This document shows, piece by piece, positions 1-45,530 of a stretch of 45,530 bases of DNA. Source of the stretch: Patescibacteria group bacterium (GTDB lineage Bacteria > Patescibacteriota > Microgenomatia > UBA1400 > PJMF01); contig JAHJBU010000003.1 of NCBI GenBank assembly GCA_018813375.1, positions 1-45,530 on the forward strand, read 5' to 3'. The notes under the pieces were generated by a model. The model did not search any database and was not told the origin of the DNA. It saw nothing but the letters and a program-made list of their open reading frames with translations. How positions within the stretch are numbered: position 1 is the first letter of the stretch; every line of letters begins with the position of its first letter. Position numbers and translations under genes: made by a program.

Positions 1-2043
1 CCATTTTTACGTCCTGCAGGTTTTTCCACTCCAATTGATGCTACTGCAATAAAAGGTAATGAAACTTGGTCGCTTAACGCTCAGAAATACGGTTTATCTA
101 TGGGGATTCGCCTTGATACTCTCTGGCCTCAGGCTTTAGATGGCTTTAGCATTAATCCTTTTACTGGCAAAGGTTACGCTACTCTTAGCAGGAGAAGCGC
201 TACAGAGTTTACAGAGGCCGATGGTACTGATAATAACTTTTTGCGTGTGCTTGGTGAAACTGGCTTATTGGGATTTGTGACATTTTTTGGCTTGGTAATT
301 TTAATTATCAAAACTTTATCACTCAGACTGCCCAAAGATAATTTAAATCAAACTTTAACTGTTGGCTTTATCGCTGCAACTTTTGGTTTATTTATTAATG
401 CATTTATTATTGATGTTTTTTCAGCCTCTAAAGTAGCTTTTACCTACTGGGCCATGGCAGGTTTAACATTAAAAAGCTACTCCTTGCTAAACAAAAAAAT
501 AGTTAAAGAGCAAGAATCACTACGATTTAAACGCTTTTCTATCTGGCTACAGAAATCCTGGCCTGTTTTAATTTCTGGCATAATCTTAATTCTTTTAGTC
601 CACAAGCGTCCCTTTACAGAATATAGCCTGGTAAAAAGCTTTGCCCTTAACGCAAGTCAGGCTAAGTATGTTGCTACCACTAAGTGCTGGGTAGAAAAAT
701 ATTGTTGGCAAAGTTGTGTTGAGCAATATCAGCCTGATATTGGCACTGCCTACAGCCTTTATTTAATCCCTTTCTATCTCCTTTATCATGAACCCGCCAT
801 GTTTTACTTTGCTAATTTAATTTTAATGATCGGCACTGTAGTTTTGTTTGATTTATTAATTAAAAAATTTACCAATAACTCTATTTTTAGATTTTTACTT
901 CTAGCTATTGTCTTTACCGCGCCTAGTTTTTATACCCTGCCTACTAAATCTAGCCCTACCAACCTGTGGTTATTTCTCATCTTAATTATTATTAATTATC
1001 TTGCTCTGAGAATTAAACCAAAGAAAATTTCCAAGCTAATTAATCTATTTTTATTAATAACTGTCCTAGTTCATCTGGGTTTGGTCCAGTACTTTATGGG
1101 CATGACTAGCGGCATTGTAGCCAGTTTCCGTGATACCTATCGTCCTAGTAATTTTGTAGCTATTAGGCGTGCCAATCGTTACTTGCCTTTACGGATTGCT
1201 AAAAATAAGCCTCAGCCTATTTTATTAACTGCTATTGAGCCAATTTTATTTGATCTTTACGGCAAAAATGATTATAAAACTCAACCAATTAATGCTGATG
1301 ATTTGCAAAAGTATCAACAGCTAATCACCCAAAATCCTCAGCAAGAATTATTTATTACTAATGCCAATGTTAGTCAGCAATTAACAATAAATGAATCTTT
1401 TGAAAAATATAAACATCAATTTGGGATCCAACTTAAAGAGATTGATTGCCGTCAGCAGTGTAATTATTACCAACTCCTAACAGAAGAGGTGCAGATTCCA
1501 GCTCAGCCACAAACTTTAAACAATCTTTTACTTTCTCCAACAAACAATGAGCAACTTAATTTTATAGTTATTAATGATCAGCTGGTGGCTGACATCGGTG
1601 CTGGTCTTAAGTTTACTCAAGAAAAACAAATACTCAAAAAGCAACTGGTAACTCAAAATCCAGATCTAATCTTTATTACCAGTGATGCTAAAAATGAGAT
1701 TTTTAAACATCATGGCTTAAACTTTTTAAAAAGGATCCAGCCAGAGTTAAATGTGCCAATTGTGACTGTTTTTGAAAACCAAGCTCAAGTTTTTGCAGTA
1801 GGAGAAAGCTGGTTTATTACTCTTGATGCCTCTTCACATCACACCAGTCCCGCCCAAAATATCTTTCTCTATGACACGCTCTTACAGCTGGAGAAACACC
1901 CTGAGGTCAAAAAAGTTTACTTCATTAGTAATGACAACCAATGGCTAAAACAGCATCCAGATAATTACTATTTTTGGGAAGACTTTCCTAAAGTTTTAGA
2001 AAAATTTAAGAGAGTGGAGTTTGAATTCAGATTTGCAAAATAA
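1..2043 (+). CDS. Wzy_C / O-antigen-ligase-like membrane protein, 5'-truncated by the window edge, with a ~515-aa C-terminal extension (extra TM block plus a soluble domain of unknown function)
   Basis: Frame 1 is open from base 1, with no stop before the ATG at 100. WSLNAQKYGLSMGIRLDTLWPQALDGF...DNNFLRVLGETGLLGF...FIIDVFSASKVAFTYWA aligns with WSDNALRYGLSTAIRLDTLWPRAMQGF...DNNFLRTLGETGLLGF...FFIDVFAASKVAFTFWA at the C-terminus of the paralog at 11262..12854. The true start is therefore upstream of the window. Stop TAA 2041-2043. Confidence 0.75.
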   Translation, partial: PFLRPAGFSTPIDATAIKGNETWSLNAQKYGLSMGIRLDTLWPQALDGFSINPFTGKGYATLSRRSATEFTEADGTDNNFLRVLGETGLLGFVTFFGLVILIIKTLSLRLPKDNLNQTLTVGFIAATFGLFINAFIIDVFSASKVAFTYWAMAGLTLKSYSLLNKKIVKEQESLRFKRFSIWLQKSWPVLISGIILILLVHKRPFTEYSLVKSFALNASQAKYVATTKCWVEKYCWQSCVEQYQPDIGTAYSLYLIPFYLLYHEPAMFYFANLILMIGTVVLFDLLIKKFTNNSIFRFLLLAIVFTAPSFYTLPTKSSPTNLWLFLILIIINYLALRIKPKKISKLINLFLLITVLVHLGLVQYFMGMTSGIVASFRDTYRPSNFVAIRRANRYLPLRIAKNKPQPILLTAIEPILFDLYGKNDYKTQPINADDLQKYQQLITQNPQQELFITNANVSQQLTINESFEKYKHQFGIQLKEIDCRQQCNYYQLLTEEVQIPAQPQTLNNLLLSPTNNEQLNFIVINDQLVADIGAGLKFTQEKQILKKQLVTQNPDLIFITSDAKNEIFKHHGLNFLKRIQPELNVPIVTVFENQAQVFAVGESWFITLDASSHHTSPAQNIFLYDTLLQLEKHPEVKKVYFISNDNQWLKQHPDNYYFWEDFPKVLEKFKRVEFEFRFAK

Positions 2044-2094
2044 TTTAAGTAGATTGATACACTTGGCCATATTTTCTTAGTACTATTTTCCGAT

Positions 2095-2239
2095 AAAAAA
2101 AGATAATTAAACTCTTAGTAAGACCGTTGAGCGAACGTCAATCCACTGGTCTGAAACTACAAATAAACCTTAAGATAGTAAGCTCCCGAGGTGGAGAAGG
2201 TGCCACCGTGTCGAAGCTAGAGATTAATTATCTTTTTTT
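2095..2239. repeat. 145-bp inverted-repeat-bounded element with a GC-richer core; candidate structured small RNA, bidirectional terminator or MITE
   Basis: AAAAAAAGATAATTAA (2095-2110) is the exact reverse complement of TTAATTATCTTTTTTT (2224-2239). The stem continues as CTCT(T)AG 2112-2118 with CTAGAG 2217-2222. Core hairpins are GACC 2122-2125/GGTC 2148-2151 and GGTGG 2190-2194/CCACC 2203-2207. The element lies between convergent stops (2043 on +, 2682 on -). The A-run on the 5' side and T-run on the 3' side give a U-tail on either strand. Confidence 0.6.
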
Positions 2240-2397
2240 AAGTTAGTTTTCAAGCACATTTTAACAGCACATTTGGCATTGTCAAAAATGGTATCAAAAC
2301 CGCACCATTCGTAACAACACCAACTAATATGAAATTAAAAAATTATTCCCAGTTTTACCCCCCCCTCAATTTTCATTCCAAATCTTCATTTCACTTT

Positions 2398-2456
2398 TGA
2401 TGCAAATGCATCAATTTTGATGAGATTTCATCAAACTGAACTGTTCTTAATTTGGA
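2398..2456 (+). promoter_or_regulatory. Paired 16-bp palindromes (TGATG-N6-CATCA, twice, 20-bp phasing) followed by an 18-nt conserved box; candidate operator for an unknown DNA-binding protein
   Basis: TGATGcaaatgCATCA 2398-2413 and TGATGagatttCATCA 2418-2433, then AACTGTTCTTAATTTGGA 2439-2456. The same architecture recurs at 42317-42352 plus 42509-42526. Half-sites are conserved while the N6 spacers differ. Confidence 0.5.
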
Positions 2457-2520
2457 TATAAATATTGTCCAGGCTAAAACATTAGAAACACTATTTGACT
2501 CGTATTATTACTCAACATTT

Positions 2521-2564
2521 TTTTATTTCCATTTCACCAGCCTTTTTATTTCCATTTCACCAGC
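2521..2564. repeat. Tandem direct repeat, 2 copies of TTTTATTTCCATTTCACCAGC (period 23 bp)
   Basis: Copies at 2521-2541 and 2544-2564 are identical. A related TTCATTTCAC lies at 2386-2395, just upstream of the paired palindromes. Confidence 0.85.
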
Positions 2565-2681
2565 TTCTTTAAGGACATCAAAAAAAGGGCAAAATGACTA
2601 CAGGGGTCTGAGGGGGTCTGGGAAGAAGAAGAAAATTGTTGTGGGAAGGGGTAAATCTTCGTGCATAAATAATATTTAATC

Positions 2682-3722
2682 TTAAATTTCAACACCCGCA
2701 ATTTTAACACCCAGAATCGTCTTTCTCAACCCCTCTTTAAAGCCTACCTCAGGCTTCCAACCCAATAATTCTTCAGCCTTACTAATATCCGGCCTACGCC
2801 TAGTAGGATCATCCAAAGGCAAATCTTTATAAACCAACTCACCGCCTGATCCTACTAACTCCCTTATTATTTCCGCTACTTGATTCACTGTATATTCATC
2901 CTGATTACCTAAATTTATTGTTTCTCCCCGCGCCCCGTCAACTCCGGCTAACTTTACTAGTCCATCCACTAAATCACTCACATAACAATAAGAGCGAGTT
3001 TGCTCACCATCCCCGTAAACAGTCAGTGGCTCATTACCTAAAGCCTGCTTAATAAAATTAGGAATTACTCTACCGTCCGCAGGGTCCATTCGTGGGCCAT
3101 AGGTATTAAAAATCCGCGCAATTCGCACATTCAAACCAAAATCCCGCTGGAAAACTCCACAAATTGTTTCACCCAATCGCTTGCTTTCGTCATAACAAGA
3201 CCGCACTCCATTTGGATTAACATTACCCCAGTAATCTTCTACTTGAGGATGAATATCAGGATCTCCATAAACTTCTGAAGTGCTAGCAAAAATAAATCTT
3301 CCATTGGGATTAGATGTATGCAAATAATCTAATAAGTGATGAGTGCCTAAAGAATTAACTAAATAAGTCTCAACTGGATATTTTTGATATCGTGGCGGGC
3401 TAGCAGGGGAGGCTAAATGAAAAATTACGTCAACTTTAATTTCTTCATCTAAATAAGTAGCCGGTGATTGAATAGCATCAGTTTGTATAAAAGCAAAATT
3501 ACCCACCGTGGATCCATCGATTCCAGCTGTTGATCTACCGGCTTGAGCTTTCAATTCATCGGCTTCAAATAAGTCAGCTAAATTATCTTTACGACCAGTA
3601 ATAAAATTATCTACCCCGATTACTGTGGCCCCATTACTCAATAAAGCATCTACTAAATGAGAGCCAACAAAGCCAGCCGCTCCAGTTACTAACACAGTTT
3701 TATCTTTGAAATATTTTTGCAT
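2682..3722 (-). CDS. UDP-glucuronate decarboxylase (UDP-xylose synthase, UXS; extended SDR)
   Basis: N-terminal Rossmann motif VLVTGAAGFVGSHL. The diagnostic UXS block is ASTSEVYGDP...HPQVEDYWGNVNPNGVRSCYDESKR. It is the only gene on the minus strand. Confidence 0.85.
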   Translation of the reverse strand: MQKYFKDKTVLVTGAAGFVGSHLVDALLSNGATVIGVDNFITGRKDNLADLFEADELKAQAGRSTAGIDGSTVGNFAFIQTDAIQSPATYLDEEIKVDVIFHLASPASPPRYQKYPVETYLVNSLGTHHLLDYLHTSNPNGRFIFASTSEVYGDPDIHPQVEDYWGNVNPNGVRSCYDESKRLGETICGVFQRDFGLNVRIARIFNTYGPRMDPADGRVIPNFIKQALGNEPLTVYGDGEQTRSYCYVSDLVDGLVKLAGVDGARGETINLGNQDEYTVNQVAEIIRELVGSGGELVYKDLPLDDPTRRRPDISKAEELLGWKPEVGFKEGLRKTILGVKIAGVEI

Positions 3723-3779
3723 GAACTATTATTCTAACTCAATTTCAACCAAAACCCAATCTAGTCATCTGTTTCTAGA

Positions 3780-5297
3780 TTGTCCATAATAAAAAGGATG
3801 GTTAAAAAATTATGGCAACAACACAGTTTTATAATTTTAATCTTAGTTTTGGCCCTAGGTTTACGCCTGCCTCAGCTCAATGGATCTTTTTGGTTAGATG
3901 AAGCTGCTCAAGCCTTAGAAAGCTCTCGTCCATGGTCACAGCAACTAGATATTTCCGGAGATTTTCAGCCTCCGCTCATTCATTTAATTTTATTTTTTGC
4001 AATAAAAATCTCCTCATCAGAATGGTGGTTGAGACTAGTTGGAGCCTTGATTCCAGGATTAATCACTATTTGGGCTACTTATGAAGCAGGAAGAATTTTA
4101 ATTAATAAAAAAACAGGCCTATTAGCTAGCTTGCTACTAGCCACCTCATCGTTTCATATTTTTTACTCACAAGAATTACGGCCATATTCTCTTCCAGCAA
4201 TGCTAGCAGTTTTGTCATGGCTTTATTTAATTAAAGCAACCAAGAAAAAGAAATTTTCAAAATCCAACTGGATTGGCTACACCCTTACTTCTCTTTTAGG
4301 ATTATTTTCATCTTACTTATATCCATTTCTATGGTTGTCTCAAATTATTTGGTTAAGCTGCTATCATCGTAGATTTTGGCGGGAGATTATTACTAGCTCT
4401 GGATTAATAATTTTAGGTTTTCTTCCTTGGATACCAAAATTTTTTCAACAGATTATGGTAGGGGAAGGCCTTAGACAAGAGTTACCAGGATGGGAAAGCG
4501 TGGTTAGTATTTCTCAGCTCAAAAGCCCGAGTTTAGTAATAGGAAAATTTATTTTTGGAGTAATAAATATTGAGCTAAATCAATTTTTCATTAGTATTTC
4601 TGTCATCTTATTTCTTTTGTGTTTGTATTTAATTTATTTAAATCATAAGCTATTAAAAAAGAAAAAATTTCTAAATAAAATTAAACTATTAATCTTCTGG
4701 CTAGTAATTCCCCTTACATCGGCCTGGATTATTTCATTTTTTATTCCAGTAATTAGACCCAAGCGAGTATTATATTTACTACCTGCCATGTATTTACTTT
4801 TCAGCTCTTTAATAAGTATTTCTTCAAACAATAAAAGTAAACATCTTGCTACTATTTTTATCTCCATACTATTAGCTCTAAATTTATCTGGCACACTTCA
4901 ATATCACCTTAACCCAAATTATCAAAGAGAAAACTGGAAAGCACTATACCAAAACATAGCTACAAAATATCCAGCATCAGAAACAGTGCTACTTTTTTCC
5001 TATCCAGCCCCATTCTCTCCCTGGAGATGGTACGATCAAATAAATTTTCCCGTTATAACTACAGGAAAACTATATATTAAAAACGTTGCGCAACTTTCTT
5101 TAAAAATTAAAAGTGTTAGTGATTACCAATACGTACTGCTATTTGATTATCTGCGTGACCTTACAGATCCAGATGATCAACTCAGATCAGAGCTCTGGTC
5201 ACTTGGCTTTCATGAGATAAATACGCTAGACTATCCTAATATCGGCTTTGTCCGGGTCTTTAGTAAAAATAAACCTACTGCGCAATTACAACTATGA
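3780..5297 (+). CDS. GT-C fold glycosyltransferase, GT39/ArnT/PMT_2-like polytopic membrane protein
   Basis: 505-aa multi-TM ORF. The first loop carries FWLDEAAQ (GT-C catalytic acidic motif), followed by SQELRPYSLP. The track start is TTG at 3780; ATG at 3798 (MVKKLW) is an alternative start. Confidence 0.65.
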   Translation: MSIIKRMVKKLWQQHSFIILILVLALGLRLPQLNGSFWLDEAAQALESSRPWSQQLDISGDFQPPLIHLILFFAIKISSSEWWLRLVGALIPGLITIWATYEAGRILINKKTGLLASLLLATSSFHIFYSQELRPYSLPAMLAVLSWLYLIKATKKKKFSKSNWIGYTLTSLLGLFSSYLYPFLWLSQIIWLSCYHRRFWREIITSSGLIILGFLPWIPKFFQQIMVGEGLRQELPGWESVVSISQLKSPSLVIGKFIFGVINIELNQFFISISVILFLLCLYLIYLNHKLLKKKKFLNKIKLLIFWLVIPLTSAWIISFFIPVIRPKRVLYLLPAMYLLFSSLISISSNNKSKHLATIFISILLALNLSGTLQYHLNPNYQRENWKALYQNIATKYPASETVLLFSYPAPFSPWRWYDQINFPVITTGKLYIKNVAQLSLKIKSVSDYQYVLLFDYLRDLTDPDDQLRSELWSLGFHEINTLDYPNIGFVRVFSKNKPTAQLQL

Positions 5298-6409
5298 ACA
5301 TTGGCATTGACATCACACCCATTATTTATGGCAGAGGCGTATCTCGATATACTAGTAATCTAGTTCAAGCTTTAAATCAAAAAACCGGAGTGCGAGTTTC
5401 AGCTTTTGGCTATTCATTAAGACAGAGACAACTTTTAGAAAATTTTGTTAAAAAAAATCAAATTAAGAAAAATTCTATACATTCGCTACCACCTTCTATT
5501 ATGAGCTCTTTATGGAAGTTTGGTCAAAATTCTGTTAAAAAATATTTGCCTAGTATTGATCTATTCCACTCATGGGATTGGCTCCAGCCTCCTGATAAAA
5601 ATATGCCAATCGTCTCAACAATCCATGATGTGGCCATGATTAAATTTCCAGAAACAGCCCACCATGGCATTCTTAGGGCTCATCAACGCTCATGGAAAAT
5701 CCTCAAAGAACGTCAGGCTCAAATTATTGCAGTTAGCCAAGCTACAAAAAAAGATATTATTAATCTATTAGGAATACCCCACTACCAAATTCATGTTGTT
5801 TCTGAGGCTTTGCCAGATGAATTTAGAACAATAAGCCAACTTCTTGAAGAAGAAAAAGCAGTTATGATTAGAAATAATCTTCAATTAACCAAACCGTATT
5901 TACTCTTTGTAGGAACTAGAGAGCCTAGAAAAAATTTAACTAATCTAATAGAAGCGTGGAAGCCTTTAGCAAAAGATTATCAATTAATTATTGCTGGAGA
6001 AAAGGGCTGGGATAAAACTGAACAAATCAAACATCCTAACTTGCGCTTTCTAGGTCAAGTTGGTGATGAAGAGCTGGTAGTTTTATATTCAGAAGCAGAA
6101 ATGCTCTGCTATCCTAGCCTCCATGAAGGTTTTGGACTGCCCATATTAGAAGCATTTTTTCATGGCACACCAGTTGTAACATCCAACGTCTCATCTATGC
6201 CAGAAGTATCCGGCAATGCAGCTGAGCTAGTAGACCCACAAAGTGTTAAAAGTATTCAATCTGGTATAGAAAACATTTTAGATGAACCTATTGAAAAACA
6301 AAGAAAGCGCCTACAAAGAATGATTATTAGGTTGCAAATGTTTAATTGGGATAGAGTTGCAAACGAAACTATTGAGGTTTATAAAAAAGCAATGCGATTA
6401 CAAGAATAG
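5294..6409 (+). CDS. GT4 family glycosyltransferase (Glycos_transf_1)
   Basis: LLFVGTREPRKNL ... PSLHEGFGLPILEAFFHGTPVVTSNVSSMPEV (E-x7-E motif). The ATGA start overlaps the upstream stop. Confidence 0.85.
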   Translation: MNIGIDITPIIYGRGVSRYTSNLVQALNQKTGVRVSAFGYSLRQRQLLENFVKKNQIKKNSIHSLPPSIMSSLWKFGQNSVKKYLPSIDLFHSWDWLQPPDKNMPIVSTIHDVAMIKFPETAHHGILRAHQRSWKILKERQAQIIAVSQATKKDIINLLGIPHYQIHVVSEALPDEFRTISQLLEEEKAVMIRNNLQLTKPYLLFVGTREPRKNLTNLIEAWKPLAKDYQLIIAGEKGWDKTEQIKHPNLRFLGQVGDEELVVLYSEAEMLCYPSLHEGFGLPILEAFFHGTPVVTSNVSSMPEVSGNAAELVDPQSVKSIQSGIENILDEPIEKQRKRLQRMIIRLQMFNWDRVANETIEVYKKAMRLQE

Positions 6410-6420
6410 TTCATACAACA

Positions 6421-7605
6421 ATGAATCAAAACAAACTTCGGCTAGTTATAGATGCAAATGAAGCCAATGTCATTAATCGTGTGGGGAGTAATATTTATGC
6501 ATTTGAAATAATAAAAGCTCTAGCTAAAATCACAAAAAAAAATACACAAATTGAAACAACTGTCTTACTTACAAAACAACCCAATCACGACCTCCCTAAA
6601 GAGAGAAATGGCTGGAGATATAAAATATTTGGCCCAAGTTTTTTGTGGACCCAATTTGCCGAGCCAATTCATTTATTTTTAAATAAACATAAGTATGATG
6701 TTTTATACACGCCAGGACATTATGCACCTCGGCAGAGTCCAGTTCCTTATGTGTCATCAGTTATGGATTTAGCATTTTTGAAGTATCCAGATCAATTTCA
6801 ACAATCAGATTTAATTCAACTTAAATATTGGACAAAATATAGTGTTAAACATGCAAATAAAGTAATTGCGATTAGTCAATTTACAAAAGCTGATGTTGTT
6901 AATACTTATCAAAAAAATATTAATGATGTTGTAGTTGCACCACCAGCAGTTTATGAAATTACCCCAGCCTCAATAACGCAAACCAATGAATTTTTTAAAC
7001 ATCATCACATTAGGCGTCCATACTTTTTATTTATTGGCACAATCCAACCTCGCAAAAACCTCATTAGACTAGTAGAAGCCTATGAAACACTGTGTCGTCG
7101 TCTGAGTATTGCCAAGCTAGGTAAAACCAAAAGCCAAAAATTGCTTCCCCAGCTTATTCTAGCTGGAAAAATTGGTTGGTTGGCAGATCCAATTATTGAA
7201 AGAATTAAAGCCTCACCGTTTTTTGAATATATTATTCTTACAGGATTTATTAAAAATGAAATCAAACCAATTCTTTATCAAAACGCAGTAGCAAGCATAC
7301 TTATTGGCCTATATGAAGGTTTTGGTATTCCACCTCTAGAGTCACTCAAATATGATTGCCTGCCAATTGTTTCTAATGTTTCTAGCTTACCAGAGGTAGT
7401 TGGAAAAGGAGGAATTCAAGTTGATCCCAGGAAAATTGATGAAATTAGCTTGGGCTTGAAAACTTCCTACCAGCTCACGACTAAAGCAAAAACAAGCTAT
7501 CAAAATAAGGGTAAAAATCAACTTAAAAAATTTAGTTGGGACAAATCTGCTCAAATTATTTTAAACACTATTCAAGCAGTGGCTGATGAAAAAATAAAGC
7601 AGTAG
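6421..7605 (+). CDS. GT4 family glycosyltransferase
   Basis: FLFIGTIQPRKNL ... LYEGFGIPPLESLKYDCLPIVSNVSSLPEVVG. Confidence 0.85.
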   Translation: MNQNKLRLVIDANEANVINRVGSNIYAFEIIKALAKITKKNTQIETTVLLTKQPNHDLPKERNGWRYKIFGPSFLWTQFAEPIHLFLNKHKYDVLYTPGHYAPRQSPVPYVSSVMDLAFLKYPDQFQQSDLIQLKYWTKYSVKHANKVIAISQFTKADVVNTYQKNINDVVVAPPAVYEITPASITQTNEFFKHHHIRRPYFLFIGTIQPRKNLIRLVEAYETLCRRLSIAKLGKTKSQKLLPQLILAGKIGWLADPIIERIKASPFFEYIILTGFIKNEIKPILYQNAVASILIGLYEGFGIPPLESLKYDCLPIVSNVSSLPEVVGKGGIQVDPRKIDEISLGLKTSYQLTTKAKTSYQNKGKNQLKKFSWDKSAQIILNTIQAVADEKIKQ

Positions 7606-7608
7606 TTA

Positions 7609-8094
7609 ATGAAAAATCATAAATTAATCACACTAGGTATTGATCCTGGCTATGACAGAATCGGCTGGGCAATTGGAAAAGGACTTGGTTCTAAGCCAGA
7701 AATTATTGACTTTGGTTGCATTCAAACCAATAAAACCAAAAACATTTTTGATCGCTATCAATCTATAGAAAACAAGCTTCAAAAAATTATTAAGCAGCAT
7801 CAACCTCACGAGTTGGCTATCGAAACTCTCTTTTTCTCAAAAAATAAAAAAACTGCCCTTCAAGTGAGCGAAGCCAGAGGAGTAATTTTAAGCTGTGCCA
7901 CAAGAAATAATCTCAATATTTTTCAGTACTATCCCAATCAAATTAAACTCACTGTCACTGGCAATGGTCAGGCTAATAAAGCTGCCATGGAAAAAATGAT
8001 TCATCTACAACTAGATATTCCTCAAAAAAAGATCATTGATGATGCCATTGATGCCATCGGCATAGTACTCACACATGCTATATTAAAGACATGA
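7609..8094 (+). CDS. ruvC: Crossover junction endodeoxyribonuclease RuvC
   Basis: ITLGIDPGYDRIGWAI ... ELAIETLFFSKN ... DDAIDAIGIVLTHA; RuvC catalytic acidic residues are in the expected order. Confidence 0.9.
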   Translation: MKNHKLITLGIDPGYDRIGWAIGKGLGSKPEIIDFGCIQTNKTKNIFDRYQSIENKLQKIIKQHQPHELAIETLFFSKNKKTALQVSEARGVILSCATRNNLNIFQYYPNQIKLTVTGNGQANKAAMEKMIHLQLDIPQKKIIDDAIDAIGIVLTHAILKT

Positions 8095-8654
8095 TTTCCT
8101 ACTTACGCGGCAAACCTCAAGTACATGCAAATAAAATTATTCTCGAGGTCAATGGAGTAGGTTATGGAGTTTTTGCTAGCCAAAAAGTCTTGGTTCAAAC
8201 AGCAGAAAAAGAAGAAATATGTTTATATATTTATACTTATGTTAAAGAAGACAAACTAGAGCTTTATGGATTTCTAAGTTTCCAAGAACAAGAATTATTT
8301 GAGTTAATGTTATCAGTCTCTGGGATTGGACCAACAACTGCCCTGCATATTATGGACAAAAATCCAGAACAGCTCATTAGCGCAGTTCAAGAAGCTAATA
8401 TTTCATTTTTTAAATCTATTCCTAGAATAGGTAAAAAAATGGCTCAAAAAATTATTATTGAACTAAGGGGTAAATTGGGTGAATTAAAAGAACTCAATCT
8501 AGGTCCTCTAAGTCCTAAACAACAAACTGTGAGTGATGCGCTTAGCTCTCTAGGATGGGATGATGATTCGATTCAACAGGCTCTAGAGCGACTCAATCTA
8601 GATCAACTTTCAGTACAAGAAGCTATTAAACAAGCCTTGCAAAAATTAAGTTAA
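8091..8654 (+). CDS. ruvA: Holliday junction branch migration complex subunit RuvA
   Basis: MISYLRGK...VNGVGYGV...LYGF...ELFELMLSVSGIGPTTALHIM. It overlaps the ruvC stop (ATGA) and sits between ruvC and ruvB. Confidence 0.9.
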   Translation: MISYLRGKPQVHANKIILEVNGVGYGVFASQKVLVQTAEKEEICLYIYTYVKEDKLELYGFLSFQEQELFELMLSVSGIGPTTALHIMDKNPEQLISAVQEANISFFKSIPRIGKKMAQKIIIELRGKLGELKELNLGPLSPKQQTVSDALSSLGWDDDSIQQALERLNLDQLSVQEAIKQALQKLS

Positions 8655-8656
8655 AA

Positions 8657-9649
8657 ATGAACCAAGAACCACCTACAAACCAAACTCCAGAAGATGAAAT
8701 TTTACTTCAAACACTTCGTGCTCAAAGCTGGGATGAATTTGTAGGTCAAGACACGATAAAAAAATCTTTACGCTTAGGTATTAAAGCAGCTTTGCAAAGA
8801 AAAGAATCTCTAGATCACACTTTATTATTTGGACCTGCGGGTTTAGGTAAAACTACTCTTTCCTACTTAATTGCTAGAGAAATGAATGTTGACATTAGAA
8901 TTACTTCTGGCACAGCCTTAAATAAAGCAGGTGATTTAGCAGCTATTCTAACTAATCTGAAAGATGGCGACGTTTTATTTATTGATGAAATACATCGCTT
9001 ACCAAAAATTGTTGAAGAAACCCTTTATCCAGCCATGGAAGATTTTGTCTTAGATATTGTGATTGGCAAAGGTCCTTCTGCAAGAACAGTTAGGCTAGAG
9101 TTGCCTCAGTTTACCATTGTTGGCGCTACTACTAGATTTGGCCTACTAAGTGGTCCCTTTAGAGATAGATTTGGCTTAATTCATCGTTTGTCTTACTATA
9201 AACCTCAAGCACTAGCAGATATTATTATCAAGGGAGCTAAAAAACTTAATGTAAAAATTGATCAAAAATCAGCCTTAGAAATAGGTCGACGCTCTCGAGG
9301 AACACCCAGAATTGCTCTCAAGCTCTTAAAACGTGTTCGAGATTATGTTCAAGTTAATAAATCAGGCCAAATTTCTCCCACAGAAGTTCATAATGCTTTA
9401 AAAATGCTTGCTATTGACACCAAGGGCTTGGATGAAACTGATAGACGCTTGCTAAAAAAGATTATTGTCTTACACAAAGGTGGTCCTGTTGGATTATCAA
9501 CTATGGCCGCCACTCTTCTTGAAGACCCAGGTACAATTGAGGAAGTAATTGAGCCTTATTTGTTGCAAATTGGTTTTTTGAAACGTACACCCCAAGGCAG
9601 AGTAGTGACTGAGGCTGCCTATCAATACTTAGGGAGAAAATACCCGTAA
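8657..9649 (+). CDS. ruvB: Holliday junction DNA helicase RuvB
   Basis: Walker A LLFGPAGLGKTTLS, Walker B LFIDEIHRL, and RGTPRIALKLLKRVRDY. Confidence 0.95.
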   Translation: MNQEPPTNQTPEDEILLQTLRAQSWDEFVGQDTIKKSLRLGIKAALQRKESLDHTLLFGPAGLGKTTLSYLIAREMNVDIRITSGTALNKAGDLAAILTNLKDGDVLFIDEIHRLPKIVEETLYPAMEDFVLDIVIGKGPSARTVRLELPQFTIVGATTRFGLLSGPFRDRFGLIHRLSYYKPQALADIIIKGAKKLNVKIDQKSALEIGRRSRGTPRIALKLLKRVRDYVQVNKSGQISPTEVHNALKMLAIDTKGLDETDRRLLKKIIVLHKGGPVGLSTMAATLLEDPGTIEEVIEPYLLQIGFLKRTPQGRVVTEAAYQYLGRKYP

Positions 9650-9672
9650 AACAAATGCTATACTAGCCATTA

Positions 9673-10254
9673 ATGCTACTTATCAAAATCAAGCGTCGCT
9701 TAACAGCCATTTATTTAGAGGCTGTGACTGGTTTTTTATGGTGGGCAGTGGGTTATATACCATCACACCACGCTCGAAGATTTTTTTATCGCCTTTTTGG
9801 GATTAAAATTGGCAAAGGCTCTACTATCCATATGATGGCTAGAATTTATGATCCTCGTCACATCACCATTGGCGAGGATACTTTAATTGGCGAACAAGCT
9901 ACTCTTGATGGGCGCAAGCAACTCCCCAATTCTCAGGGTGGGCTAGAAATTGGTAGTCACGTTGATATCGCCTCTCAAGTCATGATCTGGACTAGCGAGC
10001 ATGATATTCAGAGTAACGACATGCGTCCAGTTGAAGAAAAAGTAATAATTGAAGATTACGTTTTTATCGGGCCTAGGGCTATTATTCTTCCAGGGGTTAC
10101 TCTTGGTAGGGGAGCAGTGATAGGAGCTGGAGCTGTAGTGACCAAAGATGTTCCTCCTCAAGCGATTGTGGGTGGGGTTCCTGCTGTAAAAATTGGCGAG
10201 AGAGAGACTCAGGAGCTAAATTATAAGTTGGGTAGAGCGCGATTATTTCAGTAA
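9673..10254 (+). CDS. Hexapeptide-repeat (left-handed beta-helix) sugar O-acetyltransferase with an N-terminal membrane segment
   Basis: Repeated [LIV]-G-x4 units: ITIGEDTLIGEQATLDG, LEIGSHVDIAS, VFIGPRAIILPGVTLGRGAVIGAGAVVTKDVPPQAIVGGVPA. Confidence 0.8.
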   Translation: MLLIKIKRRLTAIYLEAVTGFLWWAVGYIPSHHARRFFYRLFGIKIGKGSTIHMMARIYDPRHITIGEDTLIGEQATLDGRKQLPNSQGGLEIGSHVDIASQVMIWTSEHDIQSNDMRPVEEKVIIEDYVFIGPRAIILPGVTLGRGAVIGAGAVVTKDVPPQAIVGGVPAVKIGERETQELNYKLGRARLFQ

Positions 10255-10270
10255 TAATGAATAAAAATTC

Positions 10271-11257
10271 ATGACTCTTACCATTATCATAGTTTCTTAC
10301 AACACCAAAAAATTAACTCTCCAAACCATTGAAGCCGCCTGGAAAGAAGCTCAGTCATCTAAAATTTTGGCTAAGAGAACAGAGATCATAATTGTTGATA
10401 ATGATTCTAAAGATAACACCGCGACTGCCATCAGAGATAGCTTTGACAGCAAAAATATTAAGGTCATTGCTAATAAACACAACAAAGGTTTTGCCTCAGC
10501 CAATAACCAAGGAATTAAGGTTGCCAAAGGTAAATACATTATTCTCCTTAACTCTGACACCATTGTTCAAAAAGGTGGTTTGAGTACTATGGTTAAAACT
10601 TTTGAACGCTTTCCTTTAGATGATACTACTGCTACTCTAGCTTCTGAAAAAAACAAAATTGATAAACTAGGCATATTAGCCCCCACGCTTTTAAATCCTG
10701 ACGGAACACTCCAGCCACAAGGGGGAGACTTACCAACCCTATTTTCGCTTTTCAATCATATGAGCTTTTTAGATGACTTACCAATTATCGGCAAACTTTT
10801 ACCATCAACACAACACACGGGTTTTAGACAAAGTGAAAAACTTCGCTATCACACCAATGACACTCGTCTGATTAAGCGGGGGTGGGTAGGTGGTACTGCT
10901 ATGATGATTAGAAAAGAAGTCATTAAAGAGATTGGTTTACTTGATGATGCAATTTTTATGTACGGAGAAGATACTGAATACTGTATGCGAGCCAGCCATC
11001 ACCATTTTGATATAGCTATTGATCCTCAAGCTAAAATTACTCATTTTAGCCAGGCAAGTTCTAGTAATACCAATGCTATTAAGGGTGAATTTAAATCCTA
11101 TATTTATAACTGGTCAAAGCACAAACCACTTTGGCAAATTCCAATAATTAAACTAATATTAAAAATGGGCATTATACTTAGAATAATTGCCTTTAGTACC
11201 ATCAAACCAGACAAAAAAAGATGCCAAATTTATAGAGAACTATTATCACAGATATAA
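10271..11257 (+). CDS. GT2 family glycosyltransferase
   Basis: IIIVSYNT...IIIVDNDSKDNT...NKGFASANNQG...ILLNSDT...MYGEDTEYCMRA (DxD and ED motifs of GT-A GT2 enzymes). Confidence 0.85.
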   Translation: MTLTIIIVSYNTKKLTLQTIEAAWKEAQSSKILAKRTEIIIVDNDSKDNTATAIRDSFDSKNIKVIANKHNKGFASANNQGIKVAKGKYIILLNSDTIVQKGGLSTMVKTFERFPLDDTTATLASEKNKIDKLGILAPTLLNPDGTLQPQGGDLPTLFSLFNHMSFLDDLPIIGKLLPSTQHTGFRQSEKLRYHTNDTRLIKRGWVGGTAMMIRKEVIKEIGLLDDAIFMYGEDTEYCMRASHHHFDIAIDPQAKITHFSQASSSNTNAIKGEFKSYIYNWSKHKPLWQIPIIKLILKMGIILRIIAFSTIKPDKKRCQIYRELLSQI

Positions 11258-11261
11258 AAAC

Positions 11262-12854
11262 ATGAATTATAAAAAAATTCTTAGTTGGCTTGATAAAAAT
11301 ATCCTTTTATTACTGTCAGGCTTCCTCCTAGCCTTTATCCCCCTTTTTCCCAAAATTCCTTTCTTTAGCCCCATTGAAGAATATATAGTTAGAATTCGGA
11401 TAGAAGATTTTTTAGTATTATTTACCATAATTATCTGGCTTATTCAATTAATTAGAAAAAAAATAAAATGGAAGTCCACCACAGCCTGGCTTATGATCGC
11501 CTATGCTGTTGTGGGATTGCTCTCAGTTGTCTCTGCAGTGTTAGTAATTAAAACTGTTCCAATTATAGATAAGCACATACTTAAAACACTCCTTCATTAT
11601 TTTAGATATCTTGAATACTTTGCTCTCTTTTTCATAACTTACTCTAGTCTTAAAAAAACTAAAGATGTGCAAATTTTACTTGGAGTAATAAGTTTCTCAC
11701 TACTTTGTGTTTCAATCTATGGAGTGGGGCAAAAATATTACTATTGGCCAGTTTACTCCACCATGAATCGCGAGTTTAGCAAGGGAATTCGCCTTTATCT
11801 AACCGAACATGCTAGGGTTCAATCTACTTTTGCTGGTCATTATGATCTAGCTGCCTATCTAGTAATAATTCTACCGCTCCTACTAGCCTTAGCATATAGT
11901 TCCAAACAAAAAATAATCAAGTTTTTTCTTTTTTTCCTGCAATTTTTTGGAGTCTGGATGCTAATTGTGAGTGCTGCCAGAACATCGTTTATAGCCTACG
12001 TTCTATCCTCGATAATTGTAGTTATCTTATCTGGATTAAAAAAAGATTCTTTTTGGTTAAAAATTTCTTGGATCACCACCAGACTTCTAGGACTATGGAT
12101 AGTCATTTTTATTTTAATAGCTATATTTGGAACTGATATTTATGAAAGATCTCTTCAGGTTCTTAAACCCTATCCATTGATCTATTCTAAATACGAACAA
12201 CTAGAAAAACAAATAAACAAATCTTTTATCAGAACTATCTCTACTACACCTCCATCTAATTCAATTTCAACTAAAGAAGTTGAGGTTCTAGTCGCATCAG
12301 ATCAACGCCCATCTACAGAGAGACCAATGGACGTCTATCATGATATCCCGGATCAAATTAAAGTTTCCACAACTTCTGCTGATGGAGTCACAGAAACAAT
12401 CATTGTTGAAAAACCCAGAGTTTGGTCAGACAATGCACTTCGGTACGGTCTTTCCACAGCTATTAGACTAGATACCCTCTGGCCAAGAGCAATGCAGGGG
12501 TTTATTCGCAATCCACTTTTTGGAAGTGGCTATGCTACCCTAAATAAAACTAGTCCAACAGATTTCACTATAGCTGATAGCACTGATAACAATTTTTTAC
12601 GTACTCTAGGTGAAACTGGACTGTTGGGATTTATTACTTTTTATGGCATTGTACTAAGCTCTATTGTCCTAGCAATTTCAGGTTTAAGAAAAAAAGATGT
12701 TTTGCTTTCAACACTCAGCATTGGCTATCTAGCTGCTACTTTAGGATTACTGTTTAATGCTTTTTTCATTGACGTTTTTGCAGCCTCAAAGGTTGCATTT
12801 ACTTTTTGGGCTATAACCGGGCTGTTTTTAGGCTATTATAAATTAAAGAAATGA
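11262..12854 (+). CDS. Wzy_C / O-antigen-ligase-like polytopic membrane protein
   Basis: The track ORF starts at 11187 but overlaps the GT2 gene by 71 nt. The in-frame ATG at 11262 (MNYKKILSWL) lies 4 nt after the upstream stop. The protein is multi-TM, and its C-terminal block AIRLDTLWPRAMQGF...DNNFLRTLGETGLLGF is shared with ORF 1..2043. Confidence 0.75.
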   Translation: MNYKKILSWLDKNILLLLSGFLLAFIPLFPKIPFFSPIEEYIVRIRIEDFLVLFTIIIWLIQLIRKKIKWKSTTAWLMIAYAVVGLLSVVSAVLVIKTVPIIDKHILKTLLHYFRYLEYFALFFITYSSLKKTKDVQILLGVISFSLLCVSIYGVGQKYYYWPVYSTMNREFSKGIRLYLTEHARVQSTFAGHYDLAAYLVIILPLLLALAYSSKQKIIKFFLFFLQFFGVWMLIVSAARTSFIAYVLSSIIVVILSGLKKDSFWLKISWITTRLLGLWIVIFILIAIFGTDIYERSLQVLKPYPLIYSKYEQLEKQINKSFIRTISTTPPSNSISTKEVEVLVASDQRPSTERPMDVYHDIPDQIKVSTTSADGVTETIIVEKPRVWSDNALRYGLSTAIRLDTLWPRAMQGFIRNPLFGSGYATLNKTSPTDFTIADSTDNNFLRTLGETGLLGFITFYGIVLSSIVLAISGLRKKDVLLSTLSIGYLAATLGLLFNAFFIDVFAASKVAFTFWAITGLFLGYYKLKK

Positions 12855-14299
12855 AAAAACATTTAGTTTTAGTATCAGCTTTAATTGTTTTGGCAGCTTA
12901 TTTAAGACTTTATAAAATTGATAGCCCATTAGCAGACTGGCACAGCTTCCGCCAAGCGGACACGGCTTCTGTGACTAGAGAATTCGTCAAAAACAATTAT
13001 CCTATTTGGGAACCCCACTACCATGATCATTCAAATATCCAAAGCGGGCAGGATAATCTTGAGGGATATAGAATGGTCGAATTTCCACTGATTAATTATC
13101 TTATTGCTCAGGTAATTAAATTATGGCCTCAACTAGATTTAGTGATTATTTCGCGCTTATTCTCGATTGGATTTTCTTTACTGGGATTGATAAGTCTTTA
13201 TGGGTTTGTTTATCTGCTCTCAAAACGCAAAGCTCTGGCTTTTCTTTCAGGACTAATATTTGCGGCCTTACCCTATAGTGTATTTTATTCTCGTGTTATC
13301 TTACCAGAGCCTGCCATGCTAGGCACACAACTTTTCAGCATGTGGCTGTTTTTAGCTTGGCTACAACAATCTAGTAAAAAGAAAACTAAGTCGCACCTTC
13401 TTTATGCTGGAAGCCTGATTTCATTTGCGCTTAGCTTGCTACTTAAACCAACCGCTATTTTTATTGCCCCAGTGTTTGGCGTACTAAGCCTATCCTACAT
13501 GGGTATAAAAGCCCTAATTTCTCCATGGTTAATCTCCTACGTCACAATTGCAGTGGCTCCTTTAATTGGTTGGAGAGCGTGGATCACGCAGTATCCCCAA
13601 GGCATCCCCGTCTCAGATTGGTTATTAAATGGCAATCATATTCGCCTCAGACCAGCTTGGTGGAGATGGATTTTCGCTGAAAGAATAGCTAAACTAATTC
13701 TTGGTTATTGGGGAACATCATTATTATTTTTAGGCTTAATAAGTAGAATTCAAACCAACTATCGTCGCTCATCTCTCTTTGACTTGGTTACACTAACCTG
13801 GACAGGCTCAATGTTTTTATACCTAGTGGTTTTTGCTACCGGCAATGTTCAACACGACTACTATCAAACCTTGCTTATTCCCATCATTTCCATTCTCATG
13901 GCCAGAGGTATTATCTGGGTGACTGAATCACTCCCAACTAGAAAATTTATTCTTTGGCCAGCCCTAATAACAGTGCTTGGACTAACTTTTTTTATGTCTT
14001 GGTGGGAAACCAGGGGTTACTATGACATCCAACACCCCAATATTGTAACTGCAGGAAAAAGAGTTGATCAACTCACCCCTCTTGATGCAAAAGTTATTGC
14101 TCCATATCAAGGCGACACTGCTTTTCTATTTCAAACCAATCGCACTGGTTGGCCCATTGGCTTTGAGATCAAAGATAAAATTAACAAGGGGGCTAACTAC
14201 TATGTGAGTGTAAACTTTGATGATGAGACAAACGAATTAATGAAAAAATACGAATTGATCGAACAAACCGATGATTATGTTATCATCAAACTTCAATAA
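12851..14299 (+). CDS. GT-C fold glycosyltransferase, GT39/ArnT/PMT_2-like
   Basis: 482-aa polytopic ORF. The N-terminal loop ADWHSFRQADTASVTREF is typical of polyprenyl-phosphate-sugar-dependent GT-C enzymes. ATGA overlap with the upstream Wzy_C gene. Confidence 0.6.
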   Translation: MKKHLVLVSALIVLAAYLRLYKIDSPLADWHSFRQADTASVTREFVKNNYPIWEPHYHDHSNIQSGQDNLEGYRMVEFPLINYLIAQVIKLWPQLDLVIISRLFSIGFSLLGLISLYGFVYLLSKRKALAFLSGLIFAALPYSVFYSRVILPEPAMLGTQLFSMWLFLAWLQQSSKKKTKSHLLYAGSLISFALSLLLKPTAIFIAPVFGVLSLSYMGIKALISPWLISYVTIAVAPLIGWRAWITQYPQGIPVSDWLLNGNHIRLRPAWWRWIFAERIAKLILGYWGTSLLFLGLISRIQTNYRRSSLFDLVTLTWTGSMFLYLVVFATGNVQHDYYQTLLIPIISILMARGIIWVTESLPTRKFILWPALITVLGLTFFMSWWETRGYYDIQHPNIVTAGKRVDQLTPLDAKVIAPYQGDTAFLFQTNRTGWPIGFEIKDKINKGANYYVSVNFDDETNELMKKYELIEQTDDYVIIKLQ

Positions 14300-14302
14300 C
14301 TC

Positions 14303-15490
14303 ATGAAAATATTAATGCTCACTCCTTATTTGCCTTATCCACTTTTAAGCGGTGGGCAAATAAGAACCTACAACTTGCTTAAAAAATTAGCTGATAAACA
14401 CAAAATTACTTTATTTCCATTAATTAAAGAAGAATCTGAGCGAAAATACATTCCAGAACTAGAAAAATACTGTGCTAAGGTTAAAGTTTTTAAACGTTCT
14501 AAAAAACCATTTACTCTAAAAAATATCTACAAAACACTTATCTCTAGCTATCCCTTTTTAGTTGTTCGCAATCATGTTCCAGAAATAATTGATGAAGTTA
14601 AAAAAGAACTAGCTAGCCATGATTACAATCTAATCCATGCTGAAACATTTTACATGATGCCTCATTTACCAAAAACAAATGTGCCTATAATTTTAGTAGA
14701 ACAAACCATCGAATATTTAGGCTATGAAAGCTATGCTAAAAAAGCTCCATTTTTTCTTAAGCCACTATTGCAAATTGACATTGCAAAAATAAAAAAATGG
14801 GAACGACACTTCTGGCGCAGTGCTCAAAAGCTGATTGTAATGAGTCAAGCTGATAAAGAATATATTGCTAAAGAAATTGGCAACCAAAATAAAATTGAAG
14901 TTGTTGCTAATGGAGTAGACTCAAAGTGGTTTAGCCAAAAGAGAAGAAAACCTCCTGAAAAGCCAACAATTCTTTCTGTTGGAACTTTTAACTGGCTACC
15001 AAATATAGAAGCGGTTCAATTTTTGGTTAATAGAGTTTGGCCTTTACTAAAAAAGCAAGTTAAAAATGCCCAGCTATGGATCGTGGGTAATGCACCTACT
15101 GAAGAAATTTTAAATTTTCAAAAAAAAGACTTAAATATTAAAGTTACGGGCAATATCCCTGACATTCGAGATGCTTTTAAAAATGCTCATGTTGTAGTTG
15201 CTCCAGTTTTTAGTGGTAAAGGCACTCGATATAAAATCTTAGAGGCCATGGCTGCTGGCACGCCTGTAGTTGCTACCAGTATCGCCGTTGAAGGCCTAGG
15301 GGTTGAAGATGGCAAACATGTACTTTTAGCTAATAGTGCTACTGAAATGACAGATAAAATTGCTCGCTTACTCAATCAGCCAGATGAAAGAAAACAGCTT
15401 TCCAGAAGAGCAAAATTATTTGTAACCAAACAATATGACTGGAAATATATTAGTACTAAGTTAGATCAAGTCTATCAGGAGTTTTCATGA
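14303..15490 (+). CDS. GT4 family glycosyltransferase
   Basis: MKILMLTPYLPYPLLSGGQIR ... GKGTRYKILEAMAAGTPVVATSIAVEGL. Confidence 0.85.
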   Translation: MKILMLTPYLPYPLLSGGQIRTYNLLKKLADKHKITLFPLIKEESERKYIPELEKYCAKVKVFKRSKKPFTLKNIYKTLISSYPFLVVRNHVPEIIDEVKKELASHDYNLIHAETFYMMPHLPKTNVPIILVEQTIEYLGYESYAKKAPFFLKPLLQIDIAKIKKWERHFWRSAQKLIVMSQADKEYIAKEIGNQNKIEVVANGVDSKWFSQKRRKPPEKPTILSVGTFNWLPNIEAVQFLVNRVWPLLKKQVKNAQLWIVGNAPTEEILNFQKKDLNIKVTGNIPDIRDAFKNAHVVVAPVFSGKGTRYKILEAMAAGTPVVATSIAVEGLGVEDGKHVLLANSATEMTDKIARLLNQPDERKQLSRRAKLFVTKQYDWKYISTKLDQVYQEFS

Positions 15491-16371
15491 AAAAACGATC
15501 AAAGAAAACTGACTTAACACTAATTATTCTAAATTATAATACTCAATTTTGGTTAAAAAAAACTTTAGAAACTTTAAAAGAATTTTATTTAGATAATACA
15601 AAATATAATATCAAAATCATTGTGGTTGACAACGGCAGTGTAGATGACAGTGTAAAAATGGTTAAAAAAAACATTAAGTGGGCTGAGTTGATAGAAGCCA
15701 GAGAAAACTTGGGCTTTGCTGGAGGAAATAATTTGGCTTTAGAAAAAGTTAAAAGCAAATATGCCATGCTACTCAATTCTGACCTAGAGTTTAAGCCTGA
15801 ATCTAATTTAGATATTTTAATTGAGTACATGGATAAACACCCTGAGGTTGGAATAATTACTCCTAAAATAGAATTCATTAATGGAGAAATTGATCCAGCC
15901 TGCCACCGCGGTGAACCTACTCTTTGGGCTTCTTTTACTTATTTTACAAAACTAGAAAGATTATTCCCCAAATCCCAATTTTTTGGCCAATATCATCAAT
16001 ACTATAAAGATTTAACCAGCCATCATATTATTGATGCTTGTAGCGGAGCAACTCTAGTTGTGAGAAAATCCGCTATGGACAAGGTAGGTCTATTAGATGA
16101 CCGTTTTTTTATGTACGGCGAAGACCTTGACTGGTGTCGACGTTTTAGAGATAAGGGTTATCAAGTAATCTACCATCCAGAAGTAAAAATTATTCATCAC
16201 AAATATAAATCTGGAATTAAAAGTAGCTCTAAAAAAATTGCTCAAACCACGAATAAGTACTTTTATGATACGATGCTTGCGTATTATGATAAGCACTATG
16301 TTGATAAATACCCAAAATTTATCCGCACACTTATTAAGTATTATATTAATATTAAAAAGGGAGGGTTCTAA
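15487..16371 (+). CDS. GT2 family glycosyltransferase
   Basis: LIILNYNT...IIVVDNGSVDDS...NLGFAGGNNLAL...MLLNSDLEF...MYGEDLDWCRRF; ATGA overlap with the upstream gene. Confidence 0.85.
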   Translation: MKKRSKKTDLTLIILNYNTQFWLKKTLETLKEFYLDNTKYNIKIIVVDNGSVDDSVKMVKKNIKWAELIEARENLGFAGGNNLALEKVKSKYAMLLNSDLEFKPESNLDILIEYMDKHPEVGIITPKIEFINGEIDPACHRGEPTLWASFTYFTKLERLFPKSQFFGQYHQYYKDLTSHHIIDACSGATLVVRKSAMDKVGLLDDRFFMYGEDLDWCRRFRDKGYQVIYHPEVKIIHHKYKSGIKSSSKKIAQTTNKYFYDTMLAYYDKHYVDKYPKFIRTLIKYYINIKKGGF

Positions 16372-16803
16372 ATGTATTCAGATCTAGCTTTTAAGGTATC
16401 GCAGCTGCGAGCCAAAAACCAAAATATTATGTTAACTGCAGTGACTGTAATTGTGGCAGCATTATTTGTGGCAGCTTTGCTGCCCAGCTTATTGGTGCAA
16501 TACATATATGCCGGTCAACAACTTTTTGCACAGCCATTACTACTTCAATACATCCCGCTAGTTTGCTTTTCAATCGGAATTGCCTATTTCTTATTTGCTA
16601 TTGTTGGCAATTTATTTAGAGCAAAACGAGCTAATTACCTTGAAAAACAAATGGAGCTTGAAGATTGCTGTTGCTTTGATGAAGAAGACGAAATTTTAGA
16701 TGAGATTGAAGCTCTAACTGAAACTTTAGTTAAAGAAAAGAAAAAAGCTCCTGCTAAAAAAAGACCAGCAAAAAAGAAAATAGCTGCTAAAACTAAAAAA
16801 TAA
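16372..16803 (+). CDS. Small two-TM membrane protein with an acidic Cys-rich patch and a lysine-rich tail; function unknown
   Basis: 143-aa ORF starting 1 nt after the upstream stop (TAAATG). Two hydrophobic segments are followed by ELEDCCCFDEEDEILDEIE and KKKAPAKKRPAKKKIAAKTKK. Confidence 0.55.
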   Translation: MYSDLAFKVSQLRAKNQNIMLTAVTVIVAALFVAALLPSLLVQYIYAGQQLFAQPLLLQYIPLVCFSIGIAYFLFAIVGNLFRAKRANYLEKQMELEDCCCFDEEDEILDEIEALTETLVKEKKKAPAKKRPAKKKIAAKTKK

Positions 16804-16811
16804 TCTAAATT

Positions 16812-17885
16812 ATGAAAATTGGTGTTGACTGCCGGCTAAGTGGAATCGCCCATGCCGGCATAGGGCGTTATATTGGAAATCTCATTAAATACCTTCCCTT
16901 GCTTGCTCCTGAGATTGATTGGGTTTATTTTTATCGAGATAAAAATCAAATAATTCCAGATCTTGATGTGGAGTCTAGATTAGTTTCTGTTCGTCACTAC
17001 ACCTTTCAAGAACAATTACAGTTAATTTCTGTTTTTAATCAAGCTAAATTAGACTTGCTTCATGTTCCTCACTTTAATGTTCCAATTTTATATCCAGGAA
17101 AATTAGTGGTAACTATTCACGACCTACTTTGGCATCAACAAAAAGGAACCCAGGTCACTACTTTAAAACCATGGGAATATTGGGGTAAATATACTGGCTA
17201 TCGGCTGGTGGCTTCTCAAGCAATCAAAAAAGCTAATAAAATCATAGTTCCAACTCAAGCAGTTAAAAAAACCCTAAGTAAATACTATCCAAAATCTGAA
17301 GAAAAAGTCGTGGTAGCTCATGAGGGCGTGGATAGTGGACTATTAACATTTAAAGATAGAAAAGTAAAAAAGAAAATTAACTCTCTAATTTACGTAGGCT
17401 CGCTTTATCCTCATAAAAACTTAAAGTTGGTCATCCAAGCATTACAAAAGCTACCCACTTGGAAACTCACTATTGTTGGCTCTAGAAATGTTTTCCAAGA
17501 TCAAATCAGAAAAGAGGTTAAAAAATACCAGGTACAAAAACAGGTTAAATTCACTGGCTATTTACCTGATAAAGATTTAGCTCAAAAAATTAAAACCGCT
17601 ACTGCCTTAGTGCAGCCATCACTATCAGAAGGTTTTGGTTTAACTGGCATAGAGGCCATGGCGCTTGGCACTCCAGTTATCGCCTCAGATATTCCAGTTT
17701 TTAAAGAAATCTACCAAAATGCAGCAGTTTATTTTAACCCTCACTCCATAGAAAATTTTATTCAAACTGTAAACAGCTTAACAAGTAGAAAACCAACGTT
17801 AAATCAAATGCAAAATGTAGCCAAACAATACTCCTGGCAAAAAATGGCAGAAAAAACGCTTCAAGTTTATAAATCTGTTTTATAA
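16812..17885 (+). CDS. GT4 family glycosyltransferase
   Basis: LIYVGSLYPHKNL ... PSLSEGFGLTGIEAMALGTPVIASDIPVFKEIY. Confidence 0.85.
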   Translation: MKIGVDCRLSGIAHAGIGRYIGNLIKYLPLLAPEIDWVYFYRDKNQIIPDLDVESRLVSVRHYTFQEQLQLISVFNQAKLDLLHVPHFNVPILYPGKLVVTIHDLLWHQQKGTQVTTLKPWEYWGKYTGYRLVASQAIKKANKIIVPTQAVKKTLSKYYPKSEEKVVVAHEGVDSGLLTFKDRKVKKKINSLIYVGSLYPHKNLKLVIQALQKLPTWKLTIVGSRNVFQDQIRKEVKKYQVQKQVKFTGYLPDKDLAQKIKTATALVQPSLSEGFGLTGIEAMALGTPVIASDIPVFKEIYQNAAVYFNPHSIENFIQTVNSLTSRKPTLNQMQNVAKQYSWQKMAEKTLQVYKSVL

Positions 17886-17894
17886 TCAATTTAC

Positions 17895-19037
17895 ATGAAA
17901 CCTAAAGTTGCTTTAGTTTACGACCGAATTAATACTCCCTACGGTGGGGCTGAAAAAGTATTATTAGCTCTTCATCAAGCCTTTCGGCAAGCTCCAGTTT
18001 ACACTGCTGTTTTTCATCCACGTGCTAAATGGGCAAAAGTTTTTGAGATAAAAACTTCATTTTTACAAAAAATACCCTTTGCCAATCAATTTCATCGTTT
18101 TTTTGCTCCCCTAATGCCATTGGCCTTTGAGTTATTAGACTTATCTGAATATGACATTATTATTTCTATAACCAGCGCTGAAGCTAAAGGAATTATTACA
18201 AAACCAAATCAGCTTCATATCTGCTATATGTTGACCCCGACTCGTTACCTATATAGTCACCGAGCTCATTATGAGAAAACTCATTGGCCATTTAAAATCC
18301 CCATATTAAGCTTTTTTAGCCGTAAACTTTTTGACTATCTTACCTGGTGGGATCAAGTTGCAGCTCATCGGCCCGATGTTATTATTCCTATTTCTAATTT
18401 AGTTAAAAAAAGGGTAGGGGAGCATTATCAACGCTTGACACATAAAGTTATCTATCCGCCTATAGATCTAAATGAACTTAAACCAATTGACGACATAAAA
18501 CTATATCACCCCTACTATCTTCCTAAAAAATATTATCTAGTTATCTCTAGATTAGTGCCATATAAAAGAGTTGATCTAGCTATTAGAGCCTGTCAAAAAT
18601 TAAATAAAAAACTAGTCATTATTGGCGAAGGACCTCAAGAAACAGAATTAAAAAATATCTCTAATGACAATATTTATTTCTTAGGCAGTGTAACTACGAC
18701 CCAGCGCCAGGCTATTATGTCTCAAGCTAAGGCCCTGCTTATGCTTGGTTTAGAAGATTTTGGCATCACTGCTATGGAAGCAATTCTATCTAATAAACCA
18801 GTAATTTTGCATAAAAAATCTGGAGCTAGTGAACTATTACTAAATCAATCGGCGGCTTTTTACATCACAAAACTCTCAACTAATGCGGTCATCAAAGCAA
18901 TCAAAAAATTAGAAAGCTCTAGATTCGAATTTACTACCCTGAAGAAAAAGTTGAAAAAATATGCTATAAATGACTTTGTCAGACGGTTTCAAACAACCGT
19001 TTTTAAACTTTACAAACAGCAGAAAGGACGCTTATGA
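17895..19037 (+). CDS. GT4 family glycosyltransferase
   Basis: YYLVISRLVPYKRVDLAI ... GLEDFGITAMEAILSNKPVILHKKSGASE. Confidence 0.8.
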   Translation: MKPKVALVYDRINTPYGGAEKVLLALHQAFRQAPVYTAVFHPRAKWAKVFEIKTSFLQKIPFANQFHRFFAPLMPLAFELLDLSEYDIIISITSAEAKGIITKPNQLHICYMLTPTRYLYSHRAHYEKTHWPFKIPILSFFSRKLFDYLTWWDQVAAHRPDVIIPISNLVKKRVGEHYQRLTHKVIYPPIDLNELKPIDDIKLYHPYYLPKKYYLVISRLVPYKRVDLAIRACQKLNKKLVIIGEGPQETELKNISNDNIYFLGSVTTTQRQAIMSQAKALLMLGLEDFGITAMEAILSNKPVILHKKSGASELLLNQSAAFYITKLSTNAVIKAIKKLESSRFEFTTLKKKLKKYAINDFVRRFQTTVFKLYKQQKGRL

Positions 19038-20137
19038 GCGCTCTTGATCATACTTATGCAGTTATTTTAGCCGGCGGAGGAGGTACTCGCCTCTGGCCAA
19101 AATCACGTAAAAAAAATCCTAAGCAGTTTTTAAAACTCATTGCAAATAAAACCATGATGCAAGTTGCTGCAAATCGCATTACAAAAATAGTTCCTTGGGA
19201 TCAAGTTATCGTAGTTACTAATAAACTCTATGAAAATGAAGTCAGAGAACAACTTCCTGAGGTTCCAAAAAATAATATTATCGCCGAACCACAAAAAAAA
19301 GATACAGCTTTAGCTATGTTAGTAGGTAGTCTTTATGCAAAAAATCTTGATCCAAAGGCAATAATTATTAATGCTGCCTCAGACCATACGTTAACTAATG
19401 ATAAAGAGTATGTTCGAGTTATGAAAGCTGCTGTTAAAACTGCAGCAGAAAACAAATGTTTAGTTACTGTTGGCATCACACCTACTTTCCCCTCTACTGG
19501 ATTTGGTTATATTAAAATCGGAGAAGATATAAAAAAACTTGACAAAGGACTCTCTCTTTTTAAAGTTGACAGTTTTACAGAAAAACCAAATAAAGCTACG
19601 GCCAGAGCATTTATCTCCACTGGAAAATATTTTTGGAATGCCAATATGTATGTTTGGTCAGCAGAAAGTATTTCTGATGCTTTTGAGAAATATATGCCAA
19701 AAATGTATACTCTAACAAAAGATTTAGCTGATAAAACAGCCAAACAATTCCATCTAACTTTGCCACAAATATATAAACAAGCCGAAAGCACTTCTATTGA
19801 CTATGCGATTTCAGAAAAAGCTGATAATTTAGTTTTGATTCCAGGAGATTTTGGCTGGAATGATGTAGGCAACTGGAAAATAGTCTATGACCTAGGCACT
19901 AAAGACCTAGCGGGAAATGTAGTAATCAGCGAAAACGAAAATGCACATTCTCTTTCAATTGAAGCTCATAACAACCTCATACACACTAATGGTCGCTTAA
20001 TTGCGATGATCGGCATAGATGATCTTGTGATTGTTGACACAGATGAAATTCTTATGATTGCCCCAAAACATAGGGCTCAACAAGTCAAAAAACTCGTTAA
20101 TCGCCTTAAAGAAGAGGGTAAAGAAGAATATTTATAA
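19034..20137 (+). CDS. manC: Mannose-1-phosphate guanylyltransferase (GDP-mannose pyrophosphorylase), NTP-transferase type
   Basis: YAVILAGGGGTRLWPKSRKKNPKQFLKL is the N-terminal signature of ManC/CpsB-type enzymes. ATGA overlap with the upstream gene. Confidence 0.8.
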   Translation: MSALDHTYAVILAGGGGTRLWPKSRKKNPKQFLKLIANKTMMQVAANRITKIVPWDQVIVVTNKLYENEVREQLPEVPKNNIIAEPQKKDTALAMLVGSLYAKNLDPKAIIINAASDHTLTNDKEYVRVMKAAVKTAAENKCLVTVGITPTFPSTGFGYIKIGEDIKKLDKGLSLFKVDSFTEKPNKATARAFISTGKYFWNANMYVWSAESISDAFEKYMPKMYTLTKDLADKTAKQFHLTLPQIYKQAESTSIDYAISEKADNLVLIPGDFGWNDVGNWKIVYDLGTKDLAGNVVISENENAHSLSIEAHNNLIHTNGRLIAMIGIDDLVIVDTDEILMIAPKHRAQQVKKLVNRLKEEGKEEYL

Positions 20138-20143
20138 ACCTCT

Positions 20144-20767
20144 ATGTTATCTTTTGAAACTCAGAAACGAATTTTAGATATAACTGTGGCAATCGGACTA
20201 CTCATCTTATTCCTGCCTATTTGGGTACTAATCCCGCTAATTATTTGTGTTGACTCTGGTCTACCCATCTTTTTTTCACATAGAAGAGTTGGTAAAAATG
20301 GCAAAGAATTTAATCTACTTAAATTTCGCTCCATGATTCAGGGCGCGGATGAATTCCTGCATAATAAGAATCATCAGTTGCTAAAAAAATTTAAAGATAA
20401 CGATTGGAAGCTTCAAAATGATCCACGTATTACTCAATTGGGAAAAATGTTACGCTCTCTTACAATAGATGAATTTCCACAATTATTAAATGTTTTAAAA
20501 GGTGAAATGAGCATGGTGGGACCTAGAGCCTATGTAAAAAAAGAGCTTGAAGAGCAAACAAAAAAATATCCAGAGACAAAAAAATTTGTCAAAGACATTC
20601 TCTCAGTTAAACCAGGTATTACTGGCCCATGGCAAACTGGAGGTAGAAATGAAGTTGCTTTTAAAACTAGAGCCAAAATGGATGCTTTGTATTCTCGCAA
20701 AAAAACAATCTACAAAGATCTTGAAATTCTCTTCAAAACCCCCAAAGCTATGATTTCTAAATGGTAG
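20144..20767 (+). CDS. Small (monotopic-type) polyprenyl-phosphate phosphoglycosyl transferase, Bac_transf family (initiating sugar transferase)
   Basis: One N-terminal hydrophobic segment, then RVGKNGKEFNLLKFRSM ... DPRITQLGKMLRSLTIDEFPQLLNVLKGEMSMVGPRA ... PGITGPWQ. Confidence 0.85.
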   Translation: MLSFETQKRILDITVAIGLLILFLPIWVLIPLIICVDSGLPIFFSHRRVGKNGKEFNLLKFRSMIQGADEFLHNKNHQLLKKFKDNDWKLQNDPRITQLGKMLRSLTIDEFPQLLNVLKGEMSMVGPRAYVKKELEEQTKKYPETKKFVKDILSVKPGITGPWQTGGRNEVAFKTRAKMDALYSRKKTIYKDLEILFKTPKAMISKW

Positions 20768-22764
20768 CTGATATACTTAACTCTATGTCTGAAAATACTA
20801 CTGCTACTCAAGACAAAATGACTCATAAAGAAGAATCTATTCTTAAAAAAATCTCCTTTGAAGAATCTGAAGAGGAAATCGCCCAAAAAGAAAAATTTTT
20901 TCAAAAACATAAAAAGCCCCTAATTATCGCAGGAGGAATTTTAGGCATTTTTTTGGTCATTTTTACAGTTTTGAGCCTATATACACTGGGTGTTATAAAT
21001 ACATTTAAAACCCAGGGTTTTGAGGTAAAAACCACAACGCAAGCTGCTTATACCAATTTTAAAAACCAAAATTTGCCAGCTACAGAAGCTGAATTAAAAA
21101 AACTAGAGCAACAAGAACAAAACTTACGACAAACTTATAAAAAACTGAGTATCTACAATTATATTCCTGTCCTTAGAAAATATTACCTTGATGGAATTGC
21201 CGCCTTTAATGCTGGCGAAGCAGGACTTCGAGCGGCGTTAAAAACAGTTGAGGCTATTACTCCGTACGCTGATGTACTGGGTTTTGCGGGTGAGGACACA
21301 TTTGCTGGTGGCACGGCTGAAGACAGATTAAAATTGGTCTTACAGACTATTGATAAAATTTCTCCAATTTTAGATGACATTACTGCAGAACTAAATATTA
21401 TGCAGACAGAATTAGCTCTAATTAATCCCAATAGATATCCAGAAGATTTTCGAGGTCAAAACATTCGTTCATATATTTTAACTGCTCAAGAATCAGGTCA
21501 AACTGCATTGAGCTCAATTATTCAATATAGACCAATTTTAGAACAACTACCCGAAATCATGGGCGCCAAAGAAGAACGAAAAAAATACCTTATTCTTTTT
21601 CAAAACGATAACGAGCTTCGCCCCACCGGTGGTTTCTTAACTGCCTATGCCACAATTTTTATTGAAGATGGCAAGGTCTCTCCAGAAAAATCAGACGATA
21701 TCTATGAATTAGACAAAAAATTTAATAAGCGTATCCCTATCCCAGAAGAGCTTGGTCGCTATCTAACTACAGAAAAATACTGGAATTTACGCGATATGAA
21801 CACTTCACCAGACTTTAAAATCTCCATAAAACAATTCTTAGAACACTACTTAGAAATCCGGGGAGAGCCAAAAGATATTAACGGGGTGATTGCAGTTGAT
21901 ACAGAATTTTTAACTAAACTACTAGAAGTTTTGGGGCCAGTCGAAGTACCAGGATATGGAATCTTCAGTGCAGAAAACGACCCTCGCTGCGATTGCCCCC
22001 AGGTTGTTTACGCTCTCTCTGAAATTATTACCAAGCCAACCCCATATCTTCGAGATGATCGAAAAGGAATTTTAGGACCAATGATGAGAGCTATTCTGAC
22101 TAAATCCTATGGGGCTCCAAGACAACAGTGGCCTCAATTATTCCAAATTGGCGTCAGTAGCATGGAGGGACGTCATCTTCAAATGTACTTCATGGATGAA
22201 ACAGCTCAATCAGCCACAGAGGCTATCAACGCAGCTGGCGTTATGAACGCGAAAGAAGGCGCTGATTTCTTGGCTATTGTAAATGCCAATCTAGGAGGAG
22301 CTAAATCAAATCTGTTTACAGAGTATGAGGTTTCACAAATAGTCAGAGCTCCTGAAAATGGTCAGATTACCAAGGAAATTGAGATCACTTACCGAAATAC
22401 TAAAAAAGCCGACAACTGCAATCTAGAAGCCGGGCAGCTTTGTCTAAACTCAACTCTTAGAGATTGGACTAGGTTATATCTTCCAGCAGGCAGTAAACTC
22501 ATAGAAGCCCAAGGATTTACAGAGGAAGCAAAAGAGTATGAAGAAAATGGCTTTCATGTTATTGACGGCTTCTTTATTCTAGAACCACTCGGGCAAGCTA
22601 AACTCAAACTAAGCTACACTGTTCCGTATGCAGACAACCAAACCTATCGTCTAAAACTCTGGAAACAGGGTGGAATTGATCCTATTAAGACACTCATGGA
22701 TGTGACAGGTGGACAAGAAGAAATCATGGTGAATAAAGATATTCTTTATGAAACACCGTTCTAA
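20761..22764 (+). CDS. DUF4012 domain-containing membrane-anchored protein
   Basis: N-terminal TM segment, then a large extracytoplasmic region with FQNDNELRPTGGFLTAYATI, the hallmark RPTGGF block of DUF4012. The ATG at 20761 overlaps the upstream stop; ATG at 20785 is an alternative start. Confidence 0.7.
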   Translation: MVADILNSMSENTTATQDKMTHKEESILKKISFEESEEEIAQKEKFFQKHKKPLIIAGGILGIFLVIFTVLSLYTLGVINTFKTQGFEVKTTTQAAYTNFKNQNLPATEAELKKLEQQEQNLRQTYKKLSIYNYIPVLRKYYLDGIAAFNAGEAGLRAALKTVEAITPYADVLGFAGEDTFAGGTAEDRLKLVLQTIDKISPILDDITAELNIMQTELALINPNRYPEDFRGQNIRSYILTAQESGQTALSSIIQYRPILEQLPEIMGAKEERKKYLILFQNDNELRPTGGFLTAYATIFIEDGKVSPEKSDDIYELDKKFNKRIPIPEELGRYLTTEKYWNLRDMNTSPDFKISIKQFLEHYLEIRGEPKDINGVIAVDTEFLTKLLEVLGPVEVPGYGIFSAENDPRCDCPQVVYALSEIITKPTPYLRDDRKGILGPMMRAILTKSYGAPRQQWPQLFQIGVSSMEGRHLQMYFMDETAQSATEAINAAGVMNAKEGADFLAIVNANLGGAKSNLFTEYEVSQIVRAPENGQITKEIEITYRNTKKADNCNLEAGQLCLNSTLRDWTRLYLPAGSKLIEAQGFTEEAKEYEENGFHVIDGFFILEPLGQAKLKLSYTVPYADNQTYRLKLWKQGGIDPIKTLMDVTGGQEEIMVNKDILYETPF

Positions 22765-23302
22765 AAATTTTAATATTAGGGGAATTATTCTTAAAAGAAA
22801 CAAGGTCGGTGAAACCGATCGAGTGATTACTATTCTTACACAAGAATATGGAAAATTAGTTGCTGTTGCAAAAGGGGTACGCAAACTTACTTCCTCAAAA
22901 AGGGCTTTTTTGGAGCCAGGCAATCTAGTCAAAGCCTATTTTGTCAAAACTAAATCTTTACCTTTGCTAACTCAAGCCAAATTGATTAGTGACTGTAGCC
23001 AAGCTAGAAATAATTTAATAGAAATTAGAAAACTCACTCAATTTTTAGAAATTTTAGACAAATTATTTGTAGAAGAAGAAATTGATAAAGAATTATTTAA
23101 AAAAATATTAATTTTACGGACTAACATTGTAAAACAAAAAATAAAAAATGGTCAAATTAAAAGAGAATTAGAAAATTTGATTGAAAAACTTGGTTACAGA
23201 AACCCACGAGAAACACAATATAATTCCGTGCTAGATTATGTGGCAACACTATCTGATAGACCCATGAGAAGCTTTGAGTATTTAGCAACTCAAACCAGAT
23301 GA
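22748..23302 (+). CDS. recO: DNA repair protein RecO (short form, 184 aa)
   Basis: N-terminal OB-fold pattern RGIILKRNKVGETDRVITILTQEYGKLVAVAKGVRKLTSSKRAFLEPGNLV. No Cys-rich zinc-finger region is visible. Confidence 0.7.
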   Translation: MKHRSKNFNIRGIILKRNKVGETDRVITILTQEYGKLVAVAKGVRKLTSSKRAFLEPGNLVKAYFVKTKSLPLLTQAKLISDCSQARNNLIEIRKLTQFLEILDKLFVEEEIDKELFKKILILRTNIVKQKIKNGQIKRELENLIEKLGYRNPRETQYNSVLDYVATLSDRPMRSFEYLATQTR

Positions 23303-23315
23303 TATACTAAATGTT

Positions 23316-24722
23316 ATGTCTGAAGCCTCACCTACACTAGAAAAAATAGTTTCTCTAGCCAAAAGGCGTGGCTTTGTTTTTCCTACTTCTGATATCTATG
23401 GAGGTTTGGCTAATTCTTACGATTACGGCCCCATGGGCACGGAATTATTAAAAAATATTAGAGACTTGTGGTGGAAATACTTTATTACTACTCGTCCGGA
23501 TATGGTGGGGTTACAATCTCAAATCCTCCAGCATCCACAGACTTGGGTAGCTTCTGGTCATGTGGAGGCATTTCATGATCCATTAATAGAAGATAAAGTT
23601 ACTCATAAACGCTACCGAGTAGATCATATTATTGAAACTTGGCTTTCCCAAAATACAACTGTGCTTAATCTGGAAATGATAGTAGTTGAAAACATGAGTC
23701 TCAAAGAAATGGCCGCCTTTATCACTAAACATAAAATCAAAAGTCCAGATGGAAATGAGCTCTCAGAACCAAAACAGTTTAGTCTATTATTTGAAACTCA
23801 AATTGGCTCTGTAGCTGGTGAAAAATCTACAGTTTACATGCGCGGCGAAACTGCCCAAGGTATCTTTACTAATTTTAAAAATGTTTTAGATTCAACTCGA
23901 GTCCAATTACCATTTGGGATCGGGAATATCGGCACTAGTTTTCGCAATGAAGTTACTACAGGACAGTTTGTCTTTAGGACTCTAGAATTTGAATTAGCTG
24001 AAATTGAATATTTCTTTGATCCAGAAAAAGAAGACTGGAAAAAAATAATGACGCAATGGAAAAATGAGATGTGGCAATTTGCTACAAAAACATTGGGAAT
24101 TCAAGAAAATAATCTTAAATGGCGTCAACATACTGATAAAGAACGCTCTCACTATAGTTTAGATACCTGGGATCTAGACTACAAATATCCGTTTGGCTAC
24201 AAAGAGCTCTGGGGCTTAGCCTACAGAACTGATTTTGATCTCAAACAACACCAAAAACATTCTGGTCAAAACCTAGAATACATTGATCCCCAAACTCAAA
24301 AGAAATTTTTGCCTCATGTCATCGAGCCAGCAGTGGGAGTAGCTCGTTTATTCCTTATGATTCTCTGTGACGCTTACTGGGAAGATAAAAAAAACAATCG
24401 CACAGTTTTAAAACTTAAACCAAGTCTTGCTCCATATAAAGCTGCAGTTTTCCCCTTAGCCAAAAACAAACCTGAGTTAGTAGAAAAAGCTAGAAAAATC
24501 TTTGATGAGCTTAGCAAAAAATATCATGTGGCTTGGGATGAGCGTAGTAGCATTGGCAAACGCTATCTATATCAAGATGAAATCGGTACACCTTACTGCA
24601 TTACAGTAGACTATGAGACTTTAGAAGATGGGACTGTGACAATTAGAGATAGAGATACCACTGAGCAAATTCGCCTACCCATGACAGAACTTGCTGATTA
24701 TCTTAGAAATAGAGTAAAGTAA
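23316..24722 (+). CDS. glyQS: Glycine--tRNA ligase (homodimeric class II GlyRS)
   Basis: IVSLAKRRGFVFPTSDIYGGLANSYDYGPMGTELLKNI ... FRNE ... GVARL; 468 aa, typical of the GlyQS type. Confidence 0.9.
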   Translation: MSEASPTLEKIVSLAKRRGFVFPTSDIYGGLANSYDYGPMGTELLKNIRDLWWKYFITTRPDMVGLQSQILQHPQTWVASGHVEAFHDPLIEDKVTHKRYRVDHIIETWLSQNTTVLNLEMIVVENMSLKEMAAFITKHKIKSPDGNELSEPKQFSLLFETQIGSVAGEKSTVYMRGETAQGIFTNFKNVLDSTRVQLPFGIGNIGTSFRNEVTTGQFVFRTLEFELAEIEYFFDPEKEDWKKIMTQWKNEMWQFATKTLGIQENNLKWRQHTDKERSHYSLDTWDLDYKYPFGYKELWGLAYRTDFDLKQHQKHSGQNLEYIDPQTQKKFLPHVIEPAVGVARLFLMILCDAYWEDKKNNRTVLKLKPSLAPYKAAVFPLAKNKPELVEKARKIFDELSKKYHVAWDERSSIGKRYLYQDEIGTPYCITVDYETLEDGTVTIRDRDTTEQIRLPMTELADYLRNRVK

Positions 24723-24756
24723 ATTTGTATTAATAAAAATAAGGCCTAAGATTTGT

Positions 24757-25545
24757 ATGAAAAAAAAACTTCCTATTATTTTAATAGCCTTATTAATTAT
24801 TGGCGGAGGCGTTTTTACTTTTACCAAATCACGCTCCAAACCAACTACTCCGGAACAAACTTCCAAAAAAAAACGCATTGAAGAGCCTACTAATGTTATT
24901 GCAGTAGAGGAAAGACCATATATCCAGATAATTCCTCATGCTGATGGACACAACGTCAGTATTAAAATAAACGCGGTTAAAAAAGACGCCGCTAGCGTTG
25001 AGTATGAGCTTGAATACCAGGCTGGCTCACTATTACAGGGCGCATTTGGCCAATTTGATTTAAATTCACTGCCAGCAACAGAAAAAATTCTTTTGGGCAG
25101 TTGTAGCGCAGGGGGTGCTTGCTCTTTTCATGAAGATATTCAGGGCGGATCACTCCTAACTCGTTTTGACGGTCCAGAGTCATATGCACTTAAATCTCGT
25201 TGGAAATATATTGACAACATTGATAGCAGAACATCTTTTAACTCTCAAGATGCTAAATTTCAAATTGAGTCAACTGATCTAAAAAATCAACGCTATCTAG
25301 TGATCTTTAACACCGCTGGCTATCCAGAAGGTCTAGAGGGCATGCTTGTGTCTGAAATTTACTCATTCACTAGCTCTAGTTCATTAACTGGAAAAGCTGA
25401 GCTAACCATCCGCGCGCAAGAAGAAGGCGAGCTAGCTATCATGGGCTATGATGGGGAAACTTGGCATAAATTTGATACCACTGTAGATGAAAAAATAGCT
25501 ACTGCAGAAGTGGATTTAATGGAGCTGTACGTAGTGACTAACTAA
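24757..25545 (+). CDS. Hypothetical N-terminally anchored or secreted protein
   Basis: 262-aa ORF with MKKKLPIILIALLIIGGGVFTF as a signal/anchor. No lipobox Cys and no recognisable domain. Confidence 0.6.
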   Translation: MKKKLPIILIALLIIGGGVFTFTKSRSKPTTPEQTSKKKRIEEPTNVIAVEERPYIQIIPHADGHNVSIKINAVKKDAASVEYELEYQAGSLLQGAFGQFDLNSLPATEKILLGSCSAGGACSFHEDIQGGSLLTRFDGPESYALKSRWKYIDNIDSRTSFNSQDAKFQIESTDLKNQRYLVIFNTAGYPEGLEGMLVSEIYSFTSSSSLTGKAELTIRAQEEGELAIMGYDGETWHKFDTTVDEKIATAEVDLMELYVVTN

Positions 25546-25585
25546 CACTTTTTCAAATTTAAAAAACTAGTTAAGTAAATTTAGG

Positions 25586-25645
25586 TTGACAAGGTACTTG
25601 TAACGCATGTATACGCGCCTGTATACTTCATATAATGAACTGTTC
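25586..25645 (+). promoter_or_regulatory. Candidate promoter(s) with operator-like palindromes for the Panacea cassette
   Basis: TTGACA 25586-25591. Two self-palindromic GTATAC hexamers at 25609-25614 and 25621-25626. Perfect TATAAT 25631-25636, immediately followed by palindrome GAACTGTTC 25637-25645. The ATG is at 25683. Confidence 0.5.
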
Positions 25646-25682
25646 GTAAACGGGCGGTGAATTAACAGACTTAAAAATTAAC

Positions 25683-26222
25683 ATGAAAATACCATTAGTC
25701 AAACTCAAGGCTATCCTTCTATACTTTTGCAATCATACTGATGTCAAGTTTTTAGGCAAAGTAAAACTAATGAAGCTTTTTTACTTTTTAGATTTTATAC
25801 ACCTAAAAACATATGGATCTCCGGTTACGTACGATACTTATATAAACTTAGAGCATGGTCCAATTCCTTCCTTTATTAAAAACTTAATTGATAATGCCGC
25901 CGATGATCTAAATGAGTCTGAATTATCAGATGTGATCGATATAGACAAACCAGATGGAATTTCTATGTGTAGATTTTTACCCAAGAGAAAATTTCTAGAT
26001 GATGATAAAAAACACCTTTCAGAAGTTGAGCTAGAAATATTAGAGAAGATTTGTTTAAGATTTGGTGATAAAAATACAAAATATCTTGAAGATATATCTC
26101 ATAAAGAATCAGCCTGGAGAATGACCAGATTCCTACAAGTGATACCCTATAATCTAGCAGCCAATGATAAAGATTGCCTAGTGGAAGAAGAAGATATAAA
26201 ATTACTTATGGATATAATGTAA
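25683..26222 (+). CDS. Panacea / DUF4065 (SocA-like antitoxin, GepA-like phage-associated) domain protein
   Basis: LGKVKLMKLFYFLDFIHLKTYGSPVTYDTYINLEHGPIPSFI fits the K-L-x-K-L-x-Y ... G-x-P ... GP[VI] pattern of the Panacea domain. 179 aa with an acidic C-terminal part. Confidence 0.7.
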   Translation: MKIPLVKLKAILLYFCNHTDVKFLGKVKLMKLFYFLDFIHLKTYGSPVTYDTYINLEHGPIPSFIKNLIDNAADDLNESELSDVIDIDKPDGISMCRFLPKRKFLDDDKKHLSEVELEILEKICLRFGDKNTKYLEDISHKESAWRMTRFLQVIPYNLAANDKDCLVEEEDIKLLMDIM

Positions 26223-26617
26223 TGAGTTTTCCCCTAACATTTGGTGATGTTTTTGAATATGAAGAAAGAGTTTATATATTTTTAGTTTTATCAGAAAAAG
26301 TAATTCATGTAGCAAGAGTTTTGGACTTAATTGAGACTCAAAAAATTGAAGAGAGAGTCGAGAGATTGATTCAACAAGGAAAAGATGATTTTTTAAAAAC
26401 TAACGTATTATTTGCATATGTTAAACTTCAAACAAAAGAACTAAAAAATAGAGCTTGTCACTTACACAATACGGGAAAAGATGACTTAAGTATGTATTTC
26501 AGCCCACTCCCCATTTCTTTATCTAATAAAGATTTAAAAGGCATTAAAAAGGAAATTTTAGAAAGAAAAACTGTCTCTACAACTCTTCAAGAACTTGTTA
26601 AAGATATAGAAATATGA
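26222..26617 (+). CDS. 131-aa orphan protein translationally coupled to the Panacea gene; candidate toxin or effector partner
   Basis: The track ORF starts at 26174 inside the upstream gene. The in-frame ATG at 26222 overlaps the upstream TAA (TAATG). MSFPLTFGDVFEYEERVYIFLVL... has no TM segment and no family I recognise. It contains R77-ACHL-H82 (an R-x4-H pattern). Confidence 0.6.
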   Translation: MSFPLTFGDVFEYEERVYIFLVLSEKVIHVARVLDLIETQKIEERVERLIQQGKDDFLKTNVLFAYVKLQTKELKNRACHLHNTGKDDLSMYFSPLPISLSNKDLKGIKKEILERKTVSTTLQELVKDIEI

Positions 26618-26735
26618 GTAATTTTTTACCCTACTCCACAAAGTAATTTCAACTAATTAGAAATCGATTGCGACTGTTTTTAAAGTTGCTTAGTTATAAA
26701 TCCGCTTTTTTTATCCCCATAACTAATCTCCAACA

Positions 26736-26760
26736 CCCGAAACTAGTTCGGGGTTTACTT
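26736..26760 (+). terminator. Hairpin downstream of the Panacea cassette; weak intrinsic-terminator candidate
   Basis: CCCGAA 26736-26741 / loop ACTAG / TTCGGG 26747-26752, followed by GTTTACTT. The T-tract is short, so the call is tentative. Confidence 0.4.
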
Positions 26761-26788
26761 GGCAATTCCTAGAGTGTATCTTTTGATT

Positions 26789-26818
26789 ATGGTAAAAAAT
26801 GGTAAATGAGCTTATAGT
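26789..26818 (+). promoter_or_regulatory. 10-bp-phased direct repeats (ATGGTAAA x2) plus a -10-like TATAGT upstream of mraZ; candidate MraZ autoregulatory boxes and dcw promoter
   Basis: ATGGTAAA at 26789-26796 and 26799-26806; TATAGT at 26813-26818; mraZ ATG at 26828. Confidence 0.35.
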
Positions 26819-26827
26819 ATCCTTAAA

Positions 26828-27247
26828 ATGTTTATCGGCAGATACTATCACACGCTTGAAGAAAACAATCGTGTTTCATTACCAAAAAAATTTAGAAATA
26901 TAGAAACAAACTGGATCGTCACTAGAGGATTAGACGGCGGTTTATTTTTATTTAGAGCTGCGAATTTTAAAGAAGAATTAGAAAAACTCTCGCAGCGCAC
27001 TTTCACAAAAAAAGCACATCGTGACTTTATAAGATTAATGACAAATGACGCTAAAGAAATTATAGCTGACAAAAATGGTCGAGTTTCCCTGCCCGAATAC
27101 TTGATTAAATTTGCTCAATTAAAAAAACAATTAGTGGTAATTGGTAGCTACTCGCATATAGAAATTTGGAACCAAAATCGATATCACCAATATTTAGAAA
27201 AAATCGAATCACAAGCTGAAAAACTTGCAGAAAGAGTAGATGACTAA
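26828..27247 (+). CDS. mraZ: Transcriptional regulator MraZ
   Basis: MFIGRYYHTLEENNRVSLPKKFR ... DKNGRVSLPEYL shows the duplicated SpoVT/AbrB-like (R/K)VS(L/I)P motif. It is the first gene of the dcw cluster. Confidence 0.9.
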   Translation: MFIGRYYHTLEENNRVSLPKKFRNIETNWIVTRGLDGGLFLFRAANFKEELEKLSQRTFTKKAHRDFIRLMTNDAKEIIADKNGRVSLPEYLIKFAQLKKQLVVIGSYSHIEIWNQNRYHQYLEKIESQAEKLAERVDD

Positions 27248-28130
27248 AAATAAACACATTCCAGTGATGCTAGCAGAAGCTCTTGATGCACTAAAAATAA
27301 AATCAAATAGCTGGTACATCGATGCCACTTTTGGTCAAGGAGGTCATACTAAAGAAATTTTAAATCTTGGTGGCAATGTAATTGCCTTTGATTACGATCA
27401 AGACAATATTGAAGTAGGCCAAGAAAAATTTGCCTCAGAAACTAAAAAGGGGTCATTAATCTTAATTAGAGAAAACTTTGATCAACTAGAGAAAATAATC
27501 AAAGAGCTTGGTCTACCCGTTGCTGGAATTTTATTTGATTTTGGTACTACCAGCGAACAACTCATGTCTCCAAAAAAAGGATTAAGTTTTGAGGGGGAAG
27601 ATCAAGAACTAGATATGAGACTTGATGACCGCCTGGGAGTCAAGGCAAAGGATCTTCTCGCTGTAATGGGTCAAAAACAGCTTCAAAAAATATTTGAAGT
27701 TTTCGGTGGAGAAAAAGAAGCTAGAAAGATTGCTCATGAAATTATTGAAAAACGCCGAGCTGGTGAATTTATTACAACCGTTGGTCAATTAGTCCAGCTT
27801 ATTAAGCTTACCAAAGCTCACAACCCAAAAAATATTCATCCTGCAACAAAAGTCTTCCAAGCGTTACGAATCGCAGTCAACGATGAGCTAGGCAGTATTC
27901 ACAGAGCTTTGCCACAGGCAATAAAAATTCTAAAACCAGGCTCAAGAATCATCACGATTGCTTTTCATGAAGGAGAAGACAGAATTATCAAAAACTACTT
28001 TAAAAAATGGCAGGTAGAAAACAAAGGTCAACAATTAACAAAAAAAGTTATTAAACCAACAGAAAAAGAAATCTCAAATAATCCTAAAGCTAGAAGCGCT
28101 AGGATGAGAATTTTCAGAAAAAATAAATAA
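27240..28130 (+). CDS. rsmH: 16S rRNA (cytosine1402-N4)-methyltransferase RsmH
   Basis: HIPVMLAEALDAL ... IDATFGQGGHT ... FDFGTTSEQL ... AFHEGEDRIIK. Confidence 0.9.
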   Translation: MTKNKHIPVMLAEALDALKIKSNSWYIDATFGQGGHTKEILNLGGNVIAFDYDQDNIEVGQEKFASETKKGSLILIRENFDQLEKIIKELGLPVAGILFDFGTTSEQLMSPKKGLSFEGEDQELDMRLDDRLGVKAKDLLAVMGQKQLQKIFEVFGGEKEARKIAHEIIEKRRAGEFITTVGQLVQLIKLTKAHNPKNIHPATKVFQALRIAVNDELGSIHRALPQAIKILKPGSRIITIAFHEGEDRIIKNYFKKWQVENKGQQLTKKVIKPTEKEISNNPKARSARMRIFRKNK

Positions 28131-28136
28131 TTAAAA

Positions 28137-28442
28137 ATGAAAACTAAAAATAATAAAAACAATTTTTACAAATTTTACTATCTTTTACTTGGAGGATTTC
28201 TACTTACCCAAGTTTCATACACTCTCTATCAAGCCAGCTTTGTGGTGGCTCATGGTCGCCAACAACAAAATTTAAAACTTCACCAAGCTCAATTGACTTA
28301 TCAAAAACAAAAACTTGAAGAAAAATTAGCAATTAATACCTCACTTTCGATGTTTACTCAAAAAACAGGCCTCGTTAATTATCAAGCCATCTCTCAACCT
28401 CTGACTATTGAAACTTCAAACAGCCTTGCTGCTTTAAATTAA
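28137..28442 (+). CDS. ftsL: FtsL-like small bitopic division protein
   Basis: 101 aa with one TM segment (YYLLLGGFLLTQVSYTLY) followed by a coiled-coil-like segment. The position between rsmH and ftsI is the main evidence. Confidence 0.5.
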   Translation: MKTKNNKNNFYKFYYLLLGGFLLTQVSYTLYQASFVVAHGRQQQNLKLHQAQLTYQKQKLEEKLAINTSLSMFTQKTGLVNYQAISQPLTIETSNSLAALN

Positions 28443-28458
28443 AGTAAAATAATAAGAA

Positions 28459-30246
28459 ATGGTCAGTAAATATTCTCGGTCTCACTCTACTTTAGCCAAA
28501 ACTCCAGCGAGGAATAAAATTATTTTAATTGGAATTTATCTAGGATTACTAACTGTTTTGTTTCGACTCTTTTATTGGCAGATAATTAAAGGTTCTTGGC
28601 TTAAATCAGCTGCACTTGATCAATACGAGCGCACTTTAATTACTCAAGGTCAAAGAGGACATATCTACACCAATGATAGCCATCTATTAGTTGGCAACAC
28701 AACCAGATATCACTTGGTTAGCTACCCCTATCTCTTAGAAAAATCTCCAGCAGAAATTTCTCAAGCAATTTTACCTCTTCTGCTTAATGATCTAGAAGAA
28801 TATAAAGAATCCACAGATGAAGCTAAAAAAAAGGAGTTAAAAACTCAGCTTGCTGTAAAAATTGAACAACAGCTCAATAAAAATGATGCTAAATGGGTTT
28901 CTTTATTACCAAACCTTTCTGAAAAAACAAAAATTGACCTTTCCGCCCTGAATATAGTTGGGTTAGATTTTGAACAAAACATGATCAGACTCTACCCAGA
29001 GGCTTCAATGGCTGCTCACATAACTGGATTTGTTGGTAAAAACGAACAGGGACAACCAATTGGCTACTTTGGAATTGAGGGGGCCCTTAATAAAGAACTG
29101 TCTGGAAAAAAAAGAAAAACTACCTTTTCTACAGATGCATTGGGATTCTCATTTCTTGGATTAAACTCAGCTAAAACTAGCTCAACTCAGGGTAGAGATG
29201 TGACTCTAACTATCCAAAGAGACATCCAAGCTCTTGTGGAATCTGCACTACAAAAAGGTCTAGAGCAATATGGTGCAAAAGCCGGAGAAGTCATTATTAT
29301 TAATCCACAAACTGGAGAAATATTAGCTCTGGCAGCTGAGCCTAAATTTGATCAATCAACCTACAATAAATTTGAACAATATTTGTACAAAAATCCAACT
29401 TTGAATAACATGTTTGAGCCAGGATCAATCTTAAAAATACTAACTGTAGCATCTGGTATCGATTCTGGAGTAATAAATCCAGAAACAAAATGCACTAACT
29501 GCGATAAACCTAGGGTAATTGGCAAATACACCATTAGAACCTGGAATGACGAGTATCATCCAGAAATAAATATAACTAATGCTTTAGCTAAATCTGACAA
29601 CATTGCCATGATTTTTGTTGCGGAAAAAATGGGCTCAGAAATCTTTAAAAAATATTTAGAAGATTTTGGAATTGGAGAAAAACTCGATATTGAATTAAGC
29701 GGTGATACCGATACTCCTTTCCCTGAAAAATGGGGGCCTGTAGAATTAGCAACCAGATCATTTGGTCAAGGGATTAGCACTACTAGCTTACAGATGATCA
29801 GAGCTGTAGCCACTATCGCCAACCAAGGAATAATGATGCAGCCACAAATCATTAAAAAAGTACAAGATCCAAATGAAGATGAAATTATTGTCTATCCCAA
29901 AAAAGTCAGACAAGTAATTTCTCCTGAAACTGCGCAACAAGTAACAGAAATGATGGTTAATGCTGCCAAAAGCGGTGAGGCTCAGTGGACCTATTCTAAA
30001 ACTCATTCTGTGGCTGCTAAAACCGGTACTTCTCAAATTCCAGCGCAAAAAGGTGGGTATCAAAAAGATGCTACCATCGCTAGCTTTATTGGTTTTGCTC
30101 CACCAGAAAATCCTCAATTTTTGATGTTGGTTAAACTAATTGAACCACAAAGCTCCCCGTGGGCCGCAGAAACAGCTGCCCCACTTTGGTATAAAATTGC
30201 TGAAAAACTTTTTCTTAGCCTAAACATTCCTCCTGATCACCAATAA
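28459..30246 (+). CDS. ftsI: Class B penicillin-binding protein / peptidoglycan D,D-transpeptidase FtsI
   Basis: N-terminal TM segment, SxxK (GSILK), SxN (KSDN) and KTGT (AKTGTS) motifs in the correct order. Confidence 0.85.
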   Translation: MVSKYSRSHSTLAKTPARNKIILIGIYLGLLTVLFRLFYWQIIKGSWLKSAALDQYERTLITQGQRGHIYTNDSHLLVGNTTRYHLVSYPYLLEKSPAEISQAILPLLLNDLEEYKESTDEAKKKELKTQLAVKIEQQLNKNDAKWVSLLPNLSEKTKIDLSALNIVGLDFEQNMIRLYPEASMAAHITGFVGKNEQGQPIGYFGIEGALNKELSGKKRKTTFSTDALGFSFLGLNSAKTSSTQGRDVTLTIQRDIQALVESALQKGLEQYGAKAGEVIIINPQTGEILALAAEPKFDQSTYNKFEQYLYKNPTLNNMFEPGSILKILTVASGIDSGVINPETKCTNCDKPRVIGKYTIRTWNDEYHPEINITNALAKSDNIAMIFVAEKMGSEIFKKYLEDFGIGEKLDIELSGDTDTPFPEKWGPVELATRSFGQGISTTSLQMIRAVATIANQGIMMQPQIIKKVQDPNEDEIIVYPKKVRQVISPETAQQVTEMMVNAAKSGEAQWTYSKTHSVAAKTGTSQIPAQKGGYQKDATIASFIGFAPPENPQFLMLVKLIEPQSSPWAAETAAPLWYKIAEKLFLSLNIPPDHQ

Positions 30247-30267
30247 TCTGAGTTATAATCAATATGT

Positions 30268-31485
30268 ATGAAAACATACCTAGCTCAACTAATATACAAA
30301 CTCAAGCGCCCCTTTCATTTTTTCAAAACTGGTTTATTAAAAGGATTTGCAGGACAGATCAAATATAAGTTTCCTGCCAAAGAGTTAAAAATCATTGCTA
30401 TCACTGGCACTGATGGTAAAACCACCTCCGCAACCTTGCTTTATCACGTCTTAAAAAAATCAGGTAAAAAAGTCGGTCTTATCTCAACCGTAGCAGCTTA
30501 TATAGGAGCCCAAAAAATTACTACTGGTCTTCATGTCACCTCCCCAGATCCTTTCCAACTTCATAAACTACTGCGCAGAATGGCTAATAAAAAAATAGAA
30601 TATGTAGTCTTAGAAATTACTTCTCACGGAGCATATCAATATCGAAATTGGGGAATTAAACCCATTATTGCTGGACTAACTAACATTGCCCACGAACACC
30701 TTGATTATCACTTAATACTAGATGAATATATTAAGGCTAAAATCTTAGTTTTAAAAAAAGCCAAAACAATAATTCTAAATAGAGATGACAGCAATTATCA
30801 AAAAGTTGCATCACGCTTAAATACCGATAAAATTTTAACTTATAGTCTTAAAGATAGATTGGCTCCGGTAGTAGCAGGCGCAATTAAAGATCGTTTTGTA
30901 GAAGAATATAATTGGCTAAATGCCCGCCTAGTTTACGCCATTTTGAAAAACCTAGGCATTGATAATAAAAAAATATCTGAGTCTATAAAAAGCTTTCCAG
31001 AAATTCCAGGCAGAATGCAAGAAATTGAAATTAAAAAAAAATTTCGAGTGATTGTTGATTTTGCTCACACTCCTCAGGGAGTAGAAGCGGCATTAACAGC
31101 GCTTAAAAAACAACTCAGTAGAGAGGAAGGGCGCTTAATTGCTGTATACGGAACAGCAGGACTTAGAGATCATCAAAAGCGACCTTTAATGGGTAAAATT
31201 GGAGCCAAGCTTGCCGACCTAGTTATCTTTACAGCAGAAGATCCTCGTACTGAAGACGTGTGGTCGATTATTCGCCAGCTCAAAGAAAATTTACATGATG
31301 ACTTAGACAAAATTATGAGTATTGCAGATCGCAGAGAGGCTATTGAATTTGCCCTCACTAAGATAGCAAAAAAAGGCGATATTGTTGCTATTTTAGGCAA
31401 AGGGCATGAGCAATCTATGTGTTACGGAAAAACTGAATATCCATGGAGTGATGAAAAAGTAGTCAAAGAAATTCTTAAAAAATGA
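30268..31485 (+). CDS. murE: MurE-like Mur ligase (UDP-MurNAc-L-Ala-D-Glu:diamino acid ligase type) with a very short N-terminal region
   Basis: P-loop ITGTDGKTT at about aa 45-53, DFAHTPQGVEAAL, GLRDHQKRPLMG, TAEDPRTED and GKGHEQ resemble MurE blocks (DYAHTPDAL, KRPxMG, DNPR, GKGHE). 405 aa. Confidence 0.65.
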   Translation: MKTYLAQLIYKLKRPFHFFKTGLLKGFAGQIKYKFPAKELKIIAITGTDGKTTSATLLYHVLKKSGKKVGLISTVAAYIGAQKITTGLHVTSPDPFQLHKLLRRMANKKIEYVVLEITSHGAYQYRNWGIKPIIAGLTNIAHEHLDYHLILDEYIKAKILVLKKAKTIILNRDDSNYQKVASRLNTDKILTYSLKDRLAPVVAGAIKDRFVEEYNWLNARLVYAILKNLGIDNKKISESIKSFPEIPGRMQEIEIKKKFRVIVDFAHTPQGVEAALTALKKQLSREEGRLIAVYGTAGLRDHQKRPLMGKIGAKLADLVIFTAEDPRTEDVWSIIRQLKENLHDDLDKIMSIADRREAIEFALTKIAKKGDIVAILGKGHEQSMCYGKTEYPWSDEKVVKEILKK

Positions 31486-32867
31486 GCTTACTTAATTTTA
31501 ATAATTTTTACTTAGTCGGTATAAAAGGTGTGGCCATGACCTCAATGGCGCAGTTATTAATTGATGCTAATAAAAAAGTTTCTGGCAGTGATCTGAAAGA
31601 AGAGTTTGTTACTCAAGAAATTTTAAATAAACTTAAAATCGATATTGATACTGACTTTAACACTCTTTTGCCAGAAAAAACCGAGTGCGTCATCTACACC
31701 GCCGCCCACCAAGCTAAACACAATCCTCAGGTAAAAAAAGCCATAGATAAAAATATTCCAGTTATTTCTCAAGCAGAAGCGGTAGCTGAGCTATTTAACT
31801 CTAAACAAGGTATCGCAGTATGTGGGGTTGGCGGTAAAAGCACTGTCTCGGCCATGATTGCCTGGATATTAGAAAAACTAGGCCACCAACCATCATTTTC
31901 CATCGGAGTAGGAAATATTCCAGGATTAAATAAAACTGGCCAATGGAATAACCAAAGCAAATATTTTGTGATTGAGGCTGATGAATACGTCATTAACCCA
32001 GAGCGGGGGATAAATGCCACTGCACGATTTTCATTTCTTAAACCCAATCTAACTATATGTACCAATCTTAAGTTTGACCATCCTGATGTTTATCGTGACT
32101 TTAAACATACCCAGCAAGTTTTTAATAATTTTTTTACTCAAACCACGGGAAAACTAATTATCAACTATCAAGATTTAAATAAGTTAATTGATCAAACTAT
32201 ACCAATATTATCATTTGGTGAAGACTCTAAAGCAGACATTTGTTTAAAAAATTATCAATCGCAACGGGGAGAAACAACTACAAAGCTAAAATATTTAAAT
32301 CAGAACTACCAACTAAAACTTAAAATACCAGGAAAATATAATGTAATGAATGCTCTCGCAGCTATTCTTGCCGTAACACAGATTAAAATTGACCCACAGC
32401 AAGCCATAGATGCTCTTTACACATTTCACTCTACCAAACGTCGGTTTGAGTATGTTGGAGAAAAAAATGGAGTCAAGTACTATGATGATTACGCGCACCA
32501 TCCTCATGAGGTTAAGGCAGTAATAACAGCTCTGAATGATTGGTATCCTCATCAGAGGAAAATTATTGCTTTTCAGTCTCATACTTATTCGCGAACAAAA
32601 AAACTTTTTAATGATTTTATTAATGCTTTTCAAAAAGCTGATGAAGTACTAATGATTGATATTTTTAGCTCAGCGAGAGAAAGTGTTGATCTATTAGTTA
32701 CCAGCACTAAACTCTGCAAGGCTATAGAAACTAAATACAAAATTCCTTCACATAATCTAAAAACTATTAAAAATTTAGCCAAATATTGTAAAGATAAACT
32801 CGAGGCTGGAGATGTTATAATCACTATTGGAGCAGGTGATATTTATCAAGTTCATGAGTTGATATAA
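31482..32867 (+). CDS. murC: UDP-N-acetylmuramate--L-alanine ligase MurC
   Basis: N-terminal FYLVGIKGVAMTSMAQLL, P-loop GVGGKSTVS, DDYAHHPHEV; ATGA overlap with murE. Confidence 0.85.
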   Translation: MSLLNFNNFYLVGIKGVAMTSMAQLLIDANKKVSGSDLKEEFVTQEILNKLKIDIDTDFNTLLPEKTECVIYTAAHQAKHNPQVKKAIDKNIPVISQAEAVAELFNSKQGIAVCGVGGKSTVSAMIAWILEKLGHQPSFSIGVGNIPGLNKTGQWNNQSKYFVIEADEYVINPERGINATARFSFLKPNLTICTNLKFDHPDVYRDFKHTQQVFNNFFTQTTGKLIINYQDLNKLIDQTIPILSFGEDSKADICLKNYQSQRGETTTKLKYLNQNYQLKLKIPGKYNVMNALAAILAVTQIKIDPQQAIDALYTFHSTKRRFEYVGEKNGVKYYDDYAHHPHEVKAVITALNDWYPHQRKIIAFQSHTYSRTKKLFNDFINAFQKADEVLMIDIFSSARESVDLLVTSTKLCKAIETKYKIPSHNLKTIKNLAKYCKDKLEAGDVIITIGAGDIYQVHELI

Positions 32868-32882
32868 AATATCCTTATATCT

Positions 32883-33845
32883 ATGTCTATTTTGACTCAG
32901 CTTAAACAGGCTTTTCCTCAGCTTAATTTCAAGCCTAATTTTCTATTAGCACCTCAGACTTATTCTAAAATTGGTGGTCAGGCTGAAGTTTACCTAGAAC
33001 TTAAAAAACGTCAACAAATTATTGAAATAATAAATTTCTGTAAAAACAAAAACATTAAGTTGACTCTTCTGGGAGGGGCTAGCAACGTAATTATTGATGA
33101 TCGGGGAATTTCCGGCTTAGTACTTCATTTAAAAAACAATAAGTTAATCAAGCTAGACAAAAGCACCATTGATGGAAAAAAGCTTATTCAGGCTGAAGCA
33201 GGTCTGAAAACATCACTTTTGGTTAAAAAAGTAATTGATTTGGGGTACTTTGGTCTAGAATATTTTTTAGGAATTCCCGGCACAGTTGGTGGTGCTATTT
33301 ATAATAATGCTCATTATTTAGAAAACTTAATTAGTGAGCACATTAACCGAGTAGAAATCATCGATCAACAAAATAAAGTTAAATGGATAAGTAAAAAAGA
33401 TTGCGAATTTCGCTATGGCTCATCTCGCTTTCAAAAAACTCAAGAAATTATCCTAAGAGTTGAGTTTGTATTAAAAAAAGGAAGCAAAGAAAAATCGCAT
33501 AAACTTGTGCAAAAAGCAACTCAATACCGAGCAAAAACCCAACCTCTGGGTAAACCTAGCTCAGGATGCATTTTTAAAAATACACCAAATACCCCAGAGC
33601 TAAAAAAACTTTTTCCTCAATTTAAAAATCAACAATTTGTTTCAGCTGGTTTTTTAATCGACCGCGCTGGTCTAAAGGGCGTCAGAGTCGGTGATGTAGA
33701 AGTATCTAAAAAACATGCTGCTTTTTTCATTAATCAAGGCAAAGGAACAGCAACTGATTTAAAAAAGCTAATTAAGTTAGTTAAACAAAAAATAAAACAA
33801 AAATTTAACATTAATTTGCAAGAAGAAATATTTTACTTGTCTTAA
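32883..33845 (+). CDS. murB: UDP-N-acetylenolpyruvoylglucosamine reductase MurB
   Basis: YSKIGGQAEVYLEL ... LLGGASNVII ... GIPGTVGGAIYNNA ... SGCIFKN ... AGFLID. Confidence 0.85.
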   Translation: MSILTQLKQAFPQLNFKPNFLLAPQTYSKIGGQAEVYLELKKRQQIIEIINFCKNKNIKLTLLGGASNVIIDDRGISGLVLHLKNNKLIKLDKSTIDGKKLIQAEAGLKTSLLVKKVIDLGYFGLEYFLGIPGTVGGAIYNNAHYLENLISEHINRVEIIDQQNKVKWISKKDCEFRYGSSRFQKTQEIILRVEFVLKKGSKEKSHKLVQKATQYRAKTQPLGKPSSGCIFKNTPNTPELKKLFPQFKNQQFVSAGFLIDRAGLKGVRVGDVEVSKKHAAFFINQGKGTATDLKKLIKLVKQKIKQKFNINLQEEIFYLS

Positions 33846-33855
33846 AAGGAGAACT

Positions 33856-35178
33856 ATGAGTACTTACGTCATTACTGGTGGCACTCCACTTTATGGGTCA
33901 GTTAGAGTTGGTGGAGCTAAAAATGCCTCATATAAAATTATGATTGCTGCTCTACTTGGAAACTCTCCCTCCAGATTGCTAAATTTTAGCCGCATTAGTG
34001 ATGTCAAGCAGGTAGCAAAAATCATTAATTCACTTGGAGCTAATGCTAAAACTATGGGTGAGAGAGCTTACTTAATTGACCCCAAAGGCTTAAATAATGA
34101 TTCTTTAGATACTAGTTTTGGTCAAGCTTCTAGAGCTGCAACCATGTTAATCCCAATTCTACTTGATCGCTTTAGTAGAGCGGTGGTGCCCTATCCAGGA
34201 GGAGACAAAATAGGTAAACGACCACTAGAAAGACACTTTAAGGGATTAATGGCTTTAGGTGCAAAAATTAAAACAAAGGGAAATCTTATTGAGGTTACTG
34301 CTCCGCAATTGATAGGAGGACATTATAAATTTGAAAAAAATACTCATACTGGGACTGAAACCCTGATTATGGCTGCTGTCAAAGCCCAAGGTCTAACCTT
34401 ATTAGAAAATGCAGCTGAAGAAACCGAAGTTGATGATCTAATCAAATTTCTAAACAGTATGGGCGCTAAAATTAAACGCACCAAATCTAGAACCATAGAA
34501 ATTCAAGGAGTTAAAAAACTTAGTGGAGCTATTCATAAAATAATGCCTGACCAAAACCAGGTAGTTTCATTTGCCTGCGCTGCCCTGGCAACCAAAGGTG
34601 ATATCATCGTTGAAAACGCCAAGAGCAAAGATATCCAAGCATTTCTCAAAGAATTAGATAATATCAGTGGTGGTTACGAGATAGGAAATTATGGCATTCG
34701 TTTTTTCTATAAAAAACCGCTCGTAGCTCATAACTTAGCGACAGCACCTCATCCTGGTTTTAAAACTGACTGGCAACCTCTGTGGACTGCTTTAATTACT
34801 CAGGCTGAAGGAATAAGTATTGTTCATGAAACAGTCTCTCAAAACCGTTTTAAATACACTCAAGCTCTGCAAAAAATGGGAGCAGATATTCAGTTATTTA
34901 ACCCAAAAATAGAAAATCCAACAGAAATATATAATTTCAATATTAAAGATATAAAAAAAGAAGATAAACATGCGGCAAAAATTACTGGAAAAACAAATTT
35001 AACAGGAGGTGAATTTGAGGTTGAAGATTTACGCCATGGAGCTACTTTATTAATAGCTGGTATGGTTGCTCAAGGAGAAACTATTCTCAAAGATCCTAAA
35101 AACCACATTAATCGCGGCTATGAAAATCTAGATCAACTTTTTAAAACTATGGGTGCTAAGATCAAAAGATTAGATTAA
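33856..35178 (+). CDS. murA: UDP-N-acetylglucosamine 1-carboxyvinyltransferase MurA
   Basis: ITGGTPLYGSVRVGGAKNAS ... PGGDKIGKRPLERH ... DLRHGATLLIAGMVAQGET; SD AAGGAG at 33846-33851. Confidence 0.9.
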   Translation: MSTYVITGGTPLYGSVRVGGAKNASYKIMIAALLGNSPSRLLNFSRISDVKQVAKIINSLGANAKTMGERAYLIDPKGLNNDSLDTSFGQASRAATMLIPILLDRFSRAVVPYPGGDKIGKRPLERHFKGLMALGAKIKTKGNLIEVTAPQLIGGHYKFEKNTHTGTETLIMAAVKAQGLTLLENAAEETEVDDLIKFLNSMGAKIKRTKSRTIEIQGVKKLSGAIHKIMPDQNQVVSFACAALATKGDIIVENAKSKDIQAFLKELDNISGGYEIGNYGIRFFYKKPLVAHNLATAPHPGFKTDWQPLWTALITQAEGISIVHETVSQNRFKYTQALQKMGADIQLFNPKIENPTEIYNFNIKDIKKEDKHAAKITGKTNLTGGEFEVEDLRHGATLLIAGMVAQGETILKDPKNHINRGYENLDQLFKTMGAKIKRLD

Positions 35179-35187
35179 ACTACAGTT

Positions 35188-36222
35188 ATGGCATTACTCT
35201 TAGGTCTCCTATTATTTTCTTTTATTGTAACTAGCATCACGATTGTGCCATTTATCAATCTTTTATATCGGCTTAAATTTCAAAGAGCCGATCAGGTTAC
35301 TAGAGACGCTTTTGGTAAAAAAACTCCAATTTTTGATAAATTTCATTCTCAAAAAGCAGGTACTCCCGTTGGAGGAGGGCTACTAGTTATTGCTTTAGTT
35401 TCAATTCTATTTGCAACTATTTTACCCATACTAGGCTTTTTAGGCATAGAGGTAACTAGTGTTTATCAAAGTGCTCAAGCTGAAATAAACATCCTATTTT
35501 TTACTTTTTTGTCATTTTCACTCTTAGGACTTTACGACGATGTAAAAAAATTCTTCGGGTTTAATCAAAGTGGATTCTTTGGGATGAGAATGAGAGTAAA
35601 ATTATTTTTACAAATTATTTTAGCAGTGATTGTCTCATGCATGATGTATTTCTCACTAGGAATTTCAATTCTACACATTCCTTTCATTGGAACGTTTCAG
35701 CTGGGAATTTTCTTCATCCCTTTTGCCACCTTTGTGATTGTGGCTTTTGCTAATGCAGTTAACATCACCGATGGGCTTGATGGCTTAGCCTCAGGAATAC
35801 TATTAATTTCTTTATTTGGGCTGTGGTTTTTGTCAGCATCAATTCTAGATATACCATTGTCAATTTTTATCGCCATGTGGCTGGGATCTTTAATTTCATT
35901 CTTATACTTTAACGTTTTTCCAGCTAGATTATTTATGGGCGATGTAGGCTCATTATCATTTGGAGCAACTTTAGCTGTAATTGGTTTACTGTTGGGCAAA
36001 ACTGTTGCTTTGATTATTATTGGCTTTATTTTTGTTTTAGAAATAAGTAGCTCTGCCATGCAATTACTTTCAAAGAAATATTTAGGTAAAAAAATCATTC
36101 CTGCTACACCATTTCATTTATTTCTCCAATACCATGGTTGGGAAGAGCCCAAGATAGTCCAAAGAGCTTGGTTAGTTCAAATTATGCTAACATTATTTGG
36201 CGTTTGGCTGGCAGTGATATAA
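35188..36222 (+). CDS. mraY: Phospho-N-acetylmuramoyl-pentapeptide transferase MraY
   Basis: Polytopic protein with GLYDD, NAVNITDGLDGLA and MGDVGSLSFG motifs. Confidence 0.9.
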   Translation: MALLLGLLLFSFIVTSITIVPFINLLYRLKFQRADQVTRDAFGKKTPIFDKFHSQKAGTPVGGGLLVIALVSILFATILPILGFLGIEVTSVYQSAQAEINILFFTFLSFSLLGLYDDVKKFFGFNQSGFFGMRMRVKLFLQIILAVIVSCMMYFSLGISILHIPFIGTFQLGIFFIPFATFVIVAFANAVNITDGLDGLASGILLISLFGLWFLSASILDIPLSIFIAMWLGSLISFLYFNVFPARLFMGDVGSLSFGATLAVIGLLLGKTVALIIIGFIFVLEISSSAMQLLSKKYLGKKIIPATPFHLFLQYHGWEEPKIVQRAWLVQIMLTLFGVWLAVI

Positions 36223-36230
36223 ACTTATTG

Positions 36231-36258
36231 CATGGGTAAAAAGACATGGGTAAAAAGA
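36231..36258 (+). repeat. Perfect 14-bp tandem duplication (CATGGGTAAAAAGA x2) spanning the ftsW start codon
   Basis: Copies at 36231-36244 and 36245-36258 are identical. The first copy creates an out-of-frame ATG at 36232 that opens an 11-codon mini-ORF (MGKKTWVKRIN, stop 36265-36267) overlapping the ftsW ATG at 36246. Confidence 0.9.
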
Positions 36259-37331
36259 ATCAATTAGTTTTATCTCTCTCTACCTGGTTAACTTCATCGA
36301 TTCTTATTTTAACTTTACTTGGCCTACTATTTGTTTTTGATGCTTCAGTGGCAGAAGCTTTTAATACTTTTGGCAATCAATATCATTTTCTCAAACAGCA
36401 TCTAGTTTGGACAGGACTGGGGTTAATAATTATGACGCTGGCTAGATTTATTCCGCTCTCTCTTTGGAAAAAAACATCTAAATTTATCTATGTTTTTGGC
36501 CTATTAACCTTACTTCTGGTTTTTATTCCTGGGGTTGGCAGAGAGTTCAACGGTGCTCATCGCTGGATATTTTTTGGTGATTTCAGATTTCAACCAGTTG
36601 AGTCATTTAAATTAATTACAATAATTTTTTTTGCTAAATGGATGAGTGAACATCAAAAACTATTGCCTTTTCTATTTACTACCGGACTACCAGCTTTGTT
36701 AATATTACTCCAGCCTGATCTAGGCTCATTGTTAGTTATTGGTAGCATCGCCTTTGGAATGTTTTTTTTAGCAGGTGGAAAGCTTCCTCATATTTTAGGA
36801 ATTTTAGGAATTGCAATTCTTATCCTTACTATTGCCATACTAAGCTCCAGCTATAGAAAAGAAAGACTAACAACCTTTCTTAACCCCCAAGCTGATCCAT
36901 TAGGAGCTGGGTTTCATATTAGACAAATTACTCTTGCTCTTGGCCAAGGAGGTTGGTTTGGCCAAGGAATTAGTAATTCAAAACAAAAATTTTCCTACAT
37001 CCCAGAAGCAAGTACAGATTCTATTTTTGCCATCATTGCAGAAGAAATTGGCTTTATTGGTTCTACTGCAATTCTAACTCTATTTACCCTTTATTTTTAT
37101 TTTGCAGCTAAAACTGTTAGTCTAGCCACAAATGAATTTAGCCAATTACTGGGATGGGGAATAATTATCTGGATAGCATCTCAAACCTTGTTAAATCTAG
37201 CTGCGGTGGTTGCTCTAGTGCCATTAACTGGCTTGCCACTGCCTTTTTTATCTTACGGCGGCTCTTCTCTAGTGATGATTCTATTAGCCAATGGCATTCT
37301 TCTTCGCATTGGCAAAGAGTATAATAAATAG
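36246..37331 (+). CDS. ftsW: SEDS-family peptidoglycan glycosyltransferase FtsW
   Basis: Polytopic protein with QPDLGS, PEASTDSIFAII and PLPFLSYGGSS motifs; located between mraY and murG. Confidence 0.85.
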   Translation: MGKKNQLVLSLSTWLTSSILILTLLGLLFVFDASVAEAFNTFGNQYHFLKQHLVWTGLGLIIMTLARFIPLSLWKKTSKFIYVFGLLTLLLVFIPGVGREFNGAHRWIFFGDFRFQPVESFKLITIIFFAKWMSEHQKLLPFLFTTGLPALLILLQPDLGSLLVIGSIAFGMFFLAGGKLPHILGILGIAILILTIAILSSSYRKERLTTFLNPQADPLGAGFHIRQITLALGQGGWFGQGISNSKQKFSYIPEASTDSIFAIIAEEIGFIGSTAILTLFTLYFYFAAKTVSLATNEFSQLLGWGIIIWIASQTLLNLAAVVALVPLTGLPLPFLSYGGSSLVMILLANGILLRIGKEYNK

Positions 37332-37334
37332 ATA

Positions 37335-38456
37335 ATGAAAATCATCATTTCTGGCGGACACCTCACACCAGCCCTAGCCTTCATAGATTTTATTAAAAAA
37401 AATTATCCACGAGATGAAATAATATTTGTAGGAAGAATCTTTAGCCAAACAAAACTCCAGCAATTCGCTCAAGAAAAAAAAGAAGTTTCTCAAAAAGGAG
37501 TTAGATTTATTCCTCTAAAGGCTATCAGGATCTCAAAGACACGATCTTTTATTCAAAAGCTTACTACTTTAGCAATATTTTTCAAGTCAGTCCTAGCATC
37601 ATGGTTAATTTTCATTAAAGAAAAACCAACTATTTTAATTTCATTTGGGGGTTATCTAGCTATTCCTTTAACAATTGCCGCTAAATTAACCAAAACTCCC
37701 ATCATCACTCATGAACAAACTCACTGCGCTGGCATTGCTAATCAATTAATAGCCAGGTTTGCACAAAAGGTAGCCATTTCACACCCGTCATCAGCAAAAT
37801 ACTTTCCTTTAAACAAAACTGTTTTGACAGGCAATCTAATTAGACCCGAGCTTCTGAAAAAAACTACTAAAAAACCTAAGTGGATAAACCAAGCTCTTTT
37901 AAAACCAATCTTGCTAATCACTGGTGGCAACCAAGGCTCATGGATTATTAACCAAACTATTAAAGAATCATTAATTGAGCTGACTAAAGATTGGACAGTG
38001 ATCCATCTCTGCGGTCAAGCAAGCTCTAAAAGAGATTATAAAAAAGAACTAAGCTTAGCTATTAAAAAATTACCAATTACCCAACAAAAAAATTACTATG
38101 TAGTTGAGTGGGCAAATGCAGAAGATATAGCTTGGGTTTACAATCACGCCCAAGTAGCTATCTCAAGAGCAGGAGCTAATACCACAATGGAGCTAACCAT
38201 TAAAAAAATTCCGACAATATTTATACCCCTGCCTTTCTCTCATCATGATGAGCAAAACAAGAATGCTCAATTCTTAGTTAATCAAAGAGCAGCAGAATTG
38301 ATTCCTCAGAAACAACTATCATCAAATACTTTAATTAAAAAACTTAAGCAAATTAAGGATAGACGATTAAAAATTATTAGTAATTTAAACCAAATCAAAA
38401 TTCCAACTAATGCCCCAAAACTGCTTTATCAACTGACCATGGAAGTCTCTTCGTGA
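37335..38456 (+). CDS. murG: UDP-GlcNAc:lipid I N-acetylglucosaminyltransferase MurG
   Basis: MKIIISGGHLTPALA ... ITGGNQGS ... SRAGANTTMEL. Confidence 0.8.
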   Translation: MKIIISGGHLTPALAFIDFIKKNYPRDEIIFVGRIFSQTKLQQFAQEKKEVSQKGVRFIPLKAIRISKTRSFIQKLTTLAIFFKSVLASWLIFIKEKPTILISFGGYLAIPLTIAAKLTKTPIITHEQTHCAGIANQLIARFAQKVAISHPSSAKYFPLNKTVLTGNLIRPELLKKTTKKPKWINQALLKPILLITGGNQGSWIINQTIKESLIELTKDWTVIHLCGQASSKRDYKKELSLAIKKLPITQQKNYYVVEWANAEDIAWVYNHAQVAISRAGANTTMELTIKKIPTIFIPLPFSHHDEQNKNAQFLVNQRAAELIPQKQLSSNTLIKKLKQIKDRRLKIISNLNQIKIPTNAPKLLYQLTMEVSS

Positions 38457-39169
38457 AGCGTGAACTAATTGTCTTTTTTAGCGTTTTATTAATCACAGGA
38501 GTGGTTGCTGTTACTAGTTTAGTGCCCTGGCCAATAATAAAAATCAATCACATTGAGTGTAAGCTGGATAATAATTCTTGCTCTAATGAATTAATAGACA
38601 AACTAAGTCTTCTCAGGGATAAATCCTTTTTATTTACTAACATCGAAAATCAAATTTTAAATCTTAATTTAGATTTTTATCAACTTAAAAACATTAAAAA
38701 AACATGGCCAGATAAAATTGAGCTTTTGTTTTCTAGTAAAGATAGCAGTTACATACTCAAACTAGAACCCAGTCAGCAAATAAACTTAGTAGCAGAAAAT
38801 GGACTGATTTATCCAGAAAAAAATAATGACTCAGTTGTTCAAATTACTCTTAAAAACTGGCCAGAAGCTATTACTGAAAATAAAATTAATCAAACCCTAC
38901 ATGGATTAATTACTAGTCTCATTAGGCAACTAAATGAATATGACATAAAAATTAATGAGATTATTATTCACGACCACAACCATATTGAAATCATTTTAAA
39001 TAATAAACTTATTGTTCTTGCGCAAGAATCTCAGCTAGATCAACAAATTGCCAAACTAGCAGTGATTCTAGAAAAACTCAATTTCTCTGAAATTGATCTA
39101 GATATCAAAGAGATTGATTTACGTTTTAAATTTCCAGTACTTCGTACTAATTTATCACCTTCATCATGA
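38453..39169 (+). CDS. ftsQ: FtsQ/DivIB-like bitopic division protein
   Basis: The GTG start overlaps the murG stop (GTGA). One N-terminal TM segment, then an extracytoplasmic domain. The call rests mainly on position between murG and ftsA. Confidence 0.5.
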   Translation: MKRELIVFFSVLLITGVVAVTSLVPWPIIKINHIECKLDNNSCSNELIDKLSLLRDKSFLFTNIENQILNLNLDFYQLKNIKKTWPDKIELLFSSKDSSYILKLEPSQQINLVAENGLIYPEKNNDSVVQITLKNWPEAITENKINQTLHGLITSLIRQLNEYDIKINEIIIHDHNHIEIILNNKLIVLAQESQLDQQIAKLAVILEKLNFSEIDLDIKEIDLRFKFPVLRTNLSPSS

Positions 39170-39190
39170 GTAGGGTATCCATAGATTTTA

Positions 39191-39214
39191 TGTAATTGGG
39201 TGTGTAATTGGGTA
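39191..39214. repeat. 12-bp tandem direct repeat TGTAATTGGGT(G/A) x2 in the ftsQ-ftsA spacer
   Basis: Copies at 39191-39202 and 39203-39214 differ only at the last base. They lie 36 nt upstream of the ftsA ATG. Confidence 0.85.
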
Positions 39215-39249
39215 GTTAAAAAAGTAATAATTCTGCTATTATCAAATAT

Positions 39250-40560
39250 ATGCCTCGCTCCCAAGTGATTACCGCCATTGACCTAGGAACTGATAAATGC
39301 ACTACGCTTATTGCCACCCTAGATAAAGAAACAAATCAACTTCATGTTAAGGGAGTTTCCGCTGTTCCATCTCGTGGGGTTCGTAAAAGCCAGATAGTTG
39401 ATTTAGAAAAAGCTATCACAACCATGACTGAAAGCCTAGATGCTGCTGAAAGAATGGCTGGATTTGATGTAAAAAGCGCCTATGTTTCTGTTTCTGGAAC
39501 TCATATTAAATCACAAAACTCAAAGGGTGTAGTGGCTGTAGCTGCCCCTAACCAAGAAATTGTTTCCCAAGATGTGGAGCGAGTTATTGAAGCAGCCCGT
39601 GCCATTTCACTTCCTGCGGACAGATCTGTTATCCACGTCATTCCTCGTGATTTTAAAGTTGATTCACAAGAAGGCATTAAAGACCCAGTTGGCATGAATG
39701 GAGTAAGACTAGAGTCTGAAGCACACATCATAACTGGCATGACCACTGCTTTAAAAAACCTTGAAAAGTGTGTTCAAGATTTAGGGCTAAGCGTAGATGG
39801 CTTTGTGTTTTCCGGCTTATCAGCATCAGAGGTGGTGGTTTCAGAAACTGAGCGTGAATTAGGGGTAGTAGTCGTTGATATTGGAGCTGGATCAACATCA
39901 CTATGTGTCTTTGTAGAAGGCACTCTAGAACTATCTGCTTCACTACCAATTGGAGCACGTCACATCACTCAGGATATTGCATTAGGATGCAGAGTTAGTC
40001 TTGAAGCTGCTGAAAAAATAAAATTTGGTCTTACTAGTAACGATCCTAAAGAAATGAAGCCTCGACCAGGAGAAAACAAAGAAGAATTTACTAAGCGTAG
40101 AAAACTAGCTGATGTGATAGACCCAACAGAACTAGGAATCAATGATCCAATGGAAAATTTATCTAAGAAAAAAATTATTGAGGGCATCATGGTTCCACGC
40201 ATGAAAGAAATTTTTACTATGGTTGGTAAAAAACTTGAACACAAAAATCTAATTCCAGTTATCCCAGCTGGAGTGATTATTTCAGGTGGAGGCGCTGAAA
40301 CTGTAGGAATTCAAGAAATAGCCAGAAGAACTCTTAACTTACCTGCCAGGATTGGCATGCCTAAAGAAATAAAAGGCTTAACCATGGACATTCATAACCC
40401 TTCATTTGTAAATAGCATTGGACTTTTGGAATATGGTCGTCAGCGTGCTGGAAAATCATCTGCTAGATCTGGTATCCAACTTGGGTCATTTTTCAAATCT
40501 GTCTTTGGAAAAAAATTCAGTGAAGCTATTAGCTCATTCTTCAAATCACTCATGCCGTAG
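39250..40560 (+). CDS. ftsA: Cell division protein FtsA (actin-like ATPase)
   Basis: VITAIDLGTDKCTTLIA ... VVVDIGAGSTSL ... GGGAETVGI, with a C-terminal amphipathic helix FFKSVFGKKFSEAISSFFKSL. Confidence 0.9.
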   Translation: MPRSQVITAIDLGTDKCTTLIATLDKETNQLHVKGVSAVPSRGVRKSQIVDLEKAITTMTESLDAAERMAGFDVKSAYVSVSGTHIKSQNSKGVVAVAAPNQEIVSQDVERVIEAARAISLPADRSVIHVIPRDFKVDSQEGIKDPVGMNGVRLESEAHIITGMTTALKNLEKCVQDLGLSVDGFVFSGLSASEVVVSETERELGVVVVDIGAGSTSLCVFVEGTLELSASLPIGARHITQDIALGCRVSLEAAEKIKFGLTSNDPKEMKPRPGENKEEFTKRRKLADVIDPTELGINDPMENLSKKKIIEGIMVPRMKEIFTMVGKKLEHKNLIPVIPAGVIISGGGAETVGIQEIARRTLNLPARIGMPKEIKGLTMDIHNPSFVNSIGLLEYGRQRAGKSSARSGIQLGSFFKSVFGKKFSEAISSFFKSLMP

Positions 40561-40580
40561 CATATAATATATGATACACT

Positions 40581-40608
40581 TTGACTAATTTAAATTTGTA
40601 ACTAAAAT
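40581..40608 (+). promoter_or_regulatory. Sigma-70-like promoter candidate for ftsZ
   Basis: TTGACT 40581-40586, 16-nt spacer, TAAAAT 40603-40608; ftsZ ATG at 40623. Confidence 0.5.
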
Positions 40609-40622
40609 CAAATTCAATACTT

Positions 40623-41879
40623 ATGGCTCTTGTTAAACCTTCTAATACTACTTTCGCTAAAATCAAAGTTTTGGGAGTGGGTGGTGGTGGAGGCAACGCA
40701 GTGAACTCAATGATTGACTCTGGTCAAATTGAAGGTGTTGAGTTTATCTCTATTAACACTGATGCTCAAGCCCTACTAACTTCTAAAGCTGAAACTAAAC
40801 TTCAAATTGGTCAAAACTTTACCAAAGGCCTTGGCTCTGGCGCTGATCCTGAAGTTGGCAGAGTAGCAGCTGATGAAAGCAAAGAAAAAATTAAAGACAT
40901 GCTTTTTGATTCAGATATGGTTTTTATTACTGCTGGCATGGGCGGTGGTACTGGCACTGGCGCATCTCCTGTAATCGCTGATATCGCCAAAGATGCTGGT
41001 GCATTGACTGTAGCTGTGGTGACCAAACCATTTGCGTTTGAAGGCGTTCATCGCATGAGAACTTCAGAAGAAGGAATTGAGGAATTGCGAGAGAAAGTTG
41101 ATACTCTAATAGTCATTCCCAATCAACGCCTAATGGAAGTAGTTGATAAAAAGATGACTTTACTTGATGCCTTTAGATTGGCTGATAATATCTTAGGCCA
41201 AGGTGTTCAAGGCATCTCAGACCTAATTACTGTACCTGGATTAATTAACGTTGACTTTGCTGATGTTAAAACCATTATGACAGAATCAGGATCTGCTCTA
41301 ATGGGCATTGGTGAAGCCAGTGGAGAAAACCGAGCTGCCACTGCTGCCAGAATGGCAATTTCTTCACCGCTTTTAGAAATCTCTATTGATGGAGCTAAGG
41401 GAATTCTTTACAACATTATTGGCGGTGAAGACATGACTATGAGTGAGGTTTCTGATGCTTCTGCCATTATTGCTAATGCTGCTGATGATGATGCTAATAT
41501 TATTTTTGGGGCTACTATTAATAAAAATATGGGTACTAATATTAAAATTAGTGTAATTGCAACTGGCTTTGATGGTTATCAATACAACACTCGTAATGTG
41601 TTTGGAGCCTACGGTCAACGGTCTCGAGATAAAATTCAAACAGAACCGGTAAAAGAAGTAGACTTGGTGCCTAAAATAGATCGAGCTCCGAGTGGCTGGA
41701 CTCAACCTCAAACTAACTCGCAAATCACTAACTCAAAACCATTTAGCAAAAAAAATAACCCTATAGATGATGCTGAAAATATAAAAAAGTCTGACACAGA
41801 TGACAAAAATGATATAATGGTAGAAGAGAACGAATTCGAAGATGAATTCGAAATTCCTGCATTTTTAAGGCAGAAGTAA
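40623..41879 (+). CDS. ftsZ: Cell division GTPase FtsZ
   Basis: [18 protein letters not shown], the tubulin signature [17 protein letters not shown], and a long variable linker ending in the conserved C-terminal peptide [12 protein letters not shown]. Confidence 0.95.
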
Positions 41880-41891
41880 AAAGGAGGTTAA

Positions 41892-42101
41892 ATGCTTGAT
41901 AGAAGAATTCCAAAGGATAAAAGAGGTCTTAGTCCCATTGGCTATCGTGGATCAGGCAAAGAACAAAAAACCCATTACTATAGCGATATGCATCCTAATT
42001 ATTGGAATTTTCTAGGTCAAGCATGGCAGGCAGAAGCAAGTAGAGCACTAGAGGGAGCCTCTCCCGATAATGAAAACGAGCTATCACCTAGAAGAGAATA
42101 A
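41892..42101 (+). CDS. 69-aa hypothetical protein immediately downstream of ftsZ
   Basis: Strong SD (AAGGAGG 41881-41887) 4-5 nt before the ATG at 41892. The protein is hydrophilic and Trp/Tyr-containing (HYYSDMHPNYWNFLGQAWQAEA), with no recognisable family. Confidence 0.55.
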   Translation: MLDRRIPKDKRGLSPIGYRGSGKEQKTHYYSDMHPNYWNFLGQAWQAEASRALEGASPDNENELSPRRE

Positions 42102-42130
42102 TAATATTTTTAATTACTTATTTGTTAGCG

Positions 42131-42176
42131 CAAAGTAGAAACGTCCCTTTTTGTCCAAAGTAGAAATATCCCCTTT
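42131..42176. repeat. Direct repeat, 2 copies of CAAAGTAGAAA-n3/4-CCC(C)TTT (period 25 bp)
   Basis: CAAAGTAGAAACGTCCCTTT at 42131-42150 and CAAAGTAGAAATATCCCCTTT at 42156-42176. Confidence 0.8.
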
Positions 42177-42316
42177 CGGGTAATTTCAATTAATAGCCTA
42201 ATTTTTTCCTTTCTGTAATCAAAACAGGATGTTGTTAGAATCCTGTCTGGTTTAGGCAAAATAAGGTAGGTAGTTTCTCGAATAATTTGTTTATCTTAGC
42301 GTGACACTTTTAATTT

Positions 42317-42352
42317 TGATGATTTTACATCAAATATGATGAGATTGCATCA
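42317..42352 (+). promoter_or_regulatory. Second copy of the paired palindromes TGATG-N6-CATCA x2 (20-bp phasing)
   Basis: TGATGattttaCATCA 42317-42332 and TGATGagattgCATCA 42337-42352. It has the same orientation and phasing as 2398-2433. The companion box AACTGTTCTGAATTTGGA lies at 42509-42526. Confidence 0.5.
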
Positions 42353-42393
42353 AAACTAACCAGAGTAATTTTGGTGTATATAATTTGTTGGCT

Positions 42394-42485
42394 GGTAAGA
42401 TAATTACTTGCCTGGTGTATCCACTTAAGATACACCTACTTCCTGCACCCTTGGTAAATATATCTAAAGGATATGTTTTTCAAGG
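42394..42485 (+). other. Block of three consecutive stable hairpins inside the long ileS upstream region; candidate structured leader RNA or small RNA
   Basis: H1: GGTAAG 42394-42399 / CTTGCC 42407-42412. H2: GGTGTATC 42414-42421 / GATACACC 42429-42436. H3: CCTTG 42449-42453 + AAATATATC 42456-42464 / GATATGTTT 42470-42478 + CAAGG 42481-42485. Confidence 0.45.
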
Positions 42486-42733
42486 ACCACTAAGTCAATG
42501 ATAATAAAAACTGTTCTGAATTTGGAACTAAGGTTAAAAAAATAAATCTATCGAAATTGAGAAAGTTAGGAAATAAATAGTTTCAAACTCAGAGTATTTA
42601 ACCCCTCCTAACAAATTACCCAAAATCTGTAGGTGGGTCAGAAATTTCCCAATTTGTTAAAAAATCGTCTTTCATTTACAATAACAGTTATCTAAAGTCG
42701 CTCTAGCCTGGCTATAGTCAAGTAAGTTTTTTT

Positions 42734-45530
42734 ATGCCAAAAATTAAAGATTTAAATCAACAGCCAGACCTACCTCAATTAGAAGAGGAAATTCTTCAGT
42801 GGTGGCAAGACACCAAAGCCTTTGAAAAATCAATTGAAATGAGACCAGCTGATAAAGCTTATGTTTTTTATGATGGCCCACCCTTTGCCACCGGCCTACC
42901 TCACTACGGACATTTACTTGCCAGCACCACCAAAGACGTCATCCCACGCTACTGGACCATGAAAGGCTACCGCGTAGAACGCATCTGGGGTTGGGATTGC
43001 CATGGCTTACCGATTGAAAACTTAGTTGAAAAAGAACTTAATTTAAAAACCAAACAAGCCATTGAAACCTACGGAGTAGATAAATTTAATGAAGCCAGCA
43101 AAAATACCGTCCTTCGCTACGCCGATGATTGGAAAAAAATTATTCCTCGCATCGGTCGTTGGGTTGATATGGAAAATGACTATAAAACCATGGAACCAAA
43201 CTACATGGAAAGCCTGTGGTGGGTTTTCAAATCACTCTGGGAGAGAAAATTAATTTACCAAAGCTATAAATCAATGCATGTTTGCCCACGCTGTAACACA
43301 CCTCTGTCAAACTTTGAAGTTACCCTTGGATATAAAGATATTACTGATCAATCAGTAATAGTTAAGTTTCCCCTCAATAAAACTCAATTACTGACTGACT
43401 CCACTAAACCAGTTTTTATCTTAGCTTGGACAACTACACCCTGGACATTACCAGGAAATGCTCTTTTGGCCATAGATCCTAAATTAGACTACGTCTTATT
43501 TGAAAGCCAAAAATTAGATCAGCTTTATATTGTGGCTAAAAGTCGTTTAAATGAAATTGCCCCAGAGAGCAAAGTTGTTAAAAAATTTAAAGGAAAAGAA
43601 ATCATTAACTTAACCTATGAACCACTTTTCCCTTATTTTAAAAACACCAAGAATGCTTTTCGCATTGTGGCTGGAGATTTTATTAACACCAAGGAAGGGA
43701 CTGGAATTGTCCACATCGCTCCTGCTTTTGGCGAAGATGACTATCAACTAGGAGAAAAAGAAAACATTGAGCTGATTCAACATGTTACTATGGGCGGAAT
43801 ATTTGTTCCAGAAGTAACTGACTTTGCCGGAATGGATGTAAAACCCAAACATAATCATGATCAAGCTGATAAAGAAATCATTGAGTATTTGCAAAATAAA
43901 GATTTTTTATTTAGTCAAAAAACTATCGAGCACAGCTATCCTCATTGCTGGAGATGCGACACCCCATTACTGAATTACGCTACTGAAAGTTGGTTTGTCA
44001 AAGTAACTGCTATTAAAGATCAGTTGTTAGCTAATAATCAAAAAATAAACTGGATTCCTGACAATATTCAAAATGGTCGTTTTGGTAATTGGCTAGAAAA
44101 TGCCCGTGATTGGGCAATTTCTCGCAATCGATATTGGGGTACACCTCTTCCCGTTTGGCAAAGTGAGGATGGTGATACTATCTGCATTGGCAGCAAGCAA
44201 GAGCTAGAAAATCTTTCTGGACAAAAAGTGAGTGATCTTCATAAACATGTGGTCGATGAGATTACTTTTGAAAAAAATGGTAAAACCTATACTAGAATTC
44301 CAGAAGTTCTTGACTGTTGGTTTGAGTCTGGGGCAATGCCTTATGGTTCCGTTCACTATCCTTTTGAAAACAAAGCGAAATTTGAAGCTAACTTTCCAGC
44401 TGAGTTTATCTCAGAAGGAATCGATCAAACTAGGGGTTGGTTTTATACCCTTCACGTTTTAGCGACTGCATTAACCACTGGAGAAAACCCAGCTATTAAA
44501 ACTCTACAGAGCACTTCTTCTTTTAAAAATGTAATTGTTAATGGGGTGGTATTAGCGCAAGATGGTAAAAAAATGAGCAAGCGCTTGCAAAATTATCCTG
44601 ACCCAATGTCGATTGTAAACAAGTACGGCGTAGATAGTCTACGTCTTTATTTAATGAGCTCAACCGTCATGAAAAGTGAGAATCTTAGCTTTAACGAAAA
44701 AGAAGTGGCTGATATTCGTCGCAAAGTTTTTATAATTTGGTGGAATGTATTTAAATTCTTTAAAACCTTTGGCAATAAATCAATTGATGCCACTCAAGCT
44801 CCAACTGAACCTGATCATGTTATGGATAAATGGCTTTTAAGTAAAACTCAACATCTGATCCAAAACACTACTCAATACATGGATAACTACGATTTAATTA
44901 AAGCCAGCCGAATTTTAATGGAATTTGTAGATGAACTTTCAACTTGGTACCTACGCCTAAGTCGTGATCGTTTGAGAGCCAAGGACAATCAAGAAGCTAG
45001 CCACGTTTTTGGCTATACACTTTATACTTTAGCTCAACTAATGGCTCCCTTAGCACCATTTTTCCCCGAGTTAATCCATCATAATTTGATTGATGAAAGT
45101 ACTTCTATTCATCACACTAATTGGCCCCAAACCAATTTAAAATTAATGCATCCAACCCTAGAATCTAAAATGGCAACAGCTAAAGAGGTTGTTAATCAAG
45201 CCCGATTTTTAAGAAAAGACCAAGGAGTTAAACTCCGTCAACCGCTAACTAAACTCACGGTCACTGCCCCTGGAGAAAGACCACAAGACAACTTACTAAA
45301 AGTGATTGCTAAAGAATTAAACGTCAAAGAAGTTGATTGGAAAAGTGGAGAAGAACTAAAAGTCAAACTAAATTTCACTCTCACTGCAGAACTCAAGGCT
45401 GAAGGTGAAGCTAGAGAGCTAATGAGAGACATTCAAAAACTTCGTAAAAAAGCTGGTTTAAAACTTACAGCGCAAGTAAATGCACAAGTCCCAAGCTGGC
45501 CTATAGATTGGCAAAAAGAAATTGAAGCTA
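42734..45530 (+). CDS. ileS: Isoleucine--tRNA ligase, eukaryote-like type 2 (IleRS2), 3'-truncated by the window edge
   Basis: This gene is absent from the supplied ORF track because it has no stop in the window. From the ATG at 42734 the frame reads MPKIKDLNQQPDLPQLEEEILQWWQ...YVFYDGPPFATGLPHYGHLLAST (HYGH class I motif) ...WGWDCHGLPIE... and DGKKMSKRLQNYPDP (KMSKR) near 44570. I spot-checked the frame at 43022, 44522 and 45482 and it is still open at 45529. Confidence 0.9.
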   Translation, partial: MPKIKDLNQQPDLPQLEEEILQWWQDTKAFEKSIEMRPADKAYVFYDGPPFATGLPHYGHLLASTTKDVIPRYWTMKGYRVERIWGWDCHGLPIENLVEKELNLKTKQAIETYGVDKFNEASKNTVLRYADDWKKIIPRIGRWVDMENDYKTMEPNYMESLWWVFKSLWERKLIYQSYKSMHVCPRCNTPLSNFEVTLGYKDITDQSVIVKFPLNKTQLLTDSTKPVFILAWTTTPWTLPGNALLAIDPKLDYVLFESQKLDQLYIVAKSRLNEIAPESKVVKKFKGKEIINLTYEPLFPYFKNTKNAFRIVAGDFINTKEGTGIVHIAPAFGEDDYQLGEKENIELIQHVTMGGIFVPEVTDFAGMDVKPKHNHDQADKEIIEYLQNKDFLFSQKTIEHSYPHCWRCDTPLLNYATESWFVKVTAIKDQLLANNQKINWIPDNIQNGRFGNWLENARDWAISRNRYWGTPLPVWQSEDGDTICIGSKQELENLSGQKVSDLHKHVVDEITFEKNGKTYTRIPEVLDCWFESGAMPYGSVHYPFENKAKFEANFPAEFISEGIDQTRGWFYTLHVLATALTTGENPAIKTLQSTSSFKNVIVNGVVLAQDGKKMSKRLQNYPDPMSIVNKYGVDSLRLYLMSSTVMKSENLSFNEKEVADIRRKVFIIWWNVFKFFKTFGNKSIDATQAPTEPDHVMDKWLLSKTQHLIQNTTQYMDNYDLIKASRILMEFVDELSTWYLRLSRDRLRAKDNQEASHVFGYTLYTLAQLMAPLAPFFPELIHHNLIDESTSIHHTNWPQTNLKLMHPTLESKMATAKEVVNQARFLRKDQGVKLRQPLTKLTVTAPGERPQDNLLKVIAKELNVKEVDWKSGEELKVKLNFTLTAELKAEGEARELMRDIQKLRKKAGLKLTAQVNAQVPSWPIDWQKEIEA

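Follow-up and report, generated by a model that had tools for sequence, protein, structure and literature searches.

A conserved palindrome doublet as a candidate operator within a dispersed promoter module of a Patescibacteria genome

The paired palindrome TGATG-N6-CATCA found in both long intergenic regions of the 45.5-kb stretch of DNA analyzed here (the window) is part of a short repeat that is dispersed over one genome and matches the promoter region of a single-copy gene, designated X. For the element as a class, the idea that it is a protein-binding site is probably right. We give an even chance to a fuller explanation, in which the doublet, carried in a promoter module that has been duplicated around the genome, serves as operator to a DNA-binding protein that acts as a dimer of dimers and may be X. 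The two copies in the window are secondary copies in repeat mosaics, neither of them dedicated to controlling the neighboring genes.

Results

Palindrome doublets in the window and across the genome

The window is one entire contig, C2, of a 1.13-Mb, 123-contig CPR/Patescibacteria draft genome with 36.8% G+C. By its FtsZ relatives, the organism falls within CPR/Patescibacteria of the Pacebacteria/Microgenomates type. It contains four exact TGATG-N6-CATCA sites, against 0.05 expected, a number reached in none of 100 shuffles, and these form two doublets. In copy A, the first palindrome (TGATG-CAAATG-CATCA, 2398-2413) is the same in all 15 copies of the family described below as type A, and the second (TGATG-AGATTT-CATCA, 2418-2433) is likewise an exact match to the pattern. 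In copy B, TGATG-ATTTTA-CATCA at 42317-42332 has a spacer in common with copies C59:2683 and C72:22049, and TGATG-AGATTG-CATCA at 42337-42352 has AGATTG where the other copies of its type have AGATTA. An exact pattern search reproduced the sites, the four spacers, the 20-bp start-to-start phasing, and the common orientation given in a preliminary description of the window. Two accompanying motifs named there held in part. The heptamer CACTTTT is present with both doublets, but at different distances, overlapping the first T of TGATG in copy A (2392-2398) and lying 5 nt before it in copy B (42305-42311). An 18-nt box (2439-2456 in A and 42509-42526 in B) is identical at 17 of 18 positions but is located 5 nt past the doublet in A and 156 nt past it in B, where it is the end of a separate dispersed repeat (42385-42523). 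The repeated DNA of the window is restricted to its two long intergenic regions.

The genome-wide search that had been proposed placed the half-site pattern above chance, with 43 exact single sites compared to 1 for a reversed-pattern control and 20 doublets compared to none; further, partial copies stand at contig ends. All but one of the 43 sites fall in repeated doublet modules, the exception being C71:2956, and the module copies are all intergenic. Isolated or degenerate sites of the kind expected of a classical regulon were not evident, sites with one mismatch being at background over the whole genome (61 versus 45). Many doublet copies lie at contig ends, as expected because the repeats exceed the assembler's word length; the metagenome assemblies Ga0180007 and Ga0180009, which have near-identical contigs, independently confirm these junctions, the surroundings of window copy A among them.

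Three forms of the doublet were distinguished. Type A, with 15 copies, has the spacers CAAATG and AGATTT and ~110 bp of flank in common. Type B comprises three copies (in the window, on C59, and on C72) with the spacers ATTTTA and AGATT[G/A] and common flanks. Variant A', in which the second spacer is inverted, has flanks of its own; two copies are complete (C72:1 and C72:25383, inverted relative to each other and 25 kb apart), and a third, C12:20159, ends with its contig after the first palindrome. A relaxed pattern added one doublet of TGTTA-N6-TAACA at C104:62-97, the flank of which resembles the orthologous locus of assembly G004, discussed below.

Differences among the four spacers in the window had been taken to mean that spacers are free and that no recent duplication was involved. 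Within this genome the comparison runs against that argument and gives the outcome that had been named as its refutation: the 15 type-A copies keep both spacers and ~110 bp of flank, with no substitution in the 20 half-site columns and a single one in the 16 columns of spacer and linker. The doublet therefore travels within a dispersed repeat. Nor are the spacers without pattern, those of the first palindrome (Pal1) being A-rich and those of the second (Pal2) near-palindromic RRATYY. Because the spacers are nearly as uniform as the half-sites within the genome, a role for the doublet in recombination or transposition is conceivable. In subfamily A2 (window copy A and copies on C71 and C86) the right arm has diverged by ~9% from the other copies while the central ~57 bp is unchanged, and in the A' copies the flanks have diverged by ~19% (hand count) while the core shows 0 to 1 base change, a pattern indicating that the cores are either under selection or homogenized.

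[quoted passage not shown] The terminal inverted repeats and target-site duplication of a MITE were not found in it: the compared junctions of the 15 copies show no target-site duplication, and the only terminal symmetry of the module is a 9- to 10-bp AT-rich subterminal match that coincides with both -10 boxes. Most type-A copies face gene 3' ends, unlike promoters. Some stand before or near unrelated genes, such as those for DUF3800, AbiEi, and Fic proteins. The starts of AbiEi genes are 45 to 85 nt away from C72:22049 and C100:1736, and C37:696 and a G004 copy in locus L060 also have abiE genes nearby; since abiE operons are numerous in the genome, chance adjacency is likely.

The promoter region of gene X as the home locus

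Gene X is a single-copy gene (C91:4620-4039) for a 194-amino-acid protein with an ACT domain. It diverges from a gene for a ~690-amino-acid secreted surface protein with CarboxypepD_reg/Big-like domains. The type-A copies are 96 to 99% identical to the intergenic DNA on C91 from -113 to -4 before the X start codon. Subfamily A2 continues into X, window copy A aligning to approximately codon 20, and the remaining type-A copies stop 3 to 4 nt before the ATG and start just past an opposite-facing -10-like TATAAAAT. From these end points the unit therefore appears to span from one putative -10 box to the other, as judged by consensus. The type-A copies have in common a 1-nt insertion that is missing at the C91 locus, which makes them descendants of a single copied progenitor and not separate copies made from C91. 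Pal2 ends 2 to 3 nt before TTGAAC/TTGACC, with a -10 box 17 nt farther on, in L088, L125, and L126 (predicted promoters, by consensus), and the outer edge of Pal1 overlaps the predicted -35 box of the opposite, surface-protein promoter at C91. The divergent intergenic region on C91, 212 bp long, is best read as the original place of the module.

Window copies A and B

Window copy A belongs to a type-A (subfamily A2) promoter-operator module on the + strand at 2380-2493, delimited by within-genome blastn and by pairwise alignment to the master locus on C91. It is homologous to positions -99 to about -4 before the X start codon and is covered by 17 other copies. The counterpart of its second palindrome at the master locus adjoins the putative -35 box of the X promoter. 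The 18-nt box and a -10-like TATAAAT (2457-2463), which at the master locus stands 15 nt before the X ATG, together appear by this alignment to be the core-promoter part of the copied X promoter (2439-2463, + strand); a simple consensus scan did not call the module promoters in window copy A or B. From 2470 to 2521, on the same strand, runs a dead fragment of the X 5' end (approximately codons 1 to 20), with three gaps, 17 nt deleted in total, and the ATG gone; within it, ATTTGACTCGTATTATTACTC aligns to the X codons for HLTRIITR. The lack of a gene downstream of copy A had been taken to imply an unannotated transcript or a nontranscriptional role. A simpler reason suffices: copy A is a decapitated partial duplicate of the X locus, consisting of the X promoter and ~20 codons. 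It lies in a 638-bp mosaic of dispersed repeats (2044-2681) between convergent genes. The mosaic is absent from relatives, and in four genomes of the same genus the two genes overlap or are at most ~225 nt apart, compared to 638 nt in the window. Outside the doublet module, ~140 bp away, the same mosaic includes a 147-bp MITE-like repeat (2094-2240) with 22-bp terminal inverted repeats that are 95% complementary and eight copies in the genome.

Copy B is part of a type-B module on the + strand at 42307-42384, consisting of the doublet and a diverged type-A promoter arm (blastn and hand alignment of the arms) and ending in a -10-like TATAAT (42379-42384) of presumptive promoter function. By blastn, 42307-42428 is 92 to 98% identical to the copies on C72 and C59. 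The next stretch (42385-42523, + strand) is an independent, hairpin-rich dispersed repeat, R3, with copies on C89, C93, and C113 that lack the palindromes and themselves carry the AAAACTGTTCTGAAT box. We had considered copy B as a module split by an insertion flanked by AAAACT; since copies of the intervening repeat have the box of their own, that split is not established.

The position of copy B upstream of ileS had suggested an ileS operator, and as a simple proposition this did not hold up. Copy B is inside an inserted repeat mosaic of ~550 bp that lies upstream of the native ileS promoter (TTGTTA-17-TACAAT, 42654-42682, + strand), which was called by a promoter scan and is conserved with relatives; tttcatttacaataaca of this promoter region is common to the window and L002. 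The ftsZ-ileS spacer measures 855 nt in the window and 250 to 430 nt in relatives (L003, 1,045 nt), and no doublet was found in the ftsZ-ileS spacers of the relatives. In four close relatives (L001 to L004), ileS is preceded by a T-box-type leader (GGTGGTACCGC...terminator), which in L002 matches the Rfam T-box over its full length (E = 3.5e-5) at a score below the gathering score; the Rfam search gave no T-box match in the window's ftsZ-ileS region.

Conservation of the doublet at the orthologous locus

Close relatives of X were found in seven other assemblies, in which the doublet either precedes X or, in G004, stays where X was. In all eight species the locus has the same neighbors, the diverging surface-protein gene and a gene for a 345-amino-acid protein converging on X. 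Four species (G000, G005, L088, and L130) have TGATG/CATCA in both palindromes, as does G004, in which X has been deleted and the doublet kept between the flanking genes. L126 and L129 have TGTTG/CAACA twice, and L125 has TGATA/TATCA and TGATG/TATCA, with one G-U pair. Spacers and flanks drift across the eight species, and the half-sites change symmetrically and together. In an alignment of 11 sequences, made up of the orthologous sites and other doublet copies from G000 and G004, all 110 cells are symmetric, three pairs have changed on both sides, and none of 500 shuffles reached the covariation score. The 4-bp linker also varies (TTTT, ATTT, AAAA, AATA, and CTTT).

As is typical of operators, the half-sites are thus conserved at orthologous promoters of eight species whose surroundings have diverged. 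The two palindromes of one doublet carry the same half-site and change together, which points to one shared reader and not to two independent hairpins. With TTT and AA(A) as outer flanks, the two-fold symmetry extends over the whole 42 bp, which favors a shared protein reader; the Pal2 spacers are near-palindromic (AAATTT, AGATCT, and GGATTC). Judged from these sequences, the conservation and the symmetric changes of the half-sites fit recognition by a symmetric multimeric protein. The earlier proposal of a dimeric protein site, which rested on conserved half-sites with free spacers, therefore stands at the eight-species locus, although within the genome the copies keep their spacers too.

The number of doublets ranges from 0 to 4 in the relatives' genomes, compared to ~20 here, and none was found in 55 genomes from outside the genus within the family or order. 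In G004, which is without X, there are four doublets whose palindromes are identical; two have the linker TTTT and two CTTT, and three of the four share only ~40 bp with the others.

Gene X and its wider protein family

Searches of Pfam and NCBIfam assigned X to no family, the only Pfam match being a sub-threshold one to MarR. A profile search placed it in a family of CPR proteins of ~215 amino acids with ACT_7/ACT_9 domains, often mislabeled as aspartokinase, which reaches Melainabacteria and, distantly, DPANN archaea. The proteins of this family are roughly 160 to 220 amino acids long; they have in common an N-domain of four helices, which is conserved, and carry either one ACT domain or two. 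In an AlphaFold model of whole X (pLDDT, 82), the ACT domain matches aspartokinase regulatory domains in a PDB fold search. The N-domain modeled alone (pLDDT, 88), which has a net charge of about +6, gave a best E value of 2.3 in the same kind of search, with no recognized DNA-binding fold.

An exact TGTWA-N6-TWACA stands 45 to 10 nt before the family member's own start codon at 20 of 32 bacterial loci of the wider family, and the rest of these loci have two matches in 81 kb. This palindrome has the 5-6-5 geometry of the doublet sites and overlaps the likely start site and a TGnTA that resembles an extended -10 element. A comparison of N-domain residues with TGTAA and TGTTA half-sites across the wide family was uninformative (seven versus five sequences, several of them near relatives). 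Within the clade of X, the changes M63T and V37A accompany the change from TGATG to TGTTG, as a single evolutionary event.

The case for X as the binder is circumstantial: X adjoins the doublet in seven species, its modeled N-domain is basic, and a 5-6-5 palindrome recurs across its family. A broader possibility, which we advance tentatively and would rate below an even chance, is that the X family consists of unrecognized ligand-sensing autoregulators that read TGTWA-N6-TWACA through a new DNA-binding fold, and that in this genus the specificity shifted to TGATG and the operator was doubled and then multiplied together with its promoter.

Discussion

The explanation that we prefer, with the even chance stated above, can be set out as follows. 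The 36-bp doublet (in extended form, TTT-TGATG-N6-CATCA-N4-TGATG-N6-CATCA-AA) would be the operator core of a ~110-bp bidirectional promoter module. One homodimer would bind each palindrome, and the four identical half-sites, at one-turn and two-turn spacings, would fit a dimer of dimers. A small ligand would then switch both divergent promoters, and X itself is the most economical candidate for the binder. Duplication at the DNA level would have placed the module in ~20 intergenic places, along with other short repeats, some copies including part of X and others only a core of ~40 bp. Window copy A is one such dead partial copy, a promoter with the decapitated X 5' end, and copy B is an older, diverged copy within the insertion upstream of the real ileS promoter. 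With their half-sites intact, the copies are probably still bound by protein, in which case they would act as decoys or as stray regulated promoters.

Several observations weigh against this explanation, among them the failure to recognize a DNA-binding fold in X, the persistence of doublets in G004 without X, the placement of most type-A copies unlike that of promoters, and the consensus scan's silence on the window promoters. The cores, spacers included, are identical within the genome and different between genomes, which fits a site of recombination or transposition too. The doublet might accordingly be the recognition site of a transposase or site-specific recombinase, recognized in double-stranded form through inverted arms that enclose a 6-bp crossover spacer, or else through hairpins of a single strand, the copy upstream of X being an old insertion and the mosaics the product of recombination. 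Such a site would account for the ~20 copies compared to 0 to 4 in relatives, for the many copies at contig ends, for the ~40-bp cores between unrelated flanks (in G004 loci L050 and L052, A', and B), and for spacers that, as crossover regions do, agree within a family and differ between genomes; the inverted second spacer of A', the inverted pair 25 kb apart on C72, and the true MITE, bounded by terminal inverted repeats, only 140 bp from copy A point the same way. We nevertheless consider it rather unlikely. The doublet stays beside the putative -35 box of X in eight species whose DNA has otherwise diverged, the module lacks target-site duplications and has no terminal symmetry beyond the AT-rich match at its -10 boxes, and the A2 copies, which carry a coding piece of X, look like plain segmental duplication and not like excision at defined ends. 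Arms of 5 to 7 bp are also short for the core site of a tyrosine recombinase; dif and lox sites have arms of 11 to 13 bp around a crossover region of 6 to 8 bp, which the 6-bp spacer of the doublet does fit. As for a REP/RAYT or IS200/IS605 system, the Y1 transposase domain PF01797 is absent from G000, G004, and G005, in searches whose controls were positive, and this reading was rejected.

A regulator other than X, such as an AbiEi-type antitoxin or a small HTH protein of G000, G004, and G005, would explain why G004 keeps its doublets and why abiE genes adjoin several copies. This is improbable in our estimation, because the operator geometry described for AbiEi differs (PMC7319586), the conserved locus has no abiE genes, and the genome encodes no CRP-type HTH protein above the cutoff. 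Among known operator motifs, CRP/FNR sites have a similar geometry, a candidate rejected on the last of these grounds. The least probable of the alternatives, and very improbable overall, is that the palindromes work as hairpins, in RNA or in single-stranded DNA, that is, as weak terminators or as stabilizer or processing stem-loops on a REP- or BOX-like dispersed element. Folding of the + strand does beat shuffled sequences (z = -3.4 for copy A and -2.7 for copy B), as does the - strand of B (z = -4.9); Pal1 followed by TTTT is called terminator-like by a loose scan (among the window copies, for Pal1 of copy A alone); the both-side changes keep pairing, apart from one G-U in L125; and six type-A copies are downstream of a co-directional gene. 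At the conserved locus, however, the palindromes are upstream of both putative promoters, and because the linker varies among species between TTTT and AAAA, a terminator tail is kept on neither strand. The G+C-rich stem and conserved U-tract of an intrinsic terminator are lacking, the stems having only two G-C pairs in 5 to 7. Two identical, co-changing stems are not required by structure alone, near-palindromic Pal2 spacers would be useless to a hairpin loop, and the doublet regions gave no match in Rfam 15 other than one at chance level (E = 0.5).

Tandem palindromes are familiar from other regulators. The ARG boxes of ArgR are two 18-bp palindromes ~21 bp apart, and the TyrR box is TGTAAA-N6-TTTACA; such regulators have an ACT-type or similar ligand-binding domain and half-sites that are more conserved than the A/T-rich center. 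The doublet resembles these operators in having tandem palindromes about two helical turns apart beside a core promoter, and the TGTWA-N6-TWACA of the wider X family resembles the TyrR box. Unlike ArgR and TyrR, X has no recognized HTH or winged helix and no sequence relation to them, and its binding is putative. Operators of AbiEi consist of two 23-bp inverted repeats 3 bp apart, with one monomer on each (PMC7319586). They too stand in tandem within a promoter, and the antitoxin binds them cooperatively and thereby regulates itself, but the doublet has 16-bp palindromes and a 4-bp gap.

Among dispersed sequences, the closest parallel is with the putative mobile promoters of Matus-Garcia, Nijveen, and van Passel, which are noncoding, are >80% similar over >50 nt, and stand before unrelated genes in one genome, with no associated transposase known and their mode of movement likewise unknown (PMC3575422). 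Similarly, the promoter-region copies described here are 96 to 99% identical before or near unrelated genes, within the bounds of 80% identity and 50 nt set for such promoters. They differ in that the source locus can be named, the piece copied is a putatively complete bidirectional promoter that includes a conserved double operator, most copies are not before genes, and those in the window do not fall in the frame of -150 to -50 by which such promoters are defined. Correia elements, ERIC, BIME/REP, and REPIN sequences are dispersed intergenic repeats with promoters or hairpins (named in PMC3575422), and like these the module is short, multicopy, intergenic, and palindromic, builds mosaics, and breaks short-read assemblies. 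Unlike Correia, ERIC, REP, and REPIN sequences, it lacks terminal inverted repeats and target duplications as well as a RAYT partner, it exists in ~20 copies rather than hundreds, and its palindromes are also a single-copy promoter element in sister species.

A scan of 185,579 species genomes and JGI metagenomes gave heterogeneous matches outside the genus, which were judged unrelated (a MarR operator, a pair resembling a terminator downstream of a LuxR-type gene, 20-bp tandem arrays, and contigs that look eukaryotic), and a scan of viral contigs gave no matches to the doublet. In a literature search, neither repeats of this kind nor a regulatory role for this ACT-domain family turned up for CPR bacteria. 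To our knowledge, almost nothing is known about gene regulation in these organisms, which cannot be grown alone.

For annotation, the two puzzling long noncoding regions of the window are explained as repeat mosaics, and copy B should not be read as an ileS control site. More generally, the path of a cis-element can be followed here, from the conserved promoter that sister species have in single copy to the burst of copies in this one genome, giving a concrete case in which a putative promoter and operator have spread without a recognizable transposase. X and the doublet are a candidate regulator-operator pair that can be tested, and the relative of the doublet site, TGTWA-N6-TWACA, spans several phyla of small-genome organisms. 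If the X family does consist of ligand-sensing autoregulators as suggested above, one species would have a ready-made set of ~20 regulated or decoy sites.

Leader of ileS and the repeat downstream of copy B

Immediately upstream of ileS in close relatives of this organism (ftsZ-ileS loci L001 to L004) lies a short T-box-like leader carrying the GGTGGTACCGC motif and a terminator, and positions 3816-3952 of L002 match RF00230 at E = 3.5e-5, short of the gathering score. The window retains the ileS promoter, TTGTTA-17-TACAAT (42654-42682); compared with L001 to L004 (window 42540-42733), however, its ileS leader is only about 50 nt long, and it has no T-box match. Given the short leader and the lack of a match, T-box-type regulation of ileS appears to have been lost in this genome.

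Downstream of copy B of the doublet (the paired palindrome) is R3, a dispersed, hairpin-rich repeat of about 140 bp (42385-42523), with further copies on contigs C59, C89, C93, and C113. R3 adjoins type-B doublets, starting directly 3' of their -10-like box. It had no Rfam match and may represent a leader module or a small RNA.

Surroundings of copy A and other copies of the module

Next to copy A, two 23-bp tandem units, TTTTTATTTCCATTTCACCAGC[CT], occupy window positions 2520-2565 and start exactly where homology to gene X, the ACT-domain gene, ends. The sequence TTCATTTCAC also adjoins the first palindrome of the doublet and is unchanged in all type-A copies. The 147-bp element at 2094-2240, which has 22-bp terminal inverted repeats (TAAAAAAAGATAATTAAACTCT and its complement), TA at both ends, and about eight copies in the genome, is a genuine MITE candidate, distinct from the doublet module.

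Elsewhere in the genome, two A' modules, mutually inverted, flank 25 kb of contig C72 (1-36 and 25383-25418), each about 110 to 150 nt upstream of a gene start, that of an AAA ATPase gene and that of cysS. On C100 (1682-3308), two type-A modules in direct orientation flank an abiEi-abiEii operon; the first directs the arm that faces the surface-protein gene at the original locus into abiEi, at a distance of 85 nt. The first 347 nt of C89 duplicate the 5' end of that surface-protein gene and the intergenic region as far as the first palindrome, with 92.5% identity; this copy is a paralogue or else a variant from another strain that was binned with this genome.

Half-site changes and multi-site architecture

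The doublet at C104:62-97 has the half-sites TGTTA/TAACA, a joint change of all four, with the 20-bp phasing kept; its flank, ATTCCTACCT, is similar to the doublet locus of G004, a related genome that has lost X. Across the wider ACT family (L135 to L166), in the region 60 to 10 nt upstream of the ACT-family gene, many loci carry both a proximal TGTWA-N6-TWACA and a distal pair, TTGTAAAATTT...GTTACA, about 40 nt upstream of the proximal palindrome. Where both pairs are present, each locus has four half-sites in total, an arrangement that forms a multi-site architecture conserved in CPR and Melainabacteria.

What the first reader, a model, noticed from the sequence alone, without database searches (positions are those of the whole stretch)
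25586..26760. Autonomous Panacea(DUF4065)-domain two-gene cassette between housekeeping operons: candidate novel toxin-antitoxin or defence pair
Most gene gaps in this window are under 25 nt, but this pair is set off by 137-bp and 210-bp spacers. It has its own promoter-like elements with palindromes (25586-25645) and a downstream hairpin (26736-26752). Gene 1 (179 aa) has the Panacea/SocA-like antitoxin pattern. Gene 2 (131 aa) starts on the overlapping TAATG, which indicates translational coupling and stoichiometric co-expression typical of TA modules. Panacea-domain antitoxins are known to pair with many unrelated toxin families (PanA-PanT systems). A partner I cannot assign to any family is therefore a plausible new toxin or effector type. 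It sits between glyQS and the dcw cluster in what looks like a streamlined genome, where retaining such a module implies selection.
Basis: partly seen in the sequence, partly recalled or inferred. Interest (0 to 1): 0.75.

Follow-up and report, generated by a model that had tools for sequence, protein, structure and literature searches.

The report
Inserted Panacea antitoxin–unknown partner gene pair
A 1.2-kb two-gene cassette, inserted between housekeeping genes of a candidate-phyla-radiation bacterium, pairs a Panacea-domain antitoxin-like protein with a previously unnamed 131-residue partner, and it looks like a new member of the known PanAT toxin-antitoxin class rather than a new kind of system.

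Summary
Gene 1 (25683-26222, 179 aa) is a stand-alone Panacea/DUF4065 protein (Pfam E 3.5e-19). Gene 2 (26222-26617, 131 aa) starts on an overlapping TAATG.

Gene 2 is not an orphan. It belongs to an unannotated family of at least 209 clusters at 50% identity. This family sits directly downstream of this Panacea clade in 45 of 53 genome loci, and in 9 of 9 places found by starting from the partner. No other flanking gene recurs.

Relatives with 82-85% identical GlyS keep the order recO-glyS-p262-mraZ without the cassette. The cassette also has the lowest GC in the window. It is therefore a lineage-specific insertion of about 25546-26705.

The "downstream hairpin" (26736-26752) belongs to the conserved mraZ upstream region, not to the cassette.

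The partner is a pseudogene in 6 loci, while Panacea is intact in all 53. This fits partner = toxin. Its AlphaFold model is confident (pLDDT 91.8) and resembles MazF/PemK only weakly (Foldseek E 0.15). There is no sequence or profile similarity to MazF, and the partner is acidic.

Best reading: a type II PanAT-like module with an uncharacterised toxin family. Toxicity is untested. Novelty: new member of a known kind. Interest is moderate.

The parts
25546..26705 (+). Extent of the inserted cassette (approximate). It replaces the Rho-independent terminator that follows the 262-aa gene in relatives.
   Evidence: Relatives with 82-85% identical GlyS have recO-glyS-p262-mraZ with a 166-176 nt p262-mraZ spacer and no cassette. 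The alignment of the 3' flank shows that homology resumes at the T-run at about 26706-26712. GC is 30.0% against 35.6 +/- 2.2% for the window, the lowest of all 1160-nt windows.
25604..25626 (+). Tandem direct repeat CGCATGTATAC / CGCCTGTATAC. Each copy holds the palindrome GTATAC, and the repeat lies just upstream of TATAAT (25631-25636). It is a candidate operator/promoter region; function is not shown.
   Evidence: Repeat family D10 and the sequence itself. The promoter scan is not above chance in this window. TATAAT and TTGACA are the commonest hexamers upstream of 50 homologous modules. No operator sequence is shared between loci.
25683..26222 (+). Gene 1: a stand-alone Panacea (DUF4065) protein of 179 aa with no N-terminal accessory domain. 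Putative antitoxin (PanA).
   Evidence: PF13274 E 3.5e-19 and phrog_1281 E 6e-19. It has 588 homologues, the best 120 at 59-75% identity and nearly all 176-194 aa. Mean pairwise identity is 55% over 43 loci. The gene is intact in all 53 genome loci.
26222..26617 (+). Gene 2: a 131-aa soluble acidic protein from an unnamed family that is always coupled to this Panacea clade. Putative toxin (PanT).
   Evidence: No hit in any family library. 209 representative clusters at E <= 1e-3. Direct downstream partner in 45 of 53 loci. AlphaFold2 pLDDT 91.8. Weak MazF/PemK fold resemblance but hhalign probability 0.16% against a MazF profile. Pseudogenised in 6 loci.
26670..26689 (+). Weak terminator-like hairpin GCGACTGTTTTTAAAGTTGC inside the insert's 3' tail. 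The only candidate for a cassette-own terminator.
   Evidence: Terminator scan. It lies upstream of the point where homology with empty-site relatives resumes.
26713..26827 (+). Ancestral mraZ upstream region, including hairpin 26736-26752. It marks the right boundary and is NOT part of the cassette.
   Evidence: Aligned with many invariant columns (82 across the whole alignment, nearly all of them here) to five relatives, three of which have an empty site (alignment A4).

Best explanation
This is a horizontally acquired, autonomous type II toxin-antitoxin-like module of the PanAT class.

Proposed mechanism:
- Gene 1 encodes a stand-alone Panacea-domain antitoxin.
- Gene 2 is translationally coupled to it through the TAATG overlap. 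It encodes a small soluble toxin of an uncharacterised family.
- The Panacea protein is inferred to neutralise the toxin by direct protein-protein binding. This is the 'conformational neutralisation' shown for other stand-alone PanAs.
- The pair is transcribed from its own promoter in the 137-nt upstream spacer.
- The toxin's target is unknown. Its predicted fold is a small beta-barrel plus helices that resembles MazF/PemK/CcdB only weakly. It lacks the MazF catalytic motif and is acidic. I therefore favour a protein-binding poison or a non-canonical activity over a MazF-type RNase.

Shown: domain identity, obligate pairing, autonomy, insertion, and asymmetric decay of the partner.

Inferred: toxicity, which gene is the toxin, direct neutralisation, and own promoter.
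For: 1. Gene 1 is PF13274 with no extra domain.
2. The gene order is antitoxin then toxin with a -1 nt overlap. Kurata et al. 2022 (PMC8832971) report this as the commoner PanAT arrangement.
3. All three in-silico PanAT criteria of that paper are met: gap of 100 nt or less, conservation in at least 2 species, and no longer operon. Partner homologues lie at -17 to +16 nt downstream in 45 of 53 loci spanning many Patescibacteria lineages plus Bacteroidota. Only these two families recur among 439 flanking ORFs.
4. The pairing is reciprocal. Five of 5 partner proteins, in 9 places, are preceded by a 178-181 aa PF13274 gene or by a contig-truncated upstream ORF that matches the Panacea HMM.
5. Mobility. 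The cassette is absent from the syntenic site in relatives with 56-85% identical GlyS and present only in the same organism. Its GC is the lowest in the window, and gene 2 GC3 is 16.7% against 26.7 +/- 2.8%.
6. Asymmetric decay. The partner carries nonsense mutations, frameshifts or deletions in 6 of about 49 assessable loci. One is an isolate genome, Parasediminibacterium JCM 36343. Panacea is intact in 53 of 53 (Fisher p = 0.010). This is the pattern expected if the partner is the harmful component.
7. The identities of the two proteins co-vary between loci (r = 0.58), so they are inherited as a unit.
8. Stand-alone Panacea antitoxins neutralise directly (Ernits et al. 2023, PMC10440598). 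MazF/PemK-fold toxins paired with PanAs lacking an N-terminal domain are already validated (clusters T5, T6, T8).
Against: - No experiment shows toxicity or neutralisation. In the published screens many predicted PanAT pairs were 'not toxic' in E. coli, for example F. xanthum T8.
- The putative antitoxin is much more conserved than the putative toxin (55% against 29% mean pairwise identity). This is the reverse of the usual TA pattern.
- The partner is acidic (median pI 5.2), and it has no conserved residue constellation that clearly marks an enzyme. The conserved positions are G8, D9, T71, R77 and D104, and two of them look like helix caps.
- The fold similarity to MazF is below significance: best E 0.15, TM 0.47-0.55.
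- The loci were retrieved through the Panacea gene, which could bias the decay asymmetry. Some MAG frameshifts could be assembly errors.
- No PADLOC hit, and there is no consistent defence-island or mobile-element context.
Confidence: 0.6

Rival explanations
1. The pair is an antiphage abortive-infection or defence module. The highly conserved Panacea protein acts as a sensor of an infection cue and releases or activates the partner as effector. It would be a TA architecture with a defence role rather than addiction.
For: Ernits et al. 2023 hypothesise a sensory role for Panacea and link TA networks to defence systems. The unusually strong conservation of Panacea relative to the partner would fit a constraint other than toxin binding. 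Panacea matches phage protein families phrog_1281 and phrog_10390. Sources label homologues 'phage-associated protein'. A few homologous loci sit beside type IIG restriction-modification genes.
Against: Neither protein hits PADLOC. Neighbours are mostly housekeeping genes, and only 2 of 87 flanking proteins are restriction-modification enzymes. This clade is essentially absent from viral contigs, with only two hits at 30-37% identity and no partner, and the partner is absent from phage and plasmid records. No phage-host system exists to test it.
Confidence: 0.15
2. The pair is a non-toxic accessory two-gene module. The partner is not a toxin but, for example, a regulator or binding partner of Panacea. 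The pair spreads horizontally for another reason.
For: The partner is acidic and shows no clear catalytic signature. The putative toxin evolves faster than the putative antitoxin. Many predicted PanAT and NetFlax pairs showed no toxicity in E. coli. The partner can be lost without loss of Panacea, which also fits plain dispensability.
Against: Strict two-gene autonomy, overlap coupling, patchy distribution and insertion into a conserved site are the hallmarks used to predict TA modules. Decay hits only the partner (6 against 0). This is more specific than neutral loss, since the longer Panacea gene should be hit at least as often.
Confidence: 0.2
3. The polarity is reversed. The conserved 179-aa Panacea protein is the harmful or active component, and the fast-evolving 131-aa protein is its antidote.
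For: In classical TA pairs the toxin is usually the better conserved partner, and here that is Panacea. The partner is acidic, as many antitoxins are.
Against: Six loci keep an intact Panacea gene with a dead or deleted partner, including an isolate genome. This would be lethal if Panacea were toxic. Every characterised Panacea protein is an antitoxin.
Confidence: 0.05

Closest known systems
PanAT toxin-antitoxin systems with stand-alone PanA (no N-terminal domain) and MazF/PemK-like PanT: clusters T5, T6, T8 of Kurata et al. 2022. Examples are Pseudomonas moraviensis PanAT (validated TA) and Chryseobacterium bovis (toxic).
   Same: The upstream protein carries only the Panacea domain. The order is antitoxin then toxin, and the genes overlap or nearly abut (-8 to +5 nt there, -1 here). 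The downstream protein is small, roughly 110-140 aa. The module is chromosomal and patchily distributed. The best, though weak, structural matches of the partner are MazF/PemK toxins.
   Different: T5, T6 and T8 toxins hit MazF/PemK at 99.5-99.7% HHpred probability. This partner family has no PF02452 hit in 58 members and 0.16% hhalign probability against a MazF profile. It also lacks the G-x-E-Q-x-G-x-R-P loop and is acidic. Its hosts are mainly Patescibacteria MAGs, and the searchable (truncated) text of the paper's data set showed only a few Saccharibacteria genomes from that group. I could not compare the sequences directly.
MazF/PemK/Kid (and CcdB) SH3-like-barrel toxins
   Same: Similar size, an N-terminal beta-hairpin beginning with a G-D motif, a beta-strand ending in a conserved Thr, and C-terminal helices. 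Foldseek ranks three different MazF proteins and two phage PemK-like or endoribonuclease models first.
   Different: No match is significant (best E 0.15, TM 0.47-0.55, rmsd 4-6 A). There is no sequence or profile similarity. A long helix (residues 36-51) is inserted. The partner is acidic (pI about 5.2-6.3). The cognate antitoxin is Panacea, not MazE/PemI.
SocAB (type VI TA of Caulobacter; SocA is a Panacea-domain ClpXP adaptor)
   Same: Gene 1 shares the Panacea domain with SocA, and NCBI's pipeline names homologues 'SocA family protein'.
   Different: The NCBIfam SocA equivalog scores 19 bits against a cutoff of 190. The partner has no NCBIfam hit. The paper's table lists SocAB with antitoxin before toxin, and there the toxin is degraded rather than sequestered.

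Membership tests
PanAT (Panacea-antitoxin TA systems, Kurata et al. 2022) | One gene encodes a protein with the Panacea/DUF4065 domain (PF13274) | tested here: met
   E 3.5e-19, 70.2 bits against cutoff 25.7, residues 29-145
PanAT (Panacea-antitoxin TA systems, Kurata et al. 2022) | Two-gene locus with at most 100 nt between the genes | tested here: met
   1-nt overlap, TAATG. Gaps are -17 to +16 nt in homologous loci.
PanAT (Panacea-antitoxin TA systems, Kurata et al. 2022) | [quoted passage not shown] | tested here: met
   45 of 53 genome loci from many lineages and 9 of 9 partner-first places
PanAT (Panacea-antitoxin TA systems, Kurata et al. 2022) | Neighbourhood conservation does not indicate an operon longer than three genes | tested here: met
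   No other flanking family recurs in more than 3 loci. Neighbours are heterogeneous.
PanAT (Panacea-antitoxin TA systems, Kurata et al. 2022) | The partner is toxic when expressed and is neutralised by the cognate PanA; the two proteins form a complex | not testable with these tools
   Only indirect support: the partner is pseudogenised in 6 loci while Panacea is intact in 53 of 53.
MazF/PemK toxin family (PF02452) | Sequence or profile match to the family | tested here: not met
   0 of 58 members hit PF02452 at E <= 1. hhalign of A2 against a validated MazF profile gives probability 0.16%. No sequence hit in the PDB.
MazF/PemK toxin family (PF02452) | SH3-like beta-barrel fold of MazF/CcdB | tested here: inconclusive
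   The confident model (pLDDT 91.8) has MazF-mt1, S. aureus MazF and MazF-mt3 as top PDB hits, but at E 0.15-4 and TM 0.41-0.55. Two phage PemK-like models head the viral library at E about 0.5.
MazF/PemK toxin family (PF02452) | Catalytic Arg in the beta1-beta2 loop (G-x-E-Q-x-G-x-R-P) plus a catalytic Thr | tested here: not met
   The loop motif is absent and beta1-beta2 is a tight hairpin. T71 (98%) and R77 (83%) are conserved but lie in a different arrangement.
SocAB type VI TA | SocA equivalog-level match (NCBIfam NF047745) | tested here: not met
   19.1 bits against cutoff 190
Catalogued anti-phage defence systems (PADLOC-DB 2.0) | Either protein matches a defence-system model | tested here: not met
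   No hit at E <= 1 for either protein

The most novel reading that the evidence does not exclude
The partner could be a genuinely new toxin or effector type. It would have a MazF-like small barrel that has lost RNase chemistry and acts on a protein target, or it would have an unrelated fold. It is coupled to an unusually constrained Panacea clade (55% mean identity across candidate-phyla lineages) that acts as a sensor rather than a mere plug. That would make this a Patescibacteria-wide, horizontally mobile stress- or phage-responsive switch with a new mode of toxicity.
Probability: 0.2. Interest if true: 0.6.

Novelty: new member of a known kind. Interest (0 to 1): 0.38.

Why it matters
PanAT systems are known for pairing one antitoxin domain with dozens of unrelated toxins. 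This cassette adds an unnamed partner family that no domain library covers. The family has at least 209 clusters at 50% identity. It is found almost entirely in Patescibacteria, organisms with tiny genomes and no genetic tools, which the published PanAT survey appears to sample only sparsely.

If the partner is toxic, three things follow:
- It would be a compact new growth-arrest protein with a confident structural model.
- The reversed conservation pattern, with the antitoxin far more constrained than the toxin, would be a useful test case for the proposal that Panacea is a sensor.
- The clean empty-site comparison dates the acquisition and shows that such modules still move into streamlined genomes.

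If it is not toxic, the find is simply a hypothetical-protein pair.

Tried and rejected
- Word-indexed homologue search for gene 2 found only itself, which wrongly suggested an orphan. The exhaustive HMMER search and neighbourhood reading corrected this. A profile query in the word-indexed search still recovered only 6 proteins.
- Single-sequence AlphaFold2 was useless (pLDDT 40.6).
- Partner-based scanning of metagenome contigs failed because the alignment had no stretch conserved enough.
- MazF membership was rejected at the sequence level.
- A SocAB equivalog was rejected.
- A PADLOC defence system was rejected.
- A membrane toxin was rejected. There is no convincing transmembrane segment: the maximum Kyte-Doolittle 19-residue mean is 1.6, and it lies in predicted beta-strands.
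- A phage or plasmid vehicle was not found.
- No recurrent transposase, integrase or defence-island context was found. There are 2 IS1595 transposases, 2 rve_3 integrases and 2 type IIG restriction-modification enzymes among 87 neighbours.
- No Rfam RNA lies in 25300-26900.
- Candidate terminal inverted repeats around the insert (12 nt) are no better than chance in AT-rich DNA and were not claimed.
- Identity with Kurata cluster T14, which holds the only Saccharibacteria entries found in their table, was rejected. T14 is HigB-2/RelE-like and is paired with an HTH-PanA.
Full report
**1. Observation**

The ORF list and sequence show gene 1 at 25683-26222 (179 aa) and gene 2 at 26222-26617 (131 aa). 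They are joined by TAATG. A 137-nt spacer precedes the pair and a 210-nt spacer follows it. Nearly all other same-strand gaps in the window are 34 nt or less.

The flanking genes are recO, a class II glycyl-tRNA synthetase and a 262-aa protein without a Pfam hit upstream. Downstream are mraZ, rsmH and a penicillin-binding protein.

Gene 1 matches Pfam PF13274 SocA_Panacea at E 3.5e-19 and phrog_1281. Its score for the NCBIfam SocA equivalog is far below the cutoff (19 against 190 bits). Gene 2 has no hit in Pfam, NCBIfam, PADLOC or PHROGs. No Rfam family lies in the region.

**2. Gene 2 is not an orphan**

The word-indexed protein search returned only the protein itself, a hypothetical protein of a 'Patescibacteria group bacterium'. 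Gene 1 has 588 homologues. The best 120 listed are 59-75% identical and nearly all 176-194 aa long.

A genome scan with the Panacea alignment gave 53 loci. They come from many Patescibacteria lineages: Shapiro-, Woese-, Roizman-, Giovannoni-, Vogel-, Uhr-, Falkow-, Doudna- and Saccharibacteria, among others. A few come from Bacteroidota.

Reading the DNA downstream of each match showed a 123-142 aa ORF at -17 to +16 nt in almost every locus. It starts with x(2-6)-F-G-D-[VI]-F and aligns over its full length with window gene 2. The exhaustive HMMER search confirmed 209 representative clusters at E <= 1e-3 and 76 at E <= 1e-10, nearly all of them single-domain proteins of 110-147 aa.

Across 439 flanking ORFs only two families recur: Panacea (53 of 53 loci) and the partner (45 of 53). 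Nothing else recurs in more than 3 loci.

Starting from five divergent partner proteins, all nine places found have an upstream 178-181 aa PF13274 gene. In one place the upstream ORF is cut by the contig end but matches the Panacea HMM. Distant Panacea genes on viral contigs lack the partner.

The pairing is therefore obligate in both directions, and the module is autonomous.

**3. The cassette is an insertion**

A metagenome scan with GlyS followed by tblastn showed a conserved gene order. Relatives with 82-85% identical GlyS (L065-L069, L109, L110), and many more down to about 56%, keep recO-glyS-p262-mraZ-rsmH. In the three empty-site relatives L065, L067 and L069 the p262-mraZ spacer is only 166-176 nt. 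Only L122, which is 99-100% identical and so the same organism, has the cassette.

In the empty sites p262 is followed by a strong terminator (AAAGACCACC...GGTGGTCTTTTTTT) and then a conserved mraZ upstream region. In the window that terminator hairpin is gone. Homology resumes at the T-run at about 26706-26712.

This stretch is conserved in relatives without the cassette.

The insert (about 25546-26705) has 30.0% GC, the lowest of all 1160-nt windows (mean 35.6 +/- 2.2%). Gene 2 GC3 is 16.7% against 26.7 +/- 2.8% for host genes.

The same spacer carries other, unrelated insertions in other relatives.

**4. Which gene is the toxin?**

Six loci retain an intact Panacea gene next to a dead partner:
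- L005, L011 and L038 each have a single nonsense codon.
- L037, from the isolate Parasediminibacterium sp. JCM 36343, has a frameshift plus multiple stops.
- L012 has an internal deletion.
- L024 has lost everything after residue 20.

No Panacea gene is disrupted in any of the 53 loci (Fisher p = 0.010).

This is the pattern expected if the partner is harmful and Panacea is harmless, and it argues against reversed polarity. There are two caveats: the loci were retrieved through Panacea, and MAG assemblies contain errors.

**5. What is the partner?**

With a 58-sequence alignment, AlphaFold2 gives a confident model (pLDDT 91.8, pTM 0.83). It has a three-stranded N-terminal sheet, a long helix, further short strands and two C-terminal helices.

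Foldseek against the PDB puts MazF-mt1, S. aureus MazF and MazF-mt3 first. None of these matches is significant (best E 0.15, probability 0.87, TM 0.47-0.55). The viral library is headed by an 'endoribonuclease' and a 'PemK-like protein' at E about 0.5.

I checked it against the PDB, where it hits MazF, EndoA and Kid entries at 1e-11 to 1e-49. It aligns to the partner profile with only 0.16% probability. None of 58 members hits PF02452.

The conserved positions are G8, D9, T71, R77 and D104 plus hydrophobic core residues. The MazF G-x-E-Q-x-G-x-R-P loop is absent. The family is acidic (median pI 5.2) and has no convincing transmembrane segment.

I conclude that the fold may be a remote MazF/CcdB-like barrel. 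Membership of the MazF family is not supported, and an RNase mechanism is not the default expectation.

**6. Comparison with what is known**

Kurata et al. 2022 (PMC8832971) defined PanAT systems. They found 1,268 loci and 88 toxin clusters, 41 of them without any domain hit. Antitoxin-first order is the commoner arrangement.

Their clusters T5, T6 and T8 pair PanAs that lack an N-terminal domain with MazF/PemK-like toxins. These have the same order and spacing as here. One is a validated TA (P. moraviensis), one is 'toxic' (C. bovis) and one is 'not toxic' (F. xanthum). Those toxins reach 99.5-99.7% HHpred probability to MazF, which this family would not. I therefore infer that it is a different cluster, but I could not compare sequences.

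The only Saccharibacteria rows found in their table belong to T14. That cluster is HigB-2-like and is paired with an HTH-PanA, so it is unrelated.

Ernits et al. 2023 (PMC10440598) showed that stand-alone Panacea neutralises directly, and they proposed that Panacea is a sensor.

All in-silico PanAT criteria are met here. The experimental ones cannot be tested with these tools.

**7. Unusual points**

Panacea is much better conserved than the partner: 55% against 29% mean pairwise identity, with the two co-varying at r = 0.58. This is the reverse of the usual TA pattern and is compatible with the sensor idea.

Upstream regions of 50 homologous modules share no operator. They are enriched for TATAAT (29 loci) and TTGACA (24 loci), consistent with an own promoter. 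In the window itself the promoter scan is at chance level. The GTATAC-containing tandem repeat at 25604-25626 is real but of unknown function.

Neighbours are mostly housekeeping genes, with only occasional transposases or restriction-modification genes. The partner is absent from phage and plasmid records.

**8. Verdict**

This is a real, horizontally acquired PanAT-type two-gene module with an uncharacterised partner family. It is a new member of a known kind.

The attribution of the hairpin, the 'unassignable' status of gene 2 and the selection argument are not.

My confidence that it works as a TA pair with gene 2 as the toxin is about 0.6.

Noticed in passing
window 26713-26827: About 115 nt upstream of mraZ is strongly conserved in relatives with and without the cassette. 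It contains the hairpin CCCGAAACTAGTTCGGG (26736-26752), TTTACTTGAC, two TGGTAAA repeats 11 nt apart and then TATAGT. This is probably the dcw-operon promoter with an MraZ operator.
   Followed up: partly
L068:8216-8437, L110:8219-8452, L072:8316-12053, L083:8196-11253, L090:8266-9488 (also L073, L099, L113, L116): The spacer between the 262-aa gene and mraZ carries different, unrelated insertions in other relatives. They range from a 73-77 aa reverse-strand ORF and single-ORF inserts of 0.6-0.8 kb to 1.2-3.7 kb of extra genes. The site looks like a hotspot for accessory DNA.
   Followed up: partly
window 24757-25545: The 262-aa protein has an N-terminal hydrophobic anchor and no Pfam family. 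It is conserved in synteny between glyS and mraZ in relatives, with tblastn matches down to about 25-30% identity. It appears to be a lineage-specific conserved gene of unknown function.
   Followed up: partly
L037:4527-4964 (Parasediminibacterium sp. JCM 36343, NZ_JBKHKJ010000018.1): An isolate Bacteroidota genome carries an intact Panacea gene of this clade (54% identity) next to a heavily degraded partner pseudogene. This shows that the module crosses phyla and decays asymmetrically.
   Followed up: yes
L056:5539-5990: A HicA/HicB toxin-antitoxin pair lies 2.1 kb downstream of a homologous Panacea-partner module. L058 and L063 each have a small GIY-YIG gene just downstream.
   Followed up: no
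L001, L013, L017, L018, L023, L024, L029, L039: Several contigs carrying this Patescibacteria-type module are labelled Gammaproteobacteria, Pseudomonadales or Nanoarchaeia in their records. These are probably binning or label artefacts rather than real hosts.
   Followed up: no
partner family (alignment A2): Five of 58 partner homologues give weak hits (best E 5e-4) to phrog_4622, a phage protein family of unknown function. The window protein itself does not.
   Followed up: no
window 11187-12854: The mechanically called TTG start of this ORF overlaps the preceding gene by 71 nt. The true start is probably further downstream.
   Followed up: no
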